NCBI GenBank assembly: GCA_963796955.1
Contig: CAWCNJ010000005.1
Coordinates: 1-64,000 of the forward strand
Origin: Endomicrobiales bacterium
GTDB lineage: Bacteria; Elusimicrobiota; Endomicrobiia; Endomicrobiales; JALOBY01
Direction: 5' to 3'
Length of the DNA: 64,000 bases
Shown: one piece after another, positions 1-64,000 of the stretch
Layout of the letters: every line of letters begins with the position of its first letter
How positions within the stretch are numbered: the first letter of the stretch is position 1
Position numbers and translations under genes: made by a program
The notes under the pieces: model-generated
What the model saw: only the letters and a program-made list of their open reading frames with translations
Database searches by the model: none
Told to the model about the DNA's origin: nothing

Positions 1-166
1 GTCTTCCTGTTCCAGTACCTTTGCCGCAAGAACCCCAGCTATCCGTTGAAGCACGGAGATGTTTGTAACTATAGGGTTCCATCCTGCGATCATATCCACC
101 ATGCTCTCTTTATCCATTGCATACCGCGCACCAGCGTTGCGCGCACCGCCTGCCATTGTTCGGGGC

Positions 167-1500
167 TCATTTCAGGGGTGCGGTGACCATCAATAAACTT
201 ACGGAAGGGCTCGCTCTCAACATTATCACTGATACCGCCTTCAAGGGCCGCAAGCGTCTCGTTTTCGCCTGGAAACCGCGGCCTGAACGGCTTCTTCCGG
301 CTGCGCCCACGAATTGCGCAGCAGGTTGATAACAACTGAATCCTGGCGAACACTGTAGCCTTTCGGCATGGAAAGACCCAGGATATGTTCGACAAATCCA
401 AAACTGTCTAGGCGAAGCGAGGCCGCTTTGATCTCTTCTACACCGGACATTTCCGAACTGTGTGCCTGCGGCGGGATTTGGCTTGGCCAACTCACCTTCG
501 AAGAAGAAAGTCGTCTGCCGTTTACCTTCCTTCTCCCAGAGAAGGGCCTGCGCGTAAGCAAATTTTACGAAACCAGCGGGTGAGAAGCCAGCTTTGTTTA
601 CCATATATCTAAGCCGAACCGTTTTAAGCGACAGCCACTCGAGCAGCAGCGGCATATCGCCCTGACGTCTTATCTGGCGCAATGTGTCGCGCACTTCCTG
701 GTAACCCGGATCGCCCGGCGCAAGGGCGTCGGCCATTTGAAGAACCGCTTCCTCTGGCGTACCGTTAAAATCGCCGAGCCGCGTGATGGCATCATGCAGC
801 TGCATACGCTTTTTCGGGTCAACAATGCGTCCCAGAAAACCGTAATAGAGGCGCGCCAGCGGCCAGTACCGCTGCAGTTTGCGCAATTCCTGAATGCTGC
901 CGAGGTCGGAAATGTAGAGGAAATCACTGATATCCGCATCAGCCAGCGTGCCCCTGCCGCGAGAACCGTAATACAGGAAGGCGCGCATGGCGGCGATCTT
1001 AAAATAACGGTTAATGTTTATAAGGAAACGGTTATCAATAATACAGGTATCATTGCGCACCGCTATGCTCAAGCCCTTCTCTTCAAGGTAGCTCTGAAGG
1101 TCGCCAAGGCTCGTCATGCCGGCGATACGGACGATGTCATCTTCTTTTACCAGCTCGCCCAGGCACTGCCGGCTGAGCGGTCCGATGCTGCGCGACGACG
1201 TGAAATTAATGTTCGTTACTTTGCCGCCGGACAGGCGGTGTATCTGGTTGAACAGGTCGAGCATGACCACGATCTCATCCACCGGCAAGCTGGCAAAGAC
1301 GTTCTTTCCGTATTCCGTTATCATGGTATTGACGAAAGATTTGAACTGAGCGAAAGCGGCGGGATCGGCTGCCTGGCGGGCCTGCATGATACTGGTGAGC
1401 GTCTCATGGCGCGCGATATCGACTATACCGTCTTTACTGCTGCAGAAAGATTTCAGGCGGTAATCAAAGAAGTTGGCGTCGAAGGCGTCCAGGGATCAAA
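167..1500 (-). CDS. Third fragment of the giant protein; continues by further frameshifts off the left edge
   Basis: 406-aa ORF 167..1387 whose frame is open upstream (LDAFDANFFDYRLKSF). Co-directional with the 667-aa ORF, with no promoter gap. The C-terminus degenerates near 400, where another frame (90..401) takes over. Confidence 0.55.
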
Positions 1501-1580
1501 GCTGCATCAGTCCCGCCAGGAACGCGCCTTGCTCTCGGTAAACAAACTACCATCACGGTAGGCAAGGATATCGGCGGCGG

Positions 1581-3584
1581 TTAACACCATAAGTAGTTCC
1601 TGCAGCATCTGCCGCTCTTCGGGATCGTCGAATTGCTGAGCGCGTCACGAATAGTTTTGCCCACCCGCTCGCCAAGGCCGATGCCGCCGAACTCGGCATG
1701 GTAGCGAATAATGAAGGAAGCCCATTTCTGCTGGCGCTGATCATGAATGCCGAAAGCCTTAAAGACAGCCGGCACCAACAGCGAGCCGCGCAGGGTATGA
1801 TCGCCGTAATCGTACATATCTCCTACGTCGTGGAAGAAGGTTATCATGTTGATAAGCGCCATAGGGTCGGCGATACCGGTTTTTTTCATATACTCTTTCG
1901 TGTGTTGTAATGCATTGCAGAACTGAGAGAACTCGCCGTTTTCCTCGATCACTTCCTTGCCGGCGCGCAGCCGCTCGAAGGAGGCATAATCACGACGGTC
2001 GAACTGGTCCATGAAAACATTCAACAGGATGCAATGATCCAGGATGCTGGAACCGTTATATTTTTCGCGCGACAGCGGCTGCAGGTAGGACATCGAGGCG
2101 GCCAGCTCGCCCGTGCGATTCATAGCCTGAAGCCGGGCGGCAACATCCGGCGCCTGGAAGTCTTCTTTCAGGCGGGCAAACAGCGCAGGCTCGGTCGTTA
2201 AAGGCGGCAATTGCTCTCGTGCCTGTTCCGGCATTTCGCGGGTGCGAAGGCGGTCGGTAATTTCCGACAAACTGCCGTCGGCGATATAGGGCAGCATGCG
2301 CAGGTCGCGGTGCCCGGTGGTAACGGCAAGCACCATTTCAACGTCTTCCTTTTTCATATGAAGCTTTTGCAGCAGCGGCAACAGTATTTCTGCGGCGTCT
2401 TCCTCATCGTTACCCAACAGGATGCGCGCATAGTCGGCCAGAATGTTACAAAGGAACAATACTTTCAGTATGTCCGGGTCCTGGCGGTCCTGGTTCAGCG
2501 CGGCATACTTGCGCCACATTTGCGCCACCAGCTGCGGGTTCAGATCGGGAGTGCCCTGAACCCGGCGGCTGTTAAGATAGTCATAGACTTGTTTTTCCGA
2601 TAGAAACCCATTCGAGCCGGAAGAAAGATAGCTGAGCATTTTGCAGGATTCTTTCAGTTGATCATAACGGCTATTGCCGGCCCAGAAGGCGTCGCCGGAA
2701 TCGACAAAGAAGTCCAGATCAGGCAAGTTCGTATATTGCTGCGCCCAGCCTAGAAACTCTTCTATTGGCGGATTGGGCGAGGCCCACATCGTTTGAAATG
2801 CCGTAACACCCTTTTGCGGCATCGCGGCGACACTGTTCCTCAGCGCCTCCAACAATCCTCTGCGGATCTCCAGGTGCTCGTCTCCGTGGATAAGGTATTG
2901 GGTATACGATTGAATGGACTCATCGTAGCGCACGCAGCGCAGCGCGTGGAAATAACAGGTCACGGCATCACGATGCCGCCCCGCCAGCGTGTTCTTCTTT
3001 GCTTCCTTCACCAGCGCATTGCGCAGCTCATCCAGCGAGATCTTTTCAACACCCAACTGTGTACTTATAACGTCTAACTCCTTGCGGATGTTGCCGCGCA
3101 CGATGTTGTCAGTTCCTCTTTTCTCGATGATCTGCTGCCTTAGATCCCTGCGCTGTTCCAGGTTACGCCCAAGGATAATATCCACAAAAGCATCCACCGG
3201 GGAGGTATAGCCGATAGGCTCCAACGGTGCGACAACAGGCTTATCCGCATTTTGTGCTATTTCGGCAATTTCAGGATCATCATTACGCAACCTCAGATAT
3301 GATCTTATAAATGCGTTGTCATCAAATGTTAATGAAACGGGTATTTCTCTCTCCAGAAGTTTTTCGTATATTTTGAATAATTTATCAGTTTTAGTCTCGT
3401 TAGAATATCTGGACTGATATAAACAGAACCTTACTGCATCACCCTGTATCGGTAATCTCAGCTCGGCATAATTTTCAACGAACTCAATGCTGTTACCGCC
3501 GAATTTGGCGTATCCATCTACATCGAGGAACGTTTCTCTCTGTTCCTGTTCGCTGCTTTGTGCAATGCGCCTATGCCTGACCAA
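1581..3584 (-). CDS. Second fragment of the giant protein, containing a GlnD/CCA-type HD domain
   Basis: 667-aa ORF overlapping the 1048-aa ORF. Motifs SILDHC, FFHDVGD, DHTLRG, IIRYH; VLTAADILA follows in a shifted frame at ~1560-1600. Confidence 0.6.
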   Translation of the reverse strand: MVRHRRIAQSSEQEQRETFLDVDGYAKFGGNSIEFVENYAELRLPIQGDAVRFCLYQSRYSNETKTDKLFKIYEKLLEREIPVSLTFDDNAFIRSYLRLRNDDPEIAEIAQNADKPVVAPLEPIGYTSPVDAFVDIILGRNLEQRRDLRQQIIEKRGTDNIVRGNIRKELDVISTQLGVEKISLDELRNALVKEAKKNTLAGRHRDAVTCYFHALRCVRYDESIQSYTQYLIHGDEHLEIRRGLLEALRNSVAAMPQKGVTAFQTMWASPNPPIEEFLGWAQQYTNLPDLDFFVDSGDAFWAGNSRYDQLKESCKMLSYLSSGSNGFLSEKQVYDYLNSRRVQGTPDLNPQLVAQMWRKYAALNQDRQDPDILKVLFLCNILADYARILLGNDEEDAAEILLPLLQKLHMKKEDVEMVLAVTTGHRDLRMLPYIADGSLSEITDRLRTREMPEQAREQLPPLTTEPALFARLKEDFQAPDVAARLQAMNRTGELAASMSYLQPLSREKYNGSSILDHCILLNVFMDQFDRRDYASFERLRAGKEVIEENGEFSQFCNALQHTKEYMKKTGIADPMALINMITFFHDVGDMYDYGDHTLRGSLLVPAVFKAFGIHDQRQQKWASFIIRYHAEFGGIGLGERVGKTIRDALSNSTIPKSGRCCRNYLWC

Positions 3585-6500
3585 AGTTTTTTTCTTGCAC
3601 CAAGTTTTTTTTCGGCATTTTCATCCGAATAACTTTGATTTATCATCCACAAGCTGCCATATCTGGACTTATGGTGCTGCAGCCATTCCAAGTCAGGTAT
3701 GACTACTTCAGGATCATTGTCCACTATCTGAACTGCAACTGATATAACGTCCAAAAACAGCCTCATATTCACTTTATCTTTTGCAATACCCGGAATAACG
3801 TTATTTTTTGCGATCATTTTGAGCAGCTGTTGTTTCCTCTGTGCATATTCCTCGGATTCCTTCCATGTTTTGTAGATTTCGTCTTTCTGCCGTTGTTCCG
3901 CTTGCTTCATTCGTTCAATGGTTTGAGCAGTTGAATTATCACTCAGCCCTTGTCTGATAATCTCGATCAACTCATCCAATGAAAATTCGGTAAACTTAAG
4001 GTGGTCATCTGCGACAGTACCGTCTTCCAATAATGTTACGACCGACCGGCCATTAACAACTATTGCAAATGCTATACCCATAGGGCTATTAGGCCGCGTG
4101 GATTCATAAATAGATATAACGCTGCCATTATGAACGGCAATATTGTTATAAGACCGGTCGCCCCAGTTCTCCTCAAACTTAGCGTTCCGCAGTAGTTCCC
4201 TAACGACCTGATACGGGTTACCAGCTGTGCCATGCGAACCACTATCCGTAGTCAGCGCATCGGGGAGCAGACCGTTTTGGATTTTGTCTCTGTTTGATTC
4301 GGCTTTATCGGTGTTATGGGTGCGGTGCATTTCTATTAGTTTTGCCCTGTTCGTCACTTCGCCGTTGAGGTTGAAACAATAGTTTGCCATTTTATCCATT
4401 ATGGCGATGCGTGCGGGGGTGGGGCCGCCTTCGTGGGCGTTCATGAAGGCATCGTATTTGGGATGCTCGCCGGAGGAGGGGTGCAATATAAAGTCTGCTA
4501 TCGCTTCGGCAAGGCGTTCTGTTTCCCATTGCCAGGAAAGTTCCATGGATACGTGGACATAAACAGCGGCATAGCCCGCCTTGCTGGTGGTGGCTATCGC
4601 GTTCAGCGCCGGGTTTTCCCTGCAGGCGCGCTCCATTGAGGTTTCGGTGGCGGAGATATACGCACCGGCAGTTCCCTGCGCCCAGCCCGTAGAATTTGCT
4701 TTATCCAGGGCCAGCTTGCCTTTATCATCAACGGTGAACGTTACAGTTTTGTTCAGGGTTTTAAATAACAGCGTTATCTTTTTGCCGTCAGCGCTTTTCT
4801 CTACGGCAACATCATCCGGCATGGTGCCTGCTTCTTTGCCAAGCAGGTCTATGAATATTTGAGGCGTCATGCCTTTTTCTTCAAGCGCTATTTTTGCGAT
4901 CACGTATAAATGTTCGGGCTGGGTTAATGCGGGCGACAAGGCGGAGGTTTCAAGGTCTTTCAGCGTAAGCTTATTAGCCATCAGGCGCTCGTACAAACCG
5001 CCGTCGGTTTTTTTGCTTACGTTCGGGGTAATGGTTATATAGGAAATACCCTGTTCTTTAAGGGCTTTGGCGGTCTCTGTGTGGAAGCCGCCGGTTACGA
5101 CGGCGTCTATTTCGGTGAATTCGGAGAGATGCTTAATGACCTCTGCGTACTCGTTAATTGCGGAAAACGCCCTAACTCCCCTAACGCCAACTCCCCTCTC
5201 ATCCCCTCTTGAACGCAAGAGGGGAAGGACTTCCATTGTCTCCCCTCTTGTTGGTAAAGAGGGGCAGGGGGAGTTCTTCATAAGTTCGTTTACAAATACA
5301 TCATTTCTCTGCAAATTCACATCGTAATATGCATAAAGCTCCTTGTTTTCAAGAAGCGCGCGGACCGCGGCGGTCTTTTCTTCGCCGTAGTACTTCATCA
5401 GGTCTATTTTGTATTCTTCGGCGTGTTCTTTAAAATATGCGTAGTCGGCAGGCGTCATGCCAAGATTCACAAAGCCCTTAAGCATATCCGTCATGGCCTG
5501 CATAAATACCATTTCATGGTCAATAAGCGTCTGTGCGCTGTCGCTCAACACTTCCTGTTTGAAACGTGCTTCTTCTTCTACCAACGCGACAGGGTTTATC
5601 GAATAATTGAGCCTTACGTATTCCAGGAAGTTTGCCACATTGCCGTATTTCTCTAACAGGTCAGGTGCATATACCTGGGCGGTTTGTTGAAGGTTCAAGT
5701 AAAACTCGCCGTCCCTGGCTTCATCGTTCAGCTTGTCGGCAATCGAGCGATATACGCCGTATGGCAGCTTCGCCTGCATTGTTTTAAGAAAAACCTGCAG
5801 ATCTCGCGGCAGACGCTTGAATCTAATATGTGTATTTAATTTTGTAACCTCTATTTGGCGCTGTAGATTGGGATAGCGGTACAGGGATACCCTTGTCTTT
5901 TCGGCTAGCTTTGCAAACTTGTCGTATTTGTCATTACTTTTTTCGTAATTTTTAATTTTATAATCTTCAATTTTTAACCGACTGGAGGAATAAAGGCCCA
6001 TGGTCTGCTGCAGCATGGCATTAAGTTCACTGCACACCATGGACGAGCTGGACTTGCTGGACAACAGCCTGGACATACGGCTTGAATTCTCTTTGTACAG
6101 GTTCCACTGCTCAAGGCCAAAAAGATTATCTTTGTTGTTCTTTGCCCCGTAGTATACCGCGCCGCTCAGCAAGCCTTCGCTTAACAGAGACTCAATGGTT
6201 TTTTCTTTTATTGCAGGGTTGTTAATGCCGGTAAACAGCGAGAGATCAGCCTTGCCGGCGGGAGCCCCTTCCACGAATATCTTTTTTAAGCCGTATTTTG
6301 TGTCGAAGAAGGATAGGATGTCGTTAATGTTTCGTTGCACCTCGGGATTGCAATGCAGGTCTTGAATAAAAATGACCAGACGGTCATTTTTAGTCCGAAG
6401 ACCGGAGACCGGAGACCGGAGTAACTGACCCTGTCCGTTAGCTGTTCGCTCCGGACTGACGTAGCAGCCATCGCTGATACGTCCTTTGTTGGCCGGCAAA

Positions 6501-6658
6501 ACAAATTTATCCAGCTGCTCCGCAAGCTCGGCTGAGGCTTTGGACTCGCTTTGCATGGTGGTAATGCCGTACAGCGGCTCAAAAACCACGAATGAATATA
6601 GGAATGCGGCCAGTACTATCCGGGCGACCGTTTTGATAACAGTATTGTTATTAAGCAA
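3518..6658 (-). CDS. N-terminal fragment of a giant secreted/membrane-anchored protein
   Basis: 1048-aa ORF with a hydrophobic N-terminus (IVLAAFLYSFVVF) and motifs IQDLHCNPEVQ, IFVEGA, RN, VTGGFHT. Likely start is TTG 6658, with AAGGGG at 6665-6670. Confidence 0.7.
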   Translation of the reverse strand: MLNNNTVIKTVARIVLAAFLYSFVVFEPLYGITTMQSESKASAELAEQLDKFVLPANKGRISDGCYVSPERTANGQGQLLRSPVSGLRTKNDRLVIFIQDLHCNPEVQRNINDILSFFDTKYGLKKIFVEGAPAGKADLSLFTGINNPAIKEKTIESLLSEGLLSGAVYYGAKNNKDNLFGLEQWNLYKENSSRMSRLLSSKSSSSMVCSELNAMLQQTMGLYSSSRLKIEDYKIKNYEKSNDKYDKFAKLAEKTRVSLYRYPNLQRQIEVTKLNTHIRFKRLPRDLQVFLKTMQAKLPYGVYRSIADKLNDEARDGEFYLNLQQTAQVYAPDLLEKYGNVANFLEYVRLNYSINPVALVEEEARFKQEVLSDSAQTLIDHEMVFMQAMTDMLKGFVNLGMTPADYAYFKEHAEEYKIDLMKYYGEEKTAAVRALLENKELYAYYDVNLQRNDVFVNELMKNSPCPSLPTRGETMEVLPLLRSRGDERGVGVRGVRAFSAINEYAEVIKHLSEFTEIDAVVTGGFHTETAKALKEQGISYITITPNVSKKTDGGLYERLMANKLTLKDLETSALSPALTQPEHLYVIAKIALEEKGMTPQIFIDLLGKEAGTMPDDVAVEKSADGKKITLLFKTLNKTVTFTVDDKGKLALDKANSTGWAQGTAGAYISATETSMERACRENPALNAIATTSKAGYAAVYVHVSMELSWQWETERLAEAIADFILHPSSGEHPKYDAFMNAHEGGPTPARIAIMDKMANYCFNLNGEVTNRAKLIEMHRTHNTDKAESNRDKIQNGLLPDALTTDSGSHGTAGNPYQVVRELLRNAKFEENWGDRSYNNIAVHNGSVISIYESTRPNSPMGIAFAIVVNGRSVVTLLEDGTVADDHLKFTEFSLDELIEIIRQGLSDNSTAQTIERMKQAEQRQKDEIYKTWKESEEYAQRKQQLLKMIAKNNVIPGIAKDKVNMRLFLDVISVAVQIVDNDPEVVIPDLEWLQHHKSRYGSLWMINQSYSDENAEKKLGARKKLWSGIGALHKAANRNREKRSSM
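5189..5275. repeat. In-frame double-hairpin palindromic element inside the giant gene
   Basis: Outer aactcccc/ggggagtt arms enclose tcccctcttg/caagagggga and cccctctt/aagagggg; 87 nt = 29 codons. Confidence 0.75.
6392..6457. repeat. In-frame heptamer tandem repeat insert inside the giant gene
   Basis: agtccga(agaccgg)x3 ... ccggact; 66 nt; encodes SPERTANGQGQLLRSPVSGLRT. Confidence 0.65.
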
Positions 6659-7187
6659 GGTCAACCCCTTGGGAAAGAAAATCTCCGTTAACCCTGAGAC
6701 GGATCAACGGAGATATCGTGAACAAACAATAATTACCTGCCGCGAAGGCGCAAATACCTTCCCGGGCTCGCGAGAATAAATGTCGGATGCGGCATATCAC
6801 CATGCCTTCCGGGTGGTTCCGTATCAGCAGCAGAACAATATAGGTGACTAGTAGAGCAATAACACCTGCGCCCGTGCTAATAGGCGTATCCGATTTCACC
6901 AGCTCGGGTGTGGGTGATACGATAAGGCTGGTTTCCAGGGGCTGTTGGCGGCTGTCATTTTTGGCAGGCGCGACAGGTGCTGTGGTATCGGCCATGTGTT
7001 TGGAAACATTAAGGAGTGTTTTAACGGGGTTCAGCTGGTCGCGCAGGCTGTGGTCTACCAGCGAAACCGCGGCTATAAAATTCACAGCCGTGCCGCCCAG
7101 GTCCACAACGTCAAAAGACGCCAGGGCCGAGGCAAGCCGCACAAATTGAAGACAAATAATGCCCACAAGCAGTGCTCGTTTAAGCAT
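6651..7187 (-). CDS. Hypothetical exported/membrane protein, candidate leader of the giant gene
   Basis: 178 aa; signal-like N-terminus MLKRALLVGIICLQFVRLASA and TM segment GVIALLVTYIVLLLI; AAGGA RBS; stop overlaps the giant-gene start. Confidence 0.7.
   Translation of the reverse strand: MLKRALLVGIICLQFVRLASALASFDVVDLGGTAVNFIAAVSLVDHSLRDQLNPVKTLLNVSKHMADTTAPVAPAKNDSRQQPLETSLIVSPTPELVKSDTPISTGAGVIALLVTYIVLLLIRNHPEGMVICRIRHLFSRAREGICAFAAGNYCLFTISPLIRLRVNGDFLSQGVDLA
6674..6714 (-). terminator. Intrinsic terminator-like hairpin inside the 3' end of the leader ORF, just upstream of the giant gene RBS
   Basis: Minus strand ATCTCCGTTGATCC-GTCTCA-GGGTTAACGGAGAT-TTTCTTT: 14-bp stem (2 G-U) plus a U-rich tail. 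Confidence 0.7.
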
Positions 7188-7222
7188 ACGTTCCTTTCGC
7201 GCGTTAATGATAACCGTACTCT

Positions 7223-7276
7223 ATTGTACTATCGCCTTGTGAAGCTTATCAGGAACAATTGTGAAATATTTGTGAA
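7223..7276 (-). promoter_or_regulatory. Putative OmpR/PhoB-type activated promoter
   Basis: TTCACA direct repeats at 7271-76, 7260-65 and 7238-43 (11-bp phasing), 9 nt upstream of a TACAAT -10 (7223-28); no canonical -35. Confidence 0.55.
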
Positions 7277-7288
7277 ATGCGAACAGGG

Positions 7289-8716
7289 TCACTGCTCAAC
7301 AATAATATTGTATTCCGACCATTCCACCTCGGGACCGCTTTGAACCTCTATTTTTTCGTGGGCGGCCTGCTGCAGGCGGCCGATGCGTTCTTTAAAGTAG
7401 GTCGCCACAACGGGGTTAAGGCGCAGGCGCACTTTGCCGGCGTGATGGGCCAGCTTCATCTGCTGCAGTTCCTGAACCACCTGAATGAACAATGATTCGG
7501 CTGAAACCACCTGGCCGGTGCCGCCGCATTCGTGGCAGGCCTGGCTCATCAGTTTTGAAAAGCTTTCCCTGCGGCGCTCCCTGGTCATCTCTATCAGACC
7601 GAGCTTGGTTATGGGCCAGATCTTGATCTTGGCCTTGTCGCCCTTGCAGGCGGCGCTCAGGGCTTCCAGCACTTTCTGGCGATTCTTGGCGTGCTTCATA
7701 TCGATGAAATCTATGACGATAATGCCGCCGATGCTGCGAAGGCGCAGTTGACGCGCTATGGATTTTGCGGCTTCAAGGTTGTTTATGGTAACTGTTTCTT
7801 CCTGGCTTTTGTTACCGGTAAAACGGCCTGTGTTAACATCTATAGCGCACAGGGATTCGGCTTCCTGGATAATAAGCGATCCCCCGGACGGCAGGTCTAC
7901 GCGGCTGGCATACAGCTTATTGAGCTCCTCATCGATCTTAAAGGCTTTAAAGATGTGCGTTCGGCCGGAGTAATGCTGAACCTTTTCGATGTATTCCGGG
8001 GAAACTATTTTAACGAACTCTTTCACCTCTTTAAATTCCGCGAAATTATCTATCAGCATGATCTCAACTTCTTCATTGAGATAATCGCGTACCGTCTGGA
8101 AAACCACGCCCAGGTCACGGTGCAGCAGCGCGGGCGGCTTAACTTTTTCGGCGTTTTCCTTAATTGATTGCCACATGCGCTCAAGGTACTTCATCTCGCG
8201 CTTAAGTTCCACATCCGTTGCCTCTTCGGCCTCGGTGCGCACAATAAAGCCGCCATGCTCGGGGCGGTGGGCGTCGATTATCTTTTTCAAGCGGTCGCGT
8301 TCCGCGCGCTCTTCAATATTCTTTGAGATGCCGATATGATCGTTGAAAGGCATATACACCAGCAGCCGTCCCGGCAGAGAGACATCCATAGTGGTTTTCG
8401 CGCCCTTGGTGCTGATGGGCTCTTTGTCTATCTGGACTATAATGTCCTGATTCTTGGCGATCATCTTTTCAATCTTGCGTTCGTGACCTTCGCTCATCAC
8501 GTCATCGACGAACAGATAGGCGTTCTTTTCCAGGCCGATATTGACGAAGGAACTGGATATTCCCGGCAGCACCGCGTTGACTTTGCCCTTATAAATATTG
8601 CCCACGATCTTCTCGGACTCGCGACGTTCGATGAACAAGTCCATCAGCACGCCGTCTTCCAAAATAGCGACCCTGGTCTCTTCGTTAGTACGATTTACTA
8701 TTATCTCTTTCTTCAT
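7289..8716 (-). CDS. rng: Ribonuclease G/E family
   Basis: S1 domain GNIYKGKV; AIDVNTG and GGIIVIDFIDM motifs; CxxC. Confidence 0.95.
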   Translation of the reverse strand: MKKEIIVNRTNEETRVAILEDGVLMDLFIERRESEKIVGNIYKGKVNAVLPGISSSFVNIGLEKNAYLFVDDVMSEGHERKIEKMIAKNQDIIVQIDKEPISTKGAKTTMDVSLPGRLLVYMPFNDHIGISKNIEERAERDRLKKIIDAHRPEHGGFIVRTEAEEATDVELKREMKYLERMWQSIKENAEKVKPPALLHRDLGVVFQTVRDYLNEEVEIMLIDNFAEFKEVKEFVKIVSPEYIEKVQHYSGRTHIFKAFKIDEELNKLYASRVDLPSGGSLIIQEAESLCAIDVNTGRFTGNKSQEETVTINNLEAAKSIARQLRLRSIGGIIVIDFIDMKHAKNRQKVLEALSAACKGDKAKIKIWPITKLGLIEMTRERRRESFSKLMSQACHECGGTGQVVSAESLFIQVVQELQQMKLAHHAGKVRLRLNPVVATYFKERIGRLQQAAHEKIEVQSGPEVEWSEYNIIVEQ

Positions 8717-8748
8717 GTAAAACCCCTTGCATCAAAATTTATTAACAT

Positions 8749-8820
8749 CACGGACTAAGCGGACTTCACGGACGATACGGACGTGCGTCCACACAGTCCA
8801 CCTGGTCTATACTGTTGTCC
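8749..8820. repeat. Inverted pair of 9-nt tandem arrays
   Basis: cacggacta-agcggactt-cacggacga-tacggacgt, then gtccacaca-gtccacctg-gtctatact. Confidence 0.65.
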
Positions 8821-8830
8821 AGGCCATGTT

Positions 8831-11284
8831 TCATGGTTCAGTTAAAGTATTGTCGCGTTTTTCAACCAGTAATCTCAGCCGTGTTATCGGCAGCATCTTT
8901 GCCTGGTCGTCCGACAGGTTTGCTATTAAAGCTATTATGCGTTCCGGTTTAACGTTCTTTTTCGGGCCAAAACGCAGCACTAATTTTGTCTGCCCTGCGC
9001 CGCTTTCCAGCGTGATGATAAGCGGTTTTACGTCAATGCGTTCGGTTTTGCCCTTCTTTTCCTTGATAATTATTATCTCGGGGGCGGCCAGAAATTTTTC
9101 AATGGCTTGTTTGTCCAGTTCAAGGCCTATGCGGTATTCCGCAACGTTGGCAAGGGCATCTACCGAGGGAAAGAAGACCGGCACCTTGCGCACGCTTAAA
9201 ATGGTAAAACCATTCGGCAGGGCCGCGCTCATGCGGGCCTGCACCTGGGCGGGATCAACATGGCTCACCAGGTCAACCTCGGCATACTCGCTTTCCGATT
9301 CATAGCCGACCGAGATCGCCGGACCGAAGGCCATTTTAGGCTGCGCGTGAAAGCCGCTGGTAAAGGCGATAGGCAGGTCGCAGCGGCGCACCGCCCGGCG
9401 GAAAAGCTCTATCTGCTCCAGATGAGAGATAAAACGTACCAGCCCTTGACGGGCAAAACGCATGCGCAATTTCTGTATGGGTTTCGGCGAAGGCGAAATG
9501 CCCGGCACCGGCAGCGCCGGGATAGAAACGACGACCGGTTTGGCCACGCTTTCCTGCGGCGCTTCGGCTAACGCCTTTGCCGCCTGCAGGTCTGCCCAAA
9601 GCAAAGCTTTTTCCTGGCCGAACTGCAGGTGCTGCCAGGGCAGAATTTCATTTTCGCCGCGCTCGCGGTAAAGATAGAATGCAGTATCTATCCCGGTAGC
9701 GGCAAATGCCTGCTGCCAAAGATCGTTGCGCAGATGTTCTTTCCACTGGTCAAAGCGGCACCCCAGTTCCCACGCTTTGATTATCGCCGTGCCCAGGCGG
9801 CGGTCGCCGCGGGCGAAAACGCCTTCCAGCACGCTTGCTTCAACATGGTAGCTCTTGATGGAAGCCGGCATGGATTTGCCCAGTTTTTGCAGTACTTCCA
9901 GCAGGTAGTCGGGTTTTGCCATAGGCGCCCACTGAAATGCCGTCTGAGCCTTGGGAACAAAAGGAGAGAGCGTGACGCCGAAGTTAAGCGGCGCGGCTTT
10001 TCGCAGCGATACCACCAGGTCTCGGATACCGGTAATATCCGGATCGGTCTCAAACGGCAGGCCCACCATAAAGTACAGCTTTATCTGACGCCAACCGGAC
10101 TGATAGGCAAGCACCAGCGTGGCGCGGATCTCCGTGCCCGTAAGATCTTTGCCGATGATGTTGCGCAGCCGGTCCGTACCTGCTTCCGGCGCGAAGGTAA
10201 GATTGTTACGTTTCCCTTCCGTCAGCGTGCTGGCTACCTTCAGCGAGAACTGATCGCAGCGGAGCGACGGCAGAGAAACGCTGATCTTTTTTCTCCCAAA
10301 TTTTTCTTTTACCGAAGAAAGCAGCGGCTCAAGATATTTGTACTGCGTGCAGGAGAGCGATGAGAACGAAACCTCGGCGTAACCGGTAGCTTCCAAACCT
10401 TCGCTTACCAGCTTTTGCACATGCTCAAGGGTTCTCATACGCCAGGGGAAATAATACTTTTGCGCCTGACAAAACCGGCACTGTCCGGGACATCCGCGCG
10501 CAATTTCAATATTCAGACGGTTGTGCACCGTTTCCGCAAAAGGGACGATTTGTTTTGCGGGAAAGAAAAGATCGTCCAGTTTTTCCACGCGTTTTTTTAT
10601 AACGGTTTCAGCCTCAGGGGCGTTCGGGGCAAAAGCTGCTATCGTGCCGTCGGCATTGTAGCTTACATCATAAAGCGAAGGAACGTACACCCCCGGTATT
10701 TTTGCAAGCTGCTTAAGCAGTTCCCGCCGTTCTCTCCGGTCTCCGGACTCCGGTCTCCGAACTTGTGCAATTATCTCCATTATTGCACACTCCCCGTCGC
10801 CTAGAACGAAGGCGTCGAAAAGATCCGCCAGCGGTTCGGGGTTGGCGGTAACCGGACCGCCGCCGATAATCAGGGGCTGATCAACACCTCGGTCTTTAGC
10901 AAGCAGCGGGATGCCGGACAGGTCCAACATGTTCACGATATTGGTGGCGCACAACTCGAATTGCAGGGTAAAACCTACTATATCGAACTGCTTCAACGGC
11001 GTACTGCTCTCAAGCGAATGCAGCGGAATGCCGCGAGCGCGCATAAGGGCTTCAAGGTCGGCGGCCGGGCAGTAACATCTTTCCGCCGAGAAATCAGGAA
11101 CCCGGTTAACGGTATGATACAGTATTTCCAGGCCAAGGTTGGAAGCGCCGATCTCATACATATCCGGAAAACAGAGCGCCACTTTCACGGCTGCGTCCGG
11201 TTTGGCTGGGACCGCATTAAATTCGTGGTCCATATAACGGCTGGGTCGCTGGACTAACGGCAAAAATTCTTCTGGTTTTATCAT
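8831..11284 (-). CDS. TIGR03960-like radical SAM protein fused to a DUF2344/TIGR03936-like domain
   Basis: CFPDMYEIGASNLG, RGCPGQCRFCQA (CxxxCxxC), FAPEAGT; C-terminal RFISHLE...GFHAQPKM. Confidence 0.9.
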   Translation of the reverse strand: MIKPEEFLPLVQRPSRYMDHEFNAVPAKPDAAVKVALCFPDMYEIGASNLGLEILYHTVNRVPDFSAERCYCPAADLEALMRARGIPLHSLESSTPLKQFDIVGFTLQFELCATNIVNMLDLSGIPLLAKDRGVDQPLIIGGGPVTANPEPLADLFDAFVLGDGECAIMEIIAQVRRPESGDRRERRELLKQLAKIPGVYVPSLYDVSYNADGTIAAFAPNAPEAETVIKKRVEKLDDLFFPAKQIVPFAETVHNRLNIEIARGCPGQCRFCQAQKYYFPWRMRTLEHVQKLVSEGLEATGYAEVSFSSLSCTQYKYLEPLLSSVKEKFGRKKISVSLPSLRCDQFSLKVASTLTEGKRNNLTFAPEAGTDRLRNIIGKDLTGTEIRATLVLAYQSGWRQIKLYFMVGLPFETDPDITGIRDLVVSLRKAAPLNFGVTLSPFVPKAQTAFQWAPMAKPDYLLEVLQKLGKSMPASIKSYHVEASVLEGVFARGDRRLGTAIIKAWELGCRFDQWKEHLRNDLWQQAFAATGIDTAFYLYRERGENEILPWQHLQFGQEKALLWADLQAAKALAEAPQESVAKPVVVSIPALPVPGISPSPKPIQKLRMRFARQGLVRFISHLEQIELFRRAVRRCDLPIAFTSGFHAQPKMAFGPAISVGYESESEYAEVDLVSHVDPAQVQARMSAALPNGFTILSVRKVPVFFPSVDALANVAEYRIGLELDKQAIEKFLAAPEIIIIKEKKGKTERIDVKPLIITLESGAGQTKLVLRFGPKKNVKPERIIALIANLSDDQAKMLPITRLRLLVEKRDNTLTEP
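10733..10760. repeat. Heptamer tandem repeat within the radical SAM CDS
   Basis: tctccgg-tctccgg-actccgg-tctccga; encodes RRPESGDRR. Confidence 0.7.
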
Positions 11285-11298
11285 TTTTTCCTTTATCT

Positions 11299-11326
11299 GT
11301 AGGGGCGAATAATTATTCGCCCCTAC
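11299..11326. repeat. REP-like 28-bp palindrome (GTAG type)
   Basis: gtaggggcgaataa-ttattcgcccctac, a perfect palindrome 3 nt after the rodA stop. Confidence 0.85.
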
Positions 11327-11329
11327 GAT

Positions 11330-12694
11330 TTAATGCGTAAAACGACGTATGTGAACCGAAAACAACAGCCCTATCGCCAGCAAAGCCGACACGGTACAGG
11401 AACCGCCGTACGATAAGAGCGGCAGCGGCATACCCGTGCAAGGCATCATGCCCATGACCATGCCCATATTGATCATGCCGTAAAACGTAAAGATCGTTGC
11501 GACACCCATTGCGATAAGGGAGCCGAACCGGTCGCGTGCTTCACGGGCAACTATCATAGCGCGCCAAACTAAAATGAAATAGCAGATGATCACAGAGGCG
11601 GTGAAGAAAAACCCGGTTTCTTCGCCTACGACTGAAAAAATAAAATCGGTATGCTGTTCCGGAAGAAATCCGAGCTGGCTTTGCGTGCCGCTGAACAGAC
11701 CCTTCCCCAACAGCCTGCCGGAGCCTATGGCGATCTTGGATTGAATGATATTATAACCCGAACCCAGCGCGTCAATATCAGGGTTAAGGAAGACGATCAG
11801 CCTTTTGCGCTGGTATTCTTTAAGCGAATGCTGCACGCCGCCGGAAGCCGTCACACCGCCTATGAATATCAGGGAAAGGGCGATCGCGTAGATAATGGGA
11901 ACATCGACGCGAAATTGCCTCAGGAACCACCAGATAATAAAGAAAGCAGCGACAACACCGAGCACAATAATAACGGCCGGAAGACCGCCGTTCGTCGCAG
12001 CGACAATATATGAAAGCGCATGGCTCTTTGCCAGCAGGGCGGGCTGCAACCGCAGGAAAGTCGCCATCAATGGTATGCCTGCCGCCAGCGCACCGATAAG
12101 ACATAATCCGAGCAAATATAATGGTTCAATACCGGCAACATATAACAGGACCAGCGTTATCGGGAAGTACACCAGCGACGAGGAAAAATCCGGCTGCAGC
12201 AGGATCAGGAAGATTTGGCCGAGCAGCAGTCCCAGTACGGCAAAAAAAGTCGACCAGCGTTTCAGGTCACGCCAGCGCATATCCAGGTATCCGGCGACGA
12301 CCAGTACGAACAATATCTTTGTCACCTCCACCGGTTGAAAAGCAAAATAGCCCAGGTTGAACCAGCCTTTGGTGCCGCGGATCGTCGAGCCGAAGATCAA
12401 TACCGCAACGAGCATGCCGGTGGCTAAAATATACAGCGGATAGGCGGCGCGGGTGAACATCTGATAGTTAAGACCGGCTAAAAACATCATGCCGACCAGA
12501 CCCATGATGATAGAGGCTCCCTGACGGGTAAAAAACCCGGTCGTGCCGTAACGGAGCGTCGCCGAATAGACGCTTATCAGGCCGGTGCCAAGCAGGAATA
12601 AGACCACCCCCAGCAGGATCCAGTCCATATTTTCCACCAGGCGCCTGAGCAGCGGCTTGTCTTCGTTCGTTTTATATAGTAAAGATTCTTTCAT
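11330..12694 (-). CDS. rodA: Rod shape-determining protein RodA (SEDS)
   Basis: FQPVE, QPDF, LPEQHTDFIF and PLLSYGGS motifs; follows mrdA. Confidence 0.95.
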   Translation of the reverse strand: MKESLLYKTNEDKPLLRRLVENMDWILLGVVLFLLGTGLISVYSATLRYGTTGFFTRQGASIIMGLVGMMFLAGLNYQMFTRAAYPLYILATGMLVAVLIFGSTIRGTKGWFNLGYFAFQPVEVTKILFVLVVAGYLDMRWRDLKRWSTFFAVLGLLLGQIFLILLQPDFSSSLVYFPITLVLLYVAGIEPLYLLGLCLIGALAAGIPLMATFLRLQPALLAKSHALSYIVAATNGGLPAVIIVLGVVAAFFIIWWFLRQFRVDVPIIYAIALSLIFIGGVTASGGVQHSLKEYQRKRLIVFLNPDIDALGSGYNIIQSKIAIGSGRLLGKGLFSGTQSQLGFLPEQHTDFIFSVVGEETGFFFTASVIICYFILVWRAMIVAREARDRFGSLIAMGVATIFTFYGMINMGMVMGMMPCTGMPLPLLSYGGSCTVSALLAIGLLFSVHIRRFTH

Positions 12695-12696
12695 AA

Positions 12697-14520
12697 TTAA
12701 TCTTCTTCCGGTTCGTTCTGATTGGTGTCGTCTATAGTGGTCGGCGGCGGCGCTGCTTTGGACCTCTTGAAGTAGGCTTCCAGAACGCTGCGCGCTATGG
12801 GGCCCGCCACGACGCCGCCGTGGCCGCCGTTCTCCACGATCACCGCTACCGCTATCTCCGGATTATCGGCCGGAGCGTAACAGGCCATCCAGGAATGGTC
12901 CTGGCCCTGGGGATTTTGCGCCGTGCCGGTCTTGCCGGCCACCTTCATGTCCGTGAAGTACACCGCGTGGCCGGTGCCTTCGTTTATCACCATCTGCATC
13001 GCGGTGTGCAGCAGCTGCCAGGCCTCGGGTGTCGCCTGCACCGTGCGCTTCTTTTTGGGCTTTGCCTGGTAAAGCAGTTCGTTCGCGGGTGAAACTACTT
13101 TATCCACCACGTACGGCTGCCACACTTCGCCGTTCATTGATACCGAGGCGACCAGCTGGGCAACCTGTATGGGTGTTACCCACAACGGGCCCTGGCCTAT
13201 AGCCATGTTAATGGTGTCACCTTGCTGCCAGCTATCATACATTTTCCTCTTTTTCCACTCGGGGCTGGGAACCAGACCGCTTTTTTCCGACGGCAATTCT
13301 ATACCGGTCGCTGAGCCGAAACCGAAATCACGCGCGTACTTAATAAGAGATTCCTGGCCAACGCGCAAGCCCAGCTGATAAAAATACACATTACAGGAAT
13401 TTTGCAGCGCGCCCATCATGTTCAGCCGGCCATGGCCGCCTTTTTTCCAGCATTTAAAGACCTTGTTACCGTACTTAAAGGAACCGTTGCATTCAAACGT
13501 AAGGTCGGGGCTTATCTTTTTGTCGGACACCGCGCCAAGGAATGTGATCAGCTTGAACACCGAGCCCGGCGGGTACAGGCCCTGCACGGCCCGGTCGAAC
13601 AACGGCAGTTTCTTATCGATAAGATTATGGGCAAATTCTGACGTAAATGATACATTCGGATCGAAGCCGGGCGACGACACGAACGCCCTTACGGCGCCCG
13701 TCCGGGGGTCCAGCGCAACGACCGCGCCGCGGCCCGTGGTTGTCGCTTTCAAGCCTTCGGCAGCGGCCACCTGCATATCTTCATCAATGGTTGTATAAAG
13801 GGTGTTGCCTATCAGCGGCTGCACATGGCGCACCAGGCGAGTCTGGCGGCCATAGGCGTCTACTTCTATCTGCCAGCCGCCATCGCGGCCCCTGAGCATA
13901 AGATCATACGATTTTTCCAGCCCCCTGCGGCCTATCCAGTCGCCGGTCTTATACCCTTCGGGAGAAAGGTTTTCCAGCTCATTTTTTGTCACTTCGTTCA
14001 GATAACCGACAAGATGAGCGTTCGCTTCCGGCGCGTGGGCCTCGCGGCGGGACTCTTCCACGACGGAGAGGCCCGGCATGACCAGGCGCTGTTCCTGCAA
14101 TTTCAGCATCTGCACCCGAGAAATGTTTTCGGCGAGCCGCACCGCCCTGCCCGTGCGCCACCCCTGAGAAAGCCGGTGCGCCAGGTTGGGTACATCCACC
14201 ATTCCGGCAAGGCGTTCTATCATCTCTTTGGGCGGCTGGTTATCCTGTGAGAACGGATAGAACAATGCCACAAAAGCGGTTTTGTTACCGACGATCACCT
14301 GGCCGTTGCGATCCAGAATAACGCCCCGGGGAGCGCGCTCCAGCACCAGCTGGATACGCTGCTGCTCGGACAATTCCCCATAATGCCTGCCCTGCACAAC
14401 CTGCAGATGGAACAGCCGCAGCAGCAGACACAGGAATACCAGCGCGAAAAGACCCAGTATCAGGCGGTAACGCTCGAGAAATAATTCAAATGCTAATCTT
14501 TGTTCCTGCTGCCAGACCAT
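12697..14520 (-). CDS. mrdA: Penicillin-binding protein 2
   Basis: APRGVILDRNG, SVFK, SCN, KTG; lies in the mre cluster. Confidence 0.95.
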   Translation of the reverse strand: MVWQQEQRLAFELFLERYRLILGLFALVFLCLLLRLFHLQVVQGRHYGELSEQQRIQLVLERAPRGVILDRNGQVIVGNKTAFVALFYPFSQDNQPPKEMIERLAGMVDVPNLAHRLSQGWRTGRAVRLAENISRVQMLKLQEQRLVMPGLSVVEESRREAHAPEANAHLVGYLNEVTKNELENLSPEGYKTGDWIGRRGLEKSYDLMLRGRDGGWQIEVDAYGRQTRLVRHVQPLIGNTLYTTIDEDMQVAAAEGLKATTTGRGAVVALDPRTGAVRAFVSSPGFDPNVSFTSEFAHNLIDKKLPLFDRAVQGLYPPGSVFKLITFLGAVSDKKISPDLTFECNGSFKYGNKVFKCWKKGGHGRLNMMGALQNSCNVYFYQLGLRVGQESLIKYARDFGFGSATGIELPSEKSGLVPSPEWKKRKMYDSWQQGDTINMAIGQGPLWVTPIQVAQLVASVSMNGEVWQPYVVDKVVSPANELLYQAKPKKKRTVQATPEAWQLLHTAMQMVINEGTGHAVYFTDMKVAGKTGTAQNPQGQDHSWMACYAPADNPEIAVAVIVENGGHGGVVAGPIARSVLEAYFKRSKAAPPPTTIDDTNQNEPEED

Positions 14521-14535
14521 AAAAAATCCTTACCG

Positions 14536-15030
14536 CTATTCTTCTCTGCGCATGCCTGATAAAAGCAGGCACCCGGCGGCAAATATGACCGGGGCAAGCA
14601 TTACATTATAAAAGGGCTGCAGGATAGTTATGTAATTTGGTTTAAAGGGTATCTGGTCGGGGCTGAAAACCTGGAAGGCCGCCCAGAGCAGCAGCGTATA
14701 CAACACTGACGCTGCGAGCACGATCACACCCTGGCTGGAAGGTTTGGTCTCGTCCAGCTGACGGCTGAGCATACCGGCCAAATAGCCTATCACCGTAAGA
14801 GCGAAGGCCCTGCCGCCGAACATGGACACCGACATCGCATCCCAGGAAATGCCCCATAAAAAACCCATCCACTGGCCTGCAAGGGGTCCGTCCGTCAGAG
14901 CTGAAAATATGACGAATATTAAAATAATATTCGGCGCCAGTCCCCAGAAAGACAAATATTGGCTCCACCCGAACTGCAATACCAGGCCGAGGAAATAGAG
15001 AATGAGGTAAAAAACTATCTTGTTTCTCAT
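14536..15030 (-). CDS. mreD: Rod shape-determining protein MreD
   Basis: Hydrophobic 164-aa protein (APNIIL, GFLWG...D) between mreC and mrdA. Confidence 0.9.
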   Translation of the reverse strand: MRNKIVFYLILYFLGLVLQFGWSQYLSFWGLAPNIILIFVIFSALTDGPLAGQWMGFLWGISWDAMSVSMFGGRAFALTVIGYLAGMLSRQLDETKPSSQGVIVLAASVLYTLLLWAAFQVFSPDQIPFKPNYITILQPFYNVMLAPVIFAAGCLLLSGMRREE

Positions 15031-15032
15031 AG

Positions 15033-15866
15033 CTATTTACTTCCCTGGTCAATAAGCACCACAACTTCCCGCAGGCTGTTTATGTTAACGGCAGGTTCTA
15101 TGACGGCGGACTTGAACGGTTCGTTCGCAAGCGGTGTGATATCTCGGATAGTGCCTATCGCGATCCCCTGCGGGAAGACCGAGCTTAAGGGGCTGGTCAC
15201 CACTTCGTCGCCGATCGCAGCTTTTCCCTCGATCAAAAGATAATTCATTTTTAAGTACGGTGAATTCTGGCCTTCCAGCAAACCGTCTTCAGCCGTTGAC
15301 CGTATCTGCGCCGGTGTGGAAAACAGCGGGTTGGTAAGAAGCACTATTTCGGAGGAATCACCGTGCACTTCGCTGACACGCCCAAGCACTACCGGCTTTG
15401 AGCCGCGCCAGGCGAGAACCGGCGCGTCTACCACGATCCCCGCGTCGGAACCGCGATCGATGATGATCGACTGGAACCAGCTTTCCGGCTCCCTGCCGCT
15501 GACCCTGGCGGACACCGGCTTTGTGCCCGGCGGCGCGGGGAATTTCACCAGCGCGCGCAATCTCGAATTCTCTTCAAGGGCCCCGTGATATTCACTGTCC
15601 AGTTTTTCGTAATCCTGCAGCATTTTCCGCAGGGCGGTATTCTCCTGATGAACGCGCACCAATTCCTTTATGGTGGAACCGACATCCTTTGAAGACATGA
15701 CTACCTTTGACGCCGTTACAGGCGCGGGGGAAATGACATAAAAGAGGAAGTTTTTAAGCAGGTGTATATAGCCGGTTAGATGGGCGGTAAGCAGAAAAAC
15801 GGTCAGCGCCAGCAGAAAAGCGAAACTGAGATTTGAGGCACGTCGTGTATGAAACAAGTCTTCCAT
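15033..15866 (-). CDS. mreC: Rod shape-determining protein MreC
   Basis: ENSRLR coiled coil, IDRGSDAGI, FPQGIAIG. Confidence 0.93.
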   Translation of the reverse strand: MEDLFHTRRASNLSFAFLLALTVFLLTAHLTGYIHLLKNFLFYVISPAPVTASKVVMSSKDVGSTIKELVRVHQENTALRKMLQDYEKLDSEYHGALEENSRLRALVKFPAPPGTKPVSARVSGREPESWFQSIIIDRGSDAGIVVDAPVLAWRGSKPVVLGRVSEVHGDSSEIVLLTNPLFSTPAQIRSTAEDGLLEGQNSPYLKMNYLLIEGKAAIGDEVVTSPLSSVFPQGIAIGTIRDITPLANEPFKSAVIEPAVNINSLREVVVLIDQGSK

Positions 15867-15888
15867 TAAATCCCCGAACAGTCAAACA

Positions 15889-15976
15889 GCAGTCTCGAGT
15901 ATCGGGTCTCGAGTATCGACAAAATCAAATGCGATTTTGACGTTTTCGAGACTACCCACTCGAGACTCGCGACTGC
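15889..15976. repeat. Inverted heptamer-array hairpin (mreB-mreC gap)
   Basis: agtctcg/agtatcg x4, inner caaaatc/gattttg, then cgagact-type x4. Confidence 0.75.
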
Positions 15977-15978
15977 AG

Positions 15979-17007
15979 TTAAACAATGCTTTTCTTGGCT
16001 GAGCGGATATTATCCAGCTCTTCCAGGTATTTACCGGTGCCTCTGACCACGCAGGTCAGCGGATCTTCGGCAAGGTTTACCGGCAGTTCGGTTTCCTGCG
16101 AAAGCAGGTCGGGGAAGCCTCTTAAAAGCGATCCTCCGCCGGCCATGACAATACCGCGGTCAACAAGGTCGGCGGAAAGTTCCGCCGGGGTCTCTTCGAG
16201 CGCGTTCTTGATAACTTCAACAATGGCCTTAACGGGTTCCGAAAGCGCTGAGCGCACTTCTTCGGAGGTAATAGAAATCGTTTTGGGAAGCCCCGTAACC
16301 TGGTCGCGGCCTTTTACTTCAAGGCTGGTCTCTTCAGGCAGCGGGAAAACCGATCCAATCTGTATTTTTACGCCCTCGGCGGTATTTTCACCGATGAGGA
16401 GGTTATATTTTCTGCGGAAATACTGTACGATAGCTTCATCCATCTCGTCGCCGGCAACGTCCACCGATTTGGAAACCACCATGCCGCCCAGCGAGATCAC
16501 GGCCACTTCCGTGGTACCGCCGCCGATATCAACGATCATGTTGCCTTCCGGCTCCTGGATAGGGATGTTGGCGCCGATGGCAGCGGCCATCGGTTCTTCA
16601 ATAAGATAGACTTCGCGGGCGCCGGCCTGTTCGGCAGATTCCCGTACCGCGCGGCGCTCAACTTCCGTTATACCGGAGGGCACGCCGATCACGATCCTCG
16701 GGTGCAGCAGGCTGCGGCGGTTATGCACTTTTTTAATGAAATATCTGATCATCTGTTCGGTTACTTCAAAGTCTGCGATCACGCCGTTACGCAGGGGGCG
16801 CACGGCAACGATATTCGCGGGCGTTTTGCCAAGCATCCTTTTCGCGTCCGCGCCGATTGCCAGCACCTTATGCGAATCTTTTTCGATGGCCACCACAGAC
16901 GGTTCGCGCAGCACAATGCCCTGGCCTTTAACATACACCAGCACCGAGGCGGTGCCCAGGTCTATACCCATATCGTTTGAAAACAGACTAAAGAAATAAT
17001 TGAACAT
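15979..17007 (-). CDS. mreB: Actin-like MreB
   Basis: [32 protein letters not shown]. Confidence 0.98.
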
Positions 17008-17016
17008 GTTAGTACC

Positions 17017-17370
17017 CTATACTACCAGCTTTATCATGGCCATTTCTGACCGGTCACTGGTGCGTGTGCCGAGTTTATATATGCGCGTATAGCCGCCCTT
17101 GCGGTCGGCGTATCTGGGCACCAAAACCTCAAACAGTTTTTTCTTTACATTTTTATCCGTCAGCTCGGCTGAAACAGCCTTCTTGGCGTTCATATCAGCA
17201 GGCTTTGCTTTGGTGATAAGTTTTTCTGCATACGTGGAAAGCTCTTTGGCCTTTGCAAGCGTCGTCGTGATGGCTTCGTGCTGGAACAAAGACGTCGCCT
17301 GATTACGCATAAGGGAACGGCGGTGCGAGCCGGTGCGGGACAGCTTACGTGCTCCAAGGTTCTTAATCAT
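17017..17370 (-). CDS. rplQ: 50S ribosomal protein L17
   Basis: RKLSRT, ITTTLAKAKEL, RKGGYTRI. Confidence 0.97.
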   Translation of the reverse strand: MIKNLGARKLSRTGSHRRSLMRNQATSLFQHEAITTTLAKAKELSTYAEKLITKAKPADMNAKKAVSAELTDKNVKKKLFEVLVPRYADRKGGYTRIYKLGTRTSDRSEMAMIKLVV

Positions 17371-18331
17371 TGTTAGCTCCTGCTTTCATGCCCAGGGACA
17401 GGCCGAGTTCTGCAAGCTTCTCTTTAATTTCCGTCATAGAACGCTTGCCGAAGTTCTTGAAACCAAGCAGTTCTTCCTCGTCTTTAGAAACAAGCTCGCC
17501 GATAGTCTTCAGGTTCGCCGCGGTCAGACAGTTCGCCGAACGGACCGAAAGGTCCATTATCGACAACGGCTGGCTGAGCAACTCGCTCTTTTTGTCACCG
17601 GCAGATTCTTCAGCGGCGGCAGGGGCGGCTTCTTCCGCGTCCTGGCCGGTGAATATGGTAAGCGTGTTCTTCAATATCTTCGCGGAATACGTCAGCGCGT
17701 CCGAGGGCGTTACGGAACCGTCGGTGAATATTTCCATTATCAGGCGGTCGTAGTCGGTTATCTGTTCAACACGCGTATTCTCCACTTCGTAATTTACCTT
17801 TGTTACCGGGGAATAGAGCGCGTCCAGCAGTATCGTGTTAACGGGGTACTTGCCTGATCTTGATTCTTCGGCAAGCACATACCCTTTGCCGCGGGTCACT
17901 TCCATTTCTATTTCAAGGTCGCCCGAGGTTGAGACGGTCGCTATGACCTGGTCCGGGGTCAGGATCTCGATATTCGAATTTTCTTTTATATCTTTCGCGT
18001 AGACAACACCCGCCTTCGTGGAATGCAGATGCAGTGTTTCCGGCCCGGCGGTGAACATTTTCAGACGGACCTTTTTAAGATTAAGCACTATGTTAGCCGC
18101 GTCTTCCTTTACGCCGGGAAGGGCGGTAAATTCGTGCAGAGCGCCCTTGATGCGAACGGAGCTTATCGCCGCGCCTTCAAGGCTGGAAAGCAGAATGCGG
18201 CGCAGGGCGTTGCCGATGGTGTTGCCGTAACCGCGGTCAAAAGGCTCGGCAATAAAACGGCCATATGTGCCCGATGAGGTCTTTTCATCGAGCGTTAATT
18301 TACGGAGCTTTTCAAGATCTTGCATCTTCAT
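17363..18331 (-). CDS. rpoA: RNA polymerase alpha subunit
   Basis: EPFDRGYGNTIGNALRRILLSS, LSVRSANCL, NFGKRS. Confidence 0.98.
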   Translation of the reverse strand: MKMQDLEKLRKLTLDEKTSSGTYGRFIAEPFDRGYGNTIGNALRRILLSSLEGAAISSVRIKGALHEFTALPGVKEDAANIVLNLKKVRLKMFTAGPETLHLHSTKAGVVYAKDIKENSNIEILTPDQVIATVSTSGDLEIEMEVTRGKGYVLAEESRSGKYPVNTILLDALYSPVTKVNYEVENTRVEQITDYDRLIMEIFTDGSVTPSDALTYSAKILKNTLTIFTGQDAEEAAPAAAEESAGDKKSELLSQPLSIMDLSVRSANCLTAANLKTIGELVSKDEEELLGFKNFGKRSMTEIKEKLAELGLSLGMKAGANND

Positions 18332-18364
18332 AAGTAATATAACCTCTCTTTAACTTAATTAACT

Positions 18365-18985
18365 CTATTTCGAATACAGTTCAACGATGAGCTGACTGTT
18401 GATGGAAACGGCCGACGGGACCGGCATACTTGCTACCGTTCCTGTAAGGGTTGCCTTATCAACTGACATCCACGCGGGGAAACGATCGGAAGATTCCGAG
18501 GCTTTCTTGACGAAAGGATTCTCTTTCAGGGAATCCTTGAAAGCGACTTTATCGCCAACCTTGCAGCCATATCCGGGAAGGTTAACGTTCTTTCCGTTAA
18601 CCCGTATGTTGCCATGGTTTACCCACTGACGGGCGGCTTTGCGCGAAGTGGCAAGACCGCTGCGGTAGAGCACATTGTCCAGACGCAGTTCAAGCATGGT
18701 GATAAGATTTTCACCGGTGAGGCCTTTCATACGTTCCGCGCGGCGGAAATAATGACGGAACTGTTCTTCAGTAAGGCCGTACACGCGGCGGGCCTTCTGT
18801 TTTTCACGAAGATGGCGCGCGTATTCTGAAACCTTGCCGCGCATATTGGTACCATGCTGTCCGGGAAGGTTTTTGCCCCTCTTGCTTTCAAGAGTGCATT
18901 TTTTGACGCATTTTTCGCCCTTAAGGAATAATTTTTCTTTTTCGCGGCGGCATTGTTTACATACTGAACCTAAATAACGAGACAT
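18365..18985 (-). CDS. rpsD: 30S ribosomal protein S4 (Cys-rich form)
   Basis: CKQCRRE, LREKQK, LELRLDN, IVELYSK. Confidence 0.97.
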   Translation of the reverse strand: MSRYLGSVCKQCRREKEKLFLKGEKCVKKCTLESKRGKNLPGQHGTNMRGKVSEYARHLREKQKARRVYGLTEEQFRHYFRRAERMKGLTGENLITMLELRLDNVLYRSGLATSRKAARQWVNHGNIRVNGKNVNLPGYGCKVGDKVAFKDSLKENPFVKKASESSDRFPAWMSVDKATLTGTVASMPVPSAVSINSQLIVELYSK

Positions 18986-19019
18986 CTATGAAACCTCCAT
19001 AACATCAGTGTAGGGAATA

Positions 19020-19421
19020 TTATACTCTTCTCGGCTTCGGCGGACGGCAACCGTCATGCGGCACGGGTGTGATATCGCGTATGGCTGTAATGACGAGACC
19101 GGCGCTTTGAAGACCGCGGATGGCCGTTTCACGTCCGGGCCCGGGGCCGTTCACCAGCACCGTAACCTGTTTGACACCCGTATCAATTGCTTTGCGGGCG
19201 CAATTAGCAGCGGTCATCTGGGCCGCGAAAGGCGTGCCTTTCTTGGTTCCCTTAAAGCCGCATCCACCGGCTGATGCCCAGGCAAGCGTGTTGCCTCGCT
19301 CGTCGGTGATCGTGATTATCGTATTGTTAAATGATGACTGTATATATGCCTTCGCCATGCCGCCTGCAAAACGGATCTTGCGTTTTCCGCGGGGCGCCGG
19401 TGCTTTCTTCTCATCTGACAT
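19020..19421 (-). CDS. rpsK: 30S ribosomal protein S11
   Basis: [28 protein letters not shown]. Confidence 0.97.
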
Positions 19422-19442
19422 TCGTGTTCCTCCGATGTAGTT

Positions 19443-19536
19443 AGCTTTCAGCTTTCTGCTGTCAGCCTTCAGTTTACAACTATATTACTTTGTTTTGCCT
19501 TCGCTGAGAGCTGATCGCTGACAGCTGATGGCTGAT
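19443..19536. repeat. Inverted heptamer arrays (rpsM-rpsK gap)
   Basis: agctttc-type x4, then gctgaNN x5. Confidence 0.75.
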
Positions 19537-19938
19537 CTATTTCGCTGCGGGTGCCGCTGCCGCCGCTGCCGCCTTGCCTGCCGAGCCTACCGTCTTACGA
19601 CGGCCGCGACGGGTACGGGCGTTGGTCTTGGTGCGCTGGCCGCGAACCGGCAGGTTCCGGCGATGACGGTAACCGCGGTACGAGCCGATATCCATCAGGC
19701 GGCGAATATGCTGCTGTATGTCGCGTCTGAGATCGCCTTCCACCTTATAATTTTTCGCGATGATGGTGTTAAGTTTGTTAACATCGTCTTCGTTAAGGTC
19801 TTTTACGCGCTTGGCTGGGTCCATCTGGGCTTCCGCGAGCACTTCGTCGGCGATAGCGGGCCCGATGCCGTAAACATATCTCAATGCGATATCAATTCTT
19901 TTGGTCTTTGGTAAGTCAATTCCTGCAACTCTTGCCAT
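19537..19938 (-). CDS. rpsM: 30S ribosomal protein S13
   Basis: [23 protein letters not shown]. Confidence 0.97.
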
Positions 19939-19998
19939 TGGTTCTGCCTCCGGTGTGTTTTCGCCAAATCCAAGCTATATATGTAAATGCGAGTAAAC

Positions 19999-20007
19999 AT
20001 TATAGCA
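19999..20007 (-). promoter_or_regulatory. Possible extended -10 promoter for the alpha operon
   Basis: TGCTATAAT about 60 nt upstream of rpsM; no clear -35. Confidence 0.4.
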
Positions 20008-20033
20008 TTTATTTGGCGCTGCTTTAGATAAAT

Positions 20034-20147
20034 TTATCCCTGGCGCTGTTTGTGGCGCGGGTCCGCACAGACCACACGCGTTACACCCTTGCGCTTGATA
20101 ACCTTGCATTTCTGACAAATTGGCTTTACTGATGCACGTACTTTCAT
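20034..20147 (-). CDS. rpmJ: 50S ribosomal protein L36
   Basis: Not in the ORF track. Manual translation gives [37 protein letters not shown]. Confidence 0.97.
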
Positions 20148-20221
20148 GGAACACCTCTTGTCCTTGTTATAGCCTATCGTGACATCCCGGCGTCAACGGC
20201 TTTGCCTTAGAGTGCCGGGAT
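20148..20221 (-). repeat. Hairpin+RBS cassette, copy A (upstream of rpmJ)
   Basis: ATCCCGGC-ACT..GCCGTTGAC-GCCGGGAT plus a 36-nt conserved tail ending at ATG. Confidence 0.85.
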
Positions 20222-20235
20222 ATACACTCTTCGTT

Positions 20236-20454
20236 TTATTTTTCTCTATATGTTATGCGGCCCCGCGTCAAGTCGTACGGGGACAGCTCAACTTTCACTT
20301 TATCACCGGGCAGGATCTTGATGTAATGCATACGCATCTTGCCGCAGATGTGCGCCAGTATCTTATGGCCGCCTTCTATTTCTACGCGAAACATAGCGTT
20401 CGGTAAAGCCTCTAATATGATCCCTTCTACAAGTATCTTGTCTTCTTTTGTCAT
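20236..20454 (-). CDS. infA: Translation initiation factor IF-1
   Basis: [34 protein letters not shown]. Confidence 0.98.
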
Positions 20455-20531
20455 GGAGCCCCTCTAGCTTTTATCATTGCCGCTTGCGACATCCCGGCGT
20501 CAACGGCGGGTGTTGCACACAGTGCCGGGAT
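20455..20531 (-). repeat. Hairpin+RBS cassette, copy B (upstream of infA)
   Basis: Same consensus; 36-nt tail to ATG. Confidence 0.85.
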
Positions 20532-20544
20532 ATATACTTTCCCT

Positions 20545-21321
20545 TTATCTTGGCGTCAATATCTCACTGCCGTCTTCGGTTACCGCGACCATATGTTCTT
20601 CATGGGCGCACAGCTTGCCGTCGGCGGTCACTACCGTCCAGCCGTCAGACAGCGTCTTTACATCCCGTCCGCCTTCATTTATCATTGGTTCTATACAAAT
20701 GACCATCCCGGGGACCAGGCGAACGCCTGTTCCGGGAGTGCCGAAATTCATTACCGGCGGTTCTTCATGAAGCTGTCTGCCTATGCCGTGGCCTACGTAT
20801 TCACGTACTACGGAAAATCCATTTGCTTCAGCGTGTTTCTGTATCGCGAACGAGACATCACCAAGCCTGTTGCCGGGCCTTACCGCTTCTATCGCCCGTG
20901 CCAGACATTCCCGCGTTACTTTCATCAGGCGCAGCGCCGTCGGCGAGACGGTGCCGACCGGAAAAGTCGCGGCGCAGTCGCCGTAAAAACCATCGGCGAT
21001 CGTACCCAGGTCAATGGTGACCACATCACCGTTCTTCAATTTTTTTCCGGAACGGGGAATGCCATGCACCAGTTCTTCATTTACGGAGACACAGGCAGTC
21101 GCGGGGTATCCACGGTAACCAAGGAAGGCGGGCTTCATACCTTTTTTGGAAATGGCCTCGAACGCTATATCATCCAACTCTTTTGTAGAGATGCCGGGCT
21201 TGATCGATTCAGAGATCTTTTTTAGCACTTCCGCGGCGGCTGTTCCCGCCACACGCAGCTTTTCCATATCCGACGAAGACTTCAATTCTATAAGCGGCTG
21301 ATTATTTTTCGATCGATTCAC
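20545..21321 (-). CDS. map: Methionine aminopeptidase type I
   Basis: SVNEELVHGIP, GHGIG, IEPMIN, HEEH. Start uncertain (GTG 21321 overlapping adk). Confidence 0.95.
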   Translation of the reverse strand: MNRSKNNQPLIELKSSSDMEKLRVAGTAAAEVLKKISESIKPGISTKELDDIAFEAISKKGMKPAFLGYRGYPATACVSVNEELVHGIPRSGKKLKNGDVVTIDLGTIADGFYGDCAATFPVGTVSPTALRLMKVTRECLARAIEAVRPGNRLGDVSFAIQKHAEANGFSVVREYVGHGIGRQLHEEPPVMNFGTPGTGVRLVPGMVICIEPMINEGGRDVKTLSDGWTVVTADGKLCAHEEHMVAVTEDGSEILTPR

Positions 21322-21967
21322 AAATGGCCTTGAAGATGCCGTCCACCGCACCGCTTCCCTGAACCTTTCTGACTATTCCGGATTTAGAATAATATTCAAT
21401 GATCGGGCTGGTTTGATCTTTGTATACCGACAGACGTTTGCGGATCGTTGTTTCATTGTCATCGGCGCGTTGAATAACTTTGCCTTTGCAGGTGTCGCAG
21501 ACATCGGCTGTTTTAGCCGGCTGTGTAATGGTGTTGTATGTCGCGCCGCAGGCAACACATACCCGGCGGCTTGCAAGGCGTTTTACTATCTCTTCGTCCT
21601 CAACAATTATCGCGACAACCTTCTCTATCTTTTTACCGGCAGAAGCTCCTTCGGATCGGGCTTCCGCAAGAGCCTTATCAAGGGCCTCGGCCTGCGGTAT
21701 AGTGCGCGGGAAGCCGTCCAGCAGGAATCCTTTTTCAGTATCCTTTCTGGTAAGGCGTTCCATGACAAGCTTAATCACCAGTTCATCCGGCACCAGCTTG
21801 CCGGCGCTCATGTAGCTTTGCAGTTCTTTTCCAAGCGCCGAACCGCTTTCGGAAGCTTCGCGGAACATATCCCCTGTGGAAATATGAGGAATGATATATT
21901 TCGCTGCTATTTTTTTTGCCTGTGTGCCTTTACCTGCGCCCGGGGGACCAACCAAGATCAAGTTCAT
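21302..21967 (-). CDS. adk: Adenylate kinase with Zn-binding lid
   Basis: GPPGAGKGTQ, LLDGFPRT, CxxC...CxxC lid. Confidence 0.98.
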   Translation of the reverse strand: MNLILVGPPGAGKGTQAKKIAAKYIIPHISTGDMFREASESGSALGKELQSYMSAGKLVPDELVIKLVMERLTRKDTEKGFLLDGFPRTIPQAEALDKALAEARSEGASAGKKIEKVVAIIVEDEEIVKRLASRRVCVACGATYNTITQPAKTADVCDTCKGKVIQRADDNETTIRKRLSVYKDQTSPIIEYYSKSGIVRKVQGSGAVDGIFKAICESIEK

Positions 21968-21978
21968 TATATGCTCCG

Positions 21979-23307
21979 TTATTTAATGTTAAACCAGCGG
22001 CCTTTGATACGGCCGTCTTTTACGAAACCGTCGTAATGGCGCATGATCAAGTGAGACTCTATCTGGCCGACCGTGTCCAGCGCTACGCCGACAACGATCA
22101 GCAGAGAGGTGCCGCCGAAAAAGAAAGGCGCATTGAACAATCTTCTCATATAATCAGGCATCACGGCTATACAGGCCACGAACAGGGCGCCGCCAAGGGT
22201 TATGCGCTCGAGTATTTTCTGTATGTGCAGCGCCGTCGGCTCGCCCGGGCGTATACCGGGAACAAAGCCGCCCCATTTTTTCATATTTTCGGCAAGCTCT
22301 TTGGGGTTGAAGGCGACCGAATTATAGAAGTAGCAGAAAAATATAATAAGAGCGGCGTACACCACTTCATAGGTTACCGTTCCGCGGTTCCACCACTCGG
22401 AGACCATCTTGGCCATAGGGTTGTTCGGAAAGAACTGAGCCATGGTCAACGGGGCTGAAAGCAATGAGATCGCGAATATTACCGCGATAACGCCCGACTG
22501 GTCAACCTTCAGGGGCAGGAACGTGCTGGCACCGCCATACATTTTACGGCCTACCATTCGTTTAGCATACTGCACCGGTATTTTTCGCTGCGCGGTTTCC
22601 ACCCAGACAACGGCTGCCATTACCGCGAGCACGATCGCCAGCAAACCGACGACCGCGAAAATAGATATTTCATCCAGGCGCACCAGCCTGATAACGTCTT
22701 TTACCGCGCCCGGCAGACGGTCAACGATACCCGCGAAGATCATAAGCGAAATACCGTTGCCAATACCCATCTCGGTTATCTGCTCGCCGAACCACATAAC
22801 TACGATGGTACCGGTAATAAGCGTAATGACCGTCATGGTTATCCAGGCGGTGGTCGCATCTTCAACCACGGAAAAGCCCGAGGGGGTCGGCATGCGGCTC
22901 ATTGCCAGCGTAAGCCCGAAAGACTGTATTGCGCCCAGCAGCAAAGTGAAATAGCGTGTATATTGGTTCAGTTTCTTGCGCCCGAGATCCCCTTCTTTCG
23001 CAAGCCGGTCCAGATAGGGTATCAAATGCGCGCCCTGTAGCAAGGACATGATAATAGAGGCGTTGATGTAGGGCATGATACCCATGGAGAAAATGGACAG
23101 TTTGCTCAGCGCTCCGCCCGAAAACATATCCATAAAACCAAGCAGAGAGTTCTGGTGAGCGTCAAAGAGCGAACGTAAAGCAACCGCGTTCACACCCGGC
23201 ACGGGTATAGCGGCGCCTATGCGATAGGCGGCTATCAGGGCCAGCGTGAAAAACACGCGTTTTTTAAGTTCCGGCACTTTAAAAATATCTGCGAAGGTTT
23301 TTAGCAT
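21979..23307 (-). CDS. secY: Preprotein translocase SecY
   Basis: GIMPYINASII, GIGNGISL, PGIRPG, GGTSLLIVVGV. Confidence 0.98.
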   Translation of the reverse strand: MLKTFADIFKVPELKKRVFFTLALIAAYRIGAAIPVPGVNAVALRSLFDAHQNSLLGFMDMFSGGALSKLSIFSMGIMPYINASIIMSLLQGAHLIPYLDRLAKEGDLGRKKLNQYTRYFTLLLGAIQSFGLTLAMSRMPTPSGFSVVEDATTAWITMTVITLITGTIVVMWFGEQITEMGIGNGISLMIFAGIVDRLPGAVKDVIRLVRLDEISIFAVVGLLAIVLAVMAAVVWVETAQRKIPVQYAKRMVGRKMYGGASTFLPLKVDQSGVIAVIFAISLLSAPLTMAQFFPNNPMAKMVSEWWNRGTVTYEVVYAALIIFFCYFYNSVAFNPKELAENMKKWGGFVPGIRPGEPTALHIQKILERITLGGALFVACIAVMPDYMRRLFNAPFFFGGTSLLIVVGVALDTVGQIESHLIMRHYDGFVKDGRIKGRWFNIK

Positions 23308-23326
23308 AATTTCGTATTATCCCATC

Positions 23327-23354
23327 GTTGGGACGCAAGATCTTGCGTCCCAAC
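23327..23354. repeat. REP-like 28-bp palindrome
   Basis: gttgggacgcaaga-tcttgcgtcccaac, perfect; 8 nt after the rplO stop. Confidence 0.85.
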
Positions 23355-23362
23355 AAGAATAT

Positions 23363-23857
23363 TTACTTCTTTTTAACAACCTTTTTTACACCTTTAACAA
23401 CAGGAGCAGGCCCCTTAAGCACTTCAGCTGTCCCGCCGGCCTTTATTATACAGTCAGCGGCCATTTTTGAATATGCGTGCACTTTAACGATAAGCTTTTT
23501 CTTGATCTCACCGTTGGCTAATACTTTCACGCGGTCGCCTTTGTTGACCAGTTTCGCCTTGATCAAAGCACCAAGGTCAACGGTCGAACCATTGTCAAAG
23601 GCCTTTTCAAGTGCGACAAGATTCACCGGTGTGTAGGCTTCACGCTGTTTGTTATTGAAACCGCGTTTCGGCACGCGGCGCACCAGCGGCATCTGACCGC
23701 CCTCAAAACCTATCATCTTTCCGTCGCCCGATCTGGAAGTCTGGCCCTTCATGCCCATGGTGGCCGATCCGCCGTGACCGCTGCCTTCGCCGCGGCCTAT
23801 TATTTTGCGGCGGTGGCGTGCACCGTGAGCGGCTTTCAAATTGTTTAATCCTATCAT
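23363..23857 (-). CDS. rplO: 50S ribosomal protein L15
   Basis: GRGEGSG, FEGGQMPL, PKRGF. Confidence 0.97.
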   Translation of the reverse strand: MIGLNNLKAAHGARHRRKIIGRGEGSGHGGSATMGMKGQTSRSGDGKMIGFEGGQMPLVRRVPKRGFNNKQREAYTPVNLVALEKAFDNGSTVDLGALIKAKLVNKGDRVKVLANGEIKKKLIVKVHAYSKMAADCIIKAGGTAEVLKGPAPVVKGVKKVVKKK

Positions 23858-23934
23858 TGAACACCTCTTGTATTTGTAATTGCTTCTTGTGAAATCCCGC
23901 CGTCAACGGCGTGTGTGCTACACAGTGGCGGGAT
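23858..23934 (-). repeat. Hairpin+RBS cassette, copy C (upstream of rplO, where rpmD usually lies)
   Basis: ATCCCGCC...GGCGGGAT stem (compensatory change vs copies A/B); 36-nt tail to ATG. Confidence 0.85.
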
Positions 23935-23937
23935 GGG

Positions 23938-24465
23938 TTATATAACGTCCTTATTTCTCATTTTTGCTATCTCTTCACGGGTCCGCAGGTTCAACAAACC
24001 ATCCATGGTCGCGTAGACCACGTTGAAGGGATTGCCGGAACGCTGCGACTTGGTAAGGATATCGGTTATGCCCGCGGCCTCAAGCACTGCGCGCACGGCG
24101 CCGCCTGCGATAACACCTGTCCCGGGAGCGGCCGGTTTCAGGAAAACCCTGCCCGCGCCGGACTTGCCGGTGATCTCATGCGGTATAGTGGTACCGACGC
24201 GAGGCACTGACACCATGTGCTTCTGGCCACGAGCGGTGCCTTTGGCGATCGCCGACTGCACTTCATTGGCCTTGCCAAGTCCTACGCCGACTTTTCCGGC
24301 TCCGTCGCCTACGACAACAAGCGCGTTGAAGGAAAAGCGTTTACCGCCCTTAACCACTTTAGCAACACGGTTAATGGCCACTACGGTTTCTTTAAAGGGA
24401 CTCTCTACTCTTTCCGGCCTGCCGCGCCCTTCACGGGGGCGGGATTCTCTGGTTTCTTCTGCCAA
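23938..24465 (-). CDS. rpsE: 30S ribosomal protein S5
   Basis: [23 protein letters not shown] start at 24465 with GGAGG RBS. Confidence 0.97.
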
Positions 24466-24481
24466 TGTATCCTCCGAATTA

Positions 24482-24841
24482 TTAAAATTCCAGCCCAGCC
24501 GCACGGGCGGCATCGGCGAATGCTTTTACACGTCCGTGGTACTGATAACCGCCACGGTCGAACACTACTTTCTTCACGCCCTTTTCCTGGGCCTTTTTCC
24601 CTACCAGTGTTCCGACGGCTTTCGCGGCTTCTATCGTGTCCGAGGACTTAAGAGTACCCTTAAGTTCCGGCGACAATGTTGATGCTGCGGCAACAGTAAC
24701 GCCAAGATCGTCATTGATGACCTGGGCATAGATATTGTTCTGTCCGCGATACACGCACAGGCGGGGCCTTTCTGCCGTACCGTTGATCTTTGCGCTGGTG
24801 CGCGATTTGCGAAATGCGTGTTGTTCTTTACTGGTCCTCAT
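24482..24841 (-). CDS. rplR: 50S ribosomal protein L18
   Basis: [20 protein letters not shown]. Confidence 0.97.
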
Positions 24842-24888
24842 GGTATCTTCCTTTGAGTTGTTCGACTGTATTCGAACAGAGTTATTCG

Positions 24889-25459
24889 TTATTTTTTGCC
24901 ACCGGCGCCGCCGCCTGCCGAGCCTGCCGCTGCCTTACCGGCCTTGCGGATAATGTGCTCGCCGACGTATTTAATGCCGGATGCTTTGTACGGCTCAGGC
25001 TTGCGAATGGAGCGTATCTGCGCGGCCGTTTCCCCAACCACTTCTTTATTGACACCACTCAGTGTCAACTGGGTGTTCTTTTTCAACGACCCCTTTAATT
25101 CCGGCGGGAAGCATGTATATTTGCGGCAGAGAATAACCGACGTTCAGTACCAGTTTCTGCCCTTCAACGGACATCTTATAACCAAGGCCTGAAACTTCAA
25201 GTTCTTTTTTATAGCCGGTATTTACGCCTTCAAGGCAATTCTTTATAAGGCCTCTGGTTGTCCCCTGCATCATATTGGCTTCCTTGGACTCCACGCGCTG
25301 GAACACCGAAACCTGCTTAGGCTCTATCTTCACATCAAGCAAGCGGTGGATGTTCAAGCTGAGCTTTCCAAGGGGGCCTTGAAAATGCATTACTTGGTCT
25401 TTGAATTCAACTTTTACTTTTTCAGGTATGGCAAGTGCTACTTTTCCCATGCGGCTCAT
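24889..25459 (-). CDS. rplF: 50S ribosomal protein L6 (one frameshift near 25080)
   Basis: MSRMGK...GLGYK in one frame and RKPEPYK in the next; break at an A-run. Confidence 0.93.
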
Positions 25460-25474
25460 GATTATTATTCCTCT

Positions 25475-25870
25475 TTACCAGATATATCCAAGTATTTCGC
25501 CGCCAACTTTTTCGGCGCGCGCAGTTTTGTCAGACATCAGCCCACGCGGCGTGGACACTATGACGGTGCCCGTTCCGCTTGCTACCTTCGGAAGGGTAGA
25601 ATAGCCGCTGTACTTGCGTACGCCCGGCGTAGAAACGCGGCGCAGCCCTACGATCACTTTCTTTCCCTCAGGAGTATATTTCAAATAGATCCGCAGCACT
25701 CCCTGCTTATGATCTTCAATTGTCTTGTAGTTGGAGATATAACCTTCTTCCTTCAACAGCTTCGCTATCTCTACTTTCAGCTTGCTGGAGGGTATATCCA
25801 GCTTTTCCATCATTTTCGCGTTCGCGTTGCGAATACGGGTAAACAAATCTGCAATTGGATCTGTGGTCAT
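25475..25870 (-). CDS. rpsH: 30S ribosomal protein S8
   Basis: DPIADLFTRIRNA, RVSTPG, GGEIL. Confidence 0.97.
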   Translation of the reverse strand: MTTDPIADLFTRIRNANAKMMEKLDIPSSKLKVEIAKLLKEEGYISNYKTIEDHKQGVLRIYLKYTPEGKKVIVGLRRVSTPGVRKYSGYSTLPKVASGTGTVIVSTPRGLMSDKTARAEKVGGEILGYIW

Positions 25871-25895
25871 GTGTCCTCTTTAGTTGTTTCATTCC

Positions 25896-25934
25896 TTCAA
25901 AGATAAGTATCCGGTTACGGACTTTATCCCTGAA
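25896..25934 (-). promoter_or_regulatory. Candidate S8-binding mRNA hairpin (16S h21 mimic)
   Basis: TTCAGGGATAAAGTCCG-TAAC-CGGATACTTATCTTTGAA; the AAGUC/GAUACU core matches this genome's 16S h21. Confidence 0.65.
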
Positions 25935-25949
25935 ACTGCCGCGGTACGC

Positions 25950-26135
25950 TTACCAGCTTGATTTTGTGACGCCCGGGATCTCACCCTTATGGGCAAGCTT
26001 GCGGAAACAGATACGGCACAGGCCGAAGTCACGGTAAAACCCGCGGGGGCGGCCGCAGATGCTGCAACGATTGCGGTGGCGCACTGCATATTTCATCGGC
26101 TTGGCCATTTTTGCTATTGCGGATGTTGTTGCCAT
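25950..26135 (-). CDS. rpsN: 30S ribosomal protein S14 (61-aa Zn-binding type Z)
   Basis: [25 protein letters not shown]. Confidence 0.97.
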
Positions 26136-26208
26136 TGAGCACTCCTGTTGTTGTTATTGCTTCTTGCGAAATCCCGCCGCCAACGGCTTTGCTTCATAGT
26201 GGCGGGGT
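26136..26208 (-). repeat. Hairpin+RBS cassette, copy D (upstream of rpsN)
   Basis: ACCCCGCC...GGCGGGAT; fills the whole rplE-rpsN gap; 35-nt tail to ATG. Confidence 0.85.
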
Positions 26209-26784
26209 TTATTTCTCCTGTTTCTGTTCGCGTTTCTTGAACGGCATGCCGAGCAGCGTTATCAGATCACGTGCCTGTTCGTCTGAATCCGTCGAGGTTA
26301 CTACCGTTATATTCATGCCCCGGGGTTTGTCTGATTTCTCTGCGTTGACTTCGGGGAATATATACTGTTCGGTAAGGCCCAGGTTCAGATTGCCTTTACC
26401 GTCAAAAGCGTTCGGCTCAAAACCGCGGAAGTCCCTGACGCGCGGGAACGCGACGTTGACCATGCGGTCAAAGAATTCGTACATCATATCGCCGCGCAGT
26501 GTAACTTTGGCGCCTATCGGCATACCCTGGCGCAATTTGAAGTTCGAGATGGATTTTTTGGACTTGCAGATCTTCGGTTTCTGGCCGGTGATCGCCGCAA
26601 GTTCTTCCATAGCGATATCTACTATCTTAACATTTTCCTTGGCCTCGGAAAGGCCCACGTTAACCACTATTTTTTCAAGGCGCGGCACCTGATTGATGTT
26701 GGAGTACTTATACTTTTCCATCAAAGCGGGCGCTACACTATTGGTGAACGTTTCCTTCAACCTGGCGGCATTTTCTTTCTTCAT
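26209..26784 (-). CDS. rplE: 50S ribosomal protein L5
   Basis: PRLEKIVVN, KVTLRG, PRVRDFRG; ATG 26784. Confidence 0.97.
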   Translation of the reverse strand: MKKENAARLKETFTNSVAPALMEKYKYSNINQVPRLEKIVVNVGLSEAKENVKIVDIAMEELAAITGQKPKICKSKKSISNFKLRQGMPIGAKVTLRGDMMYEFFDRMVNVAFPRVRDFRGFEPNAFDGKGNLNLGLTEQYIFPEVNAEKSDKPRGMNITVVTSTDSDEQARDLITLLGMPFKKREQKQEK

Positions 26785-26795
26785 AGTAACTTCCT

Positions 26796-27107
26796 TTATA
26801 TGATCATCTCGCCGCATTTGCGGCAGACGCGCACTTTTTTCCCGTCGCTCAGGGTGTCCGTCTTAGGGCGCATGGGCTGGCCGCATTTCGGGCACACCAG
26901 CATCAGCTTTGACAGGCTCATCGGCGCTTCTTTTTCAAGAATACCGCCGGGGTCCGACTGAGTGGCTTTTTTGTGTTTTTTCACAAAATTGACTTTCGCC
27001 ACGATCGCCGTCATTTTACCCGGGTCAACCACCAGCACTTCGCCCTGTTTTCCCTTGTTCTTTCCAGACAGTACAACCACTTTATCTTTCTTCTTTATGT
27101 TGAACAT
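26796..27107 (-). CDS. rplX: 50S ribosomal protein L24
   Basis: KOW motif DKVVVLSGKNKGKQGEV; EKEAP. Confidence 0.96.
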   Translation of the reverse strand: MFNIKKKDKVVVLSGKNKGKQGEVLVVDPGKMTAIVAKVNFVKKHKKATQSDPGGILEKEAPMSLSKLMLVCPKCGQPMRPKTDTLSDGKKVRVCRKCGEMII

Positions 27108-27118
27108 TACAGTATCCT

Positions 27119-27487
27119 TTATACGACTTCTGGCGCAAGTGAGATTATCTTAAGATAATTCTTTTCGCGCAGTTCGCGGGCGACCGGCCCGAAAATACGC
27201 GTGCCTTTCGGCTCGTTCTCTTCGGTGATCACGACTGCCGCGTTATCGTCGAACTTGATATACGTTCCGTCAGCGCGCTTATTCTCTTTAGCGGTGCGCA
27301 CTATCACGGCGCGTACCACATCGCCTTTCTTTATGGCGGCGTGCGGGATGGCGTCCTGGACCGAGGCGATAACGATCTCACCAAGGCCTGCGTATCTGCG
27401 GCGGCTTCCGCCGAGCATACGGAACACCCGAATCTTGCGGGCGCCCGAATTGTCTGCTACTACTAGTATTGACCTTTCCTGGATCAT
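27119..27487 (-). CDS. rplN: 50S ribosomal protein L14
   Basis: [26 protein letters not shown]. Confidence 0.98.
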
Positions 27488-27496
27488 AGCGTTCCT

Positions 27497-27751
27497 CTAT
27501 TTAGCCTTTTCAACTACTTCCACCAGGCGCCAGCGTTTCAGCTTGGAGAGCGGCCGGGTTTCCATAATTTTTACTTTATCGCCGACGTTCGATTCCTGTT
27601 TTTCATCGTGCGCGTAGAATTTAGTGCGGCGGCGCATAACTTTTTCATAAGTCGGATGACGGAAGGTTCGGATAACTTCCACCACGATCGTCTTATCCAT
27701 TTTATCGCCCGTTACTACACCTACGCGGACCTTGCGGTTATTTCGTTCCAT
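27497..27751 (-). CDS. rpsQ: 30S ribosomal protein S17
   Basis: [19 protein letters not shown]. Confidence 0.97.
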
Positions 27752-27944
27752 TCTGCTGCTCCTTCATAAGCGTCTTAAGGCGCGCTATCATACGGCGGAT
27801 ACCGCGTATTTCCAGGCCGTTCTTCATCGGCGTGGTCGCGTGCTTGAATTTCAGGCGGAACAGCTTTTCTTCGTTCTCGCGGAGCTTCAGCTGCAACTCA
27901 GCGTCCGTAAGGTTCTTAATTTCCTGCCAAACTTTTGTTTTCAT
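27738..27944 (-). CDS. rpmC: 50S ribosomal protein L29
   Basis: [15 protein letters not shown]; position in the S10 operon. Confidence 0.93.
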
Positions 27945-27950
27945 AATATT

Positions 27951-28364
27951 TTACATCTCCTGACGCTGAACGAATTTGCATTTAATAGGCAGCTTGTGCT
28001 CGGCAAGGCGCATTGCGCGTTTGCCTTCAGCTGCGTTCACGCCTTCCAGCTCGAACATGATACGGCCGGGCTTCACCACGGCTACCCAATGGTCCGGCGC
28101 GCCTTTACCTTTACCCATGCGGGTTTCCGCGGGTTTTTTCGAGACGGGCTTATCCGGGAATATGCGAACCCAGAGCTTGCCGCCCTTTTTAATGAAGCGG
28201 GTCAGGGCAACGCGGGCCGACTCAATTTGCTGGCCGGTTATCCAGTGCGGCTCCAGAGCCTGCAGGCCGTATTGGCCGAAAGCTATGGTGGAACCGCCTT
28301 TTGCGCGGCCCTTCATTCTGCCTCTGTGAGACTTACGATATTTAACGCGTTTTGGCATCAACAT
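27951..28364 (-). CDS. rplP: 50S ribosomal protein L16
   Basis: [25 protein letters not shown]. Confidence 0.98.
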
Positions 28365-28374
28365 ATTTATACCC

Positions 28375-29115
28375 TTATTTTTCTGTTTTTATGTCGGCAA
28401 TGGACAGAACGTTCTCTACCTTCAAGGCGGCTTCGTCCAGTTTTTCCTTCTCGACCAGCCTGACTTCATCCATCAGTTCTTTCTCGGATTTCATGAAAAG
28501 TTCTTTCTTGAAGATCCACACCTTGCAGCCGATCTGGCCCATGGTGGTCACGGCTTCGGTGAAGCCGTAATCTATGTCTGCGCGGAAGGTCTGAAGGGGC
28601 ACGCGGCCTTCCTTCATCCATTCTACGCGGGCTATTTCGGCGCCGCCAAGGCGGCCGCCTACCATTATCTTGATCCCGTTAGCGCCGCTGCTCATGGTCT
28701 TTTCCATAGCGCGTTTCATGGCGCGGCGAAAGGAGACCTGTTTTTCCAGCTGCATGGCGATACCTTCGGCCACCAACTGGGCGTCCAGTTCGGGGCGTTT
28801 GATCTCCATAACGTTTACGAAAGTCTTTCTACCGGTGAGAGATTCCATTTCCGTCTTAATGGTCTCTATGCCGGCGCCGCCCTTGCCGATAACTATACCG
28901 GGGCGTGCCGTATAGATATTGATGCGCAGGTACTTACCGGCGCGCTCGATGGCGATCTTGGAGACCGCTGCCAGGCGAAGCTTCCCTTTCAGGATCTGGC
29001 GTATACGGTAATCCTCTTCAATGAAATTGGGCATCTCTTTGAGATTGAACCACTTAGAGTCCCAGTCCTTAATGTAGCCGAGGCGAATGCCTTTTGGATG
29101 AATTTTGTGACCCAT
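28375..29115 (-). CDS. rpsC: 30S ribosomal protein S3
   Basis: [24 protein letters not shown]. Confidence 0.98.
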
Positions 29116-29134
29116 ACTTTTCCTTTTTCCCTTT

Positions 29135-29473
29135 TTATTTAGCTTTGGTCTCGTCAGAAATAACGATCGTCAGATGGCACGTCTTGCGTTTGTAAGGCAT
29201 GCCGCGGCCCATGGGGCCCGGGCGCATGCGCTTAAGAACAGGGCCTTGTCCGACCCAGCAATTCTTAACTCTCAACCCTGCCTGCGATTTCAGCTTACCG
29301 GTATTGGAAACTGCGCTCTTAAGCGTTTTAGTGATAAGAGTCGTCGCTTCCTTCGGGGTAAATTGCAGTATCTCAAAGGCTTTCTCTACCGGCTTATTGC
29401 GGATAAGGCCAAGCACCTGGTTAACTTTGCGCGGCGCGTATCTTGCGAATTTGCTAATTGCGATTGCGTCCAT
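29135..29473 (-). CDS. rplV: 50S ribosomal protein L22
   Basis: PRKV, LKSA, GPVLKR, HLTIV. Confidence 0.96.
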
Positions 29474-29488
29474 ATTGTCCTCTCTAGA

Positions 29489-29776
29489 TCAAGTAAGTTC
29501 TGCTACGCCTTTTGTATGAGCTGCACCGTGGCCTTTGAAGAAGCGCGTCGGAGAGAATTCACCGAGGCGGTGGCCAACCATCTGTTCGGAAACGAAGACC
29601 GGCAGGAACTTGCGGCCATTGTGCACGGCGATCGTGTGGCCCACGAAATCGGGGGCGATCATGGATGCGCGCGCCCAGGTCTTAATAACTTTCTTCTCAC
29701 CGGACTGGTTGAGTTTCGTTATTTTCTTTTGAAGTTTTTCGTCAATGTACGGACCTTTCTTTGTTGAACGACCCAT
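29489..29776 (-). CDS. rpsS: 30S ribosomal protein S19
   Basis: [19 protein letters not shown]. Confidence 0.98.
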
Positions 29777-29793
29777 CGTCTACTCCTTTGCGA

Positions 29794-30642
29794 TTAAAGT
29801 GCTGTTTTTTCAGCTGAATTCTTTCCGCGACGTTTAACTATCATCCAGTCCCAGACTTTCTTGGGACGGGTCTTAAAGCCCTTAGCCGGCTGGTTCCAGG
29901 GGCTGCGGGGCTGATTGTTGCCTTTTGATTTACCGCGACCGCCGCCGTGCGGATGGTCTACGGCGTTCATGGCAGTACCGCGCACAGTCGGGCGTATGCC
30001 CATGTGACGGCTGCGGCCTGCTGAACCTATGGTGACGTTTTCGTACTCAATATTACCGACTTGTCCGATCGTTGCCATGCAGCGCACATCGACAAGGCGA
30101 ATTTCGCCGGAAGGCATGCGCAGGTGCGCGTAAGCGCCTTCCTTGGCCAGTATCTGGGCTGAAGCACCGGCAGAGCGCACCATCTGCGCACCAAGACCGG
30201 GCCGCATTTCAAGATTATGCACAAAAGTACCGACCGGGATATTGATAAGCGGAAGGGCATTGCCCACCGTGATCTCGGCGTCAGGTCCGGACATAACGGT
30301 GTCCCCTACCTTCAAGCCAAGCGGCTGCACGATGTAACGTTTTTCGCCGTCCGCATATTCAAGCAGGGCAATGCGGCTGGAACGGTTGGGGTCGTACTCA
30401 ATGGTCATTACTTTGGCAGGTACACCGATCTTATCGCGTTTGAAATCTATGATACGGTAATGCTTCTTATGGCCTCCGCCCTGATGGCGGACCATGATCA
30501 TACCGGTATTGTTACGGCCGCCTTTTTTACGGAGCGGGGTACACAGCGATTTTTCGGGTTCGTTCGTGGTTATGTCTGAGAAGTCTTCAACGGTAATAAA
30601 GCGGCGTACCGGTGTATACGGCTTAAATGTTTTTATCGGCAT
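29794..30642 (-). CDS. rplB: 50S ribosomal protein L2
   Basis: [18 protein letters not shown]. Confidence 0.98.
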
Positions 30643-30748
30643 TTCTTATTCCTGTTATCGGGCGGACCCCGCTGAGCCTTTGGCGGCTGCGACGGGATAA
30701 GGTCCCATAATTACTTCGAAAGCGCTACGCTTCCTCGACGGTTTTTAA

Positions 30749-31036
30749 TTATGCTTCTTCGGCTACTTTTATCTCCTGGCCATTCTTGATCTTTACTATA
30801 GCTTTTTTCCAGTCCGAACGAAAGCCTGAATGCGCGCCCATGCGTTTTAACTTGCCCGGCACGATAGAGGTATGGACAGTGTCTACATCAACTTTGAACA
30901 GGGTCTGTACGGCATCTTTTATCTGGCCCTTGGTCGCTTCTTTTGCGACAGCGAAAATATACTTATTCTCTTTTTCTTTAAGCATGGCGGCTTTTTCAGT
31001 CACCAGCGGCCTTTTGATAATGTCTTTAAGTTCCAT
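30749..31036 (-). CDS. rplW: 50S ribosomal protein L23
   Basis: PLVTEK, WKKAIV. Confidence 0.96.
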   Translation of the reverse strand: MELKDIIKRPLVTEKAAMLKEKENKYIFAVAKEATKGQIKDAVQTLFKVDVDTVHTSIVPGKLKRMGAHSGFRSDWKKAIVKIKNGQEIKVAEEA

Positions 31037-31054
31037 CTCGGTATCCCTTTATAT

Positions 31055-31663
31055 TTACTTAAGCAGATCTACAGCGGCCGAAGTTATGACCAGCTTCTTT
31101 GCCCATAGAACTTCGTAAGCATTGATATGCCCGGCTTCCGCTACGACGACATCCGGTATGTTACGGGCAGCTTTCTTAAGATTCGCTGAGGCTTTGTCGA
31201 CGGTGATCAAAACATTGCCGCCGGTAACGTTCAAACCCTGAAGCAGGCCGAACATAACTTTTGTCTTTGGGGCTTTCAGGTCCAGGCTTTCCAGCACCAC
31301 AACGTTATCGTTCTTCGCTTTTTCCGCAAGCGCCATAGCAAGCGCAGCCTGACGTTTAGCCTGGGGCAGGCGCTGATAATAATTACGGGGCTTCGGCCCG
31401 AATATAATACCGCCTTTTCTCCACAGACCGGAACGGTTGGAACCGGACCGGGCGTTACCCGTGCCCTTCTGCTTCCAGGGCTTTGCGCCGCCGCCGCTTA
31501 CTTCGCCGCGGCTTTTCGTGGAAGCCGTGCCTGCGCGTTTATTTGCCTGCAAACCGACCACCACTTCGTGCAGCAGCGATTTTTTTACCTTGGTATCAAA
31601 TACCGCCGGAAGTGTCAGCTTGCCGGATTCTTTACCTTGAGCATTATAGAGTTTCGTTTCCAT
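31055..31663 (-). CDS. rplD: 50S ribosomal protein L4
   Basis: KPWKQKGTGNAR, GGIIFGPKPR. Confidence 0.97.
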   Translation of the reverse strand: METKLYNAQGKESGKLTLPAVFDTKVKKSLLHEVVVGLQANKRAGTASTKSRGEVSGGGAKPWKQKGTGNARSGSNRSGLWRKGGIIFGPKPRNYYQRLPQAKRQAALAMALAEKAKNDNVVVLESLDLKAPKTKVMFGLLQGLNVTGGNVLITVDKASANLKKAARNIPDVVVAEAGHINAYEVLWAKKLVITSAAVDLLK

Positions 31664-31689
31664 TACGGCTTCCTTTGTCTTTTATATTT

Positions 31690-32382
31690 CTATTTCTTCT
31701 TAGCTGCTTTTTTCTTATCGGCGACTACGGCTTTCACCGGAGCGACGCGTTTAAGCTTCTTTACGGTACCGCTAATTACCACAATACCTTTATTGGCTCC
31801 GGGAACGGACCCGTTTATGAGTATGTAATTTTTTTCGGCGTCCACCGCAACGACGCGCATATGCTGAACGGTGATCATCTCATCGCCCATATGACCCGGC
31901 CTGCGTGAGCCTTTCAGCACGCGCTGCGGGCCCTGGCTTCCGGAAGATCCGGGTGCGCGCAGCCTGTCGCTTTGTCCGTGCGTTGTCGGGCCGCCGCGGA
32001 AATTGTGGCGCTTCACCGCGCCGGCAAAACCCTTACCCTTGCTTCTGGAGGTAACGTCCACGAAGTCGCCTTCCTGGAACATATCGGCCTTAAGCTCCTG
32101 GCCTACCTGAAAGCTTGCAACGTCGTCAAGGCGGAACTCTTTGAGCACGCGCTTAAGGGTGAGGTTCTTTTTCTTGAACTGTCCAAGCTCAGGCTTCGTA
32201 AGGGCTTTTTTCTTAACTTCGCCATAGCCCAGCTGAACCGCGGTGTAGCCATCGCGTTCTTTGGTGCGCACTTCGGTGACAAGGCACGGGCCCGCCGCAA
32301 CAACGGTAACAGGCACGATGTTGCCCTTCGCATCGAATATCTGCGTCATCCCAACTTTTGAACCAATGATTGATTTTAGCAT
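31690..32382 (-). CDS. rplC: 50S ribosomal protein L3
   Basis: KVGMTQIF, DGYTAVQ, SKGKGF, GHMG. Confidence 0.97.
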   Translation of the reverse strand: MLKSIIGSKVGMTQIFDAKGNIVPVTVVAAGPCLVTEVRTKERDGYTAVQLGYGEVKKKALTKPELGQFKKKNLTLKRVLKEFRLDDVASFQVGQELKADMFQEGDFVDVTSRSKGKGFAGAVKRHNFRGGPTTHGQSDRLRAPGSSGSQGPQRVLKGSRRPGHMGDEMITVQHMRVVAVDAEKNYILINGSVPGANKGIVVISGTVKKLKRVAPVKAVVADKKKAAKKK

Positions 32383-32401
32383 ATTTTTCCCTTATTAGAC
32401 A

Positions 32402-32477
32402 GTCATCCCCGAACGCCTCTATCAGGGATCTGCTGTTTGTGCGAAGCAGATTCCCGATAACGGCTTTCGGGAATGAC
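32402..32477. repeat. GTCAT...ATGAC palindromic element (RPE/dRS3-like architecture)
   Basis: gtcatccccgaa...gggatctgct...agcagattcccga...ttcgggaatgac in the rpsJ-rplC gap. Confidence 0.65.
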
Positions 32478-32505
32478 AGTTCTCACGTCGACAAACACGA
32501 CCAAT

Positions 32506-32829
32506 TTACATTTTTATTTCAATATCCACACCCGCCGGAAGATCAAGCTTCATAAGTTCTTCGACAGTTTTCTGAGACGGCTCAAGAATATCAATAAGCC
32601 TCTTGTGAACTCTCATCTCGAACTGCTCGCGCGATTTTTGTCCGCGTGAACAGAACGGTTGACGTAGTACTTCTTAATAGCAGTCGGAAGAAGCACCGGG
32701 CCCGTAATACTGGCGCCTGTGCGCCGGGCCGTTTCTACGATCTTCGCGAGCGAATCGTCAAGCATCTTGTGGTCATAGGCGCGAGCCTGATTCTCAACCT
32801 TTGCGTGGTATACTTTTTCTATTGACCAT
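32506..32829 (-). CDS. rpsJ: 30S ribosomal protein S10 (multiple frameshifts)
   Basis: Pieces across frames: [43 protein letters not shown]. Confidence 0.9.
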
Positions 32830-32835
32830 TGTTTT

Positions 32836-32927
32836 AGCTCTCAGCTCTCAGCTTTCAGCTTCCAGCTTCAGTACTCAACTAAGATTTGTCTCTTTAGCTG
32901 ACCGCTGATCGCTGACTGCTGATTGCT
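32836..32927. repeat. Inverted heptamer arrays (tuf-rpsJ gap)
   Basis: agctYtc-type x5, then gctgaYN x4; same family as 19443-19536. Confidence 0.75.
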
Positions 32928-32935
32928 CGTATTTG

Positions 32936-34144
32936 TTATTCTACAATCTCTGTCACTACTCCCGCACCGACCGTGTGGCCGCCTTCGCGGATCGCGAAGC
33001 GCAGCTGCTTCTCCATCGCTATCGGAGTTATCAGCTCTATGTCCATCAGAACGTTGTCCCCGGGCATCACCATCTCCATCCCGGCCGGAAGCTGTCGCAA
33101 CTCCCGTAACGTCTGTCGTTCTGAAATAGAACTGCGGGCGGTATCCCGTAAAGAACGGTGTGTGCCTTCCGCCTTCTTCTTTGTTCAATATGTAAACCTG
33201 GCCTTTGAATTTCTTGTGCGGCTTTATTGATCCCGGCGCTGCTATAACCTGCCCGCGCTCCACCTGGTTCTTTTCTATTCCGCTCAGCAGCACTCCTACA
33301 TTGTCTCCTGCCTGTGCTTCGTCAAGCAGCTTCCTGAACATCTCTATTCCGGTCGCCACTGATTTCTGCGTGTCCATGTATTCCTACAATCTCTACTGCG
33401 TCGCCAACCTTTAGTTTGCCGCGTCTCCACCCTGCCGGTCGCCACTGTTCCGCGCCCGGTTATCGTGAATACATCTTCCACTGACATAAGGAAAGGTTTG
33501 TCTATTTCTCTAATAGGAATCGGGATGTACTGTCCAATGCATCCATCAGCTTCATTATTGAATCTACTCCGAGCCGGATCTTTCGCCGCTGCATCGCCTT
33601 CATCGCTGAACCCCTTATCACCGGTATCTTGTCGCCGGGGAAACTGGTACTTCGTCAAAGGCTCCCTGACTTCCATCTCCACAAGGTCCAAAAGTTCTTT
33701 GTCTTCTACCGCGTCGCACTTGTTCATAAATACTACTATGTGCGGCACGTTAACCTGTTTGGCGAGCAGTATGTGCTCGCTCGTCTGAGGCATCGGGCCG
33801 TCTATGGCTGATACCACAAGTATCGCTCCGTCCATCTGCGCGGCGCCGGTGATCATGTTCTTTACATAGTCAGCATGGCCGGGGCAGTCTATATGAGCGT
33901 AATGCCTTTTTTCCGTCGAATATTCAACATGGCGACACGGCTATGGTCAGGATCTTTGAATCGTCGCGGCGTCCCTGGGCTCAGAAGCTTTCGCTACTAT
34001 GTCATATGATATGAATGTCGCAAAACCTTTGTCGGCCTGCACTTTCGTGATCGCCGCTGTCAATGTCGTTTTGCCGTGGTCAACGTGGCCTATCGTTCCT
34101 ATGTTCACGTGCGGCTTTGTGCGGTCAAATTTTGTTTTTGCCAT
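32936..34144 (-). CDS. tuf: Elongation factor Tu (multiple frameshifts)
   Basis: [49 protein letters not shown]. Confidence 0.95.
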
Positions 34145-34168
34145 TTTCTTATTCCTCCGTGTTAATTT

Positions 34169-34202
34169 GTACGGTCGCGCAAGTAAATATTTTCGCCCCT
34201 AC
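34169..34202. repeat. Degenerate REP-like palindrome
   Basis: gtacgg...tattttcgcccctac; the right arm matches 36853-36880; lies in the error-rich zone. Confidence 0.55.
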
Positions 34203-34211
34203 TTATCTTAA

Positions 34212-36322
34212 TTATTTCTTCTGCGTTGCTGATTTTTCAAGTATTTTATCTGCTATCTGTTTGGGCACTTCTTCATAATGCGAAGGTTCCATGGTATAGT
34301 TCCTCGTCCCTGTGTAAGCGAACGCAGTGTGGTCGAGTAGCCGAACATCTCGGAAAGGGGCAACGAAGCCGTGTATATGCTGAAGCTTGTTCCTTATTCC
34401 ATGTTCTCTATTTTTCCGCGGCGCGAGTTAAGATCGCCGATGACATCGCCCATATAATCTTCGGGCACGACAACTTCTATTTTCATAATGGGTTCAAGGA
34501 TAATGGGGTTCGCTCTTTTGGCAGCCGTCTTTTAAGCGCCATGGAAGCGGCGATCTTAAAGGCCATTTCATTGAAGAGTCGACTTCATGGAACGAGCCGT
34601 CTATAAGCGTTGCCTTGAAATCAACCATCGGATATCCCGCAAGCACGCCGGAGGTCAGTGCTTCCGTATACCCTTTTCAACAGCCGGGATATATTCTCTG
34701 GGAACAATGCCGCCACTTAATATTATCTACAAACTCAAAACCTTTGCCCGCCTCAAGAGGTTCGATGTTCATGACACACATGGCCGTACTGGCCTCGGCC
34801 GCCGGTCTGACTGAATATATTTACCTTCTGCCTCAACTTTTTTCTTAATTGTTTCGCGGTAAGCGACCTGCGGCCTGCCGACGTTCGCCTGCACGTTGAA
34901 TTCGCGGCGCATACGGTCAACAATGATATCCAGATGAAGCTCGCCCATGCCGGAGATGATCGTCTGATTTGTTTCTTCGTCGGTACGAATGCGGAACGTA
35001 GGATCTTCTTCAGCAAGACGGCTCATGGCAATGCCCAGCTTTTCTTCGTCAGCTTTGGATTTCGGCTCGATAGCTACTGAAATAACGGGTTCAGGGAAGA
35101 CCATGGATTCAAGCATGATCAGGATGATCCTCATCACAGAGCGTATCACCGGTCGTTGTGTTGCGCAGGCCTACCGCGGCGGCTATATCGCCTGCACGCA
35201 ACTATCTTAACTTCTTCGCGGTTGTTCGCATGCATGCGAAGTATGCTGGCAGATTCTCTCTTTGTAACCCTTTGTGGCGTTATATACATATGATCCGCTT
35301 TCAAGAGTTCCCGAATAAACTCGGAAGAATGTAAGTTTTCCCACGAACGGGTCGGTCTGGATCTTAAAGGCAAGAGAAGCAAAAGGAGCGTCGTCGCTGA
35401 CATCTCTTAACTATTACCTCATCGCCGGTATCGGGGTTAACGCCGGAGAGCGATTATCTTCTCGAGAGGAGAGGGCAGGTAATCACAGACAGCGTCAAGC
35501 AGGGGCTGTACGCCTTTGTTCTTGAAAGCGGTACCGCACAGGCAGGGAACCATCTTTATCGCGAGCGTTCCTTTGCGGATCGCACGTTTAAGCTGCGCCA
35601 CTGTGGAAGGCTTGCCTTCCATATAATTGCTCATAACTTCATCGTCAAAGTCCGCGACCTGCTCAACCATCTTGTCGTGATATTCTTTGGCTTTTTCTTT
35701 GTAGGCTTCGGGTATTTCTATCGTGCTGAATTTCGCGCCGAGCTCTTCACCGTGCCAGATATGGGCGTTCATCTGTACCAGGTCAATAACACCTTCGAAC
35801 TTATCTTCGGCGCCGATCGGCAGCTGAATGGCTACCGGGTTCGCCGCAAGCTGGTCTTTTACCTGGCCGAGCAGCATATAAAAATCCGCGCCTACTTTGT
35901 CCATCTTATTGCCGAACACAAGGCGGGGCACGCCGTAACGGTCGGCCTGGCGCCAAACGGTTTCAGACTGGGGCTCTACGCCGTTTCCGGAGTCAAAGCA
36001 GACACCGCACCGTCAAGCACTCGAGGGAGCGCTCAACTTCGACGGTAAAGTCTACGTGGCCCGGGGTGTCGATTATGTTGAACTGGCAGTCCTGCCATTT
36101 GCAATAGGTTGCAGCTGAAGTGATGGTGATACCGCGTTCGCGCTCCTGCTCCATCCAGTCCATGGTCGTTGAGCCTTCATGGACTTCGCCGATCTTATGG
36201 ATGCGGCCGGTATAATAGAGAATTCTCTCGGTCGTGGTCGTTTTACCCGCGTCAATGTGGGCAACGATACCGATGTTCCTGATCTTTTCTATTGGATATT
36301 CGCGTTTAGTTACTTCAGCCAT
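34212..36322 (-). CDS. fusA: Elongation factor G (multiple frameshifts)
   Basis: [40 protein letters not shown]. Confidence 0.95.
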
Positions 36323-36355
36323 AATCTATTCCTTATTTAATTAAAAATTTAATTT

Positions 36356-36835
36356 TTACCACTTATAATGAGCGAATGCCTTGTTAGCTTCGGCCATTTT
36401 GTGGGTGTCTTCGCGTTTCTTCATGGCGTTGCCTTCCTTGCGGCTGGCTTCCATGAATTCTGTCGCAAGGCGTGTTGCCATCGGGGCGCCTTTGCGAGCG
36501 CGCGCGTATGCAAGTATCCAGCGGATGCAAAGCGCTATAGAACGATCCTCAGGAACTTCCATCGGCACCTGATAGGTTGCTCCGCCGACGCGGCGGGCGC
36601 GCACTTCAAGGAGAGGGCGAACGTTCTCTACGGCCCGGGTGAATACACCGATCGGGTCTTCCTTCATTTTTTCTTCGATGTTCGCGAGCGCTCCGTACAT
36701 TATGCGCTCGGCGGTGGTCTTCTTACCGGTCGCATTAAGCTTGTTAATGAACTTCGCGAGCAGGGATGAGCCGTACTTTGCGTCAGGTGTCGTAACTTTT
36801 TTTCTTGTCTTATTTTTGATCACTTTGCGCGACAT
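36356..36835 (-). CDS. rpsG: 30S ribosomal protein S7
   Basis: [23 protein letters not shown]. Confidence 0.98.
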
Positions 36836-36852
36836 GTTTATTCCTCTTTATT

Positions 36853-36880
36853 GTACGGGCGAAAGATTTTTCGCCCCTAC
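36853..36880. repeat. REP-like 28-bp palindrome
   Basis: gtacgggcgaaaga-tttttcgcccctac; 4 nt after the rpsL stop. Confidence 0.8.
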
Positions 36881-36884
36881 CTTA

Positions 36885-37277
36885 TTATTTCTTGGCAGCT
36901 GCGTCTTTCTTGGGGCGTTTCATTCCGTATTTCGAGCGGCCCTGGCGGCGGGTGTCAACACCGGTCGCGTCGAGTGTGCCGCGGATAATGTGATAGCGTA
37001 CACCGGGCAAGTCTTTAATACGGCCGCCGCGGATCATGACGATCGAATGCTCCTGCAGGTTGTGGCCGATACCGGGGATGTAAGCCGTAACTTCGTAGCC
37101 GGACGTAAGCTTGACGCGGGCTACTTTGCGAAGCGCCGAGTTGGGCTTTTTAGGCGTCGTGGTGTAAACTCTGGTGCAGACGCCCCTGCGCTGCGGGCAC
37201 TCTTTCAGCGCCGGCGATTTTGTTTTGTTGATCAGTGTACGCCTTCCGTGTTCAATCAGCTGGTTTGTTGTTGGCAT
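36885..37277 (-). CDS. rpsL: 30S ribosomal protein S12
   Basis: [25 protein letters not shown]. Confidence 0.98.
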
Positions 37278-37289
37278 TTGTTCTCTCTT

Positions 37290-40200
37290 TTATTTTACTT
37301 CGGCGCTGTTGGCGCCGGCTCCGGCGACCGGGGCTTTAAGGCCCGTGCCGGCCGGGATAAGATGACCTATAGAAACGTTTTCTTTCAGGCCGCGCAGGAA
37401 ATCGGACTGTCCTGAGACCGCCGCTTCGGTAAGCACCCGGGTCGTCTCCTGGAAGGAGGCTGCCGAGATGAACGAATCCGAAGACAGTGAAGCCTTGGTG
37501 ATACCGAGCAGGATCGGCTGCGCTACCGGCTGCGTGCCGTCTTTCTTTGTGACCGCTTTCTTTTCTTTTTCGAAACGGTATTTGGAAACGATCTCACCGT
37601 TAAGGAAGGCGCTGTCGCCGGACTCACTGATGCGGACGTTGTAGAGCATCTGGCGTACTATGATCTCGATATGTTTGTCGTTAATGGTAACACCCTGAAG
37701 GCGGTACACCTGCTGGATCTCATTGACCAGGTGTTCCTGCACTTCCTTGGGTCCCTTAACTTTAAGTATGTCATGCGGGTTTACGGCGCCGTCTGAAAGA
37801 GGCTCGCCGACACCGACGCGGTCACCTTCGTAGACCACCAGATGGCGGCCCGTCGGGATAACGTATTCGCGCATAAGCTTTGTCTCTTCGTTGGTAACGA
37901 CGACTTTGAAGTTGCCTTTCGCCGTCGGCTCGCCCAGGTGTACCACGCCGTCGATTTCTGAAACGACAGCAGAGTTCTTGGGACGGCGGCCTTCGAAGAG
38001 TTCGGCAACACGCGGCAAACCGCCGGTGATGTCTTTAGACTTCGCTATTTCCTGAGGTATCTTGGCAAGCACGTCGCCGGCCTGTATGTTGAGCGCCGTC
38101 TTCGGCGACAAGGTTCGTCTCGACAGGAAGCGGATATTCCACCAGCACCTTGCCGGCCTTTTTGATAACTATGCGCGGGCGCAGGCGTTCAGTAGGATGC
38201 TCTATGATCACGCGCTCGATCTGGCCGGTGATCTTTGATTTTTCTTTGTGCAGGGAAACGCCTTCTTTGACGTCTTTCAGTTCCACGGTACCTTCGAGTT
38301 CAGAAATAATGGGTTTCGAATGCGGATCCCACTCGGCAAGCAGCTCGCCTTTCTCAACTTTCTTGTTGTTGGCAACTTTAAGACGCGCGCCGTAGGGCAA
38401 CTGATACACTTCGCGTTTGCGGTTAGGTGTATCGGATAATACCAGCTCTGAGGCGCGGCTGACGACTATATTCTGTCCTTCACGGTTCTTAATTGTTTTG
38501 ACGTTGTGCAGGCCGATAACACCTTCCTGGCCGGAATGCACTTCGGACCTTGTAAGAACGCGGCTGGCCGTACCACCGATGTGGAACGTTCTAAGGGTCA
38601 GCTGCGTGCCGGGTTCGCCGATGGACTGGGCGGCGATAATACCTACCGCTTCGCCGACTTCGGCAACGCGGCCGGTGCCCGGGTGTATGCCATAGCACTT
38701 CGCGCATACGCCGCGCTCCGCTTCACAGGTAAGCACGCTGCGGATACCGATACGTTCTATGCCGGCTGCAGCGACTTTCTTCGACATTTCAGGAGTAATA
38801 ACCTCACCGCGCTTAACGATGAGCTCTTCCTGCATGTCGCCTTCTTTGGTTGTCAGGATGCCCATTATGTTATCAAGGGCAACGCGGCCTACTATACGCT
38901 CTTCCATCTTTTCGATAACTTCGTCGCCGCTGTGCAGTGTGCCGACGCGGACGCCGTTGATGGTTTTGCAATCCTCAATGTTAACGACCACGTCATGCGC
39001 GACGTCGATGAGACGGCGGGTAAGATATCCGGCGTCGGCCGTTTTAAGAGCGGTGTCGGCAAGACCTTTGCGTCCGCCGTGCGTGGATATGAAATATTCC
39101 ATAACGGTAAGGCCTTCGCGGAAGTTTGAAATAACGGGAGATTCGATAATTTCACCGATACCGCCGGTTAGTTTCTTCTGCGGCTTGGCCATAAGACCGC
39201 GCATACCCGCAAGCTGGCGAACCTGCTGGCGGGAACCGCGAGCGCCTGAATCTGCCATCATGAATATGTTATTGAATCTATTGATGCCTTTCTTATAAGG
39301 AAGCACTTCGTCTTTCTTCATTTCGTCGAACATGATGTCGGCGACTTTATCGGTCACGTGCGTCCAGATGTCTATGACCTTATTATAACGTTCGCTTTCG
39401 GTGATCAAGCCCATGCGAGACTGCTTCTGGATCTCCTTAACAAGGACCTGAGCATCTTTGACCATCTTTTCCTTCGCAGGAGGGATACGCATTTCGCTGA
39501 TGGAAATGGAAACCCCGGCCTTTGTGGCATATTTATAGCCCAGTGTCTTGATCTCATCAAGCAGGATCACGGTGCGGTAATGGCCGAGTTCTTTATAGCA
39601 ACGCTCAACCATTTCGGCCAATTCACGTTTAGTGAACATTTTATTATAATAGCCCAATTCAACGGGAAGATGTGAATTGAATATAATACGTCCGACAGTG
39701 GTATGATTCTTCCAGTTCTTAACATCGCGCTGATCCGCATCCTTAACGCCTTCTTCACGGATCTTGGTAATACCTTCACATTTCACACGCGCGTGAAGAT
39801 CTACACTGCCGGTTTGATAAGCGGTCATGACCTCTTCCGGGCTTGAGAAGATGGTGCCTTCTCCGGGAACCCCGGACTTTTCTTTTGTCAGGTAGCAGAT
39901 ACCAAGCACCATGTCCTGGCTGGGCACCGCTATAGGCTTACCGGAGGCAGGGGAAAGGATATTGTTGACGGAAAGCATCAGCAATCTCGCTTCCAGCTGG
40001 GCTTCGGCGGATATAGGAACGTGCACGGCCATCTGGTCACCGTCAAAGTCAGCATTGAAGGCGGAACAGGTAAGCGGGTGAAGGCGGATGGATTTGCCTT
40101 CAACCAGCACCGGTTCGAACGCCTGAATACCGAGGCGATGCAGGGTCGGCGCGCGGTTAAGCATGATCGGGTGATGTTTGGTCACGCGTTCAAGTATGTT

Positions 40201-41460
40201 CCATACGCCGGCGGCGCCGCGTTCAAGCATCTTGCGGGCGGCTTTAAGAGTAACTTTTTCTTCTTTTATAAGCTCGCGGATAATGAACGGTTTGAAGAGT
40301 TCCAGCGCCATTTCTTTCGGCAGTCCGCACTGGTGCAGCTTCAGTGTCGGGCCGACAACGATAACGGAACGACCGGAATAGTCTACGCGTTTACCAAGCA
40401 GGTTCTGGCGGAAACGGCCCTGTTTACCTTTCAACGTATCGGAAAGGGATTTCAGAGGACGGTTGCCTGCCCCGGTTACCGGCCTGGAACGGGACTCATT
40501 GTCTATAAGGGCGTCAACAGCTTCCTGCAGCAGGCGTTTTTCGTTATTTATCATAACGATAGGCGCTTTAAGCTGCTCTATGTGGCGCAGTCTGTTGTTC
40601 CGGTTTATAATGCGGCGATAAAGGTCGTTAAGGTCTGAGGTCGCGAACCGTCCGCCTTCAAGGGCGACGAGCGGACGAAGATCGGGCGGGATCACGGGAA
40701 GAACGTTCAGCACCATCCATTCCGGACGTGTCTCGGAATTAAGGAAACCTTCCACAACGCGCAATTTGCGGATCAGGCGGGCGCGTTCGGCGTCGGACTT
40801 GGTTTTCTTTATTTCTTCACGGATCTCTTTGGCCTCAGCAGCGAGGTCAAAATTGCCGAGCAGTTTACGGATAGCGCCGGCTCCGATGTCCACTTTCAAT
40901 TTGTCTTTATATTCCTGACGGAATTTGTGATACTCTTCTTCCGTGATAAGCTGTGTTTCTTTCAGCACCATTTTGCCGGAAGCATCTTTAAGGTCTTCCA
41001 TGACAAGATAGCGGGTGTAATAGATAACGCGTTCAAGATCGGTCAGCTTCATATTAAGAAGGATGCCGATGCGTGAGGGCGGCTTACGCAGGAACCACAA
41101 ATGGGCGACAGGGACCGCAAGTTCAATATGACCGAAACGTTCACGGCGCACTTTGGATTCGGTAACCTCAACGCCACAGCGGTCGCAGACCTGGCCTTTA
41201 TGTTTTACATATTTGTATTTGCCGCAATGACATTCCCAGTCCTTGGTAGGCCCGAATATGCGATCACAGAAAAGGCCGTCCCGCTCAGGTTTGAACGTAC
41301 GGTAGTTTATGGTTTCCGGCTTTTTCACTTCACCATAAGACCATGAGCGGATCTGATCGGGGCTTGCAATAGTAAGCCTTACCGAATCAAAACCGGTGAA
41401 GTTAAGCGTTGGTGCGCATTTCTTCTTGCTGCCTGGTACCGCGAATGTTAGTTTTGCCAT
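37290..41460 (-). CDS. rpoC: RNA polymerase beta' subunit (one frameshift near 38100)
   Basis: NADFDGD catalytic motif, [26 protein letters not shown]. Confidence 0.97.
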
Positions 41461-41490
41461 ATTTTTCCCTGTAACTGATTTATATATACT

Positions 41491-45300
<3,810 letters not shown>

Positions 45301-45351
45301 AGTTTTTTTAAATAATAGAAATATACATCATAGTATGAACAATAGATAGAG

Positions 45352-45380
45352 ATTCTACTTGTTTTAATACTGCTTGTCAA
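45352..45380 (-). promoter_or_regulatory. Sigma70-type promoter for rpoB
   Basis: TTGACA (45375-80), 17 nt, TAGAAT (45352-57). Confidence 0.75.
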
Positions 45381-45417
45381 GCAAAATCAGTGTATTTTTA
45401 ATGGCGAATGCAAGTTC

Positions 45418-45484
45418 AGAAAATTGAAAATTAGAAAATTAAGGTGTTGTTGTTGCCTTAATCTTCTAAATTTTCAATTTTTCT
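45418..45484. repeat. AT-rich inverted heptamer-array hairpin after rplL
   Basis: (gaaaatt)x3-aagg ... ccttaatcttctaaattttcaatttttct. Confidence 0.65.
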
Positions 45485-45495
45485 TAATTGTTAGT

Positions 45496-45882
45496 TTACT
45501 TAAGTTCAGCGGTCGCTCCTGCTTCCACAAGCTTTTTCTTCATATCGTTCGCGGCATCTTTGGCAACGTTCTCTTTTACGGTTTTCGGTGCGCCATCGAC
45601 GAGGTCTTTGGCTTCTTTCAGGCCAAGGCCGGTCAACTCGCGGACCACTTTAATTACATTTATCTTGTTGGCTCCGGAAGAAAGAAGCACAACGTTGAAT
45701 TCGGTCTTTTCCTCGGCGGCAGGACCGGCGGCAGCGGCAACGGCGGCGCCAGCGGCGGCGACGGGGGCGGCGGCTGATACACCGAACTTCTCTTCGAGGG
45801 CTTTTACCAGCTCGGAAAGCTCGATAACCGTCAAGGTGGAAATTGCTTCGATGATCTGGTCTTTGTTGAGTTTGTCTGACAT
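45496..45882 (-). CDS. rplL: 50S ribosomal protein L7/L12
   Basis: [25 protein letters not shown]. Confidence 0.98.
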
Positions 45883-45924
45883 TGTGCTATCCTCCGTTTT
45901 TAAAATGCTGTATTTATACCCGGC

Positions 45925-46455
45925 TTAGGCGGCGGGCTGCGCTTCTTTCTGTTTCTTTACCGCGTCAAGAACATACACTACACTGCGGATATTGGCCTGC
46001 AACACATTGACAAGGCCGTACAGCGGGGCCTGCATGCTGCCAAGCATCTTGCCGATGAGAACGTTCTTCGGCGGGATGGTGGACAGCTGCTTGACTTCGG
46101 CGGCGCTCAGGATCTTTCCATCCATAAAGCCGGCCATAAGTTTAAGCTTCGCATGGTCCTTCGTGTAATCCACAAGCACTTTCGTCGCACCTACAGGATC
46201 GCCCCTGTGAATAGCGATAGCCGTGGGACCGGTGAATTTCTTTGAAAATTCTTCCATTCCTAATTTCTTGAGCGCGATTGAGGCAAGCGTGTTCTTAACT
46301 ACTGTGTACTCGCAGTTAAGAGTGCGCAGCTTCGTTCTAAGCTCGGAAATTTCTGCAACGGTCATGCCCTGGTACTCGGTCAATATGACACCATTTGTGT
46401 CTTTTAACTTTTCGCTGAGAGCTTCAACCATCTGCTGCTTTTTCTGGGTTGGCAT
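45925..46455 (-). CDS. rplJ: 50S ribosomal protein L10
   Basis: YQGMTV, VVKNTL, GPTAIA; upstream of rplL. Confidence 0.96.
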   Translation of the reverse strand: MPTQKKQQMVEALSEKLKDTNGVILTEYQGMTVAEISELRTKLRTLNCEYTVVKNTLASIALKKLGMEEFSKKFTGPTAIAIHRGDPVGATKVLVDYTKDHAKLKLMAGFMDGKILSAAEVKQLSTIPPKNVLIGKMLGSMQAPLYGLVNVLQANIRSVVYVLDAVKKQKEAQPAA

Positions 46456-46477
46456 TCGTCATTCACCTCGTTTTTGT

Positions 46478-46578
46478 AAAAAAATACTTCTCTCATAAGA
46501 CACGAGAGAAGTAACTTAACAAATTTTTCTCTGTCTCGGTAAGATTTATCCGCAAAGGCGGCACTTACTGTCTTAGAC
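46478..46578 (-). ncRNA. L10 leader with downstream attenuator terminator
   Basis: GTCTAAGACAGTAAG...TAAATCTTACCGAGAC core resembling the L10-leader consensus, then TACTTCTCTC/GAGAGAAGTA + T7. Confidence 0.85.
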
Positions 46579-46587
46579 TATTTAAAT

Positions 46588-47373
46588 TTAAAATTCTATG
46601 TTCCAGCCTACTGTAAAGGCCGTCTGTCCGATAAAAGATGCTTCAACTATCAGACCGTCTTTACCGGCCATCGCTACTTTGCAGCCTGCGAAGAGCGAAA
46701 CAAGGTCTTTTATGCCGCTGACAGAACCTGCGGTGTCAGTGTTGTAAAGCCAAAGGCCTTCTTTTGCTATCCTTAGTCCACTATACGGCTCAAAATGCTG
46801 GTACTTTTTGCTTGCGGTCAGGGAAGCCTGCACTTCCGTCTGCACGATCCTGTCGGAAACGACCGATGAAGAACCGGATTGTTGAAGCCTGTGCAGGCCG
46901 CATTCCAGATATTCGCCGCCCAAGTCAACCGCTATCGCGGGTGTCACGATGGTTCCCGGCATTAACAGCTTGCGAAAACCGAAACCTACGACATATCCAT
47001 TCCCGTCAGACAACAGAGTGTTCGTTATCGTCGAAGATGGATATGACAGCTCGTAATTCGCGCTGCCTATTTTGAACCAATAGTCGATCTCAGGCGTCGG
47101 CTGAAAAGCCCAGCGCACCGCCACACGATCGCTTTTTACATCGGTTGAAAGATCATTGGTAACAGCACTATGGTACTGAGCGTTACCAACCGCTATCGTG
47201 TCATTACTGTTCACCAGGAGCGATAACGTCTCGCTTGTGTGCGTGTAATAGACAGAAACCGCGCCATAGCTGGAACCCAGCTGTCGCGCGGTGAATGCTG
47301 TCTCGCCCGCGAAAACCGCGGAACTAGAGAGCATTAGTGCCATGAATAAAAGCACCAACGGTTTCTGTTTCAT
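46588..47373 (-). CDS. Hypothetical outer-membrane beta-barrel protein
   Basis: Signal peptide (..SSAVFA), amphipathic beta segments, C-terminal VGWNIEF. Confidence 0.7.
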   Translation of the reverse strand: MKQKPLVLLFMALMLSSSAVFAGETAFTARQLGSSYGAVSVYYTHTSETLSLLVNSNDTIAVGNAQYHSAVTNDLSTDVKSDRVAVRWAFQPTPEIDYWFKIGSANYELSYPSSTITNTLLSDGNGYVVGFGFRKLLMPGTIVTPAIAVDLGGEYLECGLHRLQQSGSSSVVSDRIVQTEVQASLTASKKYQHFEPYSGLRIAKEGLWLYNTDTAGSVSGIKDLVSLFAGCKVAMAGKDGLIVEASFIGQTAFTVGWNIEF

Positions 47374-47384
47374 TAAAAATCTAA

Positions 47385-47502
47385 TCCCGGCAACGACCTA
47401 CTCTCACATGACCCTGCGGTCACACTACCATCGGCCCTGGTGGTCTTAACTTCCGAGTTCGGAATGGGATCGGGTGTTTCCCCACCGGAAAAGTCACCGG
47501 GA
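47385..47502 (-). rRNA. rrf: 5S rRNA
   Basis: CCCGATCCCATTCCGAACTCGGAAGTTAAG, GATGGTAGTG, GAGAGTAGGTCGTTGCCGGG. Confidence 0.96.
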
Positions 47503-47559
47503 AAACTAAATAATCGTTATATTGGTAATCAAACTAAGCATTAAAAGATCGAAAAATAC

Positions 47560-50556
<2,997 letters not shown>

Positions 50557-50753
50557 ATATTTTTTAATCCTGCATACTCGCAGAACTGTACTGGACTTGA
50601 TTAAACTAATTGCGGTCAATTACTTCTAGATTACTTCGTGTGTTTTGACGCTGATTACTTAATTACAGACGTTTTGCTGATAAGATTCGTGTAGAGATTC
50701 TGCTCCCACTTCCAGAAGGGAATTACGCGATTCACCTTAGAATTTGCCTTGAA

Positions 50754-50765
50754 TTTTCAAAGAAC
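50754..50765 (-). promoter_or_regulatory. rrn spacer boxA
   Basis: GTTCTTTGAAAA. Confidence 0.6.
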
Positions 50766-50804
50766 AGAAATTATTTTGCCGAGTTGTCTACGATCCCTAA
50801 GGTG

Positions 50805-50876
50805 TGGAGCTAGCGAGGCTCGAACCGCTGACCTCCTGCTTGCAAAGCAGGCGCTCTCCCAGCTGAGCTACAGCCC
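50805..50876 (-). tRNA. tRNA-Ala(TGC)
   Basis: TAGCTCAGCTGGGAGAGCG-CCTGC-TTTGCAA-GCAGG; acceptor and T arms show apparent indel errors. Confidence 0.9.
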
Positions 50877-50911
50877 TACATGCCTTACCGATTTCATTCG
50901 CTGATCAGAAC

Positions 50912-50988
50912 TGGTGGGCCTAGGATGGAGTTGAACCACGACCTCACCCTTATCAAGCGTGCGCTCTAACCAACTGAGCTATGGGCCC
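50912..50988 (-). tRNA. tRNA-Ile(GAT)
   Basis: GGGCCCATAGCTCAGTTGGTTAGAGC..TTGATAA..GGTTCAACTCC..GGCCCACCA; minor stem errors. Confidence 0.9.
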
Positions 50989-51120
50989 ATACTATGCAGT
51001 TCGCATTAAACCCTACTGAAGCCACTATACTTATGTAATTTATTTATGCAGGCAGATAGCACACCCTGAACGCTAGATTAAAGGATCGACCTATATACTC
51101 CTCGCCGAAGCGGGAAAGGA

Positions 51121-52678
<1,558 letters not shown>

Positions 52679-52822
52679 ATGGCTAGTTGATACTTAACTT
52701 ACTAATTTTGAGACTGGCCTTGATCTACACTTCTGTTTTTAGACATGGTCTCTAGATAGAAACCAGGTCCGCAGATAAGGGGTGCTTATCTGCCTGCATT
52801 TATTACATAATATGTATGTGTC

Positions 52823-52834
52823 TTTTCAAAGAGC
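52823..52834 (-). promoter_or_regulatory. rrn leader boxA
   Basis: GCTCTTTGAAAA. Confidence 0.65.
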
Positions 52835-53144
52835 TTCGGTGCTGATACTTCAACCGTTCCCCGAAGGAAGCTGCTGAAACACCATTTTGAGAGAAAAATA
52901 CTCTCAGGCACTTTTTCCCCACTCTGGCGGAGTAAGTGCGTTTAAATACATCCAAGGTTCTTAGTAATTGTTTGAAGCGATACGTTTGTCTTCGTACGGA
53001 GGTTGCAATCGGACGTTTGTCCGGGTAGGCTTGCTTCGCTGGTTTGTGCAGCGTAGTTTGAGGTGCCTCCCTCCCATCATTACTGCTATGTTTTGCTGCG
53101 TTACGTTCAGCTCAGAGATCGATGCTTCGTGTTTCGGTCTACAC

Positions 53145-53173
53145 AGTTTAGCAAACAGAAAAACTTTTGTCAA
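53145..53173 (-). promoter_or_regulatory. rrn promoter P2
   Basis: TTGACA, 17 nt, (TGC)TAAACT, with an AT-rich upstream element. Confidence 0.75.
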
Positions 53174-53251
53174 CAATTATTTTAAATTATTTTCAAAAAC
53201 TTTTTTCTTCACTCAACCGCTCAAGGAACCGTGCTGCAATTTCGTTTTGGT

Positions 53252-53281
53252 ATTCTAGCAAAACAACACAACCCTTGTCAA
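53252..53281 (-). promoter_or_regulatory. rrn promoter P1
   Basis: TTGACA, 18 nt, (TGC)TAGAAT. Confidence 0.7.
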
Positions 53282-53364
53282 CACTTTTTTTCTCGACGGA
53301 AAAATGATTAAAATTTATTCTTCAACTAGCTTTTTTTGCACACATGCTATCCATTTGTATTGCC

Positions 53365-53652
53365 TTACACTATTTTCAGTTCAACTTTTTTATGGCATGC
53401 AGCAGCTATTCTGAAAATACTTCTTAGCGTTACATTCCTGTCGCCACGTTCAATTTTAGAAACAACGTTCTGCGTTGTCTGCGCGCGTTTAGCCAACTCA
53501 CCCTGGGTCAAATGCTGCTGTTCTCTAAGCATCCCTATCTGAACAGCTATCTTGGAATATAAGTCTTCCTCATTATAAGACTCCCTGACTTCAGGATTCT
53601 TTAGCTTTTCGTTCAAAAAGTCTTTAAATTGAATATGTCTTGAATTTTTCAT
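53365..53652 (-). CDS. XRE/HTH antitoxin (HigA-like)
   Basis: LTQGELAKRAQTTQNVVSKIERG HTH; ATG 53652 after GGAGGT; downstream of the toxin. Confidence 0.85.
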   Translation of the reverse strand: MKNSRHIQFKDFLNEKLKNPEVRESYNEEDLYSKIAVQIGMLREQQHLTQGELAKRAQTTQNVVSKIERGDRNVTLRSIFRIAAACHKKVELKIV

Positions 53653-53653
53653 T

Positions 53654-54004
53654 CTATTTACCTCCATGCTTATAGTATTCTTTCATGCAACTAATAGCCC
53701 GCTCGATCTCTGAACCCGGCGTTGCCCTTGTTTTCTTACAAAAACCATGAGTAATCACAATCTTGTTACCATAGAAAAAGTAGAGCAGGCGTATGTCCAG
53801 GTTGCCAAAGTTAACAATCAATTCCCGTATCTTGTCTCTCAGCTGATCCGCGTATGGCCGGGTTAGCCCCGGGCCATATTCCTCAAGACGTGCAATAAGT
53901 TTAAGAACCTTTCCCTGCACCTTATCCGGCAACTCTGAAATAAATTCAGCCGTCGGGTTGTCTCCGCGAATAGTGGTGTAGAAACTTACCTCAAACGTAT
54001 TCAT
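53654..54004 (-). CDS. RelE/ParE-superfamily toxin (HigB/Gp49-like)
   Basis: LEEYGPGL.RP, IREL, RLLYFF, HGFCKKT..TP..EIERA. Confidence 0.88.
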   Translation of the reverse strand: MNTFEVSFYTTIRGDNPTAEFISELPDKVQGKVLKLIARLEEYGPGLTRPYADQLRDKIRELIVNFGNLDIRLLYFFYGNKIVITHGFCKKTRATPGSEIERAISCMKEYYKHGGK

Positions 54005-54017
54005 AACCTCTCATTCA

Positions 54018-54046
54018 ATTGTATATCTTAAAAGATATATTGTCAA
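54018..54046 (-). promoter_or_regulatory. TA promoter with palindromic operator
   Basis: TTGACA, 17 nt, TACAAT; perfect inverted repeat tatatctt-aa-aagatata (54022-39) over the spacer. Confidence 0.8.
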
Positions 54047-54098
54047 TGACTAATTGTTGATGACGTATGATTTTGCGTCTCTGCGGAGATATGTTTTG

Positions 54099-54533
54099 TT
54101 ATTTTGATTGTTTTTGTTTACTTTTCGAGGGTTTATTATTCTTACGACCCGAACCCAAGTATTCAGGACACAAATGTCCAGTTGCATACGCTTCCAATAG
54201 TGCTCTTTCCCGGGAACCACGCAAGACAAAAAACCTGTATTCGTAGTTTCCAGATCCTATATAGAGCTTTTTTTTCGTGAAATAACCTTTTGCAAGAGTA
54301 GAACACTTGCTTCGATGCTCATTAAGACGCCCATTTAGTCCATCTGCTCTGTACATCGTTCTTCCTACATAAACAACCACACGTTTACGCTTTTTACGAA
54401 GTTTGCGATAGATGACATAGACACCGTGTTTCCATGGAACATCTTCGACAGCGATTCTTGTCCCTTTCTTAGGGAATATTTTAGGCCTATTTTTTGTAGT
54501 TAATTGTTTGAATAGTTTTTTCACATTGTCCAA
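54099..54533 (-). CDS. GIY-YIG nuclease-like protein
   Basis: GVYVI...VYVGRT...L..RL.EH...LLE. Confidence 0.7.
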   Translation of the reverse strand: MDNVKKLFKQLTTKNRPKIFPKKGTRIAVEDVPWKHGVYVIYRKLRKKRKRVVVYVGRTMYRADGLNGRLNEHRSKCSTLAKGYFTKKKLYIGSGNYEYRFFVLRGSRERALLEAYATGHLCPEYLGSGRKNNKPSKSKQKQSK

Positions 54534-54674
54534 TTCAGATATATACTTCCGCTATGATAACGATTACGCTCGGCTGTACTGGGACACGTCGGTCAGTTTG
54601 ACAGAATAAATCTGGCGTTTTGGGCTATGACTATCAATATAACTCGTGCAATCAATGTTAATCTGTCAAACTGA

Positions 54675-54935
54675 CTACGTCTCTAAACCCCATACACAAT
54701 CGTGTTCTTTAAATATGATATTCATTTCCTTTTCTTCTGCCACTTTTCCTGCAGCAACTTTCGCATCCCGAATCGTTTCATACGGACCACCCCATTGACC
54801 ATTTTTATTGTCTAATGGATGTTCATGACAACCTTTCCCATTATTACAGAACCCACAATTACCGACATGAATTGTTGCTTGAATTGTTGCCCTTACTTCT
54901 TGCACCTGCCAATTTAGATAAACATAATAACTCAT
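54675..54935 (-). CDS. Small hypothetical protein, Cys/His-rich
   Basis: 86 aa, GGAGG RBS; IH..C..C...C. Confidence 0.65.
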   Translation of the reverse strand: MSYYVYLNWQVQEVRATIQATIHVGNCGFCNNGKGCHEHPLDNKNGQWGGPYETIRDAKVAAGKVAEEKEMNIIFKEHDCVWGLET

Positions 54936-54978
54936 TCGGTTTATCCTCCACTAAATTTATTTAAGATACCAACTCAGA

Positions 54979-55698
54979 CTATTCGTCTGAAACATTAATC
55001 TTTTTACCATAGCTGTAGTATTCGCAAATACCTTTACAATAATCTCCACACCTCAAATCATTCCCAGCAAATATGATATAAAATGGAGCTTTATCAAGAT
55101 CATTTGACGAAGGAGTATTTCCAAATGTCATATCCCATACATAATATTTCACAAAACCATGCCCACCATCATAACTTCCGGATGGTTCACCAATTATCTG
55201 CGTAATCAAATCAATGACACGTGTGCTCGTTCCTTGCCCCATGTCCCGCAATGCCTGATCATATATTTGCGAATGAAGACGCTTCGCTTTTGTGCGCCAG
55301 GGTTTCCTCGCAGCATCTATTTTTATTTTTTCGGCCATACGAAGCTTAGACTCAATCTTTGACAATTGTTGCTTAGCGGCCGCACCCAATGAACTAGCAG
55401 GATATCTATTAACAACATTTTCAAATACACTTTTTGCTCCAGACAAATCTTCGCCAGACAACTTCGCTTTACCTTCTTCAAAATACAACTCAGCAGTTTT
55501 CTCTTGACCAGTTTTATCATATTCCTTTTCGATACCATTTTTCATACCTTCTTTCCATTCACATGTGCCTTCTAAGGTACCATCTGAACGCCACCACATT
55601 TCTGTTCCATCTTCAAGACCATTTTTATAGGAAATCTTATTAGCCGGTTTCCCATCCTCATCGAATTCTTCTTCGATACCATTTTTCTTGCCTTGTTT
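54979..55698 (-). pseudogene. C-terminal part of an IS-interrupted MORN-repeat (YwqK-like) lipoprotein
   Basis: KQGKKNGIEEEFDEDG / KEGMKNGIEKEYDKTG repeats, TPR-like YPAS segment; in frame with 57280..57645 once the IS is removed. Confidence 0.8.
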
Positions 55699-55886
55699 CC
55701 ATCCCTATTTCTCAGCGATAGTGACCTCATCAGTGGCAGTTAATTCACTATTGAGCCTTTGTCTTTGACGTTGCCGTTGGCCGGTCAAAGACATTGGTTC
55801 AAGATGTGAAGAAGACGTGCCTCAAAGCCGTTGCCGTTTGTTCCGCGCGGCTAAAACTGAGTATAATGACCCAAAGGAGCCTATCA

Positions 55887-56213
55887 TTGGAAAATATCAT
55901 AACTGCAAAAAAAGAACGCTTAAAGCTGACACCCGAACTGTTGTTCAACATCTACCTGGAATGCACCGCTCCCGGAGCGCCAGTAAAGTCAATTCTGGCT
56001 CGCCACGGCCTAAAACCCTGGGATCTGGTAGCAATCCGCAAGAAAGTCCGCGCTGGCGCCATAGAAGCCCTAGCAAACGCCAAGCCGGGCAGAAGAAAGC
56101 ACGTTGTGGCCGTCGAACAGTTCCAGCAGGTATCAAAGGAACTGGGCGAAACCAAGGATGCCCTGGCGGCAGTGGGGCACGAGCTATCATTGCTAAAAAA
56201 AAGAGTGAATTAG
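55887..56213 (+). CDS. IS OrfA (HTH/coiled coil)
   Basis: TTG start after AAGGAG; ends LLKKRVN over an A8G slippery run at 56195-56203. Confidence 0.75.
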   Translation: MENIITAKKERLKLTPELLFNIYLECTAPGAPVKSILARHGLKPWDLVAIRKKVRAGAIEALANAKPGRRKHVVAVEQFQQVSKELGETKDALAAVGHELSLLKKRVN

Positions 56214-57250
56214 CTCTTGAAGGCCCGCTGCTGGGTCATTTTACAAAAGAGGTCAAAGAACAAGTGGTAAATATTATCAAAGAAGCGGTCAATTCCGGCT
56301 TAACCCAGAATCAAGCCTGCATTACTTTCGGCCTTGCGGCCAGAAAGTTCCGCAGGTGGGCTAAGCCTAAGCCCGTTAAACAGCGTTCCGCCTGGAACAA
56401 AACGCTTAAACATGAATGTGAAGCAATTGAAGCCGCTGTCTATGAGCCGGAACTTATCGGCAAGCCGTTAAGCCATGTCTTCGTACACGGCCACAGAACA
56501 GGCAAATTCTTCGTTTCGCTGGCCACCGTTTTCCGCGTACTTAAAAGCAAAGACCTTGTTAAACCGCTGAGCTTTTACAGATCACGTAAAACAAATTACG
56601 TTCCTGCTCAGGCGCTGATGGCCGACGGTTATTCGCTTCTTTGCTATGACGGCACGCAGTTCGTTACAGTGTTTGGCACTATCGTTTGGGCCATACCGGT
56701 CTTGATTCTTCCGGCACGCTATCTGCTTCATGTCGGCTATTGTATCGGCGGTGTTACATCAGCCAATCTTACAAACGCCGTTAAAGAAGCTCTTGCGTTG
56801 CTGCCGGAACATCTTATGACTAACCTCATTGCCCATTCGGACAGAGGCTCTGCCATGAAGGCCGTCAAAACCCAGAAGATTATCAAAGAGCTGCTTGGCG
56901 CTGATGTTCACTACGGACGCCCAAACACCCCTGACGATGAGGCCTGGATTGAGTCGCTTATCAATTCCCTGAAACATCACAGGGATGCGCCGGTTTCCTT
57001 CGAGCAGGTTGATGACGTCGTTCAGTGGATCAGCAGCTTTCCACAAATCCACAACAACGATCCACACAGCGCCCACAAGTACGTTACACCGCTTGAAGTC
57101 CTGTCCGGACAAAAGGAGGTTATCTTAAATCAGAGAAAGAACAATTTGACCGTAGCGCGCCTTTTGCGCTATACTGCGTGGAAAGCTGCTTCCGGAAAAG
57201 TCGCCAAAACATTGGCTCTTCCGGCCTCAGCAGTAGAAGTTGGTTGCTGA
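56195..57250 (+). CDS. IS OrfB DDE (rve-type) transposase, -1 frame to OrfA
   Basis: CYDGTQF (D), HSDRGS (D), P.D.AWIES (E); stop 2 nt before the right IR. Confidence 0.85.
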   Translation, partial: KKKSELALEGPLLGHFTKEVKEQVVNIIKEAVNSGLTQNQACITFGLAARKFRRWAKPKPVKQRSAWNKTLKHECEAIEAAVYEPELIGKPLSHVFVHGHRTGKFFVSLATVFRVLKSKDLVKPLSFYRSRKTNYVPAQALMADGYSLLCYDGTQFVTVFGTIVWAIPVLILPARYLLHVGYCIGGVTSANLTNAVKEALALLPEHLMTNLIAHSDRGSAMKAVKTQKIIKELLGADVHYGRPNTPDDEAWIESLINSLKHHRDAPVSFEQVDDVVQWISSFPQIHNNDPHSAHKYVTPLEVLSGQKEVILNQRKNNLTVARLLRYTAWKAASGKVAKTLALPASAVEVGC

Positions 57251-57279
57251 TTTGAGGTCAAACTCGCTGAATTGCGCCG

Positions 57280-57645
57280 CCATTCGCATGTGCTGGCTAA
57301 CTTGCCATTAGACAGCCATCTAGTTTCTGCTCCGTCCTCAAGTCCAGCTTTGTAATTGATTTTATAGGCTAGCTGTCCATTAGGGAAATAACCATAGCCT
57401 TCTCCAATCCTGAATCCATCTTTGACAGTCCTGACATTTTTGATCTGCTTTTCGACATTACCATCATAAAATATGACCTTCCCTGTAGCTTTTTGACCAT
57501 TATCTTTATAGGTATAAATATGTGTATTATCATCCATGCTTACTTTATTTCCGTCTATCCGATTGAAACAACCGATCAGACTGAACGCGATGAAAATGAG
57601 GCAACCCACCAACAAGCCTTTTTTATACCATAAACTTAACGACAT
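57280..57645 (-). pseudogene. N-terminal part of the IS-interrupted MORN lipoprotein
   Basis: Lipobox SLIGC; YKAGLEDG..W..NG repeats; broken after CEW. Confidence 0.8.
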
Positions 57646-57662
57646 AAAACCTCCAAGTTAGT

Positions 57663-58001
57663 TTACTCTTTTGAAAAACCTTTTATCTTTAGCGGTTTAT
57701 CGGGGCCGGCTAGCAGGATTGAGCGCAGTGTGTCAAAAACAACCTTGAAATTACTATCACTCTTCTTTTCCATCTCGTTGATCTTTTTCCAGACCTCTTT
57801 ATTGTCCAGGGCCATTTGGCGAAGCCGGGTGAAGGCGCGCATTATCTGGATGTTCACATCTATGGCTCTTTTGCTCTTTAACACGCTTGAAAGCATTGCG
57901 ACACCGTTTTCAGAAAATGCGTATGGTAAGTAGCCGCCTAAATGCTGGCGTGAAGGTATCACAAATTGTGATACCATAACTGTGACCTCTTCTTCCGTCA
58001 T
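57663..58001 (-). pseudogene. N-terminally truncated ORF6N-domain protein
   Basis: TEEE..VSQFVIPS..GG.LPYAFSENGVAMLSSVLKS.RA..VNIQIMRAF; the usual ORF6N N-terminal half is missing. Confidence 0.7.
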
Positions 58002-58114
58002 CAGAAATAGTGAAAGGGGAGTGGCAATTTGCCCCCATCCTTGGAAGGTCGTAGTATTAGCCGGATTACGGAAGGCCCCCATGGTTGCAATGTTTACAAC
58101 GCGGCGTCAGGGCA

Positions 58115-58143
58115 ATTATACCACAAGTTAATAAAACCTGCAA
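58115..58143 (-). promoter_or_regulatory. Sigma70-type promoter for the accessory region
   Basis: TTGCAG, 17 nt, (TGG)TATAAT. Confidence 0.55.
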
Positions 58144-58167
58144 ATTTGTGGGATTTATATATGAATG

Positions 58168-58638
58168 TTATTTAAATAGGTAGTTTTGGGGCGGCGAGGA
58201 GGCTTGGTAAATTATTTTGCCTTCCTTGCTGATGATTATGGTGGTTGGCACGCTGGTCAAATTAAACTTGCGGCTGGCTTTTCTGTTACTATCGGTAAGG
58301 ACCGGGAAGGGATAATTGTTCTTCTCCAGGAAGTAACGGATGAGGGCATCGTTCTCCCCGACGTTTATCCCATAGAATACCGCCTTATCGGCACCGGGGC
58401 TTGCTTTCAGGGCCGCCAGAGCGGGTATTTCTTCTTCACAGGCGGAACACCAGGAGGCCCAGAAATTCAGAACTATGATCTTCTTGCCCACGAGCGCGCT
58501 AACATTAACTGTTTTGCCGCCCAATTGCTTCAACTTAAGTTTTGGAATAGCGGCAGCGCCCACCGAGACGGCAGCAAGGCACACTATCATAATTGAGAGA
58601 TATATTTTATTCACGCGTTTATGGTATCCAGGTTGCAT
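58168..58638 (-). CDS. TlpA/ResA-family thiol-disulfide oxidoreductase
   Basis: LNFWASWCSAC, cis-Pro VPTT; N-terminal signal. Confidence 0.9.
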   Translation of the reverse strand: MQPGYHKRVNKIYLSIMIVCLAAVSVGAAAIPKLKLKQLGGKTVNVSALVGKKIIVLNFWASWCSACEEEIPALAALKASPGADKAVFYGINVGENDALIRYFLEKNNYPFPVLTDSNRKASRKFNLTSVPTTIIISKEGKIIYQASSPPQNYLFK

Positions 58639-59540
58639 TTTACCACGGCGCCATCAGGTGCTATCATTACCGCCCGGGCATTCGTTTTTCCCAACAGGAA
58701 CTGGGCTCCGTCGCGCATACCCAGCGACATGGCCGCGGTCGCGTAGGCGTTGGCGATCGTTGCCGTCGGTGCGAGCACGGTCACGCTTGAAAGGTCGTCG
58801 CGTATCTCGCCGGTCCGGGCGTCAATAATATGATGATAGCGTTTTCCCTGGTGGCTTAAATAACGCTCATAATCACCTGAGGTTACGACCGCTCCGGTTG
58901 ACACCTCTATTACTCCACAGGGGGCTTTGTCCTTGCGCATCGGGTTGGTGATACCGATTTTCCATGCGCGTGGCGCGCCACGGGCAGAGGAAACACGCAG
59001 GTCTCCGGCACCGTTTACAACAAAATTTTGTACGCCAAGGCCTTTCAGAACTGAGAACACCCGGTCTACTCCGTATGCTTTGCCTATTGAGCCAAGGCCC
59101 AGGCGCATTCCCTTCACAGGAAGGAAGACCTCGCTGCTTTCGATATATATATGTATGTTATTATATCCTATATAGGACTTTGCCTTCGCGATCTCTTCCG
59201 GCGCGGGAGGGGTGCCGCTTTTAAATGATTCGCGCCATAGAATGCCGACAGAAGCATAACTGAGATCAAAGGCGCCATTCGTTTGCGCTGAAATCTCCCA
59301 GCTATACAGTATCAGAGAAAGAACCTCGGGAGGTACTTTTACCGGGCGGATGCCGGCGTATTTGTTTATCTCGTTGAACGGGCTTTCTCTGTAATCGGTG
59401 AGAAGGTCTTCTATCCGGGATATCTCGGCATAGGCAAGGGTTATGGCGGCATTTAGTTCTTCCGGCGACTGAGAATCAGGGTAGGCCTGTATGCTGAAAC
59501 TACCACCCATACAATTTTTATTTACCACTACCGGCCCCAT
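58611..59540 (-). CDS. apbE: FAD:protein FMN transferase ApbE
   Basis: TNGAFD, GSIGKAY, GAGD, TSGDYERY, HHIIDARTG. Confidence 0.93.
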   Translation of the reverse strand: MGPVVVNKNCMGGSFSIQAYPDSQSPEELNAAITLAYAEISRIEDLLTDYRESPFNEINKYAGIRPVKVPPEVLSLILYSWEISAQTNGAFDLSYASVGILWRESFKSGTPPAPEEIAKAKSYIGYNNIHIYIESSEVFLPVKGMRLGLGSIGKAYGVDRVFSVLKGLGVQNFVVNGAGDLRVSSARGAPRAWKIGITNPMRKDKAPCGVIEVSTGAVVTSGDYERYLSHQGKRYHHIIDARTGEIRDDLSSVTVLAPTATIANAYATAAMSLGMRDGAQFLLGKTNARAVMIAPDGAVVKCNLDTINA

Positions 59541-60742
59541 TAGAATGTACCGCCAAGGCTTAACTGATAGAGAACCGCGCTCAAGTCGTTGGAACGGTTA
59601 TAATATATTATGCCACCGCCAAATTCAATTTCACTGAACATCATGTTAACGTCAATGCTATAGGTGCATTGCAGGCCCAGTTCACGCGAGTCGAACCGTG
59701 CGAGGTCGGAGTCCGACGTCATATACGGCAGGCGTACCGTAAAATTGTCCTTATAATACGCGGAGCCATTCTGGGAATAATACCGGTACAATAACCGTAT
59801 CAGGCCCTGCTGTCTTTCGCCGAGGGCAAAAGCAAGGGACGGTTCATAGGTGTTGGCGTAAATACCCCAATCATCAGTGTAATAGCGGTAATCCAAATGC
59901 ACCGCCAGATAATCGTTGATGCCGTGTATCAGGCGAATGGTGTAGGTGTTCTTATTTCGTTTGTCCGGCAACACCTCTGCAACCCTGGCGCCCGTGAGGG
60001 CTTCACTGTTGCGATCGGTAGAAAGATGCCCGCTCTGGCGAGTAAAACCTGAACCAAACAACACAACATCATCGGGGCTCAGTATCTGCGAGATCGAAAT
60101 GTCATACGTGTCCGTTACCCTGGGCGCCCAGCCGGTAAACGTGGTAGTGGGCAGATCAAAAAGGTTCACCTGATCATCGTAGTGCATTACGCCGGCGGAC
60201 AACATGAAGTTGTCTTCCACGAGTGACCGTTGAAGGCTTACACCGCTATGATTAGAGTGGTAGTCCTGTTGCGTTGAAGCGCCAAAAGTTGGAATTAGTA
60301 CCCAGGCGCCTGCTTTTTGTGCCAGCGAAATATCAAAAGCCTGCCGGTTCTCCCATTTCCTTTGCGGCGCGGATGTGCTCGCGCTAGCAGGGTCATCTTC
60401 ATCCTCATCAGTGATTCCATGTCCCGGGTTGGTGTTCGCCGCGGGCGCCCCGCCAGAAGCCCCCGTGGCCGTATCGAAAATGGCGTCAGAGGCCCCTGAA
60501 AATGTATCCAGCGTGAAATTCAAATTCAATTTAGTACGGCTGCTTATCTGATCTTCCATATATAATACGGGCTCATGTACCGTCAGGCTTTGATCCCCGC
60601 TGCCATCGTAGACCTGCTTTCCGCCTTGGCCTGCCTGGTTTATCATGGTATATACCAAAAGCGTTTTGATACGCGCGTGGGCAACCATCTCCAGATACAA
60701 AAGGATCGCCCCGATCACAAGGGATCTTTTAATTACAGCCAC
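59540..60742 (-). CDS. DUF3570-like outer-membrane protein
   Basis: GTG start after GGAGG overlapping DUF4266; DTFSGAS, LPDKR, YRYYTDDWGI, YRYYSQ, TSDSDL; terminal F. Confidence 0.8.
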   Translation of the reverse strand: MAVIKRSLVIGAILLYLEMVAHARIKTLLVYTMINQAGQGGKQVYDGSGDQSLTVHEPVLYMEDQISSRTKLNLNFTLDTFSGASDAIFDTATGASGGAPAANTNPGHGITDEDEDDPASASTSAPQRKWENRQAFDISLAQKAGAWVLIPTFGASTQQDYHSNHSGVSLQRSLVEDNFMLSAGVMHYDDQVNLFDLPTTTFTGWAPRVTDTYDISISQILSPDDVVLFGSGFTRQSGHLSTDRNSEALTGARVAEVLPDKRNKNTYTIRLIHGINDYLAVHLDYRYYTDDWGIYANTYEPSLAFALGERQQGLIRLLYRYYSQNGSAYYKDNFTVRLPYMTSDSDLARFDSRELGLQCTYSIDVNMMFSEIEFGGGIIYYNRSNDLSAVLYQLSLGGTF

Positions 60743-60950
60743 AGCCTCCTCCTGCGTTTTGCCCGGTACCCCCGGAGGCGCCTTCCCGTATGGCATGAAA
60801 TTCATACAGCGTTCCCTGAAGCTGAGGCTGGGGTTCAAACTGCATTTTTTGCGTCGCAAGGTCTCCGCGGTCTATCTGGTGGACCATCGCGCACGAGCTT
60901 ATGCCAAACGGCAGGGCGCAAATGACAATGGACAGAAAGTAGCGTTTCAT
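60729..60950 (-). CDS. DUF4266-like small lipoprotein
   Basis: Lipobox ISSC; C-terminal REGASGG...GGGCGCN. Confidence 0.85.
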   Translation of the reverse strand: MKRYFLSIVICALPFGISSCAMVHQIDRGDLATQKMQFEPQPQLQGTLYEFHAIREGASGGTGQNAGGGCGCN

Positions 60951-60951
60951 T

Positions 60952-62379
60952 CTAACAGTCGCCCCGTTCGCTGATATCCCTGATTATCGCCTGATAATAT
61001 TCTATCCACTCTATCACAAAATGCTGCATGCTCACTTCAACCGGGAACGTGGTGCCATCCTTTCGCTTGTGGGTCGCCCTGAAAATATTCGAACCTTTTT
61101 GATCCACTATCAATAGGCCGGTTTTCACGCTTTCCAGTGAATCTGTGGTTACCAGGTCATTAAATGTCATTTCCGCCAGCTCATCGTGGGTGTATTGGTA
61201 CACCCGCAGGGCTTTGTCATTGGCCTCTACAACGCGCATATCTTTGTTCATCATCATAATAATATCGTTGGCGAATTTTATCAAATAGTCGTACTTTTTC
61301 GTCATGGATTTTCGTTCCACTTCGAAGGTGTACTGTTTCCGGTAAAAACCTACCAGCTGGCCGTACCACATAATGCCAAGCCAGGCGCCAAGCCCGACCA
61401 CAAAGATCACGTCGAGAACAATAACATAGTACGCCCTTTCTCTAACGGGCTCGTTGACTTCCGCTTTATCGATCTTCTCTATCAGCTGCCAGGACGTACC
61501 AGGGATGCTGCGTAGGGAAACAAGCACGGGAACACCGCGGTAATCCAACCCCTCGCCTTTTAGTTTTTTGTCGCCTACCGCCAGAGGGTCCAGGTAACCC
61601 TCTTTTGCCGAAGGCTGCCTGAGCGTAAGGGCACTGTCCTTTAAATACTTCAGTTCGTTCAGATATTGTACGCTGTCATCTTTTTCCCTGACCAGATAGG
61701 TTTCCATAGTTTTGTCCAGGCCCGGGCTTGCCTGCAAAAGCGGGTAGAGAAATTTGTATGGATTGATCTTCAATACGATAAGGCCTATTACTTTTGTAGT
61801 GTTCAGGCTTGTCTCAAATACCGGTACATAAATATCCAGGTCTATGGTCTGGTCAAAATCGTTCCGGTAGAGGTCCGAGAATATTATTTTCTTTGTTTGT
61901 ATGGCCTTCAGCCCCTGGCCGGTGCCATATTTATCAAGCGGCACATGCTCGCCGCCGGAACAGCCGAAGGCGATAAGCTTAAGCGATGTATCATACAAAT
62001 AGATGCCATCGTACTCAGGGTTTTTGTGGATATCGGCGGTCCATTTGCAAAAAAACTCCTGCCGCACGATGCTGTCGCCTATGTCGGACAGGTGCTTGAA
62101 TTTCCGGGCATCTACATAATACGGCGTCAGCGTGAAGGCGTCGTCCAGGCGTTCCTGTCGCCAATTGGTTATCTGGTTGGCCTTTAGCTCAGATATTATC
62201 GCCAGGTCGTTCTCGCTCTCCCTGATGTTTATTTTCTTTATGCTTCGAAAATATACGTAACTGGCCGCGATAACTATAACTATCAGCAGCACATAGACGG
62301 AGGACAAACGTTTTATGGTGGTCTTTAGATTCTGGTTTATTGCGGTGAACTGGATGATGGTATTTCTCCTGTATATCAA
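60952..62379 (-). CDS. Membrane sensor (TM-Cache-like-TM-PAS) with no output domain
   Basis: Two TM helices, DYRGVPVL; PAS HKRKDGTTFPVEVS..IIRDISER followed almost immediately by a stop. Confidence 0.8.
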   Translation of the reverse strand: MIYRRNTIIQFTAINQNLKTTIKRLSSVYVLLIVIVIAASYVYFRSIKKINIRESENDLAIISELKANQITNWRQERLDDAFTLTPYYVDARKFKHLSDIGDSIVRQEFFCKWTADIHKNPEYDGIYLYDTSLKLIAFGCSGGEHVPLDKYGTGQGLKAIQTKKIIFSDLYRNDFDQTIDLDIYVPVFETSLNTTKVIGLIVLKINPYKFLYPLLQASPGLDKTMETYLVREKDDSVQYLNELKYLKDSALTLRQPSAKEGYLDPLAVGDKKLKGEGLDYRGVPVLVSLRSIPGTSWQLIEKIDKAEVNEPVRERAYYVIVLDVIFVVGLGAWLGIMWYGQLVGFYRKQYTFEVERKSMTKKYDYLIKFANDIIMMMNKDMRVVEANDKALRVYQYTHDELAEMTFNDLVTTDSLESVKTGLLIVDQKGSNIFRATHKRKDGTTFPVEVSMQHFVIEWIEYYQAIIRDISERGDC

Positions 62380-62452
62380 TTACATAATTGTACTTGATAA
62401 ACCGGCGCTCAGGGGTAACGGCTTTCTACGTTACGATGACTAGTTTCCGGGC

Positions 62453-62497
62453 AAAAAAAACGGGTGCCGCGAATTTTGTCCGCGACACCCGTTTTTT
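62453..62497. terminator. Bidirectional intrinsic terminator after glnA
   Basis: A8-cgggtgccgcg..cgcgacacccg-T6. Confidence 0.85.
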
Positions 62498-62512
62498 ATT
62501 TAATCTGCGCCC

Positions 62513-62540
62513 GTAGAGACGCAAAATATTGCGTCTCTAC
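62513..62540. repeat. REP-like 28-bp palindrome (GTAG type)
   Basis: gtagagacgcaa-aata-ttgcgtctctac; 1 nt after the glnA stop. Confidence 0.85.
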
Positions 62541-62541
62541 A

Positions 62542-64000
62542 TTAATATATAAACAACATCTGTTCGTACGTCGGAACCGGCCACAGGTCGCCGGGGATCT
62601 CGGCTTCCAGCAGGTCTACCTGCTCGCGCAGTTTCTTCATGTTAGCTATAAGTACCGCGGGGTCAGCACCTTTGTCCAACGCTGCCTCAAGGGCGCCGGT
62701 GACCGTGAATATCTTATCGCCTAACGCCGCTACCGTGGCAAGAGAAGAAGCCGTGGCTTTGGATTCCGTCCCTGACTTTTTGATACTTTCGCTCAGGTTA
62801 GAAAGTTCGGCCTGATAGGAAAGGGCAGCGGGAATGAAGAGCGTCTTCGCCATCTTAAGGGCTACGCCGGCTTCAATATGAACAACTTTTTCATATAGTT
62901 CCTTGTAGATCTCATTGCGGGAATGCAGCTCTTCCTTGGTAAGCACTTTATGTTTCTCAAAGAGCTTGAAGGTCTCTTCCTTTTCCATTTCGGCAAGTGC
63001 TTCCGGGGTCGTCTTCAGGTTCAGCAGGCCGCGTTTTTCAGCTTCGGCATGCCACTCTTCGGAATAGTTGTCGCCGTCATAGACAATGCGCTTATGTTTC
63101 TTGACGATATCCTGCAACACTTTCTGCAGGTCTTTATTGAAGTTGGCCTTGCTGGATTTCTCAAGGATGTCGCACATATCGCTGATCGCGTCGGCAACGA
63201 TGGTGTTAAGGATGAGGTTGGCGGCTCCCAGGCTCATGGAAGATCCCACCGCGCGGAACTCGAACTTGTTGCCGGTGAAGGCAAAAGGCGAGGTGCGGTT
63301 ACGGTCGGTCACGTCGCGGCCAATCGGCGGCAACATGGTTACGCCAAGCTCAAGCGTGCCGCCTTCCTTGGAAGACTTCGCGCCGCCTTTTTCTATCTGG
63401 CCGATGATGTCGGTAAGCTGTTCGCCAAGGAATATGGAGATTATAGCAGGCGGAGCTTCGTTGGCTCCAAGGCGGTGATCGTTGCCGGCAGAGGCGACGG
63501 CTGCGCGCAGCACGCCCTGATGTGTATCAATAGCTTTTAGCAGGGCGCATATAACGGTGATAAAGATAGCGTTGTCATGCGGGGTCGCGCCGGGTTCAGC
63601 CAATTCTTTCCGTCCGGGCCGATTATTGACCAGTTGTTATGCTTGCCCGAGCCGTTGATACCGGCGAACGGCTTTTCGTGCAGCAGGCAGACAAGGCCGT
63701 GCTTATCGGCAAGCTGACGCATGGTTTCCATGACCATCATGTTGTGGTCGATGGCAAGGTTCATTTCTTCATATATAGGAGCGAGCTCGAACTGTGCGGG
63801 AGCCACTTCGTTATGACGTGTTTTTGCCGGAATGCCAAGCTTCCACAAGCCGCGGTCAAGATCTTCCATGAAATTCATGATCCGCGAGCGTACCGCGCCG
63901 AAATAGTGGTCTTCCAGCTGCTGATTTTTTGAAGGCTTGCGGCCAAACAATGTGCGGCCGGTCTGCATCAGGTCGCTGCGCTGAAGGAAATATTCTTTAT
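62542..64000 (-). CDS. glnA: Glutamine synthetase type III (5' end outside window; frameshift near 63600)
   Basis: [55 protein letters not shown]. Confidence 0.95.

Follow-up and report, generated by a model that had tools for sequence, protein, structure and literature searches.

The closest described systems are small repeats that lie at or beside gene starts. MIRUs, known from mycobacteria, are intercistronic repeats of 40–100 nt that occur in tens of copies at start codons and carry an internal ORF coupled at −4 (PMC12548453, PMC3184786); the part of the MIRU literature covered by the search names no enzyme for start-codon targeting. REP2 of Neisseria and IR-A/IR-B of Borrelia plasmids are repeats placed immediately before genes, with a stem-loop, a ribosome-binding site (RBS) and a start codon (PMC3184786). 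PATEs are gene-less derivatives of IS200/IS605 elements (PMC3119063), and the chemistry of element ends has been described for IS608 (PMC3201880, PMC5934647, PMC5027513). Further small hairpin repeats are REP/BIME with RAYT (PMC3733652) and NTS/SRM with Ssn nucleases (PMC11893778).

The window considered here, the whole 64-kb stretch of DNA that was analysed, holds four hairpin-and-RBS cassettes in its spc region. These are apparently copies of a small, seemingly undescribed mobile DNA repeat of uncultured Elusimicrobiota. The element is a variant of the mycobacterial repeats that seek out start codons, not a regulator of ribosomal proteins, and is very probably a gene-less mobile element that inserts at translation-initiation regions and supplies a new RBS.

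Comparison with known repeats

As far as the accessible parts of these sources describe them, MIRUs share with the element its size, its copy number, insertion at intercistronic start codons and the rendering harmless of that insertion. In contrast to MIRUs, the element has neither tetranucleotide direct repeats nor terminal inverted repeats (its ends are TCC and TCAA), its micro-ORF lies clear of the upstream gene and is absent from the subfamily of a related genome (G009), and it carries its own Shine-Dalgarno sequence (SD), also enters SDs and T-loops, and belongs to another phylum. REP2 and the Borrelia repeats, compared by description, likewise lie right before genes, bear an RBS and start codon at the 3′ end and lack terminal inverted repeats, but the element is shorter, has no detected promoter and only one supported stem, lies mostly within operons, takes the TG of the start codon from its target and shows precise insertion in filled and empty sites.

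The published outline of PATEs is matched in the absence of terminal inverted repeats and target duplication, a near-terminal palindrome, a length too short for a transposase, a conserved terminal oligonucleotide, a single-palindrome form of 50–100 nt and loops invaded by other repeats. The element differs in that no cognate IS with the same palindrome was found, the hairpin abuts one end, the cut register is one base off and translation starts are the targets; membership would also call for transfer by TnpA by way of single-stranded circles. As a small, GC-rich, extragenic hairpin that occurs in tens of copies and in tandem arrays, the element also recalls REP/BIME and NTS/SRM as their sources present them; unlike these, it has no GTAG/CGTC tag at any fixed place at the hairpin foot, matches the published degenerate SRM pattern in 0/21 and 0/40 copies, and is strictly one-way in orientation and tied to gene starts.

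The opinion of an earlier sequence-only reading that the cassette belongs to no described family stands in part. No part of the window matched Rfam at gathering score, the copies gave nothing between 19900 and 26400 at E values up to 10, and 20 loci of G009 and metagenome relatives gave nothing relevant; a literature search, mostly of openly accessible papers, yielded no description of the family. Its architecture, on the other hand, has precedents in MIRU, REP2 and PATE.

Four cassettes in the spc region

The copies and their host genes are as follows.

20148..20221, minus strand: copy before rpmJ (L36); stem-loop 20184–20221, tail 20148–20183, SD 20152–20158
20455..20531, minus strand: copy before infA (IF1); stem-loop 20491–20531, tail 20455–20490, SD 20459–20465
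23858..23934, minus strand: copy before rplO (L15); stem-loop 23894–23934, tail 23858–23893, SD 23862–23868
26136..26208, minus strand: copy before rpsN (S14); stem-loop 26171–26208, tail 26136–26170, SD 26142–26146
20034..20147, minus strand: rpmJ, host gene
20236..20454, minus strand: infA, host gene
23363..23857, minus strand: rplO, host gene
25950..26135, minus strand: rpsN (type Z S14), host gene

All four lie on the minus strand, and each stops exactly at the ATG of its gene, the gene names being confirmed with NCBIfam. The copies begin 14 nt past the infA stop (rpmJ copy), 13 nt past the map stop (infA copy) and 3 nt past the rpsE stop (rplO copy), while the rpsN copy immediately adjoins the rplE stop. 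The sequence-only reading had described this cassette correctly in its coordinates, orientation, tail lengths (36, 36, 36 and 35 nt), 8-bp outer stem and compensatory G-C/C-G swap, the last found in 5 of 15 long copies; it had also seen no copy elsewhere in the 64 kb, and a profile search of the window returned no fifth. The variable small hairpin that it placed in the loop proved weak, lacking covariation and pairing in only 77% of cells. Whole copies fold no better than shuffles (RNA z −1.8 to +0.6), and wobbles of the main stem (five G-T, six A-C) carry no strand signal.

It is hardly credible that the cassette recurs by chance of function as an internal promoter, an internal terminator or a decayed ribozyme. 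The loop does hold a TTGAC hexamer, but this is not conserved, and a consensus scan of the sense strand (sigma-70-like for promoters) found no promoter- or terminator-like site at any of the four copies. The antisense GAAA-stem-UH resembles half a type II hammerhead, and the hairpin pattern retrieved hammerheads from viral contigs; the CUGANGA core, however, occurs in 0/62 copies (unit or 12-nt left flank), and Rfam scans of the window and of the G009 loci gave no hammerhead match.

Copies across genomes

A profile of the four copies retrieved six further long copies from the genome of the window (G000), with E values of 3.6e-19 to 1.7e-8; the best match of the second-round profile in the reversed genome, used as a control, had an E value of 0.033. 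The recurrence of the cassette is far beyond chance. G000 holds 17 copies, all in sense orientation (16 of the 17 matches were in the model's training set, and those had been found independently by profile search), of which 15 end 0–2 nt upstream of an ATG; one of the remaining two forms the upstream member of a tandem pair, and the other, at C3:152812, ends within the larB frame, which may be an assembly error or may mean that larB starts at the micro-AUG. Since these copies are only 68–86% alike, there is no sign of current activity in G000. At least 40 copies, often as tandem arrays, are present in G009.

Model R1 found matches in 5/101 genomes of the order and 0/86 genomes of family f10, model R2 in 5/151 genomes of the phylum (one weak and partial), and an exact pattern in 3/122 genomes of the class. 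The exact pattern also matched a genome-contig collection 20 times: 13 matches come from a single Elusimicrobiota MAG, which was not added to the genome count, and the other seven lack the hairpin and were judged to be chance. A partial metagenome match within coding sequence (L141) was dropped. Plasmids and phages gave no match and viral contigs none to the tail pattern; 40 hairpin-only viral matches were without the tail, and of the 18 that were checked, 14 are type II hammerheads lying on the opposite strand. The G-rich strand carries 16/19 sites, against 73% of long ORFs (P 0.21), a comparison uninformative as to replication-strand bias.

The proposal that the cassette is a shared leader or processing signal co-regulating IF1, L36, L15 and S14 is largely refuted by these data and very improbable. 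It would account for four copies in a 6-kb part of the spc operon, a fifth at rplU and the filled rpsN and rpmA sites of relatives, but only five of the 16 target genes in G000, which include ilvD, atpA, obg, accB, bioD and glyQ, encode ribosomal proteins or IF1, the other 11 encoding neither. The element is absent from the same spc gaps in five order-level relatives (G001, G002, G004, G007 and G009, the first spanning just two of the four), where these are empty or hold unrelated hairpins. Moreover, no Rfam leader matched, and the hairpin gives no consistent cover over the SD. Repeated structured leaders in ribosomal-protein operons of uncultured bacteria can, as a warning, be mobile repeats and not regulators. 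Replacement of rpmD by the rplO copy was considered separately and ruled out, L30 being undetected in all five genomes tested.

Insertion sites and ends

The unit, TCC-hairpin-tail-TCAA, spans about 55–120 nt without target duplication; its parts are a 5′ TCC, a GC-rich hairpin whose loop varies freely, a conserved tail and a 3′ TCAA, inserted in the sense direction only. Insertions occur at start codons (A^TG), in host SDs (A^GGA), in the element's own tail and in tRNA T-loops. The ends were set by four clean insertions into T-loop fragments, GGTT^CRA (L038, L041, L094 and L099), and by four nested insertions into the tail (L059, L065, L072 and L222), with no duplication of the target at either kind of site; a fifth T-loop insertion (L098) fits on its right side only. 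Of 40 parsed G009 ends, 30 have an A just before the cut and 29 have a G two bases beyond it, while seven continue with CAT, AAT, TAT or similar instead of ANG.

Of five sites that can be compared among close metagenomic relatives, four hold the element in one genome but not in another. The empty rplU–rpmA gap of G000 agrees with the sequence to the left of the insertion in a relative (L145), where the site is filled, except for an SD that has lost a G, and at the empty rplO site of order-level relatives the rpsE stop overlaps the rplO start in 5/5. From the genome-wide copies, the filled and empty orthologous sites and the junctions we infer that the element is mobile, which bears out the other suggestion of the sequence-only reading, that of a mobile element aimed at start codons and equipped with an RBS of its own.

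A host-owned portable leader of the REP2 type, multiplied by duplication or gene conversion instead of a transposase and recognised by a regulator or nuclease as a means to control a gene set together, appears unlikely. The loop sequence and the tail show conservation that goes beyond the SD, and between G000 and L145 the orthologous obg copy agrees at 71/76 positions, far above the level of synonymous sites (52/98 fourfold sites); many of the G000 targets are housekeeping genes with high expression, and searches for Y1, GIY-YIG and TnpB revealed no mover. Such a leader is nevertheless difficult to reconcile with ends that are precise although flanking homology is lacking, insertions into the element's own tail and into fragments of T-loops, tandem arrays with decayed inner SDs, target sets that differ among close relatives, and targets without a common pathway.

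Probable ribosome-binding site and micro-ORF of the tail

A mobile element is also consistent with the SD context. In G009, GAGG/GGAG is found in the tail of 16/16 copies that abut a start versus 0/16 of those before a host SD, with the same hairpin types in both classes, and an old SD is kept in the left flank of 10/16 of the start-abutting copies versus 1/16 of those before a host SD. The inner SDs of tandem arrays have decayed. In these data the tail SD tracks need site by site; an altered anti-SD was ruled out, as the 16S end is canonical. An old SD may also survive in the window.

26215..26219, minus strand: AGGAG within the final rplE codons, putative former SD of rpsN (from sequence and inference)

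This motif lies 6 nt upstream of the element start, where the rpsN ATG would once have stood.

At a start codon, the target would be cut after the A of ATG and the element's own last A would restore the codon; the old SD would be left stranded upstream and then decay, and the A-rich tail with GAGG/GGAG would turn into the RBS of the gene. Because the tail would become the RBS, insertion should be tolerable even in essential operons and later indispensable, and copies would therefore be kept by selection; the conservation of the orthologous obg copy is in keeping with this. A tiny selfish repeat before essential genes (IF1, S14, L15, L36, AtpA) may thus be harmless at first and later required, via RBS replacement.

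The tail also contains an 8-codon frame in three of the cassettes.

20451..20477, minus strand: micro-ORF of the infA copy; ATG start, TGA overlapping the infA ATGA (−4)
20144..20170, minus strand: same frame in the rpmJ copy; start now ATA, TGA overlapping the rpmJ start
23854..23880, minus strand: same frame in the rplO copy; start now ATT, TGA overlapping the rplO start

In the window's lineage the stop lies at −4 in 8/21 copies, six of which have ATG. The AUG is present in 7/9 copies whose stop is at most 11 nt from the host start versus 1/12 others (P 0.002), and in 6/8 versus 2/13 at the strict −4 overlap (P 0.018); the test and the 11-nt threshold were picked after the data had been seen, and one start position (hyp90) was placed by hand. 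The copies are related, so these P values are overstated. Whereas the ends of MIRUs overlap the genes on either side, upstream stops here fall 0–14 nt before the hairpin, about 50–70 nt from where the micro-ORF starts. Most G009 copies carry ATT at that position and no micro-ORF. In the window's lineage the frame would stop on the host ATGA with a −4 overlap, as in MIRUs, and its AUG would be retained chiefly where the stop is near the host start; both tail SD and micro-ORF are presumably used in vivo.

Possible mode of movement

The clean junctions allow a testable model of start-codon targeting. It is a guess, and a rather doubtful one, that the element moves as single-stranded DNA by an IS200/IS605-type HUH transposase acting in trans, with GA(A/C/G)A at the antisense hairpin foot guiding cleavage at TCN^T, which reads ATGA or AGGA on the sense strand. 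The hypothetical guides, modelled on IS608, would be the following.

23891..23894, plus strand: candidate guide GAAA at the antisense hairpin foot, rplO copy
20181–20184, plus strand: candidate guide GACA
20488–20491, plus strand: candidate guide GACA
26168–26171, plus strand: candidate guide GAAA

A fuller version, fairly unlikely as a whole, pictures a minimal transposon with a single hairpin. Its built-in guide of four bases would program a host HUH transposase to TCN^T, which on the opposite strand reads both as the most common start context (ATGA) and as the SD core (AGGA), and its free end would mimic a translation-initiation region. Through this mimicry, each insertion would rewire a gene onto a standard SD and a coupling micro-ORF that the host could not lose. 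If true, translation starts would be targeted by base-pair programming, and selfish DNA would supply the RBS of essential genes.

None of 33 Y1 transposase loci and none of 25 GIY-YIG loci is directly flanked by a copy, and no TnpB exceeded the cut-off in five genomes; the genomes are 81–97% complete. The single IS200-like element of G009 has different ends, and two GIY-YIG loci have copies about 1 kb off, which stand before other genes. At the T-loop sites, the cut is one base off the IS608 register.

A probably mobile family of start-codon elements

Four hairpin-and-tail repeats in the spc region belong to a family that is real and, judged by sequence comparison, apparently mobile. As the sequence-only reading had described, they lie on the minus strand and end at the ATGs of rpmJ, infA, rplO and rpsN; each comprises an 8-bp stem, an interior of 20–25 nt and a tail of 35–36 nt, and comparison with Rfam gave no match. 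A profile of the four recovered six further long copies and several short ones in the genome (G000; assembly of 2.1 Mb, 81% complete, with the window as contig C5), the best E in the reversed genome used as control being 0.033. A covariance model gave 17 matches, most of them training sequences, of which ten have long loops and seven have shorter or different loops with the tail unchanged. Across 15 long copies, 94% of cells are paired in the proposed structure. The compensatory swap claimed for the stem is visible as one outer-stem pair changed on both sides in 5/15 long copies, possibly inherited once; the variable inner hairpin is without covariation in the same set.

All G000 matches are in sense orientation. 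Of the 17, 15 end 0–2 nt before ATG; the exceptions are the upstream member of a tandem pair at rplU and a copy with its right end within the larB frame. Targets are rpmJ, infA, rplO, rpsN, rplU, ilvD, atpA, obg, accB, bioD, glyQ, a flavo-diiron protein, LarB, a DtxR-like regulator and two unnamed ORFs, with a co-oriented gene within ~100 nt upstream of 14/16. The suggestion that the cassettes are a ribosomal regulator was decided against. Below threshold and outside the 17 are a tail-only copy before parB and the following features:

Diverged arrays in G000 (locus L012, contig C8, near tRNA-Arg)
L012:2883-3010, diverged array of the element
L012:3375-3460, diverged array of the element

One array enters the 3' end of tRNA-Arg in antisense orientation and one precedes a radical-SAM-like ORF; one terminates at an ATG that begins no gene. 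Among the genomes searched, the element occurs only in families of the order other than f10.

Filled and empty sites in relatives

Comparison of orthologous gaps, as the earlier reading had proposed, revealed the same sites filled and unfilled. Five order-level relatives have the stop of rpsE overlapping the start of rplO, and their remaining spc gaps are empty or contain unrelated hairpins (G001 covers two sites only). The long form is present on four metagenome contigs of closer relatives (~73–85% nucleotide identity in genes), where 4/5 comparable sites are filled in one genome and unfilled in another.

Sites compared between G000 and metagenome contigs of closer relatives (L142, L144, L145)
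rplU-rpmA: element present in L142 and L145; G000 has a plain gap of 22 nt
obg: element present in G000 and L145, absent in L142
rplU: element present in G000, absent in L142
rplO: element present in G000, absent in L144
rpsN: element present in G000 and L144 alike

In L145, the sequence to the left of the filled rpmA site equals the empty ribosome-binding site (RBS) of G000 minus one G, and at rpsN an old Shine-Dalgarno sequence (SD) is retained within the last part of rplE, 6 nt upstream of the element. Together these flanks indicate that the element inserts at the start codon, leaving the old SD stranded. The obg copies of G000 and L145 are identical at 71/76 positions (fourfold sites, 52/98); the rpsN (60/75) and rpmA (64/76) pairs are less close and may represent separate insertions.

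Ends, target and possible movement

At least 40 matches lie in the related genome G009, many of them grouped two or three to an array. The sample covered 55 loci around matches; script parsing gave 59 candidates, with a right end parsable in 40 and not in 19 (inner array units and false positives). Sixteen of the 40 ends abut a start codon, 16 are followed by host-type GGAG, and eight are nested, tandem or (two) without a visible gene start, counts that follow manual fixing of two left flanks and hand-classing of one nested case. Clean junctions are seen where the element has entered its own tail (four cases) or a T-loop fragment of a tRNA (four, in G002 and G007), and together these define the unit as TCC...TCAA without duplication; a fifth tRNA case matches on the right side only. 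The main targets, A^TGA and A^GGA (^, cut), share the core A^NG(A): G stands at +2 in 29/40 G009 ends and A before the cut in 30/40, and other bases follow seven.

On the antisense strand, the hairpin is preceded by GAAA in 50/58 parsed copies, GACA in four, GAGA in three and AAAA in one. In IS608 (IS200/IS605-type transposition), the fourth guide base takes part in pairing. Published work describes a guide of four bases on the 5' side of the hairpin foot that pairs with the target, the first base with target -3 and the second with -4, one guide A pointing into the protein (PMC3201880, PMC5934647). By this rule the antisense tetranucleotides predict a target TCNT, the complement of ANGA. Mismatches in a small second stem of the tail are mostly of the type that forms G-T wobbles on the antisense strand. 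Guide-directed movement of the IS608 kind is conceivable by analogy, though rather doubtful: the T-loop cut is one base out of IS608 register, main-stem wobbles have no strand preference, and selection for harmless insertions would also enrich ATGA and AGGA. Also against it, no copies flanking Y1, GIY-YIG or TnpB genes, the candidate movers, were found.

The tail and its micro-ORF

At sites that need one, the tail is a putative RBS. In G009, GAGG or GGAG falls within the last 14 nt of 16/16 start-abutting vs 0/16 SD-followed copies, and an old SD is kept in the left flank of 10/16 vs 1/16, although kinship among copies inflates all tail-SD and conservation tests. Identical hairpin types occur in both classes, and the ends of units inside arrays are decayed.

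A frame of eight codons opens in the tail 23 nt before the host ATG; in host genes beginning with ATGA, the start is overlapped by the frame's TGA at -4. The micro-ORF ATG is present in 7/9 copies whose stop lies no more than 11 nt from the host start vs 1/12 others (P 0.002), and in 6/8 vs 2/13 under strict -4 overlap (P 0.018; G000 alone 0.04); the difference between the orthologous obg copies is as predicted. Of the window's four copies, that at infA alone retains this ATG. Since the micro-ORF shows no clear SD, the test was devised post hoc and in G009 this position is mostly ATT, the micro-ORF is regarded as a subfamily trait, and its pattern may reflect purging where harmful rather than selection for coupling. 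The larB gene shares its frame with the micro-AUG, which follows a GAGG; this junction is possibly an assembly error, given frameshifts in the same assembly that split rplF, rpsJ, tuf and fusA (window 24889-25459, 32506-32765, 32868-36322) and are themselves most likely assembly indels.

Relation to known systems

The element resembles MIRU in insertion at the start codon and perhaps in the -4 micro-ORF (PMC12548453, PMC3184786), REP2 in the order hairpin, RBS, start (PMC3184786), and PATE in its type of ends. PATEs are marked by a single hairpin and a constant terminal oligonucleotide, with neither terminal inverted repeats nor duplication (PMC3119063), and the element shares these traits. 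It lacks, however, a defining feature of each of MIRU, REP2 and PATE, and likewise of REP (PMC3733652) and SRM (PMC11893778). No description of a TCC...TCAA family was found in the literature searched.

Neighbouring observations

rpmD (L30) is absent between rpsE and rplO (window 23935-23937), and Pfam L30 was undetected in the five genomes tested (G000, G001, G002, G007, G009). In G002, G004, G007 and G009, most intercistronic gaps hold genome-specific imperfect palindromes (6–7 nt repeats) or REP-like hairpins; many end in SD and ATG, and equivalent gaps differ in element between genomes.

Other features of the window and of further loci
11299-11326, 23327-23354 and 62513-62540, GTAG-type REP palindromes, of which one lies between rplO and secY (a simple pattern finds six in G000)
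6392-6421 and 10734-10763; 19500-19533 and 32894-32927, short tandem heptamer repeats (one pair inverted, 4.3 kb apart; the other direct)
46472-46595, minus strand, L10 leader (RF00557)
L086-L090 (spc operons of G002, G009, G004, G001, G007), L142 and L144, loci compared for gap palindromes
L257, L265, L267, L271-L274, L279-L281, L283, L284, L295 and L296, type II hammerhead ribozymes

A Y1 transposase gene at a contig end (L028; G000 C4:1-900) has a truncated duplicate of its 5' part upstream. Small GIY-YIG genes lie amid tRNA-like fragments (L184, L187, L194; G007, G002, G009), some of which carry a bare TCC...GGA mini-hairpin in the T-loop or anticodon arm. The hammerheads lie between phage genes, several immediately before an SD and start.
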